Positions 1-64,000 of a DNA stretch of 64,000 bases are shown one piece after another. The DNA is from Mobula hypostoma (lineage: Eukaryota). The stretch spans positions 31,250,001-31,314,000 of the forward strand of contig NC_086108.1 in the NCBI RefSeq assembly GCF_963921235.1. The letters run 5' to 3'. Both the position numbers and the translations under genes were made by a program. The notes beneath the pieces are model-generated. The model worked only from the letters and a program-made list of their open reading frames with translations. It made no database searches and had not been told where the DNA came from. Within the stretch, counting starts at the first letter, position 1. Each line of letters begins with the position of its first letter.

Positions 1-269
1 CTTTGTTTAGACAGTGCACACTCAAAACTGAACAAGTGATGGTGAGGGTTGCATACTGGATAGTGAGATTTGGACAAGGGAAAAGAAAGGGAAAGGTTTG
101 GGCAGAGGAAGTTGGTTGTGAGTCAGGAATGTTGTAAAAGCAAGGCAGTGCAAAAATAAGTATCAACACAAGTCCATGGTTATGTAGGAGGTAGTCCACT
201 GTTCTGCCTTCGTTGATCAACAAGGTCAGAGCACATACACTGGACTATCATAACAACATAGAATATCAG

Positions 270-1200
270 ATAGAAAGCAAAGAGTGCAAGTTAACGGGTT
301 AATTTGAAGCTGGCAGACCGCGACTGATGGAGCACAGCAAGGATTTGTGCTTAGGCCCCAGTCATAATGATGACTTGGCTGAGGCTACTCCTCATCATAT
401 TTCCAAGTTTGCTGATGGTGCTAAACTAGATGGGCTTGTGAGTACAGAGAAGATGTAAAGGGATTCCTGGAGACAATGGGTGGATGGAAATAGGATATAA
501 CATGGAAAACATGTGAGGTGATTCATAAAGAGGCACAGAACAGAACAGAAATGGTAAGAGACAGGGTAGTATTATTACTCAAAGTAACTTAAGTGTGCTT
601 GTGCACACGGGCAACATACAGAAGAAGCAAGAGCTTACAAGGGCAAATGGTATGTTAACCTTTATTTCAAATGGTTTTGAATACAGCAGTAAAAAGTCTT
701 ATTGCTACAATGGACACCACAACTGTCCACAGTATTGTGGACAGTTCAGGTCTCCTTTACTAACGAAAGATATATTCCTGCCATAAAAAGCCAGGGCCAA
801 GATTCAATGGTCTGGCTCCGAGACTAATAGTTTTGCTGTTTGAGGAGTGATTGAATAAACAGGATTGGATTCCGGAGAGTTTGGAAGAATCAAAACATAT
901 AAAATTCTTGAAGAACATTAGAATGTTTGGCATGTTTGAAAAGTCTAGGACCAGGGAAAAGTCTGATAATAAGGGGCAAGCTGTTTAGGACTGAGATGAG
1001 GAACAATTTCATCACTCGCTGGCTGATGAACCTTTTGGAGTTTTTGCCATGGAGGACTGTGGAGACTCAGCCACTGAGTTCAGTTAAAAGGAGATTGATA
1101 GATTTTTTGAATATGAAGGAAATCAAGTGATGTGGGGATATTGCAGGAAGGTAGTGAGGAGGGGAAGATCAGCCATGATCCTTATGAATAATGAAACCAG
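270..1200 (+). mobile_element. Degraded CR1 LINE, 3' part of ORF2 (RT C-terminus) and 3' UTR
   Basis: Remnants ISKFAD, RANGMLTFISNGFEYSS, QYCGQF, IRGKLFRTEMRNNF match the CR1 ORF2 C-terminus; many frameshifts. Confidence 0.8.
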
Positions 1201-1437
1201 ACAATCTACTGATAACTTTTAGTGTCTTTTGTTCTTACATGTTTTTAACTTTGAATTTCATCCGCATAATTAATTAAAAAATAATGCAAACAGTCTCCCT
1301 ACGCAAGATAACAAGTGCTTATATTTGGATTCAATCCCAGTTGCCTCATGGTGAAAGCTTGTGTGACATTTCCCTATCACTGAAATTAGCGCAGCTATTT
1401 TTAGGCAGATGTTCATCTACTGTTTTTGGTTACTTAA

Positions 1438-1456
1438 TACTGCCCTCTACTGGTGA
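1438..1456 (-). promoter_or_regulatory. CTCF-type motif
   Basis: Minus strand CACCAGTAGAGGGCAGTA matches the CTCF core CCASYAGRKGGCR, in non-TE sequence. Confidence 0.45.
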
Positions 1457-1689
1457 ATATGAACATTAATTTAATCCAAAGAAAAGCGACAACAATTCTT
1501 TGGAATTAATCAACTGTAATACACTGTAATCAGAGTTACACACTGCAGCATTGAATACATTAAAACAGGGTATGCTAACTGACTCCCCCTGAGAAGGTGA
1601 AAATTATATAGAAGAGTTATTCATAAATATCCCTGCTTCACATATCTCTCATCAATTCTCACTGAAATGATGGAAAATCGTACCAAAAG

Positions 1690-2222
1690 TAGTGGCTATG
1701 GCTCAGTCCACCTTGGATAAAGCCTATCCAATCATTGAACGCATCTACATGGAGCACTTTCACAGGAAAGCAACATCCATCATCAGGGACACACACCACC
1801 AAGGACTCTTCTCAATGTTGCCATCAGGAAAAAGAGGCTCAAGACTCACACCACCAGGTTCAAGAACAGTTATTACCTCTCAACCATCAGGCTCTTGAAC
1901 CAAAGGGGATAACTTCACTCAACTTCACCTGCCCCATCATCGAAATGTTCCCACAACCAATGAACACACTTTCAAGGACTCTTCATCTCATGTCCTCGAT
2001 ATTTATTGCTTAATTATTTATTATTATTATTTCATCTTTTTGTATTTGCACAGTCTGTAGTCTTCTGCACTATGTTTGAATGCTCAAGTTAGGATATTTT
2101 TCATTGATTCTGTTATGGTTATTATTCTATAGATTTATTACATATGCCCACAAGATACCATCTCATGGTTGTATATCGTGACATATATGTACTTTGATAA
2201 TAAAACATACTTTGAACTTTGA
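1690..2222 (+). mobile_element. Rex1/Babar-type LINE 3' end
   Basis: ORF remnant KATSIIRDTHH..GLFSMLPSGKR, then a 3' UTR ending in AATAAA and TTTGAACTTTGA repeats. Confidence 0.7.
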
Positions 2223-2261
2223 AATGATTAAGGTTTTAAAAACATGGCTAATAAATCAAGG

Positions 2262-4318
2262 AAGGTAGTGCACCATGGCTGACAAGGGAAATTAGGGATA
2301 GTATCAATTCCAAAGAAGAAGCATATAAATTAGCCAGAAAAAGTGGCTCACCTGAGGACTGGGAGAAATTCAGAGTTCAGCAGAGGAGGACAAAGGGCTT
2401 AATTAGGAAGGGGAAAAAAGATTATGAGAGTAAACTGGCAGGGAACATAAAAACTGACTGTAAAAGCTTTTATAGATATGTGAAAAGAAAAAGATTGGTT
2501 AAGACAAATCTAGGTCCCCTACAGACAGAAACAGGTGAATTGTTTATGGGGAGCAAGGGCATGGCAGACCAATTGAATAATTACTTTGGTTCTGTCTTCA
2601 CTAAGGAAGACATAAATAATCTTCCGGAAATAGTAAGGGACAGAGGGTCCAGTGAGATGGAGGAACTGAGTGAAATACATGTTAGTAGGGAAGTGGTGTT
2701 AGGTTAATTGAAGGGATTAAAGACAGATAAATCCCCAGGGCCAGATGGTCTGCATCCCAGAGTGCTTAAGGAAGTAGCCCAAGAAATAGTGGATGCATTA
2801 GTCATAATTTTTCAAAACTCTTTAGATTCTGGACTAGTTCCTGAGGACTGGACGGTGGCTAATGTAACCCCACTTTTTAAAAAAGGAGGGAGAGAGAAAC
2901 CAGGGAATTATAGACCGGTTAACCTAACATCAGTGGTGGGGAAACTGCGAGAGTCAGTTATCAAAGATGTGATAACAGCACATTTGGAAAGCGGTGAAAT
3001 CATCGGACAAAGTCAGCATAGATTTGTGAAAGAAAAATCATGTTTGACGAATCTCATAGAACTTTTTGAGGATGTAACTAGTAGAGTGGATAGGGGAGAA
3101 CCAATGGATGTGGTATATTTGGATTTTCAAAAGGCCTTTGACAAGGTCCCACACAGGAGATTAGTGTGCAAACTTAAAGCACATGGTATTGGGGGTAAGG
3201 TATTGATGTAGATAGAGAATTGGTTGGCAGACAGGAAGCAAAGAGTGGGAATAAACGGGACCTTTTCAGAATGGCAGGCAGTGACTGGTGGGGTACCGCA
3301 AGGCTCACTGCTGGGACCCCAGTTGTTTACAATATATATTAATGACTTGGATGAGGGAATTAAATGCAGCATCTCCAAGTTTGCGGATGACACAAAGCTG
3401 GGCGGCAGTGTTAGCTGCGAGGAGGATGCTAAGAGGATGCAGGGTGACTTGGATAGGTTAGGTGAGTGGGTAAATTCATGGCAGATGCAATTTAATGTGG
3501 ATAAATGTGAAGTTATCCACTTTGGTGGCAAAAACAGGAAAATAGATTATTATCCGAATGGTGGCTGATTAAGAAAAGGGGAGGTGCAACGAGACCTGGG
3601 TGTCATTATACACTAGTCATTGAAAGTGGGCATGCAGATACAGCAGGCGGTGAAAAAGACGAATGGTATGCTGGCATTTATAGCAAGAGGATTCAAGTAC
3701 AGGAGCAGAAAGGTACTACTGCAGTTGTACAAGGCCTTGGTGAGACCACACCTGCAGTATTGTGTGCAGTTTTGGTCCCCTAATCTGAGGAAAGACATCC
3801 TTGCCAGAGAGGGAGTACAAAGAAGGTTCACCAGATTGATTCCTGGGATGGCAGGACTTTCATATGATGAAAGGCTGGATGAACTAGGCTTATACTCATT
3901 GGAATTTAGAAGATTGAGGGGAGGGATCTGATTAAAACGTATAAAATCTTAAAGGGATTGGACAGGCTAGATGCAGGAAGATTGTTCCCGATGTTGGGGA
4001 AGTCCAGAACAAGGGGTCACAGTTTGAGGATAAGGGGGAAGCCTTTTAGGACTGAGATTAGGAAAAACTTCTTCACACAGAGAGTGGTGAATCTGTGGAA
4101 TTCTCTGCCACAGGAAACAGTTGAGGCCAGTTCATTGGCTATATTTAAGAGGGAGTTAGATATGGCCCTTGTGGCTAAAGAGATTCAGGGGATATGCAGG
4201 AAAGGCTGGTACAGGGTTCTGAGTTGGATGATCAGCTATGATCATACTGAATGGCGGCGCAGGCTCGAAGGGCCGAATGACCTACTCCTGCACCTATTTT
4301 CTATGTTTCTATGTTTCT
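2262..4318 (+). mobile_element. 5'-truncated CR1 LINE (ORF2 RT, disrupted by stops and frameshifts)
   Basis: KSPGPDGLHPRVLKE, YLDFQKAFDKVPH, GVPQGSLLGP, KFADDTK, LVRPHLQYCVQFWSP; 3' tail (TTCTATGT)n at about 4299-4318. Confidence 0.95.
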
Positions 4319-4621
4319 AAATATTTGAACAATTTGTAGAATGAAATAAGCTTTTGTATTTTTTTCTTCCCTGATCAGTGTTCTCTTAATCAAATTTTGA
4401 CTTTATTACCATCAGCCCTGCTCCCAACACTGACGTGTTGGGTCTGGATCTCTCAGTTCCCAGCAGATATTAATTCAAAATGAAACCCCACTCAGTAAGA
4501 CTTCAGGTTGGGGCAACATTACTTTGGCGAAGGAGGTAATTTCTCATGAGGTGAGGTGCGGGAGTGAGTTGCAGAGATGAAAGGAGGAGATACCCTTTCT
4601 ATCCAGAAAGATTGTATTGTG

Positions 4622-5403
4622 TCAAAGTTCAAAGTTAAAGTTAAATTGTCATTTAGCCATTCATGAATACAGCCAACAGAAGAGTGTTACTCAGTGGTCA
4701 AGATATAACACATTGTACCAACAGTCACACAGAACATAAAGCCCATATAGCACATAGAAAGTGCGTCATATACAGTTACACAAACAAAATAGTCTGATAC
4801 CCTGACTCCATGAATAATGTTGCAGAAATCTGCAGTCAAAAACAATACAGTTTATCTTCTGCTAAATAAACTGGGGGGTGGGGGGTGCGGGGAGGGGGGC
4901 AGCACATATTCCAGCTTGGATGCCATGCCAAACTGCGTCCAGTGGAGTGCACCAACTCCAACACCTCTCTCCTAGACGACTGTAAACAGGTGACCCATGG
5001 CCTGAGGCCTAGTCCTTATTACAACCAAGGCCACAAAGCCCCCTCGCTGTCCGTCAACACATCAGCAAATCGGGCTTGCAATATTCCACATCAATAACGC
5101 CCAACAAGGTCATGTGATCACAAGAAAAGCGACTAAGATGATCGTTTGCTGTTAGACTACACATCTCCTTTGCACGCTGGCGCCCCTCTAATACAAGTTC
5201 GCAGCACGATCACGCCAAATCCTGCTCCTTCAGTTTCTTCACTAACAAGCAACTTGCTGATGGGGTAGACCTGCCATAATTCAAGTTTTTAATGTCCAGC
5301 AGTGTTTTGTGATCATAAAACAATATGTTTAAAAAGGTCAATGACACCTTTAGTTGACCCCGTAGAAGCCACTGTGATCAAATGTGCCGCCATCTTAAAG
5401 GAA
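4622..5403 (-). mobile_element. Putative non-autonomous LINE derivative (Rex/Babar-like ends, no ORF)
   Basis: Minus strand starts with AAGATGGCGG (YY1-type motif, about 5396-5387) and ends in a (TTTGAAC)-like tail at 4622-4645, like the tail at 2211-2222. Confidence 0.45.
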
Positions 5404-6002
5404 ACCATCAATAGTTTGTTGATGGTAAGGAAAAAGAAGCAATGACTTTTGGAGGAAGGGGTCATGTTGAGGCCAGGGGTGAAGCTGAATCTACTATCAC
5501 ATAAAATATGATAATTACTGGGTCCTCTTGTCTACTGTCTCTGATCAAGAGTCCAGATATGGATAATTGCAATTCTCATAGGTAACTGAAAACAAGTAAC
5601 TTAAAATGCAGTTGTAATGAAATGTTTTGTATGATTGATTTCCAAGATAAATTTTTCACTGTACGTTGGTATATGTGACAGTAATAAACCAATTTGTCAA
5701 CTTACCAATTTACCAGTCCAGCAAGTTGTTGAAATGTCAAGCCAAGTAATGTGGGAACATTGAGTCAGACTGCATCCATGCAGGGAAGTGGACAGTTGAC
5801 ACTCAGGATGACATGGAACATTCAAACGAAGGGTGTCGACACAAAACGATGATGTTTCATTTCCTTCTACAGATGCTGCCTGACCACAGATTTCCACCCA
5901 CATTTTGTTTGTTGATACAGATTCCAGCTCATGGCATTTATTGGGCCTCCAGTTATTACATGTATTATTTTGACATTAATTCTCAGGTCATATGCAAGAA
6001 TA

Positions 6003-6500
6003 TACACAGTGGCACTCTATTAGGTACACTTCTATACCTGCTCATTAATGCAAATATCTAATTAGCCAATCATGTGGCAGCAACTCAATCCATAAAAGCA
6101 TGCAGACATGGTCAAGACATTGCTGTTCAGACCAAACATCAGAATGGGGAAGAAATGTGATCCAAGTGACTTTGACCATGAAATAATTGTTGGTGCCAGT
6201 GGGCATGGATTGAGTATCTCAGAAAGTGCTGATCTCCTGGAATTTTCACACACATATCTTTAGAGTTTACGGAGAATGGTGCAAAAAACAAAAAAAAACA
6301 TCCAGTAAGCAGCAGTTCTGTTGTCAAATAATGTCTTATTAATGAGGGAGGTCAGAGGAGAATGGCCAGACTGATTCGAGGTGACAAGAAGGTCATAGTA
6401 ATCCAAGTAAACACGCAAAACAATAATGTTGTGCAGAAGAGTATCTCTGAACACACAACACGTAGAACCTTGTAGTGGATTGGCTACAGCAATAGAAGAC
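6003..6500 (+). mobile_element. Tc1-like DNA transposon, 5' fragment (transposase HTH region, disrupted)
   Basis: From ATG 6144: MGKKCDPSDFDHEIIVGA..SISESADLLEFS..RVYGEWCKKQ..GQRRMARL..KSISEHTTRRTL; left end begins TACACAGTGGCAC. Confidence 0.8.
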
Positions 6501-6876
6501 GATGAAGATTTAAAATGTTAAGACCTTTTAGTCATTGTGAATACCTCTATTTCTTTATTACTCATTGGCAATAGTCCAGTGAATGGACATATGAAACACA
6601 TACACCTTGATCATGAGTTATTTGATAATCAAGTTAATGAATGGAGCTAAATGTGAAAGGAAGAGTTTTGCATCTATTTTGTTGCCTAATTACTAGCACT
6701 AATGTCGAAGAACAGTTACTTAGAAGCCTTTAGTAATATGTTAAATACTGAAAGACTGTGAATGCAGTAAGCATTCGGTATTAAAACAATGCCTAGAAAC
6801 AGCTTCAGCCATCATTGACATTTATATTGCATAATGTGGCTCAATACTACTGCAACAGAAGGTGAAATTAAATAAT

Positions 6877-7497
6877 TCAAGATTCAAGGCTGTTTAATGT
6901 TATTCCCAGTACACAAGAACTCTGAATCCGATGCAGCACAGAAACATTGCAATAAGATAAAGAACAGAATCATAAAAATAATGCAATAGATACACATACG
7001 AGGGGTGATTGATAGGTTTGTGGCCTAAGGTAGAAGGGGATGAGTTATACAGCTCTTGTTACATGTACATTCAGTTCAACTCTTTGAGTGATTATGCTGA
7101 AAGTTTGAAGTTAACAACTCATCTCCTTCTTCCTTAGGCCACGAACATATCAATCACCCCTGCTGTGGACCACTTCTGGAGGTCCAAGACGTCAACTTCT
7201 ACAAAGAAGGGATCTGTATGCTCCACGACCACTGGACTAAGTGTGCAAATGTAATAAAAATAAATAAATTTCTAAAATTGACTCATTCTACCTTAGGCCA
7301 CGAACTTATCAATTCTCCCTCGTACATAAGAAATCTCATATACATAGACAGATTCTATGTCTATAAAGTGACACTAGGCACGGGAATGTCTGTACATCAG
7401 GTGACTGAGGAAGTGATAAAGTAGTGGTGGTTAGAGGTGTGGAGGGGTGGGTTAATGGGTGGAGGAGTTGATCAGCCTTACTGCTTGCGGAAAGTAA
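6877..7497 (-). mobile_element. Rex/Babar-type 3' end, interrupted by the mariner MITE
   Basis: CAAGATTCAAG tail at 6877-6888; the flanks join across the MITE into a typical 3' UTR. Confidence 0.45.
6999..7322. mobile_element. mariner-derived MITE with TA target duplication
   Basis: TIRs CGAGGGGTGATTGATAGGTTTGTGGCCTAAGGTAGAA and TTCTACCTTAGGCCACGAACTTATCAATTCTCCCTCG; TA at 6997-6998 and 7323-7324; internal transposase C-terminal remnant FYKEGICMLHDHWTKCANV. Confidence 0.85.
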
Positions 7498-7826
7498 AGA
7501 GAACAGGGTTACAATATTTCCCTGTATTATGAAGCTTAAATGGACAATGCAATTTAAATTTGCACCTGACTTTTAAAGGAATATATTATAATGTTGACAC
7601 CACTCTCCCAGCTATAGTACAGAGTTGCAACTGAATGAATGGAAGTTAGAAAGCTGTGATTGGGTGGGAGAATTCTCCCAGGAGATCAGTGATACATGGG
7701 CAAGCTAGAGGAGAAAATGCGCACAAAGTATTGATAATATGTGCATGGTAGCTGGAATTTCTTGGAAGGTCTTTGCAAGGACGTTGTATGAGAATCTGAG
7801 TTTTGAGGAAAAAATGCCCATTTATT

Positions 7827-9947
7827 TGTGGAAGGATGTAATAGAGAAATGGAGGTCACTTAAAGGTGAAATTTTGAGGGTACAGAATCTTTATGTTCCT
7901 GTTAGGTTGAAAGGAAAGGTTAAAAGTTTGAGACAGCCATGGTTTTCAAGGGATATTGGAAACTTGGTTGGGAAAAAGAGAGATATCTACAATAAATATA
8001 GGCAGCATGGAATAAATGAAGTGCTCAAGGAATGTCAAAATAATCTTAAGAAAGAAATTAGAAAAGCTAAAAGAAGATATGAGGTTGCTTTTGCAAGTAA
8101 GGTGAAAATAAATCCAGAGGGTTCCTACAGTTATATTAATAGCAAAAGGATAGTGAGGGATAAAATTGGTCGCTGAGAGAATCAGAGTGGACAGCTATGT
8201 GTGGAACCAAAAGAGATGGGGGAGATTTTGAACAATTTCTTTTCTTCGGTATTCACTAAGGAGAAGGACATTGAATTTTGTAAGGTAAGGGAAACAGGTA
8301 GGGAAGTTATGGAAACTATGATGATTAAAGAAGTGGAAGTATTGGAACTTTTAAGGAATATAAAAGTGGATAAGTCTCCGGGTCCTGACAGGATATTCCC
8401 TAGGACCTTGAGGGAAGTTAGTGTGGAAATAGCAGGGGCTCTGACAGAAATATTTCAAATGTCATTAGAAATGGGGATGGTGCTGGAGGATTGATGTAAT
8501 GCTCACGTTGTTCCATTGTTTAAAATGGGTTCTAAGAGTAACCCTAGCAATTATCGAACTGTAAGTTTGACGTCAGTGGTGGGTAAATTAATGGAAAGCA
8601 TTCTTAAAGATGGTATATGTAATTATCTGGATAGACAGGGTCTGATTAGGAACAATCAACATGGATTTGTGTGTGGAAGGTCATGTTTGACAAATCTTAT
8701 TGAATTTTTTGAAGAGGTTACTAGGAAAGTTGATGAGAGTAGAGCGGTGGATGTTGCTATATGGACTTCAGTAAGGCCTTTGACAAGGTTCCACACGGAA
8801 GGTTAGTTAGGAAGGTTCAATCGTTGGATATTAATATTGAAGTAGTAAAGTAGATTCAACAGTGTGGCTGGATGGGAGACGCCAGGGAGTAGTGGTGGAT
8901 AACTGTTTGTCAGGCTGGAGGCCGGTGACTAGTGTTGTGCCTCAGGGATCTGTACTGGGACCAATGTTGTTTGTCATTTACATTAACGATCTGGATGATG
9001 GGGTGGTAAATTGGATGAGTAAGTATGCAGATGATACTAAGATAGGTGGCGTTGTGGATAATGAATCAGGTTTCAAAGCTTGCAGAGAGAGATAGGCCGG
9101 TTAGAAGAGAGGGCTGAAAGATGGCAGATGGAGGTTAATGCTGATAAGTGTGAGGTGCTACATTTTGGTAGGACTAATCAAAATAGGACATACATGGTAA
9201 ATGGTGGGGCATTGAAGAATGCAGTAGAACAGAGGGATCAAGGAATAATGGTGCATAGTTCCCTGAAGGTGGAATCTCATGTGGATAGGGTGGTGAAGAA
9301 AGCTTTTGGTATGCTGGCCTTTATAACTCAGAGCATTGAGTATAGGAGTTGGGATGTAATGTTAAATTTGTACAAGGCATTGGTAAGGCCAAATTTGGAG
9401 TATTGTGTACAGTTCTAGTCACCAAATTACTGTATAGGAAAGCTGTCAACAAAATAGAGAGAGAGTACAGAGTAGATTTACTAGAATGTTACCTAGGTTT
9501 CAGCACCTAATTTATAGAGAAAGGTTGAGAAAGTTGTGTCTTTATTCTTTGGAATGTAGAAGGTTGAGTGGGGTCTTGATAGAGGTATTTAAAATTATGT
9601 GGGGGATAGATAGAGTTGACATGGATAGGCTTTTTTCCATTGAGAGTGGGGGAGATTCAAACAAGAGGACATGAGATGAGAGTTAGCGGGCAAAAGTTTA
9701 GGGGTAAAACGAGGGGGAACTTCTTTCCTCAGAGAGTGGTAGCTGTGTGGAACAAGCTTCCAGTAGAAATGATAGAGACAGATTCAAAATTATCATTTAA
9801 AATAAAATTGGTTAGCTATATGGACAGGACAGGAATAGAGGGTTATGGGCTGAGTGCAGGTCGGTGGAACTAGGTGAGAGTAAACGTCGGCTTGGACTAA
9901 AAGGGCCGAGATGGCCTGTTTCTGTGCTGTAATTGATATATGGTTAC
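7827..9947 (+). mobile_element. 5'-truncated CR1 LINE
   Basis: KSPGPDRIFPRTLRE, VPQGSVLGP, KYADDTK, LVRPNLEYCVQF; tail TATATGGTTA at about 9937-9947. Confidence 0.93.
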
Positions 9948-10229
9948 ATACATTCTGCCTTTTCCTGCGGGCTGACGAAAGAGAAGATGAGAGTGGAGTT
10001 TGGGTGAGCTCCCTAATACAAGTGAACTGTAAGCTGTGAGATGTGGCAGATATCTGCAGCAGTGATCCTGAGGTGAAAATACTGAGTGTGTCTATGGCAC
10101 TAATTTCTGTGAGCAAAGAAGTCAACTTACGTGTATCATGTTACCTTTGAGTTCACCGAAGATGTGACTCTCACTAAGCACAAAACACACATGTTCATTT
10201 CTCTCCCTTTAAATACCTGTAGCAGAGAG

Positions 10230-10500
10230 GCTATGTTAGTCGATATCCATTTAGTTCCTCTCCCCATTTCCATGCCAATTTTTTCTGTGCTTGGCCTCCT
10301 TCACTGCCAGGGTGAAACCAAAGACCAACCAGAAAAACAGTGTCTCACTTTCCACCTGCATTCTCTACAATGCAACATTAACAATTAATTCTCTTATTTC
10401 AAAGAACCTGCACTCCATTTGTACCTTTCTGTCTGCTCTAATCTACTTGTGTCCTCTCACAGATACCCCTCTTTCCAAAACTGACACCACTCCCTATCCC
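10230..10500 (+). mobile_element. Degraded Penelope-like element (GIY-YIG C-terminus); continues at 12801-13232 after a CR1 insertion
   Basis: Remnant VLGLLHCQGETK..EKQCLTFHLHSLQ resembles the cleaner peptide at 59914-60114. Confidence 0.55.
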
Positions 10501-10501
10501 A

Positions 10502-12800
10502 TATAACCATATAACATATAACAATTACAGCACGGAAACAGGCCATCTCGGTCTTTCTAGTCCGTGCTGAACTCTTACTCTCACCCTCACCCAGTCCCAC
10601 TGACCTGCACTCAGCCCAAAACCCTCCATTCCTTTCCTATCCATATATCTATCCAATTTAACTTTAAATGACAACATCGAACCTGCCTCAACCACTTCTG
10701 CTGGAAGCTCGTTCCACACAACTACCACTCTCTGAGTAAAGAAGTTCCCCCTCGTTTTACCCCTAAACTTTCGCCCGCTAACTCTCATCTCATGTTCTCT
10801 TGCTTGAATCTCCCCTACTCTCAATGGAAAAAAGCCTATCCACGTCAACTCTATCTATCCCCCTCATAATTTTAAATACCTCTGTCAAGACCCGCTCAAC
10901 CTTTTACACTCCAAAGAATAAAGACCTAACTTGTTCAACCTTTCTCTGTAACTTAGGAGATGAAACCCAGGCAACATTTTAGTAAATCTCCTCTGTATTC
11001 TCTCAAATTTATTGACATCTTTCCTATAATTCGGTGACCAGAACTGTACACGATACTCCAATTTTGGCCTCACCAATGCCTTATACAATTTCAACATTAC
11101 ATCCTAACTCCTATACTCAATGCTCTGATTTATAAAGGCCAGCATACCAAAAGCATTCTTCACCACCCTATCCACATGAGATTCCAGCTTCAGGGAACTA
11201 TGCACCATTATTCCTAGATCCCTCTGTTCTATTGCATCTTCAATGCCTACCATTTATCATGTATGTCCTATTTTGATTAGTCCTACCAATATGTAGCACC
11301 TCACATTTATCAGTATTAAACTCCATCTGCCATCTTTCAGCCCACTCTTCTACCCGGCCTATCTCTCTCTGCAAGCTTTAAAAACCTACTTCATTATCCA
11401 CAACTCCACCTATCTTAGTATCATCTGCATACTTACTAATCCAATTTACCACCCCATCATCCAGATCATTAATGTATATGACAAACAACATTGGACCCAG
11501 TACAGATCCCTGAGGCACACCACTAGACACCGTCCTCCAATCTGCCACACAGTTATCCACCACTACTCTCTGACGTCTCCCATCCAGCCACTGCTGAATC
11601 CATTTTACTACTTCGATATTAATGCCTAATGATTGAACCTTCCTAACTAATCTTCCGTGTGGAACTTTGTCAAAGGCCTTACTGAAGTCTATATAGACAA
11701 CATCCACCGCTTTACCCTCGTCAACTTTCCTAGTAAACTCTTCAAAAAATTCAATAAGATTTGTCAAACATGACCTTCCACACACAAATCCACGTTGACT
11801 GTTCCTAATCAGACCCTGTCTATCCAGATAATTATATATACCATCTCTAAGAATACTTTCCATCAGTTTATCCACCACTGACGTCAAACTCACAGGCCGA
11901 TAATTGCTAGGTTTACTCTTAGAACCCTTTTTAAACAATGGAACAACATGAGCAATACGCCAATCCTCCGGCACCATCCCAATTTCTAATGACATTTGAA
12001 ATATTTCTGTCAGAGCCCTGCTATTTCCTCACTAAATTCCCTCAAGGATCTAGGGAATATCCTGTCCGGACCCAGAGACTTATCCACTTTTATATTCCTT
12101 AAAAGCACCAGTACTTCCTCTTCTTTAATCGTCATACTTTCCATAACTACTCTTCTTGTTTCCTTTACCTTACACAATTCAATATCCTTCTCCTTAGTGA
12201 ATACCGAAGAAAATAAATTGTTCAAAATCTCCTCCATCTCTTTTCGCTCTGCACATAACCATCCACTCTGATTCTCTAAGGGACCAATTTTATCCCTCAC
12301 TATCCTTTTGCTATTAATATAACTGTAAAAACCCTTTGGATTTATTTTCACCTTACTTGCCAAAGCAGCCTCATATCTTCTTTTAGCTTTTCTAATTTCT
12401 TTCTTAAGATTCTTTTTACGTTCTTTATATTCCTCGAGCACCTCATTTACTCCATGCTGCCTATATTTATTGTAGGTCCCTCTCTTTTTTCGAACCAAGT
12501 TTTCAATATCCCTTAAAAACCATGGCTCTCTCAAACTTTTAACCTTTCCTGTCAACCTAACAGAAACATAAAGATCTTGTACCCTCAGAATTTCACCTTT
12601 AAATGACCTCCTTTTCTCTATTACATCCTTCCCATAAAACAAATTGTCCCAATCCACTCCTTCTAAATCCTTTCGCATCTCCTCAAAGTTAGCCTTTCTG
12701 CAATCAAAAATCTCAACCCCGGGTCCAGTCTTATCCTTCTCCATAGTTATATTGAAACTAATGGCATTGTGATCACTGGACCCGAAGTGCTCCCCAACAC
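10502..12800 (-). mobile_element. 5'-truncated CR1 LINE, same family as 7827-9947
   Basis: ORFs 12010-12900, 11378-11995 and 10885-11097 (HFGSSDHNAI, VPQGSVLGP, KYADDTK); tail (TTATATGG)n at 10502-10522. Confidence 0.95.
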
Positions 12801-13232
12801 TTCGCCTTGTTATCCTGCTTCTTTCCTCTCCCTCACCTGGTTCCATCACCCACACACTCCTCCCATTGGGTGTCCGATCTGCTCCCCCCACTATTCCCAT
12901 CTACCCACCATCCCTTCCTTATCTGATTCTCTCCTTTACTCTCCTTTCTTATAAGATTCCATAATCTGCAGCTCTCCACTAATCTCCTTTTTGCTTCTAT
13001 CACTTTCTTCACTCTTCACTCCCTCAGTTGGTTCTATCTGTCCAAATACCTGCTCTCAATTCAACCCCTCTCCATTATCTCTTGGAAGTGTCCATCTCCC
13101 ATTTACAGTCTCAATCTTGATCCACTGACTCAACACATAACAACTACCTGTCTGCCTCTAGAAATACTGCCTAATGCTATTCCTCCAGCACTTTTTTTAA
13201 CTCCAGATTCCAGCATCTCCAGTCTCTTGTGT
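12801..13232 (+). mobile_element. Penelope-like 3' UTR remnant
   Basis: Pyrimidine-rich UTR ending CTCCAGATTCCAGCATCTCCAGTCTCTTGTGTCTC, like other Penelope ends in the window. Confidence 0.55.
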
Positions 13233-13240
13233 CTCTAGGG

Positions 13241-13309
13241 CTGGTGTTCCCAACATTTTTTAGCCATGGAACAATACCATTAGGAAAGGAAGTTGGTTGG
13301 GAACCCCTG
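13241..13309. mobile_element. hAT (Charlie-type) MITE
   Basis: TIRs CTGGTGTTCCCAAC and GTTGGGAACCCCTG; 8-bp TSD CTCTAGGG (13233-13240) and CTTTAGGG (13310-13317). Confidence 0.75.
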
Positions 13310-14461
13310 CTTTAGGGTTTGTTAAATCTGGCCTTTTAATTATAGAAACATGATTTTCAGACCAGCAGATACATCCACTGCAGATGAAAAAGACCATCAG
13401 ACTTAAAAGTAGAATTAGGTCATTTGGCTAACTTTGGCATAAGAAAGTCCTCCTCATTTCTTTTCTAAAGGGACATCCTTGTATTCTAAGGTTGTGCCCT
13501 TTGGTCCTCAACTCCCTCATCCTCTTAACATCCACTTTTATCTTGGCTTTTCAACTTGCAATATGCACGTTGAATTTAATATTGCATTTAGTATTGCTCT
13601 TCATGTCACTTGGAGGAATGTTACAGTGGACAAATTACCAAGGAATGAAATCAAATTGAAAAATAAGAAAGCAGATTTCCAAAGATCCATAAACCACTTG
13701 AACATCTGATTCTCTTCCCACAGTTGCCACCTGACATGCTGCTTTTCTGTTTCTGTTTTAGACCCAAAGCAGTTTCGCTCCTTGAGGGTAACCTGTTTCA
13801 ACAGCACAGCATTTTGATTTTGTAAATGGTGTAATGAATTTCCAGCCCCCATTGACTACTGCAAGAAAAATTAGGGTAAATTTAGAGTCCTTGAGGACAA
13901 TCAAAAAATGTCCTATAAAATACCTTAAGACCCTAGAGCTCATCCCAACTTCTCAGGAAAATTCGATTAAAACTTGTAATTCCAAATTTAAACTCAAATA
14001 TCTCCCAACATTCCATTTCATGATCAATGAGCCATCAGGAGGCTCAGTACTCAGACTGTGTTATACAGGACTGTTACTTTCTGTGAGATACACTATGGTG
14101 CTGTATCTAATTTGATTGTCTCTCTACCATTCTGTTCCTTTGAAATTGAGTTAGGCAAGACTCCACTGAATTGTGAGTGTTTTCCTCATTAACATTTCAG
14201 TGGAAGTACAGCGCATACTGGAGCAGGGGTTGTGCTACTTAGTCAGTGTTTTGCCAGAAAAAAACGACTGATCTTCCGTGACTTTGTTTCATTCGCGCCT
14301 CCTTTGCTGTATGAACTGACCTTTCCACTTCCTCATTTGAAGCTGGGCGTAAAGGAGAAGTGAAACGAGCTCCATTGCATTTCTCATCATAAATCATTCA
14401 AAGTGATACAGCCTAACATGTGGATCTCTGCCTGGTATGACGTTCTCCGGAAGTCTGTGTG

Positions 14462-14735
14462 CACAAACACACACAAAATGCTGGAGGAATTCAGCAGGTC
14501 AGGCAGCATCTATGGAAATGAATGAACATTCCTTCCATTTCCCCACCTTCTTATTTTGGCATTTTCCCCCTTCTTTCCAAACCTGTTGAAGGGACTCAGC
14601 CTGAAATGTCAAATGTTAATTAGTCATTGTTAATTGTCCTGTAAATAGGCTAGGATTAAAACAGCATTGCTGGGTGGTGTGGCTTGAAGGAGCAGAAGGG
14701 CCTATTCCATACTGTATTTCAAAAATGAAATAAAT
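14462..14735. mobile_element. Penelope-end remnants in both orientations plus a SINE 3' end with CR1-like tail
   Basis: ACACAAAATGCTGGAGGAATTCAGCAGGTCAGGCAGCATC; degraded CTGTTGAAGGG..GAAATGTC; GAAGGGCCTATTCCATACTGTAT tail. Confidence 0.5.
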
Positions 14736-15516
14736 CAGTGAAATCCCATTGTCAAGTACATTAGTCCTAATCAAATGCTAATGACCTTTGGAAAGGTCCA
14801 AAGGGAACTGTTGCCACAAACTTTTCATGTTATATTTCGGAGAAAGAGAAACAAAACCTCATTGATCCACAACTAGTTCACTTTCACTTGACAAAGAAAT
14901 TAAAACCAGGGGACACGCCCACATCTTTGGGGATAAATCAGAGCTAATCTGGAATAACAATATTTCAGTGTAATTGTGGGCAATCTCAAATATTGGTCAA
15001 TTCAGATGCAGATCACATGGGTTTATATGTCAGAACTTAGTGTTCTTGGAATGCAGAACATGAACTATTTGAGTCATGACTTGAATCATAAAATTGTTAT
15101 AGTAGAGAGGAGGCTATTTGACACATTGTGTTGATGCTAACTTCTAATATTGTAATTAGTCCAATCATCCATCATCAATAGATGACTATTGATGAAATTA
15201 GACATCAATCCAACATCCCTGCTCTCCTCTTATGAAAGTACTGGGTGGTTTTGTTTTCACTACCGTTAGAAAGAGTGAATTCAGTTCCTGATTATTCTTG
15301 AAATATAAATAGTTTCCTCACATCCTTTATCACTTTTGCCCTGAATTTTAAAACTGTGGCTCCAATCCTTGAATCATCCTCTAATGGGACACGCGTGTAG
15401 GAGCTTGTGGGAAACGTTACCTCCTTGGGAGAGACAAGTGACAAAACTGGGCTTTTCTTTGATCTCATCTTGTTTTCTGTAGGCTGTCAATAGAAATTAA
15501 TTAATCGATATTTCAA

Positions 15517-16402
15517 AATCAGAATCAGAATCAGGTTTATTATCACTGACATGAAATTTGTTAACTTAGCAGCAGCAGTTCAATGCAATATATGATATAG
15601 AAGAAAAAAAACACAAAATAAAATAATAATAATAATAAATACATAAGTAAATCGATTACAGTATACATATATAGAACAGATTAAATATCTTGCAAAAAAA
15701 CAGAAATACTATATATTTTTGAAAAAGTAAGGTAGTATCCAGGGTTCAATGTCCATTTAGGAACCAGATGGCAGAGGGGAAGAGGCTGTTCCTGAATCAC
15801 TGAGTGTGTGCCTTCAGGCTTCTGTATCTCCTCCCTGATGGTAACAATGAGAAAAGTGCATGCCCTGGGTGCTGGGGGTCCTTAATAATGGATGCTGCCA
15901 TTCTGAGACACCGTTCCTTAAAGATGTCCTGGGTACTTTGTAGGCTAGTACCCAAGATGGAGCCGACTAAATTTACAACCCTCTACTGCTTCTTTTGGTT
16001 CTGTGCAGTAGCCCCCACTCCCAGACCAGACAGTGACGCAGCCTGTCAGAATGCTGTCCATGATACATCTATAGAAGTTTTTGAGTGTATTCGTTGACAT
16101 ACCAAATCCCTTCAAATTCCTAATGAAGTATGGCCGCTGTCTTGCCTTCTTTATAACTGCATCAATATGTTGGGGCAAGGTTAGATCTTCAGAGATCCTT
16201 GTATAAGGATAGGTATGTGTTCCTTCGTCTTACCCTTCTTGTAGTCCACAATCAGCTCTTTCATCTTACTGACGTTGAGAGCCAGGTTGTTGCTGCAACA
16301 CCACTCCAATAGTTGATATATCTCACTCCTCTACGCCCTCTCGTCACCACCTAGGATTCTACCAACAATGGCTGTACTGTCAGCAAATTTATAGATGGCA
16401 TT
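15517..16402 (-). mobile_element. Rex1/Babar-type LINE 3' part
   Basis: HIDAVIKKARQRPYFIRNLKGFGMSTNTLKNFYRCIMDSILTGCVTVW; (CTGATT)n tail at 15517-15535. Confidence 0.8.
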
Positions 16403-16836
16403 TCTTTATATTGTAAGTCTTTACATTGTGCAACAGCCAGTGATGAAAAATTGAGTGGAGACTCCCCTAATCCTTTGCACTCCTCCTATCTTATTCAATT
16501 TGCAATTCCTAAAAAAGGAAAATAGAAGTATCCAGTAATTTATTTCATAGAAAAGAAACTAATGTGCCACAGACTGTATGAATCTAGCTAATTAAGAAAT
16601 ACCTTGATTAAAAAATACCTTTCAGATTGAAGAGTGTGTGGTATCTCAGGTATTTTGTTACATTCCTACACGTTTATTACAATTATATAATAGTCTGTGG
16701 TCTACTAAATGCAGACGTTTACGGCAATGCACCTGGCCACACTGAATGAACAAAGTGATCTAATAAACAAGAGACACAAGTGACTGCAGATACTGGAAAT
16801 TTGAAGCAACATGCAAATTCCAGATGCAAGGTCTTC

Positions 16837-17385
16837 AGAACCAGAATCAGAATCAGATTTAAAATCACCAACATATGTCGTGAAATTTGTTAACTTTGGG
16901 GCAGCAATACAATAAGATACCTGATAAATAAATTTAGAGAAAAAAATGACTCACATTAAGTATATATGTATATATATGTCTATTAAGTAGTTAAGATAAG
17001 TAGTGCAATAAACAGAAATAAAAATTAGTGAGGTAATGTTCATGCGTTCAATGTCCATTTCAAAATTGGATGGAAGAGGGGAAGGAGCTGTTCCTGAATC
17101 ACTGAGTGTGTAGCTTCAGGCTTCCGTACCCCCATCTCGACGGTAACAGTGTGGAGAGGGCATGTCCCAGGTGGTGGGGATTCTTATTGATGGACGCCGC
17201 CATCCTAAGGCACCACTCCTTGAGGATGCCTTGGATACTATGGAGGCTAGTGCACGCGATGGAACTGCATATTTCTGCAACTTATTTGGATCTTGTGCAG
17301 TAACCACCCCCACCCCATACCAGACAGTGATGCAGCCAGTCAGAATGCTCTCCACAGTACCTTTGTAGGAGTTTTCGAGTGCCTT
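16837..17385 (-). mobile_element. Rex1/Babar-type LINE 3' part (second copy)
   Basis: ESILTGCITVWYG motif; (CTGATT)n tail at about 16837-16858; homologous to 15517-16100. Confidence 0.78.
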
Positions 17386-17559
17386 GAATCATCAGCTGTC
17401 AATTTCACTCCATGGAAGCTCCCTGATTTTCTATGTTCCTCCACCACATTAGTGAGTTTGTCTCCCTTCAAATGCTTCTAGAGTACTAGTATGTGACCGT
17501 AAACAATCTTCTAAATAATTGCTGAGATGTGTTACAGATCAGGGTGCGTTTGTATGAGG

Positions 17560-17775
17560 TTTGTTGTTGTTCAGTTGTTAAGTCAAGTCTGACTCTTCGT
17601 GATCTCATAGACCATAGAGTCCATAGGGTTTTCATGGCAAGATACGGAAGAAGATTGCCTGGCCTTTCTGCCATGCAGGTACTGCTGTTGCCCATGTTGG
17701 GACCCGGCTGGGTTTGATCTCAGGACCTTCTGCCTTGAAGCCCAGTGCTGATGCCACTACACCACCAGCCAGCCC
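17560..17775 (-). mobile_element. tRNA-derived SINE with BovB/RTE-like 3' tail
   Basis: A-box TGGTGTAGTGG and B-box-like GAGATCAAACCC; 3' end CTATGAGATCACGAAGAGTCAGACTTGACTTAACAACTGAACAACAACAA. Confidence 0.7.
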
Positions 17776-18155
17776 TTTGCATGAGATATCTGTCTCAAAG
17801 CTTTGCTGAGAAAGAAACAATTTTCAGAATTAAAAATTGCATCCACTTCCAGCAATATATTATACAACATAGAGCAGTACATCTTGGAACAGATGTCTGC
17901 CCAAAATATGCTGACCTTTTCGCTTATTTCACAATCAATCTAATGCTTCCCTCCTACATAGTCCATAACCTTCCATTTTTTTCTTTCATCCATGTGCCTG
18001 TATAAGAATCTCTTAAATGTGTCGAACGTAGTCAGCCTCTACCACCCTCAGCAGTGCTTTTCAGGCCTCAAATCTTTATGGAAAAAAATGTTAGCTTGGG
18101 AAAAGGGGATGGGTTTTTCCACTCTGCCAATGTCTCTTATCATCTTATATACCTC

Positions 18156-18769
18156 GAGTACAGGAGCAGGGAGGTACTACTGCAGTTGTACAAGGCCTTG
18201 GTGAGACCACACCTGGAGTATTGTGTGCAGTTTTGGTCCCCTAATCTGAGGAAAGACATCTTTGCCATAGAGGGAGTACAAAGAAGGTTCACCAGATTGA
18301 TTCCTGGGATGGCAGGTCTTTCATATGAAGAAAGACTGGATGAACTGGGCTTGTACTCGTTGGAATTTAGAAGATTGAGGGGGGATCTGATTGAAACGTA
18401 TAAGATCCTAAAGGGATTGGACAGGCTACATGCGGGAAGATTGTTCCCGATGTTGGGGAGGTCTAGAACGAGGGGTCACAGTTTGAGGATAGAGGGGAAG
18501 CCTTTTAGGACCGAGGTTAGGAAAAACTTCTTCACACAGAGAGTGGTGAATCTGTGGAATTCTCTGCCACAGCAAACTGTTGAGGCCAGTTCATTAGCTA
18601 TGTTTAAAAGGAAGTTAGATATGGCCCTTGTGGCTACAGGGGTCAGGGGGTATGGAGGGAAGGCTGGGTTCTGAGTTGGATGATCAGCCATGATCATAAT
18701 AAATGGCGGTGCAGGCTCGAAGGGCCGAATGGCCTACTCCTGCACCTATTTTCTATGTTTCTATGTTTC
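18156..18769 (+). mobile_element. Short, young 5'-truncated CR1 (family of 2262-4318) nested in an older minus-strand CR1 end (about 17860-18880)
   Basis: Open C-terminal ORF EYRSREVLLQLYKALVRPHLEYCVQFWSP; tail (TTCTATGT)n; 8-bp TSD TATACCTC at 18148-18155 and 18770-18777. Confidence 0.92.
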
Positions 18770-19009
18770 TATACCTCTATCAAGCCACTTCACATCCTTC
18801 ATTGCTCCAGAGAGAAAAGCTCTGGTTCACTCAACCTTTCCTCATAAAACATTCTCTAAACCAGGCAGCATTCTGAAAAGCAGGAGTAAATCAGCAGATG
18901 CTGAAAATCCAAGCAACACGCACAAAGTGCTGGAGGAAGTCAGCAGGCCAGGCAGCATCTGTGGAAGAGAGTATAGTCGACATTTCAGACTGAGACTCTT
19001 CATCGTAGG

Positions 19010-19925
19010 ACCATGAGACTTAGGAGCAGATTAGGCCATTCAGCCCATCGAGTCTGCTCCGCCATTCCATTATAGCTGATGCCAGATCCCACTCAACCCA
19101 CATCTGCCTTCTTGCCATATCCTTTGGTGCCCTGACTGATCAGGAAACGATCAATGTCCACCTTAAATATACCCATGGGCTTGGCCTTCACTGCAGTCTG
19201 TGGCAGAGCATTCCACAGATTCACTGCCCTCTGGCTAAAAAAAATTCCTCCTTAACTCTGTTCTAAAAGGTCAACACTCAATTTTGAGGCTGTGCCCTCT
19301 AGTTCTGGATAACCCCACCATAGGAAGCATCCTCTCCACATTCACCTTATCCAGCTTTTTCAACATTCGGTAGGTTTCAATGAGATCCGATCACATTTTT
19401 GTAAATTCCTGTGAGTACAGTCCCAAAACTGCCAAACTCTCCTCATATTTCAGCCCCTCCACTCCAGGAATCATCCTCGTGAACCCCCTCCGGTCTCTCG
19501 CCAATGACAGCACATCTTTTCTGAGATATGTGGCCCAAAACTGTTGACAATACTCCAGCATTCTAATAAATCTTCTCTGCACCTGCTCTAAAGCTTCCAC
19601 ATCCTTCCTATAATGAAGCAACCAGAACTGAGCACAATACTCCAAAAATGATCTAGCCAGAATTAAAAAGTTCTGCTGCAACATTCCTGTGTGGCCCTTG
19701 AACTTAATCCCCTAACTAATGAAGGTCAGCACATCATTCGACTTCCTAACCATCCTAACAGCTTGGTGGCAACTTTGAGGGATCTATAGACTTGGAGCAC
19801 AAGATCGCTCTATTTCTTCACACTGCTAATAATCCTGCCATTAACTTCATATTTTGCCTTCAAGTTTGACCTTCCAAAATGTATTACTTCATACTTTTCC
19901 AGATGAAGCTCCATCTGCCACAAGA
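19010..19925 (-). mobile_element. CR1 3' fragments (two joined pieces)
   Basis: LEYCAQFW, LEYCQQFWATYLRKD, WQMELHLEKYEVIHFGR; CR1 3' UTR at 19010-19100. Confidence 0.8.
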
Positions 19926-20577
19926 TAGCAGCAAAGCTGGGAATAAATGTAACTTGGAAAGAATAGTAGGTAGGTGGGGGGAAACTCAAGGCAGAGAAAT
20001 ATATCAATACGAGAGTATGCACAGCAGAAATTCCAACTTCAATTGTATGTCACGTTTAATGCTAAGTCTCTATCTTTAAATTTACTTGAGAAAACATATC
20101 AAAATGACTGGAAAGTATATCACTGCTTCTGTTGTTGCAGGGTTTAAGTACTGTGGCTGGGGCTTCCCCAGAATGACTCAGTTGTTTAAGAAGGAGGCTT
20201 GCTACTATCTACCCAAGGGAAAATAGGGATGAACAATAAGTTTTGCCTTTGTCAGCTGTGATCAGATCACGATAATGAATAAGGGGAAAAAAAATCCATG
20301 ACAGAGGGTTTTGCAACTTCATTAAGTTTCTGGTCATTGTTTTCAGTGTTTTCAACTTTGTTCACCCATTGAATAAGCTTCAACGCAGACTTTTTCTCTT
20401 TTCTCCCAGAGCAACCTCTCATTTAAAGACTGGGTAAGGAAGCTACAGCTGTATATCACTGTAAGTGGTTAGGTTGAATAATGCATGACCTAGCAGGTTG
20501 ATACAGATGCAGGGACTGCTAGCTTGGATCACAATGATGTTTCTTTCCCTTCCCTTCACGTGCTCTAGGCGTTAGCT

Positions 20578-21010
20578 GCAGCTCAGTTGCGGGATCCTTA
20601 CTTTTAATTCAGAAGGTTTTTGGACTTGAGCACATTGGTTAGATGAATACTTCAGTACAGTAAAGTGAAATTGAAAAGGCTGGAAGTGCTCAGCTGGCTG
20701 GTTATTAAAAAGGGGTTAATGGGTCAGACTCATCTGTCATTGTTCTGAAACATTAACCCTATTTCCCTTTCTATACCCATAGGTGCTGCCAGATCTGTGT
20801 TTTCAATTTATTTTCCAATTATAGTCATAGTCATACTTTATTGCTCACCTCTGTAGTATTTTACTTTTTGGCTTTGGGATAGTACTTGTGGGAGTGTCAA
20901 AGTGCCATTCCTTTTAGATGAAAGATTAAACTGAGGCATAATCTTCCATCTTAAGAATGCAATGCATTGCAGGCACTACTGGAGACTACTGATATCCATC
21001 CCTCAACTGA
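20578..21010 (+). mobile_element. Degraded Deu-domain SINE (SacSINE1/AmnSINE-like), split by a Penelope-end fragment
   Basis: Blocks GACTTGAGCACA, CAGTACAGTA, GGGAGTG..GTGCCATTCCTTTTAGATGAAAGATTAAACTGAGG and ATCCCTCAAC resemble my recollection of the Deu-SINE core. Confidence 0.5.
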
Positions 21011-21019
21011 GTCTGCGGA

Positions 21020-21840
21020 TTGTAGAATCAGTTCAGAGTTGTAGTGAGTTAGCCATGCTGGTTTAGGAGCCTAATTGGTGTAGTGTACAAACTGTTCTTG
21101 AACCTCACTAAGTCTTCCATAGCTCCTGCCCAATGGCAGTAGCAAGAAGGGAGCATGGCCTGAATGGTGGGGGTCCTTGAAGATTGGTGCTGTTTTCCTG
21201 CAGCAGTGCTTCATGGTGGGGGAGGGCTAGACTGAGCTGTAGCCACCATTTATTCTAGACTCCTTTTATTGGTGGGCATCGGTATTTGTACATCAGACTG
21301 TGATGCAACCAGTCAGTATTATATCCACTGTGCATCTATAGAAGCCTGAAAAATCTTTGTTGATGTGCCGAATCGATGCAAACTTTGAAGAGGTAGAGAT
21401 GCTGTCATGCCTTCTTTGTGATGGCACTTATGTGCAGATCTTCCGATACGGTATAAACAAGGAAATTGAAGTTGCCAACGTTCGCCTCTTCGAATCCCCA
21501 ATTAGGACTGGCCTATGGGCCTCTGGTTTCCTCCTCCTGTAGAGAATAATCAGTTCTTTGTTCTTGCGGCACTATTCAACTAGATTTTATACGTAAAAAA
21601 CAAGCAGAGAAGACAGCTAAGCATACAGATTTGCAGTGGGCCTGTGCTGATGGTGAGTATGAGGAAATGTTGCAGTCAATCCATACTACAAGTGAGGAAG
21701 TCAAGGATCCAGTTGCACAAAGAGGTATCAAGGCCTGGATCCTGGAGCTTAGTGATGAGTTTCAAGGACAGGATAGTACTGAATGCTGAGCTGTAGTCAG
21801 TGAAGAGCATCCTGATGAATGCATCTTCATTGTCCAGGCA
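21020..21840 (-). mobile_element. Degraded Rex1/Babar-type LINE fragments
   Basis: Similar to 15780-16400 (CTGTTCTTGAACCT, GGGGTCCTTGA, CTGTGATGCAACCAGTCAG). Confidence 0.6.
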
Positions 21841-22254
21841 ACAGGCAAAACACTCTTTTGCATAGTTTTAACCTTCAGAAATATATACAAAATACGCATG
21901 GGTATATTTTCAGATCCCTGTGCCTGAGGTGTCAGCTTAATCCAAGTGCAGAGATAAGCAATTACATCAAGTCTCTATACCCATGGGAATTTCTGTAGGT
22001 TCTCTAGTAGAACAATTTCACCCTGTACCTGTAGTGGATAGTCTGCATAGTCAGCACAATAAGCAGGGATGGATGCTTCCCGACTGGTTCCATGTTTTTT
22101 TGTAACTGATCATGGAGTCAGTTTGTTGAGGTAGATAGCTTGCCATTCTTTCTCATGGACCTCCACACTGATTCCTGTTTGCAAGTCTCCACAGCCCACT
22201 TGCTCACCCCAGTGGAAACCCACGGCACTTTTACTCCTGCTCCCCATACATGAA

Positions 22255-25187
22255 ATGAGGTGAACAGCCAGAGGTCATGGTATATATTGGTACCAATGAC
22301 ATAGGTAGGAAAACAAACTACAGGGAATTAGGAAAGAAGCTGAGAAGCAGGACCACAAGGGTAGTAATCTCAGAATTACTGCCTGTGCCACGCGACAATG
22401 AGTATAGGAATAGAGTGAGGTGGAGGATAAAAGTAAAGCTGAGAGATTGGATCAGGGGTCAGGGATTCAGATTTCTGGATCATTGGGACCTCTTTTGGGG
22501 CAGGTATGACCTGTACAATAAGGATAGGTTGCACTTGAATCCAAGGGGGACCAATATCCTGGCAGGGAGGTTTGCTAAGCCTATTGGGGAGAGTTTAAAC
22601 TAGAATTGCTGGGGGGGGTGGGACCCAAACTGTCGAGCCGGATGAAGGGGCGGTTGTCTCACAAAAAGAAAAAGCTTGTGAGCGGGTGGACAGGCGGGTG
22701 ATAGAGAAGATGATGGTTTGAGATGTGTCTATTTTAATGCAAGGAGTATCATGAACAAAGCAGATAGGCTTAGAGCGTGGATCAGTACTTGGAGATATCA
22801 TATTGTGGCCATTACAGAGACTTGGATGGCTCAGGGGCAGGAATGGCTACTTAGAGTGCCAGGCTTTAGATATTTCAGAAAGGACGGGGGGGGTGGGGGG
22901 GTGGCAAAAGAGGTGGGGGTGTGGCACTGCTGATCACAGATAGTGTTACACCTGCAGAAAAGGAGGAAGTCACGGAGGGATTATCAACTGAGTCTCTGTG
23001 GGTGGGTTAGAGAGAGGAAGGGGTCAATAACTCTACTGGTCGTTTTTTACAGATCACCCAATAATAACAAGGACATCAAAGAGCAGATAGGGAGACAGAT
23101 TCTGGAAAGGTGTAAGAGTAACAGGGTTGTTGTGGTGGGAAATTTTAACTTCCCAAATATTGATTGGCATCTCCCTAGAGTAAGGGGTTTAGACGGGGTG
23201 GAGTTTGGTAGGTGTGTTCAGGAAGGTTTCCTGACACAATATGTAGATAAGCCTACAAGAGGAGAGGCTGTACTTGATCTGGTCAGGTGTCAGGTCTGTC
23301 AGTGGGAGAGCATTTTGGAGATAGTGATCACTTCTATCTCCTTTACCATAGCCTAGGAGCAGACAAGTTAGGAAAGCGTTTAATTGGAGTAAGGGGAAAT
23401 ATGAGGCTATCAGGCAGGAACTTGGACGTATAAATTGGGAATAGATGTTCCCAAGGAAGTATACGGAAGAAATATGGCAAATGTTCAAGGGATATTTGCG
23501 TGGCATTCTGCATAGGTACATTTCACTGAGACGGGGAAAGGACGATAGGGTACAGGAACCATGGTGTATAAAAGCTGTTGAAAATCTAGTCAAGAAGAAA
23601 AGAAAAGCTTACCAAAGGTTAAAAAAAAACAGGTAATAATAGAGATCTAGAAAATTATAAAGCTAGCAGAAAGGACTTAAGAATGAAATTAGGAGGGCCA
23701 GAAGGGGCCATGAGAAGGCCTTGGCAAGCAGGATTAAGGAAATCCTCAAGGAATTCTACAAGTATGTGAAGAGCAAGAGGGTAAGATGTGAGCGAACAGG
23801 ACTAATCAAGTGTGATAGTGGGAAAGTGTGTATGGAACCAGAGGAGGTAGCAGCAGTACTTAATGAGTACTTTACTTCAGTATTCACTATGGAAAAGGAC
23901 CTTGGCGATTGTAGAAATGACTTACAGTGGACTGAAAAGCTTGATTATATAGGCATTAAGGCATTGGAAAGCATCAAGTAGGATAAGTCACCCAGACCAG
24001 ACGAAATATATCCCAGGCTACCGTGGGAGGTGAGGGAGGAGATTGTTGAGCTTCTGGCAATGATCTTTGCATCATCAATGGGGATGGGAGAGATTCCAGA
24101 GGATTGGAGGGTTGCCGATGTTGTTCCCTTATTCAAGAAAGGGAGTAGAGGTAGCCAAGGAAATTAGAGATCAATGAGACTTTCTTCAGTGGTTAGTAAG
24201 TTGATGGAGAAGATCCTGAGAGGCAGGATTTATGAACATTTGGAAAGGCATAATATGATTAGGAATAGTCAGCATAGCTTTGTCAAAGGTAGGTCGTGCC
24301 TTATAAGCCTGATTGAATTTTTTGAGGATGTGACTAAACACGTTGATGAAGGAAGAGCGGTAGCTGTAGCGTATATGGATTTCAGCAAGGCATTTGATAA
24401 GTTACCCCATGCAAGGCTTATTGAGAAAGCAAGGAGGCATGGGATCCAAGGGGACCTTGCTTTGTGGATCGAGAATTGGCTTGTCCACAGAAGGCAAAGA
24501 GTGGTTGTAGAGCATAGGGTACTCAAAGCTACTGCACAGGTTGAATGTGTGGCTGAGAAAGCATACTGTGTATTGGTCTTCATCAACCGTGGGATTGAGT
24601 TCAAGAGCCAAGAGGTAATGATGCAGGTATATAGGAACCTACACTTGGAGTACTGTGTTCAGTTCTGGTCACCTTACTACAGGAAAGATGTGGAAACTAT
24701 AGAAATGGTGCAGAGGAGATTTACAAAGATGATGCCTGGATTGGAGAGCATGCCTTATGAGAATAGGTTGAGTGAACTTGGCCTTTTCTCCTTGAAGCAA
24801 CGGAGGATGAGAGGTGACTTGATAGAGGTGTACAAGATGATGAGCGACATTGATCGTGTGGATAGTCAGAAGCTTTTTTCCAGGGCTGAAATGGCTGACA
24901 TGAAAGGGTACAGTTTTAAGGTGCTTTGGAGGTAAGTACAGAGAGATGTCAGGTGTAAGTTTTTTACGCAGAGAGTGATGAGTGCATGGAATGGGCTGCC
25001 GGTGACGATGGTGCAGGTAGATACAATAAGGGCTTTTAAGAGACTCTTGGATAGGTCCATTGAGCTTGGAAAAATAGAGGGCTATGGGTAACTATAGGTA
25101 ATTTGTAAACTAAATACATGTTTGGCAGGGCATTGTGGGCCAAAGGGCCTACATTTTGTTTGTAAGTTTTCTATGCTTTCTATGTTT
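22255..25187 (+). mobile_element. CR1 LINE with ORF1 esterase remnant and ORF2 (APE + RT), internal deletion near 24510
   Basis: VYIGTNDIG..DRLHLN (SGNH esterase); CVYFNARSI, VAITETW, GNFNFP (APE); RT jumps from RQRVVVE to the C-terminal region, so PQGS and FADD are missing; tail TTCTATG repeats. Confidence 0.92.
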
Positions 25188-26224
25188 CCCAGCTACCCAT
25201 CCAACTCAATTTTTCTTTTAAACCAACCCAAGTGCATTCTGTGAAATGACAATTCCAACTTCCTAACTTCACAGGGACTATTATGTTCCACAACACTATT
25301 TCGACATCACTTTACTCTCTTCGTGCAAAATGTTTCTGTCAAGACGGCAGCTGTAACTTTCTGAGAATAAGAAGTTATCGGTTATAATGCAAAATATGAG
25401 TTTGCTTTGTTATGAGAAAAAGGTTTCTGTTGATGGTGTTCAAATGTGTAACATTATTCTGTGGTCTGCTTGCATGCATACTTACACCTTTTTTGTTAAA
25501 AACAGGCATCACTTTTCCTATGCCCTCAGCAATCCCAGTATACATTCTAGCTGGAATACAAAAAGTCAGAGGCACAAATTCCCCCAAAATTTTGAGTGTT
25601 ACATTTTAATGAATATATAATTAATTGTATATGATCTTTTCTGGTAAAGAATAAATTAGTACTGGATCAAGAGAAAGTTAAGCTTCAGTACCACATATTG
25701 CATATTGAGTTGAACAAATTAATTTTCTAAAAAGAAATGATTGTTACTTCTACAGACTACCCCTGGCATTAATGGGGGGAAAAAAAGTACATGACTCTAT
25801 GATTTTAAGAGAATTTGAACTCTCTGCTGTATTAGTCTTTGTCATTGTTGGAATGGGTAATGCATGGAATTTTAATGAGTCACTGCTATAGTTAGCCTGC
25901 CTTTGACAAGATATAACTTGAAACTGATATCATGTGCTTACATATTATGGTCAAAAGGAGGTTATTCAACTCATTGAACTCAGTGAAATCATTCTTCTCA
26001 TAAACCTGTCCCCCTGCCATTTATAGCTTTTGTTTATTTCTCTTTTATTCCTTTACCACTAAGTGGTAGCTTACAGCAATCAATTTACATGCAGCACCTT
26101 TTTGGCATGGAGCATTGAGTCATACAACACAGAAACCGGCCCTTTCGCCTAAATGTGTTACGCCAACTAAGATCCCTATCTTAATCTAGTTCCAGTTACC
26201 CGGCCTGGCCCACACCCTTCTTAA

Positions 26225-26920
26225 CAATGTTGCTGAGCAGAGAGATCTTGGGGTCCAAGTTCATAGTTCCATGAAAGTGGTTACACATCTCGATGGGGTG
26301 GTTGAAAGGCTGATGGAATGCTTGCTTTAAACAGTCAAGGCATTAAGTTGAAAAATCAAGAGGTTATGTTGCACCTTTATAAACATCTGGTTAGGCCACA
26401 GCTGCAGTATTGCATACAGTTCCGGTCACCCACTGTGGGAAGAATGTTGAGGTTTTGGAGAGGGTGCAGAAGAATTTTGCCAGAATGCTGCCTGGTTTTG
26501 ACGGCATGTGCTATCATAAGAGGCTGAAGAAACTTGGGTTGTATTCTTCGGTGTGGCAGAGGCTGAGGGGAGATCTGTTAGAGGTTTATACGATTGTGAG
26601 AAGCTTAGATTGAGTAGACAGGGAGTATCGTTTTCTCTGGGTAGAAATGTCCAGTACCAGAGGGCATGCATTGAAGGTGAGAGGGGTTAGGTTCAAAGGA
26701 GATGTGAGGGGTAAGTTTTCATGGGTGCCTGGTATGGTTGTAGAGGCAAATGCATTAGAAAGGATTTTAAGATATAATGGATAGGCATTTGGATGTGGAC
26801 ATTGGGTAGGTAAGAGGGATTAGTTTTTGGGGGTTATGATTTATATTTTAGCTAGTTCAGCGCAACATCGTAGGCTGAAGAGCCCACTTTTGTGCTGCAA
26901 TATTCTATGTTTTATGTTCT
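26225..26920 (+). mobile_element. CR1 3' fragment (duplicated at about 53290-53985)
   Basis: LYKHLVRPQLQYCIQF, LERVQKNFARMLPG; TTCTATGT tail. Confidence 0.85.
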
Positions 26921-27513
26921 AAATCTCTTCTGTCTCTGTGCCTGTCAAAGTAATTTAAAATCTTATTTATGTATCCATCTCAACCACTTCGTCTGGGAGC
27001 TCATTTCATATATGGAACACCACCACCTCCGCGCCCCCCAGGTTTCTGTAAAATCCCTCCCCCCTCACCTTAATCCTATGTTCTCTAGTTCATGATTTCT
27101 CAGCCCTTGGGGGAACGATTGTGGACATTGATCCTTTCTATGGTCCTCATGATTTTACACACTGCTATAATATTGCCCCTCATTCTCCTGTGGTCCAATG
27201 AGAAAAGTTCCAATCTGCTCAAGCTCTTTCCATGACTCAAGTCCTTCAAGTCCTGACCATATCCTCATAAATCTCCTTTATATTCCTCTTGGGATGAGGA
27301 GGATAATGGAAAAACCTGGGCAGAACCAACACAGGTGATAGAGAGAATGTGAAAAATCCATCCCCATTCCTGTGTGGCTGCAGTGTTACCTGCTGGACTA
27401 CCATATCTCAGCCTTGTGGCAACATATTGTAGTTTATGCTGTTAGAGTATATTGATTACCTGTCTGTCAGTGAATGAGTAAGTGAGTAGGAAAAGAATGA
27501 ACAATGATAGAAG

Positions 27514-28723
27514 TTTCTGCCCTCCTTAGAGTTGACTATCATGCTTTTAGTTCTGGCTGCAAGATGTTGATTCTTTGTCTTTTCTCCATGGTTGGTTTTC
27601 TTCACTATTTCTTCAGTTGCCGTCTCTCCTTCATGAGGCCCTCTATCTCCTTTTGTCTTCTTGATTTGGACTGTGCTGGCAGCTTTGATTTAATTATTTC
27701 CCCCACTCCAAATCTTTCCGCTCCATAGTTGTAAATGAGGTCACCCATCCTCTCATTATCTTCCTAACTGTGTCCTTCAGCCCACTGAGGAATCTGCTTA
27801 GATCCTTGCCAACCGTTGCCCATTCTTTCTTGTTGAAGGTTTTTAGCCATTTCACAAGTCGCTTTTTCACCTGCAGCTTCTATTGTGCTGGCTGTCCTTG
27901 TCTATCCTGTGAGGAGTGGTCTTCACTGTCCTTGTCTATCCTGTGAGGAGTGGTCTTCACTGTCCTTGTCTATCCTGTGAGGAGTGGTCTTCACTGTCCT
28001 TGTCTATCCTGTGAGGAGTGGTCTTCACTGTCCTTGTCTATCCTGTGAGGAGTGGTCTTCAGTGCTGATGCGCACCTCTGAGACCGCACCTGGGTCACTG
28101 ATGCTCTGCAGACTTTGGGTTCCATCGTGCCACTGAACTTCATTTGACTTACTCGTGCTTTCCTCAAGAAATACTGGTTGATGCAAGGTCCCAGCCTTGT
28201 CTCCATCAAGCACTTCATCTTGCCCTGGTGTATCTTCAAGCCCCTAGCTGATGTTACTTTGGACCAGTCACAGATGCAACTCTGGAGTATGCTTCCTGCT
28301 GGTGTCACTGACTCGAGTACTATACTGCCTATGTTTCTCATAGTCAAAGTCATGCCATGCTCTGTTACCAGAATATCCATCCTTGAGTCATCTTGTGCCC
28401 TCTTGTGCCCCAACTCTCACTGACTCTGGGAGTATCTTTCTTTTTTGTAGTTATTGTAGCTATCAGTGGTTGAACCTTATATGTTACTTAGGCAAGAGGA
28501 GTCTGCTGCCATGGGTAGCTGGCCCATGGCAACCCCAATGGGGTCTTTCTCTCCTGTCATCTGATTTCCAGGATGTCACCAGGACTCTCCCTGGTTGTCA
28601 GCTGCTCTCTCACAGCAGTCACTGATGAATCAGATTTATAGTTTGACCTCATAAGACTAGATGTTTCAATCCCCTTGTTAAGCAGATCCTAACTCGGGTC
28701 ACAGCATAAAGATCTTTAGGGAT
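27514..28723 (-). mobile_element. HERO-like RLE non-LTR retrotransposon, 5' UTR and N-terminal ORF part
   Basis: N-terminal zinc finger CICDWSKVTSARGLKIHQGKMKC, then RLVKW..KEW and SRRQKEIE..ERRQLKK blocks; continuous with the RLE-bearing part once the Gypsy insertion is removed. Confidence 0.75.
27893..28061. repeat. 34-bp VNTR, 5 copies
   Basis: Unit TGTCCTTGTCTATCCTGTGAGGAGTGGTCTTCAC starting at 27893, 27927, 27961, 27995 and 28029. Confidence 0.97.
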
Positions 28724-29564
28724 TGTTACATACCTCGGAACTGGGTTGCCAAACCAGCAGAAATGGATCACTCAGTTGGAGTCTGGATTACTAGAACTAA
28801 GAAAGTTTTATTAAAGAAACAAGCAACACAGTAATCGAAAGGATAATAAATGCAACAGTTCAGCAATGATAAACACACATGTGCACAGAATTAAGATAAC
28901 AGCATCAATCAAGCTCTATCGTTGTCTAGGGGTAAGTGACCAAATTTCAAAGTGACACAAAAGTTCAGTCCAATTTAGTTCAGTTCGCAGTAATCGTTGC
29001 CATGGCGATGGACAACGTGGGGGGAGGGAGAGAGAGAACGGGAACGACTGATCATTCAGAAACGGCTTCCACTCACAGACCGGCGAGATTGCTCACAAGC
29101 AGCTTCCGGGTGGGTCCTTTGTGATGTCACCTGAGGTCACCGACTGTGACCCCTCTTCCAGATGCGGTCGATCCTCTGCAGTGAACCTGGCACCCAAGCG
29201 AGGGCGGACACACACCGGGTTCCCGCTGATCGTACCTTTCCACCCTGTGCGTTGTCCGATACTTCCCACCGACTTGTGAGAGGCGCACCGCTTCCAGGGT
29301 CTCGTTACCTCGGGTGTCGTGTGTGTCCTGCTTTAGCGAACCTGTCCCTTTTTATCCCCCTGCTGGGGCATCGCCTGTCCATCACTTCAAACAGTTCAGG
29401 GTTCAAAGGGGGAGCCGCTCCAGACAGCTCTCTCTCCCGTCCCTTCAGTACACATCTCCAAATGCTGCTTCATTGTTCCTTATCTCTCTCTTGAAGACAG
29501 GTGGCAGACCAACTGCTGATCACACAGGACTGCTAACATCTTATCTATGTGTATTCTTGTCACA
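28724..29564 (-). repeat. 3' LTR
   Basis: TGTTACA...TGTCACA; adjacent PPT on the minus strand (TTAAAGGGGGGAAG, 29565-29578). Confidence 0.95.
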
Positions 29565-29689
29565 CTTCCCCCCTTTAAGGATTTTTACCGGGAGGTAAAA
29601 ATTACAAACATGAATACATTAGTTGATACACACACAAATATACATCTTTATCAGCTATTTGGCTAATACAGAGAATTTGAAGTTGTCAA

Positions 29690-30196
29690 CACCTTGACAG
29701 GCAGTCATCACATTTTCTGTTCCTTTTATATGTGTTATTAATAATCCCTTAGACCAGACTCCAACTCAGCAAACTTCATAGTGGCCAAAAACACTGATGA
29801 ATTGCGATCAATGTAAACTCTCATTTGGTTCCGTCCCGGACCACAATAACAAGGGTCGTCCCATTCCGACTCCGGTTTCTCTCGCAAGGGCATAGTAGGA
29901 GGGGGAGGGGTAGTGACCGCAGAGTTATTGCAAAACTTCCTACAGTACCCCACCATCTCCAAGAGCCTTCTGAGGGCCCTGTTGTCTGTCGGGGTTGGGA
30001 GGTCAGCGATCGCCTGCACTGTAGCTTGCATCGCTGCCAGCTGCCCCTGTGTCACCACAATTCCCAGGTAAGTGACCTTCGCATGGCCGAACTCATTTTT
30101 TTCAAGGTTCACTATCAAGCTGGCTTCAGACAGCCGTACTAAATTGCCAATACACACCTCTGTGTTCATCAGCCCTTTAATCACTGAATTACTCAT
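29690..30196 (-). pseudogene. RT C-terminal and RNase H remnants of the Gypsy element
   Basis: RLSEASLIVNLEKNEFGHAKVTYLG..ALRRLLEMVGYCRKF and HIKGTENV; no YxDD core. Confidence 0.8.
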
Positions 30197-30220
30197 TATA
30201 TATGGTTGTTGTTTACTAGG

Positions 30221-32690
30221 CTAGCCTATTGTAACAGACATCACCCAACGTCCCAGTTCTTTGCATTGCCTCGGGACAATCAACCACACGGGTGCGAGTC
30301 GTTTAATTACTCCTAAAGAGTCGCTTTGTTCGGGGATTAAGGGAGAGACCTTATCAGTAGACCTGGCCAAAACAATAGCCTTCTCCCATCTGATCGATCC
30401 CATACTAATCTTTTCAAAATGGTTCTTTTTTTCTCTTATCAGGGGGCCCCTAGCTTCATTGATTTCCACGCTAACACCGACTAGGTTTGTTAGCATATCA
30501 AAAGCTGGTGACCGTCTCAGTACGCGTCGGTCATGATCAATAACATTCTTCCCACTGGGCAGCCGGTAAACCTCTTTCATGATTCCACCAACTGTTTCCT
30601 CCAGCACCGCAAAATGTCCACCGGGGGGTACCTCGTGGGCCATGTTAAAAGCCTCATCCCCATAACTCTTTTGCACCACCCCCCACTCCTCATCAGTGGG
30701 CACGGTACTTGGTCTCCCTTTCTTCCTTAGCACTTCCTCCTCTGCACAATAGCTTACTAGTTCCCTTGTTAAAGCTGGGTCAGAGAGAGCTGTCTCTGCC
30801 AAAACCATCAGCCCCTCGTCTCGCTCCTGCGTCTGCACAAATTCTTTCCTGGCTACTGCTACGTCTGCCCCAGCTCCCTCACTACCTCTTGTCTCACGAC
30901 ACTCCTTCTTTTCATTTTCTACCCCCGTCTCGCACAAGGTTGGCAGAAACGTTTCAGCTAAATTTACCATTGCAGTTAAATTCACTACCGCAGCCCCATG
31001 ATGAACCTGTGAGTCCATGGGCGGGGCCTCACAGCTGGCAGGCTGACCTGTCAATCTCACGACTGGGAACACGATTCCTCCGGCGATGTCATTACCGAGC
31101 AAGACTTCCACGCCTTTCATCGGTAATTCGGACCTCACCCCGATCGTGACTAGTCCAGAGACCAGGTTGCTTTGTAAGTGTATCTGGTGCAAAGGGACTG
31201 ACTCTGTCCCTTCCCCAACACCTTTGACCTCTACCTCCCCAGTCTGGGTCTCTGAGCTAAACACTAATACACTCTTCAGTATTAGTGACTGACACGCTCC
31301 CGTATCTCTCCAGATCCGCACTGGAACTGGTTTTAACCCCTCCTTCACTGACACCAATCCGGCCGAGATAAACTTCTCGCGCCCTTCCTGAACTTTGGCA
31401 GACCTGACCGTCCCTAGCGGTTCGCTTAACAGCTCGATACAGCCATTCAAAATCGCTGTTTTTCCTTTTCCCGTCTCCTCCTTTGGAGCAAAGCACCTGG
31501 ACGCAAAGTGTCCGGCTTTCCCACAATTATAACAGATGACCCCAGGAGACTTCCTGCCAGACTGCTCCCAGTCTACCTTATCCTTCTCACTAGTCCCCGG
31601 CTTACTTTCTGACTTTTCCGGCGGACTCTCCCCGCCGTCCTGACTACCCTTCTGGTAGCCTTTACTCGGGGAAAACTTCATTTTATGCGTCAACGCATAC
31701 TCATCCGCTAACTTAGCAGTTGCGGCTAACGTGGCTGCCTCTTTCTCATCGAGGTAGGGTCTCATACCCTCACGGACACAACCTTTAAACTGCTCAATCA
31801 GGATCAGCTGTAGCAGTCTGTCATAATCTCCCTCTACCCCCTTGAGGCGCACCAATGCTCACAATATGTCTGCATCTCACGGGCAAACTCCAAATACGTG
31901 CGGTCCCACTGCTTCCTCGCATTCCGGAACCTCTGCCGGTATGCCTCCGGGACCAACTCATAAATCCTGAGGATGGCCTCTTTTACCACCTCATACCTCT
32001 GGGCATCTTCCGCGGACAAAGCGGAGTAAGCTTCTTAGGCTTTCCCTTTCAGTACACTCTGAAGTAACACAGCCCACTTATCCCTCGGCCATTCCTGACT
32101 TATAACCACTTTTTCGAAATGGAGAAAGTACCGATCCACGTCGGTATCGTCAAATGGGGGAACCAGCCTAACCTCCTGGGTCGCCCGGAACCCTCCACCT
32201 TGGTTCAGCACGAGCCCCTGCTCGGCCCTTATCTTTAATTTCTCCAGCTCAAATTCCCTTTCCCTCTGTTTCCCTCTCTCTTCTCGCTCCCATTGCCTCT
32301 CTTTCTCCTCTCTCTCCAACTGTCTCTCTCTCTCTTTCTCTTCTCTCTCCAACTGTCTCTCTCTCTCTTGTCTTTCTACCTCTCTCTCCTTCTCTTCTTG
32401 CCCCAACTGTCGTACCTGGAACTCATGCTCGAGTCTCAGTTTTTCAAGCTGTACCTGTACCGCGTCTCCAGCAGGTTTTTCAATAGACACCACCCCCAGC
32501 TCGCCTTGGGGAAACACACCCTTAGATACATAGTGCTCTACAATAGCTCTGTGTATCTCCTCTCCCCCATTGTCGACTTCACCTTAGCAAGATTCAACCG
32601 TTTGGCCGCAGCTACCAATTCCAATTTCCTGGCATCCTCTAATGCCTCCAAGGTCGGCGCCTTTATAAATTCCTCAGCCTCCATTTCTGC
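30221..32690 (-). pseudogene. gag-protease-(integrase remnant) of the Gmr1-like element, broken by a stop and a frameshift
   Basis: Coiled-coil ERE repeats; SCAN-like YEVVKEAILRIYELVPEAYRQRFR..ILIEQF..AKLADEY; CCHC knuckle CYNCGKAGHFASRC; protease RDTGA; integrase Zn-site remnant AHEVPPGGH. Confidence 0.85.
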
Positions 32691-32760
32691 TGTTTGTCTT
32701 TTCTTTCTTTCGGAAATTTTAACCCAATCAATTTACTCCGTCCCAAATTTAGCGTTCAAA

Positions 32761-32779
32761 ATCGCGGACGAGAACCCCA
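32761..32779 (-). promoter_or_regulatory. Primer-binding site, tRNA-Pro-like
   Basis: Minus strand TGGGGTTCTCGTCCGCGAT versus the tRNA-Pro-type PBS TGGGGGCTCGTCCGGGAT, 4 nt inside the LTR. Confidence 0.8.
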
Positions 32780-32783
32780 CTTA

Positions 32784-33628
32784 TGTTACGTACCCCGTAA
32801 CTGGGTTGCCAAACCAGCAGAAATGGATCATTCAGTTGGAGTCTGGATTACTAGAACTAAGAAAGTTTTATTAAAGAAACAAGCAACACAGTAATCGAAA
32901 GGATAATAAATGCAACAGTTCAGCAATGATAACCACACATGTGCACAGAATTAAGATAACAGCATCAATCAAGCTCTATTGTTGTCTAGGGGTAAGTGAC
33001 CAAATTTCAAAGTGACACAAAAGTTCAGTCCAATTTAGTTCAGTTCGCAGTAATCGTTGCCATGGCGATGGACAACGTAGGGGGAGGGAGAGAGAGAACG
33101 GGAACGACTGATCATTCAGAAACGGCTTCCACTCACAGACCGGCGAGATTGCTCACAAGCAGCTTTCGGGTGGGTCCTTTGTGATGTCACCTGAGGTCAC
33201 CGACTGTGACCCCTCCTCCAGATGCGGTCGATCCTCTGCAGTGAACCCGGCACCCAAGCAAGGGCGGACACACACCAGGTTCCCGCTGACCGTACCTTTC
33301 CACCCTGTGCGTTTAAGGCCCGATACTTCCCACCGACTCGTGAGAGGCGCACCGCTTCCAGGGTCTCGTTACCTCGGGTGTCGTGTGTGTCCTGCCTTAG
33401 CGAACCTGTCCCTTTTTATCCCCCTGCTGGGGCATCGCCTGTCCATCACTTCAAACAGTTCAGGGTTCAAAGGGGGAGCCGCTCCAGACAGCTCTCTCTC
33501 CCGTCCCTTCATTACACATCTCCAAATGCTGCTTCATTGTTCCTTATCTCTCTCTTGAAGACAGGTGGCAGACCAACTGCTGATCACACAGGACAGCTAA
33601 CATCTTATCTATGTATATTCTTGTCACA
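32784..33628 (-). repeat. 5' LTR
   Basis: TGTTACG...TGTCACA; highly similar to 28724-29564. Confidence 0.95.
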
Positions 33629-33652
33629 GGATAAAGATCTTAAGATCTTAAG

Positions 33653-33747
33653 AGTCCTGACGAAGGGTTCCGGCCTGAAACATCGACCGATCTTTTCCAC
33701 GGATGCTGCCCGACCTGCTGAGTTCTTCCAGCACATTGTGAGTGTTG
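33653..33747 (+). mobile_element. Short Penelope terminal-repeat fragment carrying a decayed minimal hammerhead
   Basis: AGTC-CTGACGA-AGGGTTCCGGCCT-GAAAC-ATC-GACC followed by GATGCTGCCCGACCTGCTGAGTTCTTCCAGCA; flanked by duplicated GATCTTAAG. Confidence 0.75.
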
Positions 33748-35380
33748 ATCTTAAGATAGGACTTGATGAGTGACAGATGCTTCTCAGGGGTCATCAGATG
33801 GGCACCCCACTTCTTAGATGTTTCATCAGTTTAACCCATTACATCACCAGAAGGCTCAACAGTGCGGCCCAGCATCTGAGGTGCAGCCCCCTTTCACTTC
33901 TGGCCCACCCATGGGTCATTATAGGGCCCGGCTGCCATCACTCCTCTTCATCCATAACCAGTGGCTACTCCGCTTGGCTACCTCCGAGAGGTCTTTCATA
34001 ACACGCCACTGGCCCTGGCCTCATAATCCCAATCCCTTCAGCAATCTGACCATGGAGGCAGCCACAAATCCTCGGCAGCCAACACCTACTGAGAAACTCT
34101 GCACCTTCCATCCACGCTGCTTAGCATCTGCGGCCAGCTCAGCGTATCTCAGGTATTTCTGCTCATACTCCTCGTAGACTGCAACTTCCCAGGGCACAGT
34201 GAGCTCTGAGATTACTGCAGCCTTTAGACTGCTGGACTGCAAGACCAAATCTGGTCTAAGGATGGTAGTGGCTATCTCTGGGGAATATATTAGCCTTTTG
34301 GCAAGGTCAACAGTCATGAGCACGCTCCAGTATGCCTGACACCAACTGTGTCAGTGAGGGTGGCACTGTCTGTCCTTGCTGCACAAAGGTGATGGTTGTT
34401 CTTCCACTCATATGGGGCTTAGAGTGCTATTCAGCCTTTACTTCTCCACAATGGATGCCAAACGTCTGAGGACCTAGTTGTGCCTCCATGCGTATCTTCC
34501 TTGAGTGAGGCTTACTTTGCAAGATGAGAGGATGTGCTTGAGGTTTGCTGTTCTTCCACAGAGTGGGCAAGCTGGGTCTTCACTGAGCCACTGGTTCAGA
34601 TCTTTGGGAGTTGGGAGAACATCATAAACAGCTCTTTTAAGGAAGCTGATCTTTCTTCCTTCCTTTTTCCGTCAGTCTTTCCCGCTGAATTTTCTCTTCT
34701 CAGTGTTTTCCCAACTTGTCCACTGCCCTGTTTTGCCTGAGACACTGCTCTTGCATACCTCATCTGTTCCTGTCGCTGTACGTCCTCCACCACCATGCTC
34801 ACCTTTGCTTTTGTGTTGTCGCCTTTTGCCAAATAGGCTTATTTGAGCCTGCGCCAAAGCCCCATCCTCCAGATTGCATCTGGCCCACCATGTCTGCAAA
34901 CCTGATGCAGCTTTTGCCTGTTTTCCTGACTCTACTGGACACCACTTTCTCCCTGTTAAGGTCCTGGGTGCAATATCCTGGACAACACTGTCATGAGATT
35001 CAGAGAAAGTCATCTCAAGCCTCACCTTGGCACACTTGGAACTCTTCAGTCAGCCCCGTGACAGGCAACTCCAGAGCTCCTTTGCCATACAGGTAGATGT
35101 ATCTTAGCGATCTTGGCAGACCCATCCACTTCTTAATGAAGGAACTAACTGTCCTCTCCAGCTTTTCAACATGAGTGATGGGGACTTCATACAGACTCAG
35201 TGGCCACAACACCTGAGGGTGCAATCCAAAGTGAAGGCACCAGACCTTGAGGTTCCTTGGCAGCAAGGTCTCATTGATGGCTTTAAGCCCTGCTTCTTTT
35301 CCCAGCAGTTTCACTGGATTTGCATCACTGGTTTATGTTGTACCAATGCCCCAAGCTTTTTAACTGGCATTTCTGACACA
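33748..35380 (-). mobile_element. HERO-like RLE retrotransposon, 3' part (RT C-terminus, CCHC finger, RLE, 3' UTR)
   Basis: LWPLSLYEVPITHVEKLER..KWMGLPRSL; CPLC..HILSSC..GRYAWRHN; RPDLVL..ELTVPWE..YAEL..VGCRGF (PD-(D/E)xK nuclease). Confidence 0.85.
33786..33846 (-). ncRNA. Candidate permuted hammerhead ribozyme in the HERO-like 3' UTR
   Basis: Minus strand GAUGU-A-AUGGG-(10 nt)-GAA-ACAUC-(14 nt)-CCCAU-CUGAUGA-CCCC; GAUGU/ACAUC and AUGGG/CCCAU are perfectly complementary around the core motifs. Confidence 0.5.
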
Positions 35381-35384
35381 AATA

Positions 35385-35451
35385 CAGTACTGTGCTAAAG
35401 TCTTAGGTACCCTAGCTATATATATTTGCCTTAGACTTCTGCACAGTTCTG
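35385..35451. mobile_element. Tiny Tc1-type MITE
   Basis: TIRs CAGTACTGTGCTAAAGTCTTAGG and CCTTAGACTTCTGCACAGTTCTG with TA on both sides. Confidence 0.7.
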
Positions 35452-35454
35452 TAC

Positions 35455-35680
35455 TTTCCTTTCACATGGCTTCACCTATTGCTTTCTAGCTTATGTTCCT
35501 TCCCTTCACCCTGCCTTCTTGTTCTCACTTCTTCCCCCTTTCTTTCCTGTTCTGATTAAGGTTTTTTGCCTGAAACATCGACTCTTCATTCCTTTCCATT
35601 GTCTGACCTGCTGAACTCCTCCAGTAGCTTGTATGTGTCACTCTGGATTTCCACCATCTGCAGAATCTCTTTTGTTTGCA
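35455..35680 (+). mobile_element. Penelope-like 3' end remnant
   Basis: Decayed CTGATTAAGG..GAAACATCGAC followed by CTGACCTGCTGAACTCCTCCAG. Confidence 0.6.
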
Positions 35681-35714
35681 TTCTACTTATAATGCATTCG
35701 TTCCACTCACTTCC

Positions 35715-36295
35715 TACAGGTGGTCATAGCCGGAGGTGGGGTGGTTAGTGGGGTTAAGCTCCCATTAACTATTGAATGTTTCTAATGATGCGTGTCTCAA
35801 AATAATCTCTGACAACCAAATCCATCTCCTGCCGTTTGCATGTGGCTTATCTACTGAGCCTGGCAGAACTGTTTCTACCGACAGGAGAAGGGGCAAAGAC
35901 AGGTTACTGGTGCCTTATAACCAGTCACTTCTGGAAAATGGGGCTAATCAGGTGTGGTTGACAGCTCGTCTAGGAGAAGGAAATCTCTTATCTGAAACCT
36001 CCCCTGCTTGTGACTAGACCCACTCTTGGGGAAGTTTTAGGAGCAAACTCTGAGGAATGTGGTGCTGGAGACCCTAAGGCAGTCCTACATTGTTCAATGC
36101 TGACTGGCAGCTTCTCTGATGCCACCAGTGCCAAACAGTATCAATCTCTGCTGTTCCATTGGATGCATCAGCTCCATAGAGAGGAGGAGCCTACTGCACG
36201 ATCAACAGCTTGCTCTCCATAGCGTACTGGCTTGCTTCTCATGTAGACGGCTAGGACGCGACATCCATGATAGACCAAAACCAACAGAGAGCCTC
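35715..36295 (+). mobile_element. Probable RTE 5'-UTR-derived non-autonomous element
   Basis: Contains CTAGGAGAAGGAAATCTCT, a motif I associate with RTE 5' UTRs; no ORF. Confidence 0.4.
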
Positions 36296-36893
36296 TTGGC
36301 CTCTCAGTCCCACTCATGTTTCCTCTTTAAATGATGCACCTGACAGCAATATTGCCAGAGTGATTTGAATTTGGTCACAATGAAGCAGCAGCCAAGTAAG
36401 AGTGAACTTTTCTTGCCATGCTACACGAGTATACTAAGAGTGGTCAAATTTGGACATCCTGGTCTAGAAGTCTTACTGCTTTTAGAAGATCTTTCACCTT
36501 TTTTGATTGATGAACGACAATGCATCTTTCTGCAACTCCTGACCAAGACATTGAACCTCAGCACAAAGAACAGTTCAGTTTTAAGGAGGGCATTCTAATT
36601 TTAGTGGATACCATAGAGCAAAATCTCCACAATGAAGTCGTTAATAAAGATAGTTTTTCTGCTATTAATTCAGTTTTTCACACTCAAATATCAATGGCAG
36701 CTCTTTTAAATGTCTTTAGCATAAAGCCCTCACACTGTAAACATTTAGTTGCTGCTGAATCATGAACCTCTGATCGACTCATTGTTCAACAAGCATTAAT
36801 GAGCAGGTCTGAGGTGGGAACTTTAGTGATTGCATACTTGCAGTACTACTAGATATTCACCTGTGGTGTACTTTCTAGGGAAAGCCCAGCCAT

Positions 36894-37560
36894 TCTTCCT
36901 CTTCTTCATGTGCCTTGTGCAGTACACGCTTGGGCGATCATGGCTCTCCACATCGAACGATCCCTCGCAGTGTGAATGATATCTTGCACACTTAAATCTG
37001 TTACTTCTTTCACAGCATCCATATATTTTCTTCTTTGCCTTGCTCTACTGCGTTTCCCAGGCATACGGCCTTATAATGTAAGGCATTCTATTTCTCCCTT
37101 TCTGATGACATGGCCCAGGAATTTAAGTTTTCTCTCATTTAATGTTCTCATTAAAGATCTTTTTGTATGGGCACATTGGAGTACTGTCTCTTTAGCTACC
37201 CTATCTCTATGTGATATTTTCAGCATTCTTCTTAGAAGCAACAGAAATGGTTCTGGTGTTACAGTCCATGTTTCGGAAGCATACAGCAAGATTGACCAGA
37301 TGTAACTTTTCAGTAGCCTAAGCCTTGTTGTCATAGAAATGTGTCTGTTGGTAAAAATGGGTTTCATTTTTTGGAAGTTGGTTTTGGCAATGGCAATTCT
37401 TCTTTTTATTTCTACTTTACTTCTAGCATCTTGTGATATAAAACTACCAAGGTAATTGAAGCTGGTCTTTTGTTCAATCTCCTGGTTACCGATGTACAAT
37501 TGGCAGTTGGGAGTATCCTGCTGTTTTGATATTACCATACATTTCATTTTTTTACAGTTG
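36894..37560 (-). mobile_element. RTE-clade LINE 3' fragment
   Basis: FNYLGSFISQDARSKVEIKRRIAIAK..LLKSYIWSILLYASETWT..RKLKFLGHVIRK; (GAA)n tail at 36894-36907. Confidence 0.85.
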
Positions 37561-39169
37561 TGTGGGTGTATGGGGTGGTTGGGTCCTGACTAAATATCAG
37601 GAAATGCCAATAGTGATTACATAGCTTCTACCACCCAAGACAACTCCACCTAGCCATTACCAAGTGCAAATAAAGCACAAAGGATAAAGAAAGCTATGCT
37701 GTGGATTAAACATTTGTGACTATTTGAGAACATTTTTATTGTGATCTTATGAATATGGATATGTTTCATTTCAGTTTCTGCACATTGTTTTGCAAAACAT
37801 TTTTCAATAGCAAAAATTAAACTGTAAAAAGCAGGTGCTGGAAGTCTAAACTTGAAACAGGAAATGGTGAAAACACACAGCAGACCAGGCAACCAAAACT
37901 GTTAAGTTTTTCTTGCATTTTCTACTCTTACTTTTAAAAATGACTCAGTTCCTTTAAGATTATGCATTTTTGACCATCTCACTATCTTCAAACTCCAGTT
38001 TAAGATTAAGGGCAAAGAAGTGGCTACCTGTAGAAATGTATATGATTTATCGAAAGGCTATTTGAAGTGATCATTTCTAATTGATCTGGATGAGAAAATG
38101 TATTCATTCAAAGCAGATGTGATTTATAATTATTAATCGGCAATATTAACTGAAATAATTTCACTCTAAGATACTTAAGGAGTTTGCTGTTCTGCAAAAC
38201 CTTGACAACTAATCTTTGAAATACATGAAGATTCCAATCCTGATCACATTAAATTTGGACCAGAAATTAAAATTAGGTTCCGCAATGCTTCAAACATCAC
38301 AATAGTGGTGTTTTAAAATATTTTGAGGGCTTGGTTCTGATTCGTAGTTCCATGTATCAATGTTCATCGGAATTATAATTGCTTTAGATTGAAGATGCAA
38401 CATGTTGATGAACAACACTGAGGGGAATGTTTGGGGAAGAGGTAATTTCCTGTGATGTATATAGGTTTATCTCTCCCATGTGCTAAAACTCAAACTAAGT
38501 TATATCGAAACTCTTTCAAGCCTTATGCAGCAACAGATGTTCAACAGATTAACAGATGTTCTTTGCAATACATTCTCTTTGGAAGCCACAGAACAGCAGT
38601 GCTTAAAAGGAAATGATGTCTGCCAAATAAGTTAGATGTGGTTAAATGACAAGGCAAATAGAGAAATATCGTTAGATTTAACATGACTTTGCAAAAAAGG
38701 ACAAATCTTTCTTGTGCTCTCCAAACATTGTTGTAGATTAACAATTACTTATTTACACTCAGGCAACTGAGGCCTGCAATTGCATCAGTGTGCATCACTT
38801 TAATGTCCCACTCATTGTAAGATACTAGGAATCAAGCTGATTACATATTCCATTAGTTTGCTTGACAACAGCTGTGCACAAGAGAACCTTGAACTTTCCC
38901 TTCTAGCTATGCCCCAAATTCACAATGTTCCTTTAGACATGCTCACATGCCTAGGAGCAAATCAAAACCGAGAATCTTTTATGATCACCCTTTCACAGAA
39001 TGTTTGAGTCATCAGAGCCCAAAGGTGCGAAACTGTTTAGATCCTGGTTGGAGGTGATCACTTCTAGAATCATACAGTAAAATAGCACAGAAGTAGTCTC
39101 TTCCCCTGTGATGGTTATTCACTCTCCATAGCCCGAGAAGTATATTGCTGAATTCAACTTTCCAGCACA

Positions 39170-39802
39170 GCAACATGACTTTTCCAATGGATCAGAGTTG
39201 TTAATGATAAAGTTAAACATTTAACAAATATTCTTTGCTCAATTTTTTGTTGTAAACAAGAACAAGTCTCCAGTTCTTAATGTAAATAAAAACCAGCAAT
39301 CAGTTTGAAGTTGGAAACGCAGTTTTGCCAAGTAAAGTGACCAAGGGTCTTCTCTCTGATAGCCAAATGCAAGACAATGGGGTTATATCACTTAGCACAT
39401 CAAATGTGGTTACAAGTTGAGATGTCTGTGTACTCAGAGGGTCACCCCTCACAGCATTACTTGTGGACACTTGGCATCTCTGTTGCCAGAAGCTTTTAAG
39501 AACATCTGTATGAGTTAGTCCCAGGAAAGCTATCCGGAAAACATCACCTGCAGATTGATGACATCTAATAGAAAATAGCAGAAGTATGAGATTCAGAATC
39601 AGGTTTAACCGTCAGACAGTTGTGATTCTCAGCTGCAGCAGACTGAATCGGAAGTATCTGATGCTTTCCATCGGAACTGCTCACATGAGTCAATCATCTT
39701 GATGGCATCCCTGAAGTAGAAATTGGGGGAGTAGCATTGGGGATTGTCAGGAATGACAAGGAGAATGACAGACAGATAGGGTTAGAGAAAGAAGAACTAG
39801 AG
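39170..39802 (+). repeat. Old diverged duplicate of non-coding sequence (partner 43352-43810)
   Basis: Shared colinear blocks such as TTGTAAACAAGAACAAGTCTYCAGTTCTTAATGTAAA, CAAATGCAAGACAATGG and GGAAAACATCA. Confidence 0.8.
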
Positions 39803-40690
39803 TCCTATGGACTCACTTTCAAGGACTCTTCTATTCATCTTCTCAATATGTATTGCTTGGTTATTATTATTATTTATTTTTGTATTTTTTTTCTCAGCAA
39901 AACTGGTACAGGCATAGCCAAGCACAATCATTTTTCAAATGCTAGGAACTTTCAGACTATTTTAGCGGTGTTTAGTATTCTGGCTTTCTGGAGATATACA
40001 TAAATATTTACATAAATATCACCCTAAAATGCGACTTTGTAGTGACTTTGGGATGGTACTATTGTAGATATTACTATTGGGACAATGTATATCCTGTTCA
40101 TGTTCCAGACTTTCAACTTCCTCTTTTAATACAGTATATTTCTGGTGTTTTTTTATTTATTGAATTCTGTATGTTATGTGTCTTTGAAATGGCTAAATCT
40201 ACTGAGTAAGTTGTTCTTGTTTGTTTATTCTGTAATATTATATTTGGATGGTTATTATAGATTGTCCTATATGTAAGAATAGATGGGTCATAATAGAATT
40301 TGTAGGACTCTGACTCTAAAACTGGATCAAGATTGTAAATGTAGTAAGGTATGGCATCTTTAATTAATTTGTATTTTAAAGCAAGGTTTTGGTGAATGAT
40401 GTTTGCCACTTGATTGTGCAATGTAAGTAATCAGATTGAGTTAAACTGCTGCAGGCAGGATCCTGAAATGTGTTGGATAGTTTATTTTTATTATTATTAT
40501 TATTATTAGTTCTTCTTTTTCTTTCTCTTTGTATTTATAGTTTGTTCGTCAGGGCCCTGCTGAATGCAATCTTTCATTGCTTCTATTGGGTTTCTAGTAT
40601 TTAGTGTGAATGCCTGCAAGGAAATGAATCCCAGGGTTGTATATAGTGACATGAATGTACTTTGATAATAAGTTTACTTTGAACTTTGAT
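39803..40690 (+). mobile_element. Rex/Babar-type 3' UTR, split by an R4/Dong insertion
   Basis: CTCACTTTCAAGGACTCTTC...TACTTTGATAATAAG..TTTGAACTTTGA, homologous to 1965-2222. Confidence 0.7.
39893..40480 (-). mobile_element. R4/Dong-clade RLE retrotransposon, 3' fragment
   Basis: HNQVANIIHQNLALKYKLI..PYY.Y..PVLESESYKFYYD..IYNNHPNIIL..VDLAI and IVPIVIST..IPKSL; (TTA)n tracts on both sides. Confidence 0.75.
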
Positions 40691-40829
40691 ATCCATATCA
40701 GATAGGACTTAAAGTCTTCTTCTGAGTTTAGGATTTTGTGGACAAAAAAACCCAATACCATCACACACCCCACCAATTCTGAAGTGAGCATCAAACATCC
40801 ATTAACACTAATCCAACAGTGATCCCATC

Positions 40830-41050
40830 TTTAGTCTCTTTTCATTAACATGCACCCATTATCTATGAGGGTAAATTTACAGTGGACAATGAACCAACCA
40901 ATCTGTATGTCCTTTGGATGTGGGAGGGAATTGGAACAACTCAGGGGAGATTCCACACAATCACAGAGCAGACAGAGAGCACCCGAGATCAAGGATGGGC
41001 CCAAGCTCACTGAAGCAGTAAGTTCTACAAACTGCATTATTGTACCACAC
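40830..41050 (-). mobile_element. Degraded V-SINE/HE1-like SINE
   Basis: Minus-strand core TTCCCTCCCACATCCAAAGGAC...CACTGTAAATTTACCC. Confidence 0.55.
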
Positions 41051-41117
41051 TATATCAATTAATTGGTCTTCCTGGCTGTTGTATTTTTACATTATGCAAG
41101 GATATGATGTTGGATTT

Positions 41118-41520
41118 TTAGATTAGATTATGAGGACACTCAGTCCTCGTTTATTGTCATTTAGAAATGCATGCATTAAAAAATAATACAATGTTCCTCC
41201 AGAAAGATATCACAGAAACACAGGACAAACCAAGACTAAAACTGACTAAACCACATAATTATAACATATAGTTACAACAGTGCAATGCAATACTGAAATT
41301 TAATAAAGAGCAGACCATGGGCACGGTAAAAAAAAGTCTCAAGTCCTGATAGCCCCATCATCTCACGCAGACGGTAGAAGGGAGAAAACCTCCCTGCCAT
41401 GAACCTCCAAATGCCACAAACTTGCCAATGCAGCACCATTGGGAGCACCAGACCCCAGCGGATTCTGAGTCCATCTGAAAACTTCGAGCCTCCGACCAGC
41501 CCTCCGACACCAAAGACTTT
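41118..41520 (-). mobile_element. Non-coding LINE-derived 3' end with (TAATC)n tail
   Basis: TTAGATTAGATTA tail and AATGACAATAAA on the minus strand. Confidence 0.5.
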
Positions 41521-43351
41521 CAATGAGATATCACACTGACATGCTCAGCTGAATATCAACAGATTAGAAGTGGCTACTTGTGATCTATACCAGCTCACAA
41601 AAGTGCACAATGACCCTTGTTAATAATTAAAGCATAGTTGCTTCCCCTGCTTGTATTGGCAATGGTGTACGGCAATTTCACCTTTCACCTTGGCTGCTGC
41701 CGTAGTAGGTGGCAAATTCATATTAGCATGCCATCCAACCCCACCCTGTGTTGGTTCAAAATATGGTTCCTGCCACTAAGTGCAACAACGCATCACCGTT
41801 TTCAGTGTTATGTTCCTTTGGCTGTACTTGGCTTGTCCTAATTTCAGTAACCTCTCTCCACGGTATACAGATCAGTGTGGGCTGGGTGTTGTTGAAGGTT
41901 GAATTTGTCTGGGAAAAGGCCTGATTTCATTGGCTGTAGATGATCATGGAAAACAGTGCCGGTACTGAGCCGTGATACAGCCTGATGTACACCCACATAA
42001 TGCAAAACCAAACTCAACAGGAAAACTGTTCCACTGAGGCATTTAAGGAAAGCTAAACATAGTCAAAGAGGAAAGTCACGAAAAGCAGCAAATTTGGAAA
42101 ATTTCAGAATTCTTCAGAGTAAGATCAAGGCATTGATGAGCAAGGGAAAGTGGAATAGGAGACCAGGCCAGCAAGAAACAAAGTAGCAGAAAATAAGAGC
42201 ATTTATTGATATATAAAAAATGTAAAAACGTTGTAAAATTAATGTAAGTCTCCTGTAGTTTGAAAATTGCCAGAAGTTTTTAAATTAATATTTTGTGACT
42301 GACTTCACTGATGGTACGGAAAGACTCCCTGAAACAATGGTCTAGTAAATGCTCAAATAAATGAGTAGAGAAAAAATCTGGTACTTGTAAAAATAATGAA
42401 ATTGGATGGCTGTAAATCTCCATAGCAACCGCACCTTGGCCAGAATCCAATTTGTCCTTTGGGAATCGTCAACAGCTTGAGAGGTCTAATTCTTCGGAGG
42501 ACAATGAGTAATTAAGAACGATAATAGAAAATCTCTAACTCCAATGAAAATTCTACCTTTTCAATAATTACGGTTTCTGCTTTAAACACCAGGTAATATT
42601 TTATTTTAAAAAGCCCCTCATCCTGCCAAAATCAGACTTTGAATCAAACAGAAATGTTTTCCATGATTCTCTCTCTTCAAATTTCTAACTTAGTTTTAAC
42701 ATTCATCTATTAAATTATTTACCATCAATTGTTAACTTGAGAAAAATGTTAGCTGATTTGCATTCAAAGGTGGTCTTAACATTTCTATGTCAAATTTGAA
42801 TGCCACACCATATAAAGTCATTGTTCATAATTTGAAGTCACAATTATTGAAATAATTTAGTGGTGAAACATTAATGCTCATTTTGCATCTGTTTGCATGC
42901 TTACTTTGAAATGGAGTAAAACTCCAATAACTTGGCATCTGTATGTTTTCCTCTCCCCTTAAGCTCACTGGGCTCATTGGAAGTTTTTGTGATATTGTCT
43001 AATATGGGGAAAATGGATGGTGAAATAGAAATGCGTTTCAATATTATTAGGAGACACATCCAAGCTGCTCATTGCAGCCCCAGCACCACGCTTGCTTTGC
43101 CATTCTCCAGGCACCTGATTCCTGTGCTCCTAATCAACTCACCAGGGCCCCTTTTCTTGTGCTCCCTTTAAAATTACTTATTTCACTAAGGGAAAAATAT
43201 TATACTAGTTAGAACTTCAAAAATAATCATTTAAAAGTGTGTTGGGGTATAAAGGAAAATAACATCCAAAAGTCTGCAAAATCTACTTGTCTTGTGATGT
43301 GTAGTCACTTTTTAAGGCCCAAAAGGCTTATTGCTAACTTTCTACTACAAC

Positions 43352-43810
43352 AATATGACCTTTCCAAAGCATCAGAGCTTTTTGTGACAAAGTTAAACTT
43401 TAACAAATATTTTTTGCTTGACTTCTTATTGTAAACAAGAACAAGTCTTCAGTTCTTAATGTAAATTGCAAACACTAATCAGTCTGAAGTTAAAAGGACA
43501 ACTGGACTGACTGCTAAAAGATGTGATTTGCAAAGTGAAGTGACCATAGGTCTAGGCTACTTTGGTCAAATGCAAGACAATGGAACTAGGATAATTGACC
43601 TACATTAAACTTGGCAATGTCAGCTTCATTATTTGCACCTTTGTCCTCAAATGATTTAAGGCCATCTGTGTAAATTACTTCGTCCCAGCAAAGGTATCTG
43701 GAAAACATCATATCAGGTGATGCCATCTCATGGAAAACAGTACAAATATTAGGGAACATTGAAGATTGTTAGGAATGTCAAGCAGAATGACAGAAAGAAG
43801 AACTAGAATT
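43352..43810 (+). repeat. Old diverged duplicate of 39170-39802
   Basis: Same conserved blocks in the same order, with internal indels. Confidence 0.8.
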
Positions 43811-44069
43811 CACTCCTTAGCTTTTGGTTTCTGTGACAGATGACTTGATTGTCTGTAACACGGGTCATGTTCTTCTAATTTATAAGAATTGTACCTGTGT
43901 TTGGAAATCCTTTATTGTTTGTAAATCTTTTGTAAGTTAAAAATGTTTTATAAATCTGAAATCCTCTGTGTGTTTAATATGTGTTAAAAACTATGCTGTC
44001 TAAATTTAAATGTCCGTCATTAAAAATGTAATAGACTGTGTTTAAACTTCTTTATCCTCCAAGAGGAAT

Positions 44070-44398
44070 ACAACCCTGTCATAGCTTGGAGGCTTGTGTG
44101 CCTCAATGACCCAGAGGTCAACGTTGGCTGTAGTCAAGGCTTTATCCTTCGACTCTTGATAGAGTCAGCACTGCCAAGCAGTTCAAAGGATAGAGACCAG
44201 ACTAGGAGTGGTCCGCTACTCCTCCAGGTTTGAGGGTTCAGCTCAGGGCTAACAACCATTACTGGTCTAAGAAAACTGTTACAGAAACAGCAATGAAGAA
44301 TCCTTCCACATCTGTGTGCAGCCAAGGAAGAAAGATGGAGGACCTTTATTGCAGCCTTAAACGCCAGCGGCATAATGGGTAGTAAGTAAGTAAGTAAA
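44070..44398 (+). mobile_element. RTE-derived non-autonomous element (5' UTR fused to 3' end) with (TAAG)n tail
   Basis: GGCTTGTGTGCCTCAATGACCC and TCCTCCAGGTT..GGGCTAACAACC RTE-like 5' motifs; 3' end ATGGAGGACCTTTATTGCAGCCTTA..GTAAGTAAGTAAGTAA. Confidence 0.6.
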
Positions 44399-45221
44399 TT
44401 ACTTTGTTAGCTGTAAGTATGTTTTCCTTGGTAGGGAGGGGTGACCCAGCACTCAAGTAGTGAGTATTGGCAGCTAGACCTCGCCACAGAGACTAGATAG
44501 CTAGTCTTTGAAGAGTATAAACTCCCTGCACTGGGTGTCCCCATAGATATTTAAATCAAATTCGGTTTAAAAATCTTCTTTTGAGTTTAGGGCTAGACTA
44601 TCAGAGCTTAACTATAATTCAGTCCTTCAGAATTAAGAGCAAAATTTTAGTATACTTTTTGATAATCATGCTCCCCATACAAAAGAAAAATCTATCTCAC
44701 AAAGTGTTTGTCACTGCATTTTCCAATCCAGGAATTTTATGAGTTGTGCATTATGATTACTTCGTTAAGTAACATTAATGCCTAATCTCTTTTCAACAAA
44801 TATCATAATTAAAATGAGAATAACTGATAACTATAAGGCTTCTTTACTTTGTGTCAGTTATTTCCATTCTAATAACAGATTCCAGTTTCCCATTAATCAT
44901 TACTGCAGAATTCTTTCTAAGTAGTAATCCTTGCACGTTGTCCTAGAAAGTTTTTATTTTATCAAACCCAAATTGAAGAAGGCCTCCCTAATTAGCAAAC
45001 CACAAATTTGGTTAGGATTATTTCTCCTCTCGATTTGAGTGAGCACCCACTTGGAAAAGGCTGTGCAATTATCAGTTGAGGAGAATGTACAGTGGAGATC
45101 ATAAGGGAAAATTACTTGAAGCTGTTTATTACTCATAATTAAAGCATGGATGCAGTAAGATCAGCATATGAAAGAACAACGTTCACTGGAGTGAATCCAA
45201 GTATAATAAATTGCAGTTGAA

Positions 45222-45660
45222 GTCATAGAGTCACAGAGCAGTACAGCACAGAATTGGGCCCTTCAGCCCATGTATTCCATGTCAAAACCATTTAAACTGC
45301 CTACTCCCATTGACCTTCACCTGGACCATAGCCCTTCATACCCCTACTATGCATGTACCTATCGAAATGTCTCTTAAACGTTGAAATTGGGCTTGCATGC
45401 ATCGCCTGTGCTGGCAGCTTATTCCAAATGCTCATGACCCTCTCAGAGAAGAAGCTTCCCTCATGTTCCCCTTACAATTTTCACCTTTCACACTTAACCC
45501 ATAACCTCTGGCTGGAATCCCACCCAGCCTCAGTGGAAAAAGCCTGCTTGCTTCTACCCTGTCTATACTCCTCATAAATTTGTATATCTCTGTAAAATCT
45601 CCTCTTAATCTTTTACATTCTAAGGAATAAAGTCCAAACAGATTCAACCTTTCCTTATAA
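45222..45660 (-). mobile_element. CR1 3' end; continues at 49855-50590 after the nested CR1
   Basis: LFGLYSLECKRLRGDFTEIYKFMR; the reading continues across the insertion. Confidence 0.85.
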
Positions 45661-45809
45661 ATGGAGTGGGCGATGGAGTAGTGGGAGACAGAGTAGGAAG
45701 GCTTTGGCTCAAGTGGCGTCGGCGAGCAGAGGCTGAGGACGAACCTGCTCCCAGTGAGGTAAGGCTGGGTAAGCTCCTTTAATTAATCTAATTAACTTAG
45801 GAGTAGGTA

Positions 45810-46749
45810 ATGGAGGCAGCAGTTAGGGCAGTCGAGTGCTCCGTTTGCAGTATGTGGGAAGTCAGGGCAAGCACAATTGTTCCTGATGACTACACCTGTA
45901 AAAGGTGCATCCAGCTGCAGCTCCTGACAAACCGAGTAAGGGAATTGGAGCTAGAGCTGGATGAACTTCGGATCATTCGGGAGGCAGAGGCAGAAATAGA
46001 CAGGAGTTTCAGGGAGATAGTCACCCCTAAAAGTCAAGAAACAGGTAGCTGGGTGACTGTCAGGAGAGGGAAGGGGGAATAGACAGAATGAGCAGAGTAC
46101 CCCTGTGGCCGTTCCCATCAATAATAAGTATACCGTTTTGGATACTGTTGGTGGGGATGACCTACCAGGGACAAGTTGCAGTAGTTGCGTCTCTGGCACC
46201 GAGACTGGACCCTCAGCTCAGAAGGGAAGGAGGGAAAAGAGGAGAGCAGTAGTGATAGGGGATTCAATAGTTAGGGGAACAGATAAGAGGTTCTGTGGGA
46301 GAGATTGAGAATCCGGGATGGTTGGATGCCTCCCTGGTGCCAGGGTGCGCGATACCTCGGATCAAGTTCTCAGTATTCTCAAGAGGGAGGGTGAGCAGCC
46401 AGATGTCGTGGTCCATGTAGGGACCAATGACGTGGATAAGAAGAAGGAGGAGGTCCTGCAAAGAGAGTTTAGGGAGTTAGGTGCAAAGTTGAAGGAAAGG
46501 ACCTCCAGGGTTGCAATCTCAGGATTGCTACCCGTGCCACGTGCTAGTGAGGCTAGAAATAGGAAGATAATGCAGCTAAATACGTGGCTAAGGAGTTGGT
46601 GCAGGAGGGAGGGCTTCATGTTTCTGGACAATTGGGCCTTGTTCCAGGGAAGGTGGGACCTGTTCCGACGGGACGGGTTGCACCTGAACTGGAGCAGGAC
46701 TAACATCCTTGCAGGAAGGTTGTGGGAACCTCTGAGGGGTTTAAACTAG
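45810..46749 (+). pseudogene. CR1 ORF1 (Zn finger, leucine zipper, esterase) with in-frame stops
   Basis: Consecutive same-frame ORFs 45810-46082, 46105-46308 and 46318-46749 are broken by stops or a small indel. Confidence 0.85.
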
Positions 46750-46924
46750 ATATGCAGGGGGAGAGGAGCCAGAGTGTTAGAGCAGACACTGAAGTGGAGG
46801 AGGATAAAGGTCCTGAGAGAACTGCAAGTATAATACATGTATAAGTATAAAGCCGGATCTAACATATAAAGAGGCTTTGAGGAAAGAGAAGCAGAATAAA
46901 GAGTGTAAAGGTAGTAAGGTAGAA

Positions 46925-49727
46925 GGGCTGAAGTGTGTGTACTTCAATGCAAGAAGCATCAGGAACAAAGGTGATGAATTGAGAACTTGGATACATACAT
47001 GGAATTACGATGTCGTGGCCATTACAGAGACTTGGCTGGCACCAGGGCAGGAATGGATTCTCAATATTCCTGGATTTCAGTGCTTTAAAATGGATGGGGG
47101 GGGTGGGGAAGGGGAGGAAGGGTGGCATTACTGGTCAGAAATACTATTACAGCAGCCGAAAGAGTGGGTAATGTAGCAGGATCCTCTTTTGAATCAGTAT
47201 GGGTAGAAGTCAGGAACAGGAAGGGAGCAGTTACTCTATTGGGAGTATTCTATAGGCCCCTTGGTAGCAGCAGAGATCCCAAGGAGCATATTTGGAGGCA
47301 GATTTTGGAAAGGTGCAAAAATAACAGGGTTGTTATCATGGGTGACTTTAATTTCCCTAATATTGATTGGCACCTGATTAGTTCCAATGGTTTAGATGGA
47401 GCAGAGTTTGTTAAGTGTGTCCAGGACGGATTCCTGTCACAGTATGTTGACAGGCCGACTCGGGGGAATGCCATACTAGATCTAGTATTAGGTAACAAAC
47501 CGGGTCAGGTCACAAACCTCTCAGTGGGTGAGCATCTAGGGGACAGTGACCACCGCTCCTTGGCCTTTAACATTATCATGGAAAAGAATAGAATCAGAGA
47601 GGAGAGGAAAATTTTTAATTGGGGAAGGGCAAATTATGAGGCTATAAGGCAAGAACTTGCAGGTGTAAATTGGGATGATGTTTTTGCGGGGAAATGTACA
47701 ATGGACATGTGGTCGATGTTTAGGGATCTCTTGCAGGATATTAGGGATAAACTTGTCCCGGTGAGGAAGATAAAGAATGGTAGGGTGAAGGAACCATGGG
47801 TGACAAGTGAGGTGGAAAATCTAGTCAGTTGCAAGAAGGCAGCATACATGAGGATTAGAAAGCAAGGATCAGATGGGTCAATTGAGGAATATAGTGTATC
47901 AAGAAAGGAGCTTAAAAAGGGGCTGAGGAGAGCAAGAAGGGGGCATGAGAAGGCCTTGGCAAGTAGGGTAAAGGAAAACCCCAAGGCATTCTTCAATTAT
48001 GTGAAGAACAAAAGGATGACCGGAGTGAAGGTAGGACCGATTAGAGATAAAGGTGGGAAGATGTGCCTGGAGGCTGTGGAAGTGAGTGAGGTCCTTAACG
48101 AATACTTCTCTTTGGTATTCACCAATGAGAGGAAACTTGATGATGGTGAAGACAATATGAGTGAGATTGATGTTCTGGAGCATGTTGATATTAAGGGAGA
48201 GGAGGTGTTCGAATTGTTAAAATACATTAGGACGGATAGGTCCCCGGGTCCTGACAGAATATTCCTCAGGCTGCTTCACGAGGTGAGTGAAGAGATTGTT
48301 GAGCCTCTGGCTATGATCTTTATGTCCTAGGATCTTTATGTTTAGGGATCTCTTGCGGATGTTAGGGATAAATTTGTCCCGGTGAGGAAGATAAAGAATG
48401 GTAGGGTGTCCTCGTTGTAACGGGAATGGCACTGGAGTATTGGAGGGAGGCGACTGTTGTCCCCTTGTTCAAAAAACATAGTAGGGATAGTCCGGGTAAT
48501 AATAGACCAGAGAGCCTTACGTCTGTGGTGGGAAAGCTGTTGGAAAAGATTCTTAGAGATAGGATCTATAGGCATTTAGAGAATCATGGTCTGATCAGGG
48601 ACAGTCAGCATGGCTTTGTGAAAGGAAGATCATGTCTAACATGCCTGATAGAGTTCTTTGAGGAGGTGACCAGGCATATAGATGAGGGTAGTGCAGTGGA
48701 TGTAATCTACATGGATTTTAGTAAGGCATTTGACAGGGTTCCGCACGTTAGGCTTATTCAGAAAGTCAGAAGGCATGGGATCCAGGGAAGTTTGGCCAGG
48801 TGGATTCAGAATTGGCTTGCCTGCAGAAAGCAGAGGGTCGTGGTGGAGGGAGTACATTTGGATTGGAGGGTTGCGACTAGTGGTGTCCCACAAGGATCTG
48901 TTCTGGGACCTCTACTTTTCGTGATTTTTATTAACGACCTGGATGTGGGGGTAGAAGGGTGGGTTAGCAAGTTTGCAGACAACACAAAGGTTGGTGGTGT
49001 TGTGAATAGTGTTCAGGATTGTCGAAGATTGCAGGGAGACATTGATAGGATGCAGAAGTGGGCTGAGAAGTGGCAGATGGAGTTCAACCCGGAGAAGTGT
49101 GAGGTGGTACACATTGGAAGGACAAACTCCAAGGCAGAGAACAAAGTAAATGGCAGGATACTTGGTAGTGTGGAGGAGCAGAGGGATCTGGGGGTACATG
49201 TCCACAGATCCCTGAAAGTTGCCTCACAGGTAGATAGGGTAGTTAAGAAAGTTTATGGGGTGTCAGCCTTCATAAGTTGAGGGATAGAGTTTAAAAGTCG
49301 TGAAGTAATGATGCAGCTTTATAAAACTCTGGTTAGGCCACACTTGGAGTACTGTGTCCAGTTCTGGTCACCTCACTATAGGAAGGATGTGGAAGCATTG
49401 GAAAGGGTACAGAGGAGATTTACCAGGATGCTGCCTGATTTAGAGAGTATGCATTATGTTCAGAGATTAAGGGAGCAAAGGCTTTACTCTTTGGAGAGAA
49501 GGAAGATGAGAGGAGACATGATCGAGATATACAAGATATTAAGAGGAGAAGATAGAGTGGACAGCCAGCGCCTCTTCCCCAGGACACCACTGCTCAGTAC
49601 AAGAGGACATGGCTTTAAGGTAAGGGGTGTGAAATTCAAGGGGGATATTAGAGGAAGGATTTTTACTCAGAGAGTGGTTGGTGCATGGAATGTCAGTGGT
49701 GGAGGCAGATACACTAGTGAAATTTAA
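46925..49727 (+). pseudogene. CR1 ORF2 (APE endonuclease + reverse transcriptase), disrupted
   Basis: CVYFNARSI, AITETWL, GDFNFP, LGDSDH, VPQGSVLGP, KFADNTK, LVRPHLEYCVQFWSP. Confidence 0.9.
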
Positions 49728-49854
49728 GAGACTAGTAGACAGGTATATGGAGGAATTTAAGGTAGGGGGTTATATGGGAGGCAGTGTTTAAGGGTCGGCA
49801 CAACATTGTGGGCTGAAGGGCCTGTACTGTGCTGTACTATTCTATATTCTATAA

Positions 49855-50590
49855 CTCAGGACCACCAACAGCAGCAATATCATGTAAATTTTCTCTGTAC
49901 TCTTTCAACCTTACTTACATCTTTCCTGTAACTAGGTGACCAAAACTGCACATAATACCTCAAATTAGGTCTCACCAACATCTTATACACCTTCAACATA
50001 ATGTCCCAGCTCCCGTACTCAATACTTTGATTTATCAAGGCTCTTGTGCAAAAAGCTTTCTTTATGACTACCTACATGTGATGCTACTTTCAATGAATTA
50101 TGGACCTGTTTTCCTAGATCCATTTGCTCTGCGCGTTCCCTACAGTTCACTGTAAGACCTGCTCTGGTTGGTCCTACAGAAAGACAACACCTTGCATTTC
50201 TGCATTAAATTCCATCTGCCATTTTTCAGCCCATCTTTCCAACTGCTTCAGATCTCTCTGCAAACTCTGATAGTCCTCCTCTCTGTTGACTACACCACCA
50301 ATCATGGTATAATCTGCAAATTTGCTGATCCAGTCAAACACATTGTCATCCAGATCATTGATATAAATGACAGACAACAATGGAGCCAGCACCAATCCCT
50401 GTTGTTCTCCACTAGTCACTGGCCTCCTGTCAGAGAGGCAACCATCTACAACCACTGTCTGGCTTTTCCCACAAAGCTGATGTCTAATCCAATTTACTGA
50501 ATGCAGAGGAGACTGAACCTTCCTGACTAACCTACAAAGCAGGACCTTGTCAAATGCCTTGCTAAAGTCCATATAGACAACATCCACTGC
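49855..50590 (-). mobile_element. CR1 RT fragment (upstream part of the 45222-45660 copy)
   Basis: MDVVYMDFSKAFDKV..ISKFADYT..WAEKWQMEFN. Confidence 0.85.
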
Positions 50591-50900
50591 CTAGAACATG
50601 AAGGGAATCTTCTTCACTCAGAGGCCCACGTGAGTATAGGACGAGCTGACAGCACAAGTGGTGCATGTGAGCACAATTATAGCGTTTCAGAGAAGTTTGG
50701 ATAGGTACTGTATAGGGATGCAGGAGGTATGGAGGGAAAAGACCCCATGGCAGGTCGGAGGCAGTTTAAATTGCTTGGCATGGGATAGATGAACCAAAGG
50801 GTGTTTCCTTGCCATACTTTTCTATTACTAAGTGAATAATTTGAAGAGTAATGGTGCTAGGAGAATGGTTTAGAAAACAGAAGTTGAGAAAAATTAAAAG

Positions 50901-51205
50901 GCTGTGCTCAGTAACACAGGTACACAGCACGTAGAACAGATTGTGCTAATTTACACTGCAACACAACGCATGGGACAGACTGTGTTCACTTACACTGCAA
51001 CATAACACATGGGACAGGCTGTTTAGTAACACAGAAACACAGCAGATGGGACAGACACTGCTCGGTAACGCAGGAACACAGCAGATGGGACAGGCTGAGA
51101 TCAGTAACTCAAGTACACGGCACAGGGGTTGGAGAGTGCTCATTTACACTGAAACACAGTAAATGGGGGAAACTGTGTTCAGTAACACAGTAACATAGCA
51201 CATGT
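50901..51205. repeat. Degenerate 39-bp minisatellite, block 1
   Basis: Repeats of CTGTGCTCAGTAACACAGGAACACAGCACATGGGACAGA-like units. Confidence 0.85.
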
Positions 51206-51465
51206 TAAATTGTACCACAGAAGCAAAACTCAAAAGGGTGAAGAATGTAGGACTGAAGGTGCTGTATTTAAATATGCATAGCATTTGTAATAAGGTGGAC
51301 AAACTCATGGCGCAGTTAGAGATTGGTCAGTATGATGTTATCGGCATCACTGAGTCATAGCTGAAAGAAGGCCATAGTTAGGAGCTTATCATCAAAGGAC
51401 AAACTTTGTATCAAAAGGACTGGCAGGAAGGCATTGGCAGTGTGGTGGATCTGTTGGTAAGAGAT

Positions 51466-53267
51466 GTTTGGGCTCATAGGACTAGTTATTTCAATCCCCT
51501 TGTTAAGCAGGTCCTAACTTAGGTCATAGCTCAGAGATCTTGAGATAGGACTTGGTGGGTGGCAGATGCTTCCCAGGGGTCATCAGGTGAGCACACCCCT
51601 TCTTAGATGTCTCATCAGTTTAACCCATTACATCTCCAGAAGGCTCAACAGTGCGACCCGGCATCCCAGGTGCCACCCATGGGTCATTTTAGGGCCCAGC
51701 TGCCATCACTCCTCTTCATCCGTAACCAGTGGCTGCTCCATTCAGCTACCTCCAGGAGTTCTTTTATAGCTTGCCACGGGCCCTGGCCTCAGACTCCGAT
51801 CTGGTCATGGAAGGAGCCACAAATCCTCGGCAGCCAACCCCTACTGGGGAAATCTGCACCCTCCATCCACACTGCTTAGCATCTGCGGCCAGCTCAGTGT
51901 ATCTTAGGTGTTTCTGCTCATACCCCTCGCAGACTGTATCTTCCCAGGGCACTGTGATCTCTGAGATAACTACAGCTGGACCTCAAGACCAAATCTGGTC
52001 TAAGGATGGTAGTGGCTGTCTCTGGGGGAAATATTAGTCTCTTGTCATGGTTGACAGCCATGTTCCAGTCAGGAGCAGACCTGACACCAACCGTGTTACT
52101 GAGGCTGGCACTGTCTGTCCTTGTAGGACAAAGAGGATGGTGGTTCTTCCACTCATATGGGGCTTAGAGTTGTTATTCAGCCTTTGCTTCTCCACAATTG
52201 ACGCCAAACATCAGAGGAACTAGTTGTGTCTCCATGTATATCTTCCTTGAGTGAGGCTTACTTTGCAAGATGAGAGGACATGCTTGAGGTTTGCTGTTCT
52301 TCCACAGGCTGGGCAAGCTGGGTGTTCACTGAGCCACTGGTTCAGATTTTTGGGAGTTGGGTGAACATCATAAACAGCTCTTTTAAGGAAGCTAATCTCT
52401 CTTCCTTCCTTTTCCCATCAGTCTTTCCAGCTGAATTTCCTTGTGTCAATGTTTTCCCACCTTGTCCACTGTCCCTGTTTTGCCTGAGACACTGCTCTTG
52501 CATACCTCATCTGTTCCTGTCATTGTACGTCCTCCAACACCATAGCTCGCTTTTGCCTTTGTATTGTCGCCTTTTGCCAAATAGGCTTATTTGAGCCTGT
52601 GCCAAGGACCCCTCTTCCAGGTTGCACCTGGACCACCATGTCTGCAAACCTGTGTACTGCTTTTGCCTGTTTTCCTGACTCTACTGGACACCACTTTCTC
52701 CCTATTAAGGTCCTGGGTGCAGTATCCTGGACAACACTGTCACGAGATTCCAAGAGAGTCATCTCAAGCCTCACCTTGGAACAGTTGAACTTTTTAGTCA
52801 GCCCCATGACAGGTAGCTCCAGAGCTCCATTGCCATACTGGTAGATGTTACTTAGTGACCTTGGTAGGCCCATCCACCTCTTAATGAAGGAACTAACTTT
52901 CCTCTCCAGCTTTTCAACATGAGTGATGGGGACTTCATACAGAGTCAGTGGCCACAACACCCAAGGGAGCATTCAGCTTCAGATAATCTTCCAACTCTTC
53001 CTTTGACATCTTAGGAGTTCTATTCTTCTGCTTTGTGAAAATGCTTTTCACAAACTTGTAGGGGTCCAAATAGAATTGTGTTCAAGTGTGTCCTTTCTTC
53101 TTTCATCAAAGCCTGATGTTTTCTGCCCTCCTTAGAGTCGACAATCATGCCTTTGGTTCTGTCTGCAGGATGTTGATTCCTTCTCTTTCCTCCATGGTTG
53201 ATTTACTCCACTGTTTCTTCAGTTGCCATCTGTCGTCATGAGGCCCTCTATCTCCTTTTGTCTTCTT
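51466..53267 (-). mobile_element. HERO-like RLE retrotransposon, second 3' part, with internal deletion near 52970
   Basis: LWPLTLYEVPITHVEKLERK..; PWEDTVCEGYEQKHLRY..VGCRGF; homologous to 33748-35210. Confidence 0.85.
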
Positions 53268-55963
53268 GGCTTGGCCCACACCCTTCTTAACAATGTTGCT
53301 GAGCAGAGAGATCTTGGGGTCCAATTTCATAGCTCCATGAAAGTGGTTACACATCTCGATGGGGTGGTTAAAAGGCTGATGGAATGCTTGCTTTAATCAG
53401 TCAAGGCATTAAGTTGAAAAGCCAAGAGGTTATGTTGCAACTTTATAAGCATCTGGTGAGGCCACAGCTGCAGTATTGCATACAGTACTGGTCACCCACT
53501 GTAGGAAGAATATTGAGGTTTTGGAGAGGGTGCAGAAGAATTTTACCAGAATGCTGCCTGGTTTTGACGGCATGTGCTATCATAAGAGGCTGAAGAAACT
53601 TGGGTTGTATTCTTCGGTGTGACAGAGGCTGAGGGGAGATCTGTTAGAGGTTTATACGATTGTGAGAGGCTTAGATTGAGTAGACAGGGAGTATCGTTTT
53701 CTCTGGGTAGAAATGTCCAGTACCAGAGGGCATGCATTGAAGGTGAGAGGGGTTAGGTTCAAAGGAGATGTGAGGGGTAAGTTTTCATGGGTGCCTGGTA
53801 TGGTTGTAGAGGCAAATGCATTAGAAAGGCTTTTAAGATACAATGGATAGGCATTTGGATGTGGACATTAGGTAGGTAAGAGGGATTAGTTTTTGGGGGT
53901 TATGATTTATTTTTTAGCTAGTTCAGCGCAACATCGTGGGCTGAAGAGCCCATTTTTTTGCTGCAATATTCTATGTTTTGTGTTCTAAATCTCTTCTGTC
54001 TCTGTGCCTGTCAAAGTAATTTAAAATCTTATTTATGTATCCATCTCAACCACTTCGTCTGGGAGCTCATTTCATATATGGAACACCACCACCTCCTCCC
54101 CAGGTTTCTATTAAATCCCTCCCCCCTCACCTTAATCCTATGTTCTCTAGTTCATGATTTCTCAGCCCTTGGGGGAACGATTGTGGACATTGATCCTTTC
54201 TATGGTCCTCATGATTTTACACACTGCTATAATATTGCCCCTCATTCTCCTGTGGTCCAATGAGAAAAGTTCCAATCTGCTCAAGCTCTTTCCATGACTC
54301 AAGTCCTTCAAGTCCTGACCATATCCTCATAAATCTCCTTTATATTCCTCTTGGGATGAGGAGGATAATGGAAAAACCTGGGCAGAACCAATACAGGTGA
54401 TAGAGAGAATGTGAAAAATCCATCCCCATTCCTGTGTGGCTGCAGTGTTACCTGCTGGACTACCATATCTCAGCCTTGTGGCAACATATTGTAGTTTATG
54501 CTGTTAGAGTATATTGATTACCTGTCTGTCAGTGAATGAGTAAGTGAGTAGGAAAAGAATGAACAATGATAGAAGTTTCTGCCCTCCTTAGAGTTGACTA
54601 TCATGCTTTTAGTTCTGGCTGCAAGATGTTGATTCTTTGTCTTTCCTCCATGGTTGATTTTCTTCACTATTTCTTCAGTTGCCGTCTCTCCTTCATGAGG
54701 CCCTCTATCTCCTTTTGTCTTCTTGATTTGGACTGTGCTGGCAGCTTTGATTTAATTATTTCCCCCACTCCAAATCTTTCCGCTCCATAGTTGTAAATGA
54801 GGTCACCCATCCTCTCATTATCTTCCTAACTGTGTCCTTCAGCCCACTGAGGAATCTGCTTAGATCCTTGCCAACCGTTGCCCATTCTTTCTTGTTGAAG
54901 GTTTTTAGCCATTTCACACGTCGCTTTTTCACCTGCAGCTTCTATTGTGCTGGCTGCCCTTGTCTATCCTGTGAGGAGTGGTCTTCACTGTCCTTGTCTA
55001 TCCTGTGAGGAGTGGTCTTCACTGTCCTTGTCTATCCTGTGAGGAGTGGTCTTCACTGCCCTTGTCTATCCTGTGAGGAGTGGTCTTCACTGTCCTTGTC
55101 TATCCTGTGAGGAGTGGTCTTCACTGTCCTTGTCTATCCTGTGAGGAGTGGTCTTCACTGTCCTTGTCTATCCTGTGAGGAGTGGTCTTCACTGCCCTTG
55201 TCTATCCTGTGAGGAGTGGTCTTCACTGTCCTTGTCTATCCTGTGAGGAGTGGTCTTCACTGTCCTTGTCTATCCTGTGAGGAGTGGTCTTCACTGTCCT
55301 TGTCTATCCTGTGAGGAGTGGTCTTCACTGTCCTTGTCTATCCTGTGAGGAGTGGTCTTCAGTGCTGATGCGCACCTCTGAGACCGCACCTGGGTCACTG
55401 ATGCTCTGCAGACTTTGGGTTCCATCGTGCCACTGAACTTCATTTGACTTACTCGTGCTTTCCTCAAGAAATACTGGTTGATGCAAGGTCCCAGCCTTGT
55501 CTCCATCAAGCACTTCATCTTGCCCTGGTGTATCTTCAAGCCCCTAGCTGATGTTACTTTGGACCAGTCACAGATGCAACTCTGGAGTATGCTTCCTGCT
55601 GGTGTCACTGACTCGAGTACTATACTGCCTATGTTTCTCATAGTCAAAGTCATGCCATGCTCTGTTACCAGAATATCCATCCTTGAGTCATCTTGTTCCC
55701 CAACTCTCACTGACTCTGGGGGTATCTTACTTTTTGTAGTTATTGTAGCTATCAGTGGTTGAGCCCTATATGCTACTTAGGCAAGAGGAGTCTGCTGCCA
55801 TGGGTAGCTGACCCATGGCAACCCCAATGGGGTCTTTCCCTCCTGTCATCTCTCTTTTCAGGATGTCACCAGGACTCTCCCTGGTTGTCAACTGCTCTCT
55901 CACAGCAGTCACTGATGAATCAGATTTATAGTTTGAGCTCATAGGACTAGATGTTTCAATCCC
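53268..55963 (+). repeat. Segmental duplication copy 2 (partner 26202-28673)
   Basis: Colinear near-identity; longer mainly because of 7 extra VNTR units. Confidence 0.95.
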
Positions 55964-55981
55964 TTTAATTGGCAGATACTA
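54576..55981 (-). mobile_element. HERO-like element, 5' part (second copy)
   Basis: Same zinc finger and 5' UTR as 27514-28690. Confidence 0.75.
54955..55361. repeat. 34-bp VNTR, 12 copies
   Basis: Same unit as 27893-28061; variant TGCCCTT in units 1, 4 and 8. Confidence 0.97.
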
Positions 55982-57832
55982 TACATCTTTAGAAAGAGGT
56001 AACATAGGGTCAGAGAATGTTGAATTTTTGTGGGTGAAGTTAAGAAATTGCAAGAGTAAAAAAAATCATTATGGGAATCATATATTGGCCTCTAAATAGT
56101 AGCGAAGCTGTGGGGTTAAGATTTCAAATAGAGCCAGAAAAAGCATCCAGTAAGGGTAATGACACTGTTGTAATGGGGGACTTCAATATGCAAGGGGATT
56201 AGGAAAATCAAGTTGGTGTCAGATCACAAGCGAGGGAATTTGTTGAATGCCTATGCCTAGGCTTTTTAGAGCAGCTTGTGCAAGCCTAATTGAGGAAAAG
56301 TTACCTTAGGTTGAGCATTATGTAATAACCCAGATCTTATTAGGGAGCTTAATGCAGGATCATACCATGCTTAACTTCCTACTGCAATCTGAGGTGGTGA
56401 AGCATAATTCACATGTATTAGTATGACAATGGTATAAAGGGAATTACAGAGGCATGGGAGAGGAACTTGCCCAGGTGGATTGGAGGAGGACACTGGCGGG
56501 GATGACGGCTGAAGTTTCTGGGAATAGTTCACAAGGCAGAGGATCGATAGATCCCACAGCAGAAGAAGTTCTCAAATAGCAAGGGTAGGCATCTGTAGCT
56601 GATACAGGAAGTTAAGGGCTGCAAAAAAGCCAAGGAAAAGGCATGTAAGGTAGAAAAAGTGTGTGGGAAGCTGGATGATTGGGAAGCTTTTAAAACCCCT
56701 CAAAAGACAACTAAAAAAGCTCTAAGAAAGGAAAAGACGAAATATGAGGGCAGAATAGCCAATATTATAAAGCAGGATAGCAAAAGCTTTTTCAGTTATA
56801 TAAAGAGTAAAAGGGAGTTTAGAGTTGATATTGGACCGCTGGAAAATGATGCTGGTGAGGTAGTAACGTGGGACAAAGAAATGGCAGGTGAACTTAATGA
56901 CTACTTTTCACTGTGGAAGACATTAGCAGTATGCCAGAGGGCCGTGAGTATCAGGGAGCAGGAGTGAGTGCCATTGCTATTACAAAGGAACAATGCTAGG
57001 CAAGGCTGAAAGGTCTTAAGGTGGATAAGTTACCTAGGCCAGATGGACGACATCCCAGAGTCCTGAGAGAGGTTGCAGCAGAGATAACAGATCTTTTCTT
57101 TCAGGAATCACTTGATTCTGGCATAGTCCTAGAGGACTGGAAGTTTACAAATGTTATTCCACTCCTTCAGGAGAGAGGAAGGCAAAAGAAAGGAAATTAT
57201 AAGCCAGTTAGCCTAACCTGAGTGGATGGGAAAGTGTTGGAGTCTATTATTAAGGATGCGGTTTTGAGGTATTTGGAGAAAATGATAAAATAAGTTGAAA
57301 TCAGCATGGCTTCTGTAAAAGGAAATCTTGCCTGACAAATCCGTTAGAGTTCTTCGAGGAAGTAACAAGCAGGGTGGACAAAGGAGAGGCAGTGGATGTC
57401 ATTTACTTGGATTTTGAGAAGGTGTTTGATAAGGTACCACACATGAGGCTGCTTAACCAGATATAATCCTATGGCGTTACAGGAAAGATAATGGCATGGA
57501 TCGTGGAATGGCCGACTGACAGGAGGCAGAAAGTGGGAATAAAAGGGGCCTTTTCTGGTTGACTGCCGGTGACTAGCAGTGTTCCTCAGGGACTACTGCT
57601 TTTCACATTGCTTGTTAATGACCTAGATAACAGAATTGATGGCTTGGTGGCAAGGTTTGGGGATGATAGGAAGATAGGTGAAGGGGTAGGTAGTGCTGAG
57701 GAAGCAATGCAATTGCAGAAGGACTTGGACAAATTGGAAAAATTGTCAAGAAAGAGGCAGATGAAATACAGTGTTGGAAAATGTATGATGATGCATTTTG
57801 GTAAAAGGGACAGTGGTGTGGACTATTATTTA

Positions 57833-58830
57833 AGTAAATCTAAGTAAAACTAAGTTCATAATATTTGGAAACTGTCTACCAAACTCATCTAGTAAACTTA
57901 GAATAAATGATGTTGAAATTGATAAGGTATCTGAAACAAAATTTTTAGGAGTGGTAATAGATAATAAATTAAGCTGGAAACCACATATAAATTATGTCAA
58001 AGCAAAAATGTCAAAATCTATTGCAATACTGTACAAAGCACAAGATTTCTTAAATCAGGAATCTTGGCGTACATTATACTGTTCACTTATAGTCCCATAC
58101 ATGACTTACTGGGGAAATGGGGAAATACATACAAAACAAATACAAACTCAACTTTTCTCCTCCAAAAGAAAGTCATACAAATTGTAATTAAGACAAGTTA
58201 TTATGAGCCAACCAATCCAATATTTATTCAACTAAACACTTTAAAATTCAGATATTTCATAGATTTTAAAATAATACAAATTATGTAAAAAGTAAAAAGT
58301 GGACAGCTACCACAAAGTATCCAAGGGTTGTTTAAAATAAGAGAAAGTCAACATGGTTTGAGATGAATTTCAAAAACAAAAGATTTCAAAAACAAAGGAT
58401 AAGAACAAATGTAAAAAATCATTGTATTTCAGTCAGAGGGGTGAATCTGTGGAACAGTTGTAGTGAGAATTTAAAAACATACACCACACTTAACAAGTTT
58501 AAAAAATTATTTAAAAATAATTTAATGAACAAATGTAAAATACATGATTTAAAATGAATGGGAGTAATGTAAATAAATGATACTTGGAATTGGATTTTGT
58601 TTTAAAAGATTATGAAATTTTTGTTTTGATGTGAAGATTGACACCAAATATTTTATCGTATAAGTAAGAGGGGTAGGCGTAATAAGCTGTAGCTTTAGCC
58701 TACACCCTTTCGGACTGTTTTAAAGAATATCTATGTTTTTTTGTTGTAATTTTGTTCTATGAAATCATCGTTGAAAATGATGCTTTTTGTTATGTTTGTA
58801 CTGACTGAAATAAATTTCATTCATTCATTC
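57833..58830 (+). mobile_element. L2/Crack-type LINE 3' part
   Basis: KFLGVVIDNKLSWKPHINYVKAKMSKSIAILYK..LYCSLIVPY..WGNTYKTN..LLQKK; (TTCA)n tail; ATTTA on both sides as a possible TSD. Confidence 0.75.
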
Positions 58831-59640
58831 ATTTAGTGGAGAGTAGGATCAAACATCAGAGGTACAAATGGTCTTGGGAGTCCTCGTGCAAGACTCCCAG
58901 GAGGTTAATTTACAGGTTGAGTCTGTGGTAAAGAAGGCAAATGCAATGTTGGCATTTATTTCAAGGGGAATAGAATATAAAAGCAAGGAGATAATGCTGA
59001 GTCTTTATAAGATAACTAGTCAGGCTGCACTTAAGAGTATTGTTAACAGTTTTGGGCCGCATATCTCAGAAAGGATGTGTTATCATTGTAGAGAGTCCAG
59101 AGGAGGTTCACGAGGATGATTCTTGGCATGAAGGGGTTTTCATATGAGGAGCCTTTGGCAGCTTTGGGAATGTATTCAATGGAACTTAGAAGAATGCGGG
59201 ATGGAATCTCATTGAAGTCTACCGGATGTTGAGAGGTCTAGAAAAGGTGGATGTGGAGAGAATGTTTCCTGTGGTGGGGGTATCCAGAACTAGAGGGCAC
59301 AGCATCAAAATTGATCCATTAGATAAGAGGTAAAGGGGAATTTTTTTACCAGCAGGGTAATAAATCTATGGAAGCTCTGCCACAGACTGCGGTGGAGGCC
59401 ATGTCCGTGCTTTGTAACACAGGAACACAGCACATGGGAGTGTTTGTCCTCTGTAAAACAGGAACGCAGCCCATGGGACAGACTGTGCTCAGTCACACAT
59501 GAACACAGCACATCGGACAGGGGGTCTGACTGTGGTCAGTAGCACAGAAACACAGCACAGGGTACAGACTCTGCTCAGTAACACAGAGACCCAACTTGTG
59601 GGACAAACTGTGCACTGTAACCAGGAACACAACACGTGGG

Positions 59641-60278
59641 ACACTCACAATGCGCTGGAGGAACTCAGCAATTCAGTCAGCATCAGTTGAAAAGATTAGT
59701 CGACGTTTCGGGCCGAAACCCTTCATCAGGACTGAAGGAAGAACTTTGGGGAGGGTTTGAAGAATGCTGGTAGTTGAAAAAAACAGTAACAAAGGGGTGG
59801 GGGAGGGGAAGCAGGGAGGTGATTGGCAGGAGAACAATGCGCAGTAGTAGAAGGAGGCGGAACTATGAGGGAGGTGATGTGAAAGAGGGATAGAGGAAGG
59901 GAGGGGAAGGGAATTACCGGAAGTTGGAGAATTCTATGTTCATACCAAGCGGCTGGAGACTACCTAGATGGTATATGAGGTTTTGCTCCTCCAACCTGAG
60001 TTTAGCCTCATCATGGCAGTAGAGGAGGCCATGTATGGACATATCTGAATGGGAATGGGAAGCAGAGTTGAAGTGGGTGGCTACCGGGAGATCCTGTCTG
60101 TTGTGGCGGACGGAGTTTCTTCAAACCCTCCCCAAAGTTCTTCCTTCAGTCCTGACGAAGGGTTTCGGCCCAAAACATCGACTGATCTTTTCAACCGATG
60201 CTGACTGACCTGCTGAGTTCCTCTAGCGTATTGTGAGTGTTCCTTTGACAACAGCATCTGCAGATTATTTTGTGTTTA
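59641..60278 (-). mobile_element. 5'-truncated Penelope-like element with inverted pseudo-LTR
   Basis: Open C-terminus at 60114-59914, SVRHNRQDLPVATHFNSASHSHSDMSIHGLLYCHDEAKLRLEEQNLIYHLGSLQPLGMNIEFSNFR*; inverted arms 59641-59764 and 60117-60240. Confidence 0.85.
59698..59733 (-). ncRNA. Minimal type I hammerhead ribozyme motif (Penelope pLTR)
   Basis: Minus strand AGUC-CUGAUGA-A-GGG-UUUCGG-CCC-GAAAC-GUC-GACU: stem I AGUC/GACU, stem II GGG/CCC, palindromic ACGU stem III. Confidence 0.75.
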
Positions 60279-61586
60279 CAGAACACATGGGACAGTCTAG
60301 GCTCGGTAGCACAGAAACAACAGCCCAAGGTACAGGATGTGCTCAGTTACACAGGAACAGAGCACATGGGCTCAGTAATCTGTTCAGTAATACTGGAACA
60401 CTGCTCATGGGGATAGGCTCTGCTCAGTAACACAGAGGCACAGCATGTGGGGCAAATTGGGCACAGTAACACAGGAACACAGAACATGGTAATGGTTGTG
60501 CCCAGTAACACAGCACATCAGCCGGACTGTGCCCAGTAACTCAGGAACAGAGCACAAGGGACAGAATGTTCTCAGTAACACAGGAACACAGCACAGCCTA
60601 CAGGCACTGCTCAGTAACCCAGAGACACAGCTTATGGGACAAACAGTGCACAGTAACACAGGAACACACCGTATGGGAGAAGCTATGCTCAGTAACACAG
60701 AACACAGCACGTGGGATAGACCGCGCTCCTTTATATTGCAACACAGCAAATTGGACAAGCTGCTGAGTAATTCAGAGACACAGCACAAGGGGCAGAATGT
60801 GCTCATTAACACAGGGACACAGCACAGAGTTCAGACTGCGATCAGTAACACAGTAAATGGGACAAATTGTGCTCATTACCCAAGGAACACAGCACATGAA
60901 ACAGACTGTGCACAGTAACACAAGAATACAGTACATGTGTCAGAGTGTGCTCAGTGACTCAGGAACAGAGGACAGTGGATAGACCGCTCAGTGACTCAGG
61001 AAAACAGCACATGGTACAGACTGTGCTCATTTACACAGGAACACAACAAATGGGACAGGCTGTGTTCAGTAACACAGGATCACAGCACATGGGACAGTAT
61101 GTTGTCATTAACACAGTGACACGGCATATGGGACAAACTGTGCTCGGTAACACAGTGACATGACTTGTGGGACTGACTGTGCTCGGTAACACAGTGACAT
61201 GACTTGTGGGACTGACTGTGCTCGGTAGCACAGTGACATGACTTGTGGGACTGACTGTGCTCGGTAACACAGTGACATGACTTGTGGGACTGACTGTGCT
61301 CGGTAGCACAGTGACATGACTTGTGGGACTGACTGTGCTCGGTAACACAGTGACATGACTTGTGGGACTGACTGTGCTCGGTAACACAGTGACATGACTT
61401 GTGGGACTGACTGTGCTCGGTAGCACAGTGACATGACTTGTGGGACTGACTGTGCTCGGTAACACAGTGACATGACTTGTGGGACTGACTGTGGTCGGTA
61501 GCACAGTGACATGACTTGTGGGACTGACTGTGCTCGGTAGCACAGTGACATGACTTGTGGGACTGACTGTGCTCGGTAACATAGGA

Positions 61587-62015
61587 GCTTCTTCTTCGGT
61601 TGTCCATCAAGTTCCGATGACAACATCCACTCCTTTAATGGTGAGATCTTTGATGACTATACAGTCCTATCCTGGACCCGCGAGCTCTATTGCAAGTGGG
61701 ACATGTATATGTAGTAGTACTAAGGCTGCATTTCTCCTGGCTCTCTTCTGCTGTCTTCTGGTTGTTCTTTCCATCTCCAGAATGCAAACCCCATCCCTAC
61801 ACAGCTGTCGCCAAGTGGTACAGTCAGCAGCAACCTCCTCCAGGTCCTCGGGTCTGATCTTGCACTTCCTTAAAGCATTCTTCATCTGATCCTTATAGCG
61901 CTTCTTCAGCCCTCCAGCTGAGCGTAGACCATGATGTAGCTGGCCATATAACACTCTGCGGGGTAGACGACATGGGGGCATCCTTATCACGTGCCCCAGC
62001 CACTGCAGCTGATGC
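61587..62015 (-). mobile_element. RTE-clade LINE 3' fragment
   Basis: QLQWLGHVIRMPPCRLPRRVLYGQL..RSAGGLKKRYKDQMK..WRQLC; (GAA)n tail at 61587-61597. Confidence 0.85.
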
Positions 62016-62094
62016 ACAACAAATGGGAGAGATTGTGCTTGGTAACACAATAACACAGCACATGGGACAAATTGTGCTCAGTAACACAGGAACA

Positions 62095-63207
62095 GTGGAA
62101 ATATATTAGCTTGGATAGAGAAATGGCTGACAGGCAGGAGGCAGCAAGTGGGAATAAAAGGTGCCTATTCTGCTTGGCTGCCAGTGACTAGTGGTGTTCC
62201 TCAGGGGTCAGTTTTGGAGCGGTTTTTTTTCACATTGTTCGTCAATGATTTAGTGCAATTGATGGCTTTGTAACAAAGTTCACGGTTGATGAGAAGATAG
62301 GTGGAGAGCTAGGTAGTGCTGAGGAAGCAATATGATTACAGCATGACTTGGACAAATCAGAAGAATGGGCAAAAAAGTGGCAGATGGAATACAGTGTTGG
62401 GAAATGTATGATAATACATTTTGGTAAAATGAGTAATAGAGCAGACTATTATCTAAATAGGGAGAAAGTTCTAACATCAGAGGTGTAAAGGGACTTAGGA
62501 GTCTTCATGAAAGACTCCCAGAAGGTTAATTCACAAGTTGAGTCTGTGGTAAAGAAGGCAAATATAATGTTGACATTTATTTCAAGGGGAATAGAATATA
62601 TAAACAAGGAGATAATGCTGAGTCTTTACAAGACACTAGTCAGGCCACGCTTGGAGTATGCAAACAGTTTTGGGCCCCTTATCTCAGAAGGATATTTTAT
62701 CGTTGGAGAGAGTCCGGAGGAGGATCACAAGGATAATTTTGGGAATGAAGGGGTTAACATATGAGAAGTCTTTGGAAGCTTTGAGCCTGTACTCACTGGA
62801 ATTTGAAAGAATGTGTGGGGATCTCATTGAAACTTACCGAATGTTGAAAGAACTAGAAAAGGTGGATGTGGAGAGGATGTTTCCTCTACTGGGGGTATCC
62901 AGTACTAGAGAGCACAGCCTCAAAATTGAGGGGCAATCTTTTAAAACAGAATTACGGAGGAATTTTTTTAACTAAAGATTAGAGAATCTGTGGAAGGCTC
63001 TGCTACAGACTGTGGTGGAGGCCAAGCCCACTGGTGTATTCAAAGCGGAGTTGATAGACTCCTGCTTGCTCGAGGCATCAGGGGATTTGATGAGAGGTCA
63101 GGTGTAAGGGGTTGAATTGGATCCGGGATCAGCCGTGATGAAATGGTGGAGTGGACTCGATGGGCTGAATGGCCTAATTCTGCTCCTATGTCCTATAGTC
63201 TTATGGC
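62095..63207 (+). mobile_element. CR1 3' part
   Basis: GVPQGSVL remnant, VVKKANIMLTFISRGIEY, LVRPRLEY; tail CCTATGTCCTATAGTCTTATGG. Confidence 0.88.
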
Positions 63208-64000
63208 CTAACACAGTACATGGAACAGACAGTGCTCAGTAACCCACAATCACAGCACATGGGGAAGACTGTACTCAGTGACACAGCAACACAGCACACG
63301 GGATAGACTGTGCTCAGTAAAACAGGAGCACAGCACGTGGAATAACAGAAGTGCTGTTGAAGAATAGGACCTTCCTTTGTAATGAAGTGTGTTTACACTA
63401 TCGTCTTTCATTCCCATTTTAGAACTATATGTTAAGAAAGCTTTGAGCTTCTGTATAACTGTCTGACTCATTATTCTGAGCATGTTCCTTTTTGGGAGCA
63501 CGTCTATATAAAGCTTTTATTATTTCTTGCCCCAAACAGCATTCGGACGCATGAAAAATTTCTGTTCTAATTTAAATTATTTATTTTCACTTTGGAATTT
63601 ATTTTTCAGAATAAAAATCCCAGACACACAAACACTACAAGAGTAAATTCCAATTAAACTTCACTGAAAATCTGTCAGAATGTATTTTAGTGTTCTTGTG
63701 ATTTCCCATGTTATACTGCAGAAAAAAATCCTTTCCTGTACATTCATGTCTGGGTGTCAATAGTTTATCAGAAGCCATGAAATCTGCAAATGATGTCCTG
63801 AGTCTCCTGTCGCAAGCACTCACTGAGCATTTGCCAAGCACATTATCTTACACCAGCCATTGTAGAGTTGATGACACACACCTTATTGAAAAACATACTG
63901 GTTTATGATCTGTTTTCGTAGTCCAAGCAGAATTCCTTACTGCTGTTTTACATTGGGTCAGCCCTCTTTAAGATAGAAGCTCTGAAATTAAGACTGCACA

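Follow-up and report, generated by a model that had tools for sequence, protein, structure and literature searches.

Retrozymes are small non-autonomous elements with circularly permuted hammerheads, and their hammerhead-bounded repeats are copied through circular RNA. Hammerheads are also found in the pseudo-LTRs of Penelope-like elements, where Cervera and de la Pena (2014) described type I, often minimal dimeric motifs in GIY-YIG elements with a telomerase-like reverse transcriptase (RT), together with U3-A8 covariation in the core (PMC4209133). R2 and other non-LTR elements carry a different class of ribozyme, HDV-like, at the 5' end of a linear RNA (PMC7650587, PMC13725137). The three classical hammerhead types, I, II and III, as represented by Rfam models, hold the cleavage-site strand (S), the GAAA strand (G) and the CUGAnGA strand (C) in the circular orders CGS, GSC and SCG. 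Eckert et al. (2023) reported hammerheads of type SGC, HRIMA-1 and its variants, which came from metatranscriptomes and, in the account given there, from none of the genomes of known organisms; in these RNAs stem II directly follows CUGAnGA, an arrangement assumed in that account to be obligatory (PMC10085705). Natural non-circular permutations of the hammerhead had already been reported, as the initial annotation of the present locus stated (PMC10085705).

The 64,000-nt stretch of Mobula hypostoma DNA analysed here (the window) holds, on its minus strand, a motif with the order S-G-C downstream of a decayed open reading frame (ORF). What remains of this ORF at 33919..35380 (-) is its C-terminal half, interrupted by stop codons and frameshifts and comprising the RT thumb region, a CCHC knuckle and an RLE domain, as recognised by translation, by homologues in fish, sturgeon and lancelet and by blast within the family. 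The RLE piece matches 75 proteins, the named ones being from teleosts, sturgeon and lancelet; RVT_1 was found in 3/3 tested relatives, and C2H2, CCHC and RPD..ELTVPWE..KY motifs were seen by eye in the ORF, RPD, ELTVPWE and KY lying in the last domain. Because the endonuclease part has no match in Pfam or PDB, the RLE label follows from characteristic motifs. The 3' flanks of copies in the same genome differ among themselves except at duplicated loci, a pattern like the non-specific targeting of HERO elements, which mostly have no sequence-specific target (PMC4640811, PMC3636483). The element is an R2-group non-LTR retrotransposon of the putative RLE kind, and HERO is its likely clade.

When the minus strand was re-read, GAUGU (33845-33841), A17 (33840), AUGGG (33839-33835), GAAA (33824-33821), ACAUC (33821-33817), CCCAU (33802-33798), CUGAUGA (33797-33791) and CCCC (33790-33787) were found arranged as in the initial annotation; its order S-G-C, different from that of types I, II and III, was borne out, and its placement of the predicted cut at 33840|33839 was agreed. 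This cut lies 79 nt after the RLE stop TAA (33921-33919), and the copy holds C3 U4 G5 A6 N7 G8 A9, G12 A13 A14, A15.1-U16.1 and H17, the core consensus being used as in PMC7151607. The RNA had been placed at 33846-33786; the core does lie there, but the full fold spans about 33892-33786. A classical stem II had been described as missing, but it is present and pairs with 33860-33856, upstream of the cleavage strand. Likewise, GGGG of the linker had been offered as a possible partner of CCCC, but the partner of CCCC is 33891-33888, and that of the linker is 33855-33849.

Read 5' to 3' on the minus strand, the fold opens with the 5' strand of helix P0, AGGGG (33888..33892), the partner of CCCCU after CUGAUGA according to the sequence and to cognate against non-cognate pairing. 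The hairpin Px (33861..33887), damaged here, leaves no spacer between P0 and stem II and was placed by closure in the clusters described below and by minimum-free-energy (MFE) folding of three subfamily majorities. The displaced 5' strand of stem II follows (33856..33860, with G10.1 at 33860), assigned by cluster pairing and weak in this copy, and then a segment (33846..33855) with the 5' strand of helix P4 (33855-33849) and the k-turn positions 3n/2n/1n, where 1n is U instead of the A of the family majority. Block S (33834..33845), located by sequence, alignment and descriptor, comprises the 5' strand of stem III, the GUA triplet, the predicted cut and the 5' strand of stem I. Block G (33817..33829) comprises the 3' strand of stem II, G12-A13-A14 and the 3' strand of stem III. 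The 3-nt bulge of the k-turn with its GA (33813-33812), assigned from GA pairs in the clusters, and the 3' strand of P4 (33810-33804) occupy 33804..33816; the 3' strand of stem I, C3-U4-G5-A6-U7-G8-A9 and the 3' strand of P0 (33790-33786) complete the fold at 33786..33803, on the evidence of sequence, clusters and alignment. The whole strand order is P0-Px-II-P4-[III-GUH-I]-[II'-GAAA-III']-k-turn-P4'-[I'-CUGAnGA-P0'].

The window copy is an old, decayed insertion that would function poorly if at all. Its core letters are all intact, as in only 10/30 copies of its subfamily; its stem II has 1 Watson-Crick pair, 3 wobbles and 1 mismatch, and the change of the k-turn 1n from A to U is accompanied by the damage to Px. 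Within the genome the core is preserved no better than the tail, as expected of dead copies, and the sign of selection is seen between lineages.

A search of the genome (3.48 Gb) for relatives of the stretch gave 1135 candidates, of which 40, with 79-86% identity, were scored, and the hammerhead core was the family majority among them. Foreign relatives were collected by protein alignment as the best 80 of 245 matches, that is 79 metagenome loci and one genome contig; searching viral contigs with the RLE protein alignment gave none. The single genome contig (L110) belongs to the single-cell genome record of a bacterium, and its RLE element is probably host DNA that contaminated the record. A strict descriptor of the S-G-C core recognised 50/80 foreign loci, against 0/70 reverse strands and 2/195 ORF windows. 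A relaxed descriptor (core plus stems I, II and III, with spacings tuned on the same 80 loci) recognised 60/80, with at most one core change, and placed the motif behind the endonuclease stop in 54 of the 67 loci with at least 250 nt downstream. The same descriptor gave 0 matches in 425 kb of controls (80 reverse-strand loci, 273 kb; 78 ORF stretches, 152 kb), and one match on both strands of the window, at 33840. The motif is real and no product of chance. The original proposal, that the 3' UTR of an RLE non-LTR element holds a hammerhead core, is supported: the core whose conservation was in question is the majority form in the genome family and recurs in foreign lineages only 38-73% identical, where stems I and III covary. 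In 13 of the 67 loci the motif is absent; seven of these look deleted, decayed or interrupted, and the other six belong to two RLE sublineages (L074/L083/L093 and L100/L102/L108) with no trace of it in the 388-1200 nt of downstream DNA searched. These sublineages offer natural controls for whether tandem structure is linked to the ribozyme.

The fold was examined in two ways: 45 perfect-core motifs with their flanks were grouped into 21 clusters, 38-73% alike, and 34 rows were aligned with MAFFT, blind to structure. In the alignment, 95.6% of cells are paired (stem I 98.8%, stem II 92.9%, stem III 95.5%), 14/16 pairs show two-sided, compensatory changes and GAAA is invariant; slid controls gave 36-43% paired, and 0/500 shuffles did as well, a count that is not a probability, the rows being related. 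The canonical place of stem II, directly after A9, shows 0 bp in 19/21 clusters. The five bases preceding GAAA have their partner 20-23 nt upstream of N17, with at least 4 bp in 20/21 clusters, and form 4.95 bp with it against 2.82 with those of other clusters (0/20000 permutations); an unbroken block C, with A9 joined directly to G10.1, was thus not found, the partner being upstream in those 20 of the 21. The bases after CUGAnGA pair with a strand still further upstream to form P0, with 8.8 bp for cognate and 3.9 bp for non-cognate partners (0/20000), and in 17/21 clusters the interval from P0 to stem II is taken up precisely by Px. Since CCCC has its partner there, A9 and G10.1 are separated by a four-way junction that divides the core. 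The arms of this junction would be the core, P0, Px and stem II, opened at A9/G10.1 with stem II still stacked on the core.

The consensus k-turn consists of a canonical helix, a 3-nt bulge, tandem G.A/A.G pairs and a non-canonical helix. Between stem III and P4, both GA pairs and the 3-nt bulge are present in 15/21 clusters, and 3 or 4 of the 4 letters in 19/21; other bulge lengths give both GA pairs in 0-3/21. P4, anchored on this k-turn, has 99/114 cells paired (0/20000). That an ordinary type-SGC hammerhead lies here, with stem II absent or formed by CCCC and the linker GGGG, is hardly credible in view of these pairings. The order S-G-C agrees with it, CCCC and GGGG can pair in the window copy alone, and within 10 positions after A9 cognate partners have a slight advantage (3.2 against 2.5 bp), but the strands after A9 and the linker each covary with other partners, and the lack of base pairs at the canonical position in 19 of the 21 clusters speaks against it; a stem II built from CCCC and the linker was rejected for the same reasons. 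The conserved split-core hammerhead fold is almost certainly real. It departs from the rule that CUGAnGA and stem II are contiguous, as stated in the account of type SGC (PMC10085705). The broken contiguity would explain why descriptor and Rfam searches miss the fold, Rfam having returned no ribozyme family with E<=10 in the 30-40 kb part of the window, nor with E<=5 in the 20 of 80 foreign loci checked.

Compared with type SGC as described by Eckert et al., the element shares the S-G-C order, the double-pseudoknot core, the short linker between stems I and II and a fourth helix tying the sides of stems I and II, whereas its stem II strand and fourth-helix strand lie 5' of block S and not 3' of CUGAnGA, and its RNA resides in animal retrotransposons and not in metatranscriptomes (PMC10085705). 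It also adds the P0/Px four-way junction splitting A9 from G10.1 and the k-turn joining stem III to P4. Ribozymes with a non-circular permutation, until now reported from metatranscriptomes and metagenomes, are here placed in animal genomes, in thousands of copies. With a strand order that was not found in the literature searched, this is a real and new hammerhead architecture that extends across the clade.

Folding programs gave other pictures for single subfamilies. The MFE structure of the window's own subfamily, whose stem II is rich in wobbles, prefers a hairpin sequestering stem I, in a program that cannot model pseudoknots. In subfamilies F1 and F2, the MFE structure lengthens stem II by pairing the strands of P4 and stem I with each other, which gives an inactive alternative that could be a switch or a trap. 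A type III (S-C-G) arrangement would draw on another GAAACAUC, located in the 3' hairpin of F1 and F2, and was rejected because F3 and the foreign families are without it.

k-turns and four-way junctions are typical protein-binding features, and with its core split the RNA might be a non-catalytic scaffold for the RT or for an L7Ae-type k-turn binder, the hammerhead letters being vestigial or coincidental. This is very unlikely, given that lineages 38-73% alike keep every core letter even as their helices turn over, and that the variation follows catalytic constraints. Among the 60 foreign motifs, core positions 3/8 are C-G in 56, U-A in 2 and U-G in 2, and U-A is also found in subfamily F3 of the own genome; G10.1-C11.1 is G-C in 28 of the 34 rows and G-U in 5; and position 17 is never G, although H17 is imposed by the descriptor. 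We hold that the split-core hammerhead very probably cleaves itself after GUH. The phosphate of A9 and G10.1 form a metal site (PMC7151607), and the break in the backbone at A9/G10.1 could impair catalysis.

The initial annotation proposed that the element cuts itself in order to define the ends of its RNA. The insertion pattern requires a modified form of this: ordinary copies end about +165, +159 and +152 past the cut in the three subfamilies, without poly(A), and 87/90 copies span the cut, with an indel within 4 nt of it in 1/87. From insertions that read through the cut it follows that the copied template was continuous across the site. In the window, the ORF half (35380-33919) is followed by the ribozyme, a split tail, a spacer, the 5' UTR at 28632 and the start of the ORF. 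The first part of the 3' tail (33747..33785) breaks off at 33747, where a short repeat and an LTR element were inserted later, and the remainder of the tail (28633..28720), identified by family comparison, includes a terminal hairpin and the usual end of insertions (~28641), and runs into the conserved spacer. At 27514..28632 the same element's 5' UTR and ORF N-terminus, with a decayed C2H2 finger, complete a head-to-tail junction, as family comparison and translation indicate. Another 3' half lies at 51466..52974 (-); its ribozyme (~51.6 kb) is decayed but its 3' end is normal, and it has 16 private variants in common with the half at 33.8 kb, others having at most 5.7.

Tandems of this kind are seen elsewhere. 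In 14 of the 57 foreign loci with at least 500 nt downstream, the ribozyme runs on into the element's 5' UTR and ORF N-terminus, and three of the ORFs downstream carry RVT_1. The two sides of foreign tandem contigs overlap with 67% (L066, over 2.6 kb), 90%, 93% and 96% identity, and because they differ, some of these contigs are mosaics or joins of different elements; L066 itself may be an assembly mosaic or a jump between RNAs. Because short-read contigs can be mosaics and the halves of L066 are so unlike, the assembled genome was tested. There, 5' UTR copies were kept from 12/30, 30/30 and 14/30 loci of the three subfamilies, 56 in all, the rest being partial or from other subfamilies, and 46/56 are preceded by a 5'-truncated piece of the element's own 3' end, with a fixed spacer of 15-18 nt between. 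The boundaries of these 46 pieces are spread between +131 and positions beyond -499, with 26 pieces running across the cut and 0/46 boundaries within 5 nt of it. There are thus copies longer than one unit, which extend back from the 5' UTR by way of the tail and the cut site into the end of the ORF. Among the own-genome copies no short insertion was found to begin at the cut, the lowest short-copy boundaries being -8 to -22. Ordinary 3' ends match at least two further bases of the spacer in 14/53 copies, where 2.7 would be expected. Upstream and downstream repeats differ in 5/897 majority columns, while subfamilies are 60-73% identical. Across 12 loci, the two ends of one locus have 28 non-CpG private variants in common, against 7.2 expected from other copies (the comparators being top-scoring matches), and none in 3/12; the overall identity of the two ends is not clearly above that between loci. 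Gene conversion could also explain these common variants. Taken together, the sequences show a fixed internal 3' end and a template that is unbroken at the cut as well as at the tail/5' UTR junction.

A small hairpin stands just before the fixed 3' end (28650-28675, minus strand). It occurs in each of the three own subfamilies, was also seen by eye in foreign families, and may position priming. A second conserved motif opens the 5' UTR (28560-28632, minus strand): CAGUGAC, a hairpin with a GAAAGA-like loop, and UGACAAC, in 2-3 repeats. It is also found downstream of the ribozyme in L060, L064, L066, L071, L072, L088 and L104, and is possibly an RT-binding, promoter or translation element.

A continuous template could be supplied by a circle. 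Where the ORF of a locus is flanked by two ribozymes, transcription would run through both, and two cuts would release a unit RNA. In the predicted pairing, the ends of such an RNA are held by a median of 27 bp (P0, II, P4 and III together), and because they would stay paired by ~27 bp, ligation by the ribozyme or by a host RtcB-type ligase would be favoured. The element's RT would prime at a fixed internal site on the circle and, on sometimes running for more than one turn, would regenerate an upstream ribozyme. The formation of a unit-length, covalently closed circle by re-ligation is, from these data, probable, and the same confidence, somewhat better than even but well short of certainty, applies to the reading as a whole: a conserved split-core fold that likely cleaves itself, an RNA probably re-ligated to a circle, and the circle as the template for insertion.

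The RT of R2 can jump from one template to another, and the ribozyme might cut without ligation, the paired ends then forming a nicked pseudo-circle whose nick is jumped by the RT. The ~27 bp would hold the two products together, template continuity fits equally well, and one copy joins mid-ORF sequence to the cut site, but 5' ends do not pile up at the cut, and jumps would be expected to leave scars, yet an indel was found in a single one of the spanning copies. We regard this as unlikely. Mid-ORF sequence is joined to the cut site in L130 and L151, in L130 through a short microhomology, and L166 seems by eye to begin at about the cut.

It is quite unlikely that the template is an uncut read-through of a complete or partial tandem, in which the ribozyme cuts a fraction of the RNAs for mRNA release or for cap-independent translation of the ORF ~350-400 nt downstream, while gene conversion or end-to-end jumps homogenise the repeats. 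The RT plainly reads across the cut site, L066 joins two elements only 67% alike, and self-cleavage can drive cap-independent translation, as HDV-like ribozymes do in non-LTR elements (PMC13725137); a role in translation can, however, be reconciled with the circle. Ordinary 3' ends extend into the spacer, so the template does not stop at the priming site, and this calls for a circle or for at least two whole units; no locus with two or more whole units was found in 21 long stretches compared with themselves. Redundancy would, moreover, erode with each generation, but it is kept in three subfamilies with matching ends.

The circular template, as preferred here, brings the element close to Penelope-like elements, which also have the ribozyme within terminal direct repeats, partial head-to-tail tandems and the U3-A8 core variant, and for which cleavage, a circle and reverse transcription beyond one unit are proposals as they are here (PMC4209133). 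The difference lies in an RLE LINE with a monomeric, pseudoknotted split-core fold. With the R2 systems the element has in common its R2-group affiliation and, as predicted here, the processing of RNA from a longer transcript and possibly an effect on translation (PMC7650587, PMC13725137). In contrast to the R2 HDV-like ribozymes, the one described here is located 50-200 nt downstream of the stop codon, and its cut is read through by insertions. With respect to retrozymes, the element is an autonomous unit of ~3.5-5 kb with a non-circularly ordered core, and its circle is proposed here. In the full-text literature searched, outside which most subscription journals and Repbase Reports lie, HERO or RLE elements were not connected in any paper with a hammerhead, a circle or a tandem structure. 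Our results suggest that a clade of R2-group LINEs may be copied from an internal site on a circle and not from the 3' end of a linear RNA, giving Penelope-like partial tandems. The odds seem to us slightly in favour of the broadest claim, namely an architecture outside the six block orders, its core opened by a four-way junction, with a k-turn scaffold and cut ends clamped for ligation, in an autonomous R2-group LINE clade that would replicate by rolling circle through a protein-coding circular RNA primed internally. The circle model for ribozyme-bearing retroelements becomes testable with an RNA of ~115 nt, and a self-clamping, possibly self-circularising ribozyme paired with an RT would be of interest for the production of circular RNA and for R2-type gene insertion.

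The surroundings of the element have been altered by later events. The short repeat in the tail (33653-33747, minus strand), inserted 92 nt after the cut, has an extremely high copy number and would be a SINE or a LINE tail. The LTR element (28724-33628, minus strand) has 845-bp terminal repeats that are 97.3% identical, with TG..CA ends, a 4-bp target duplication and a gag-like ORF with a zinc knuckle (30221-31858). The block 28691-26202 is duplicated at 55981-53268 with 96-98% identity, much younger than the element, so the locus was rearranged later; the duplicated blocks (26202-28691 and 53268-55981) take in 1.3 kb of other DNA besides the 5' UTR, the beginning of the ORF and a 34-bp tandem array. 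Upstream of the element, at 36910-37600 (-), a different LINE has left a decayed RT fragment, and an inverted repeat pair of 2.1 kb with 90% identity occupies window positions 7830-9942 and 10515-12632. A DNA contig from a sequencing run of organism B covers 33704-34122 with 13 differences.
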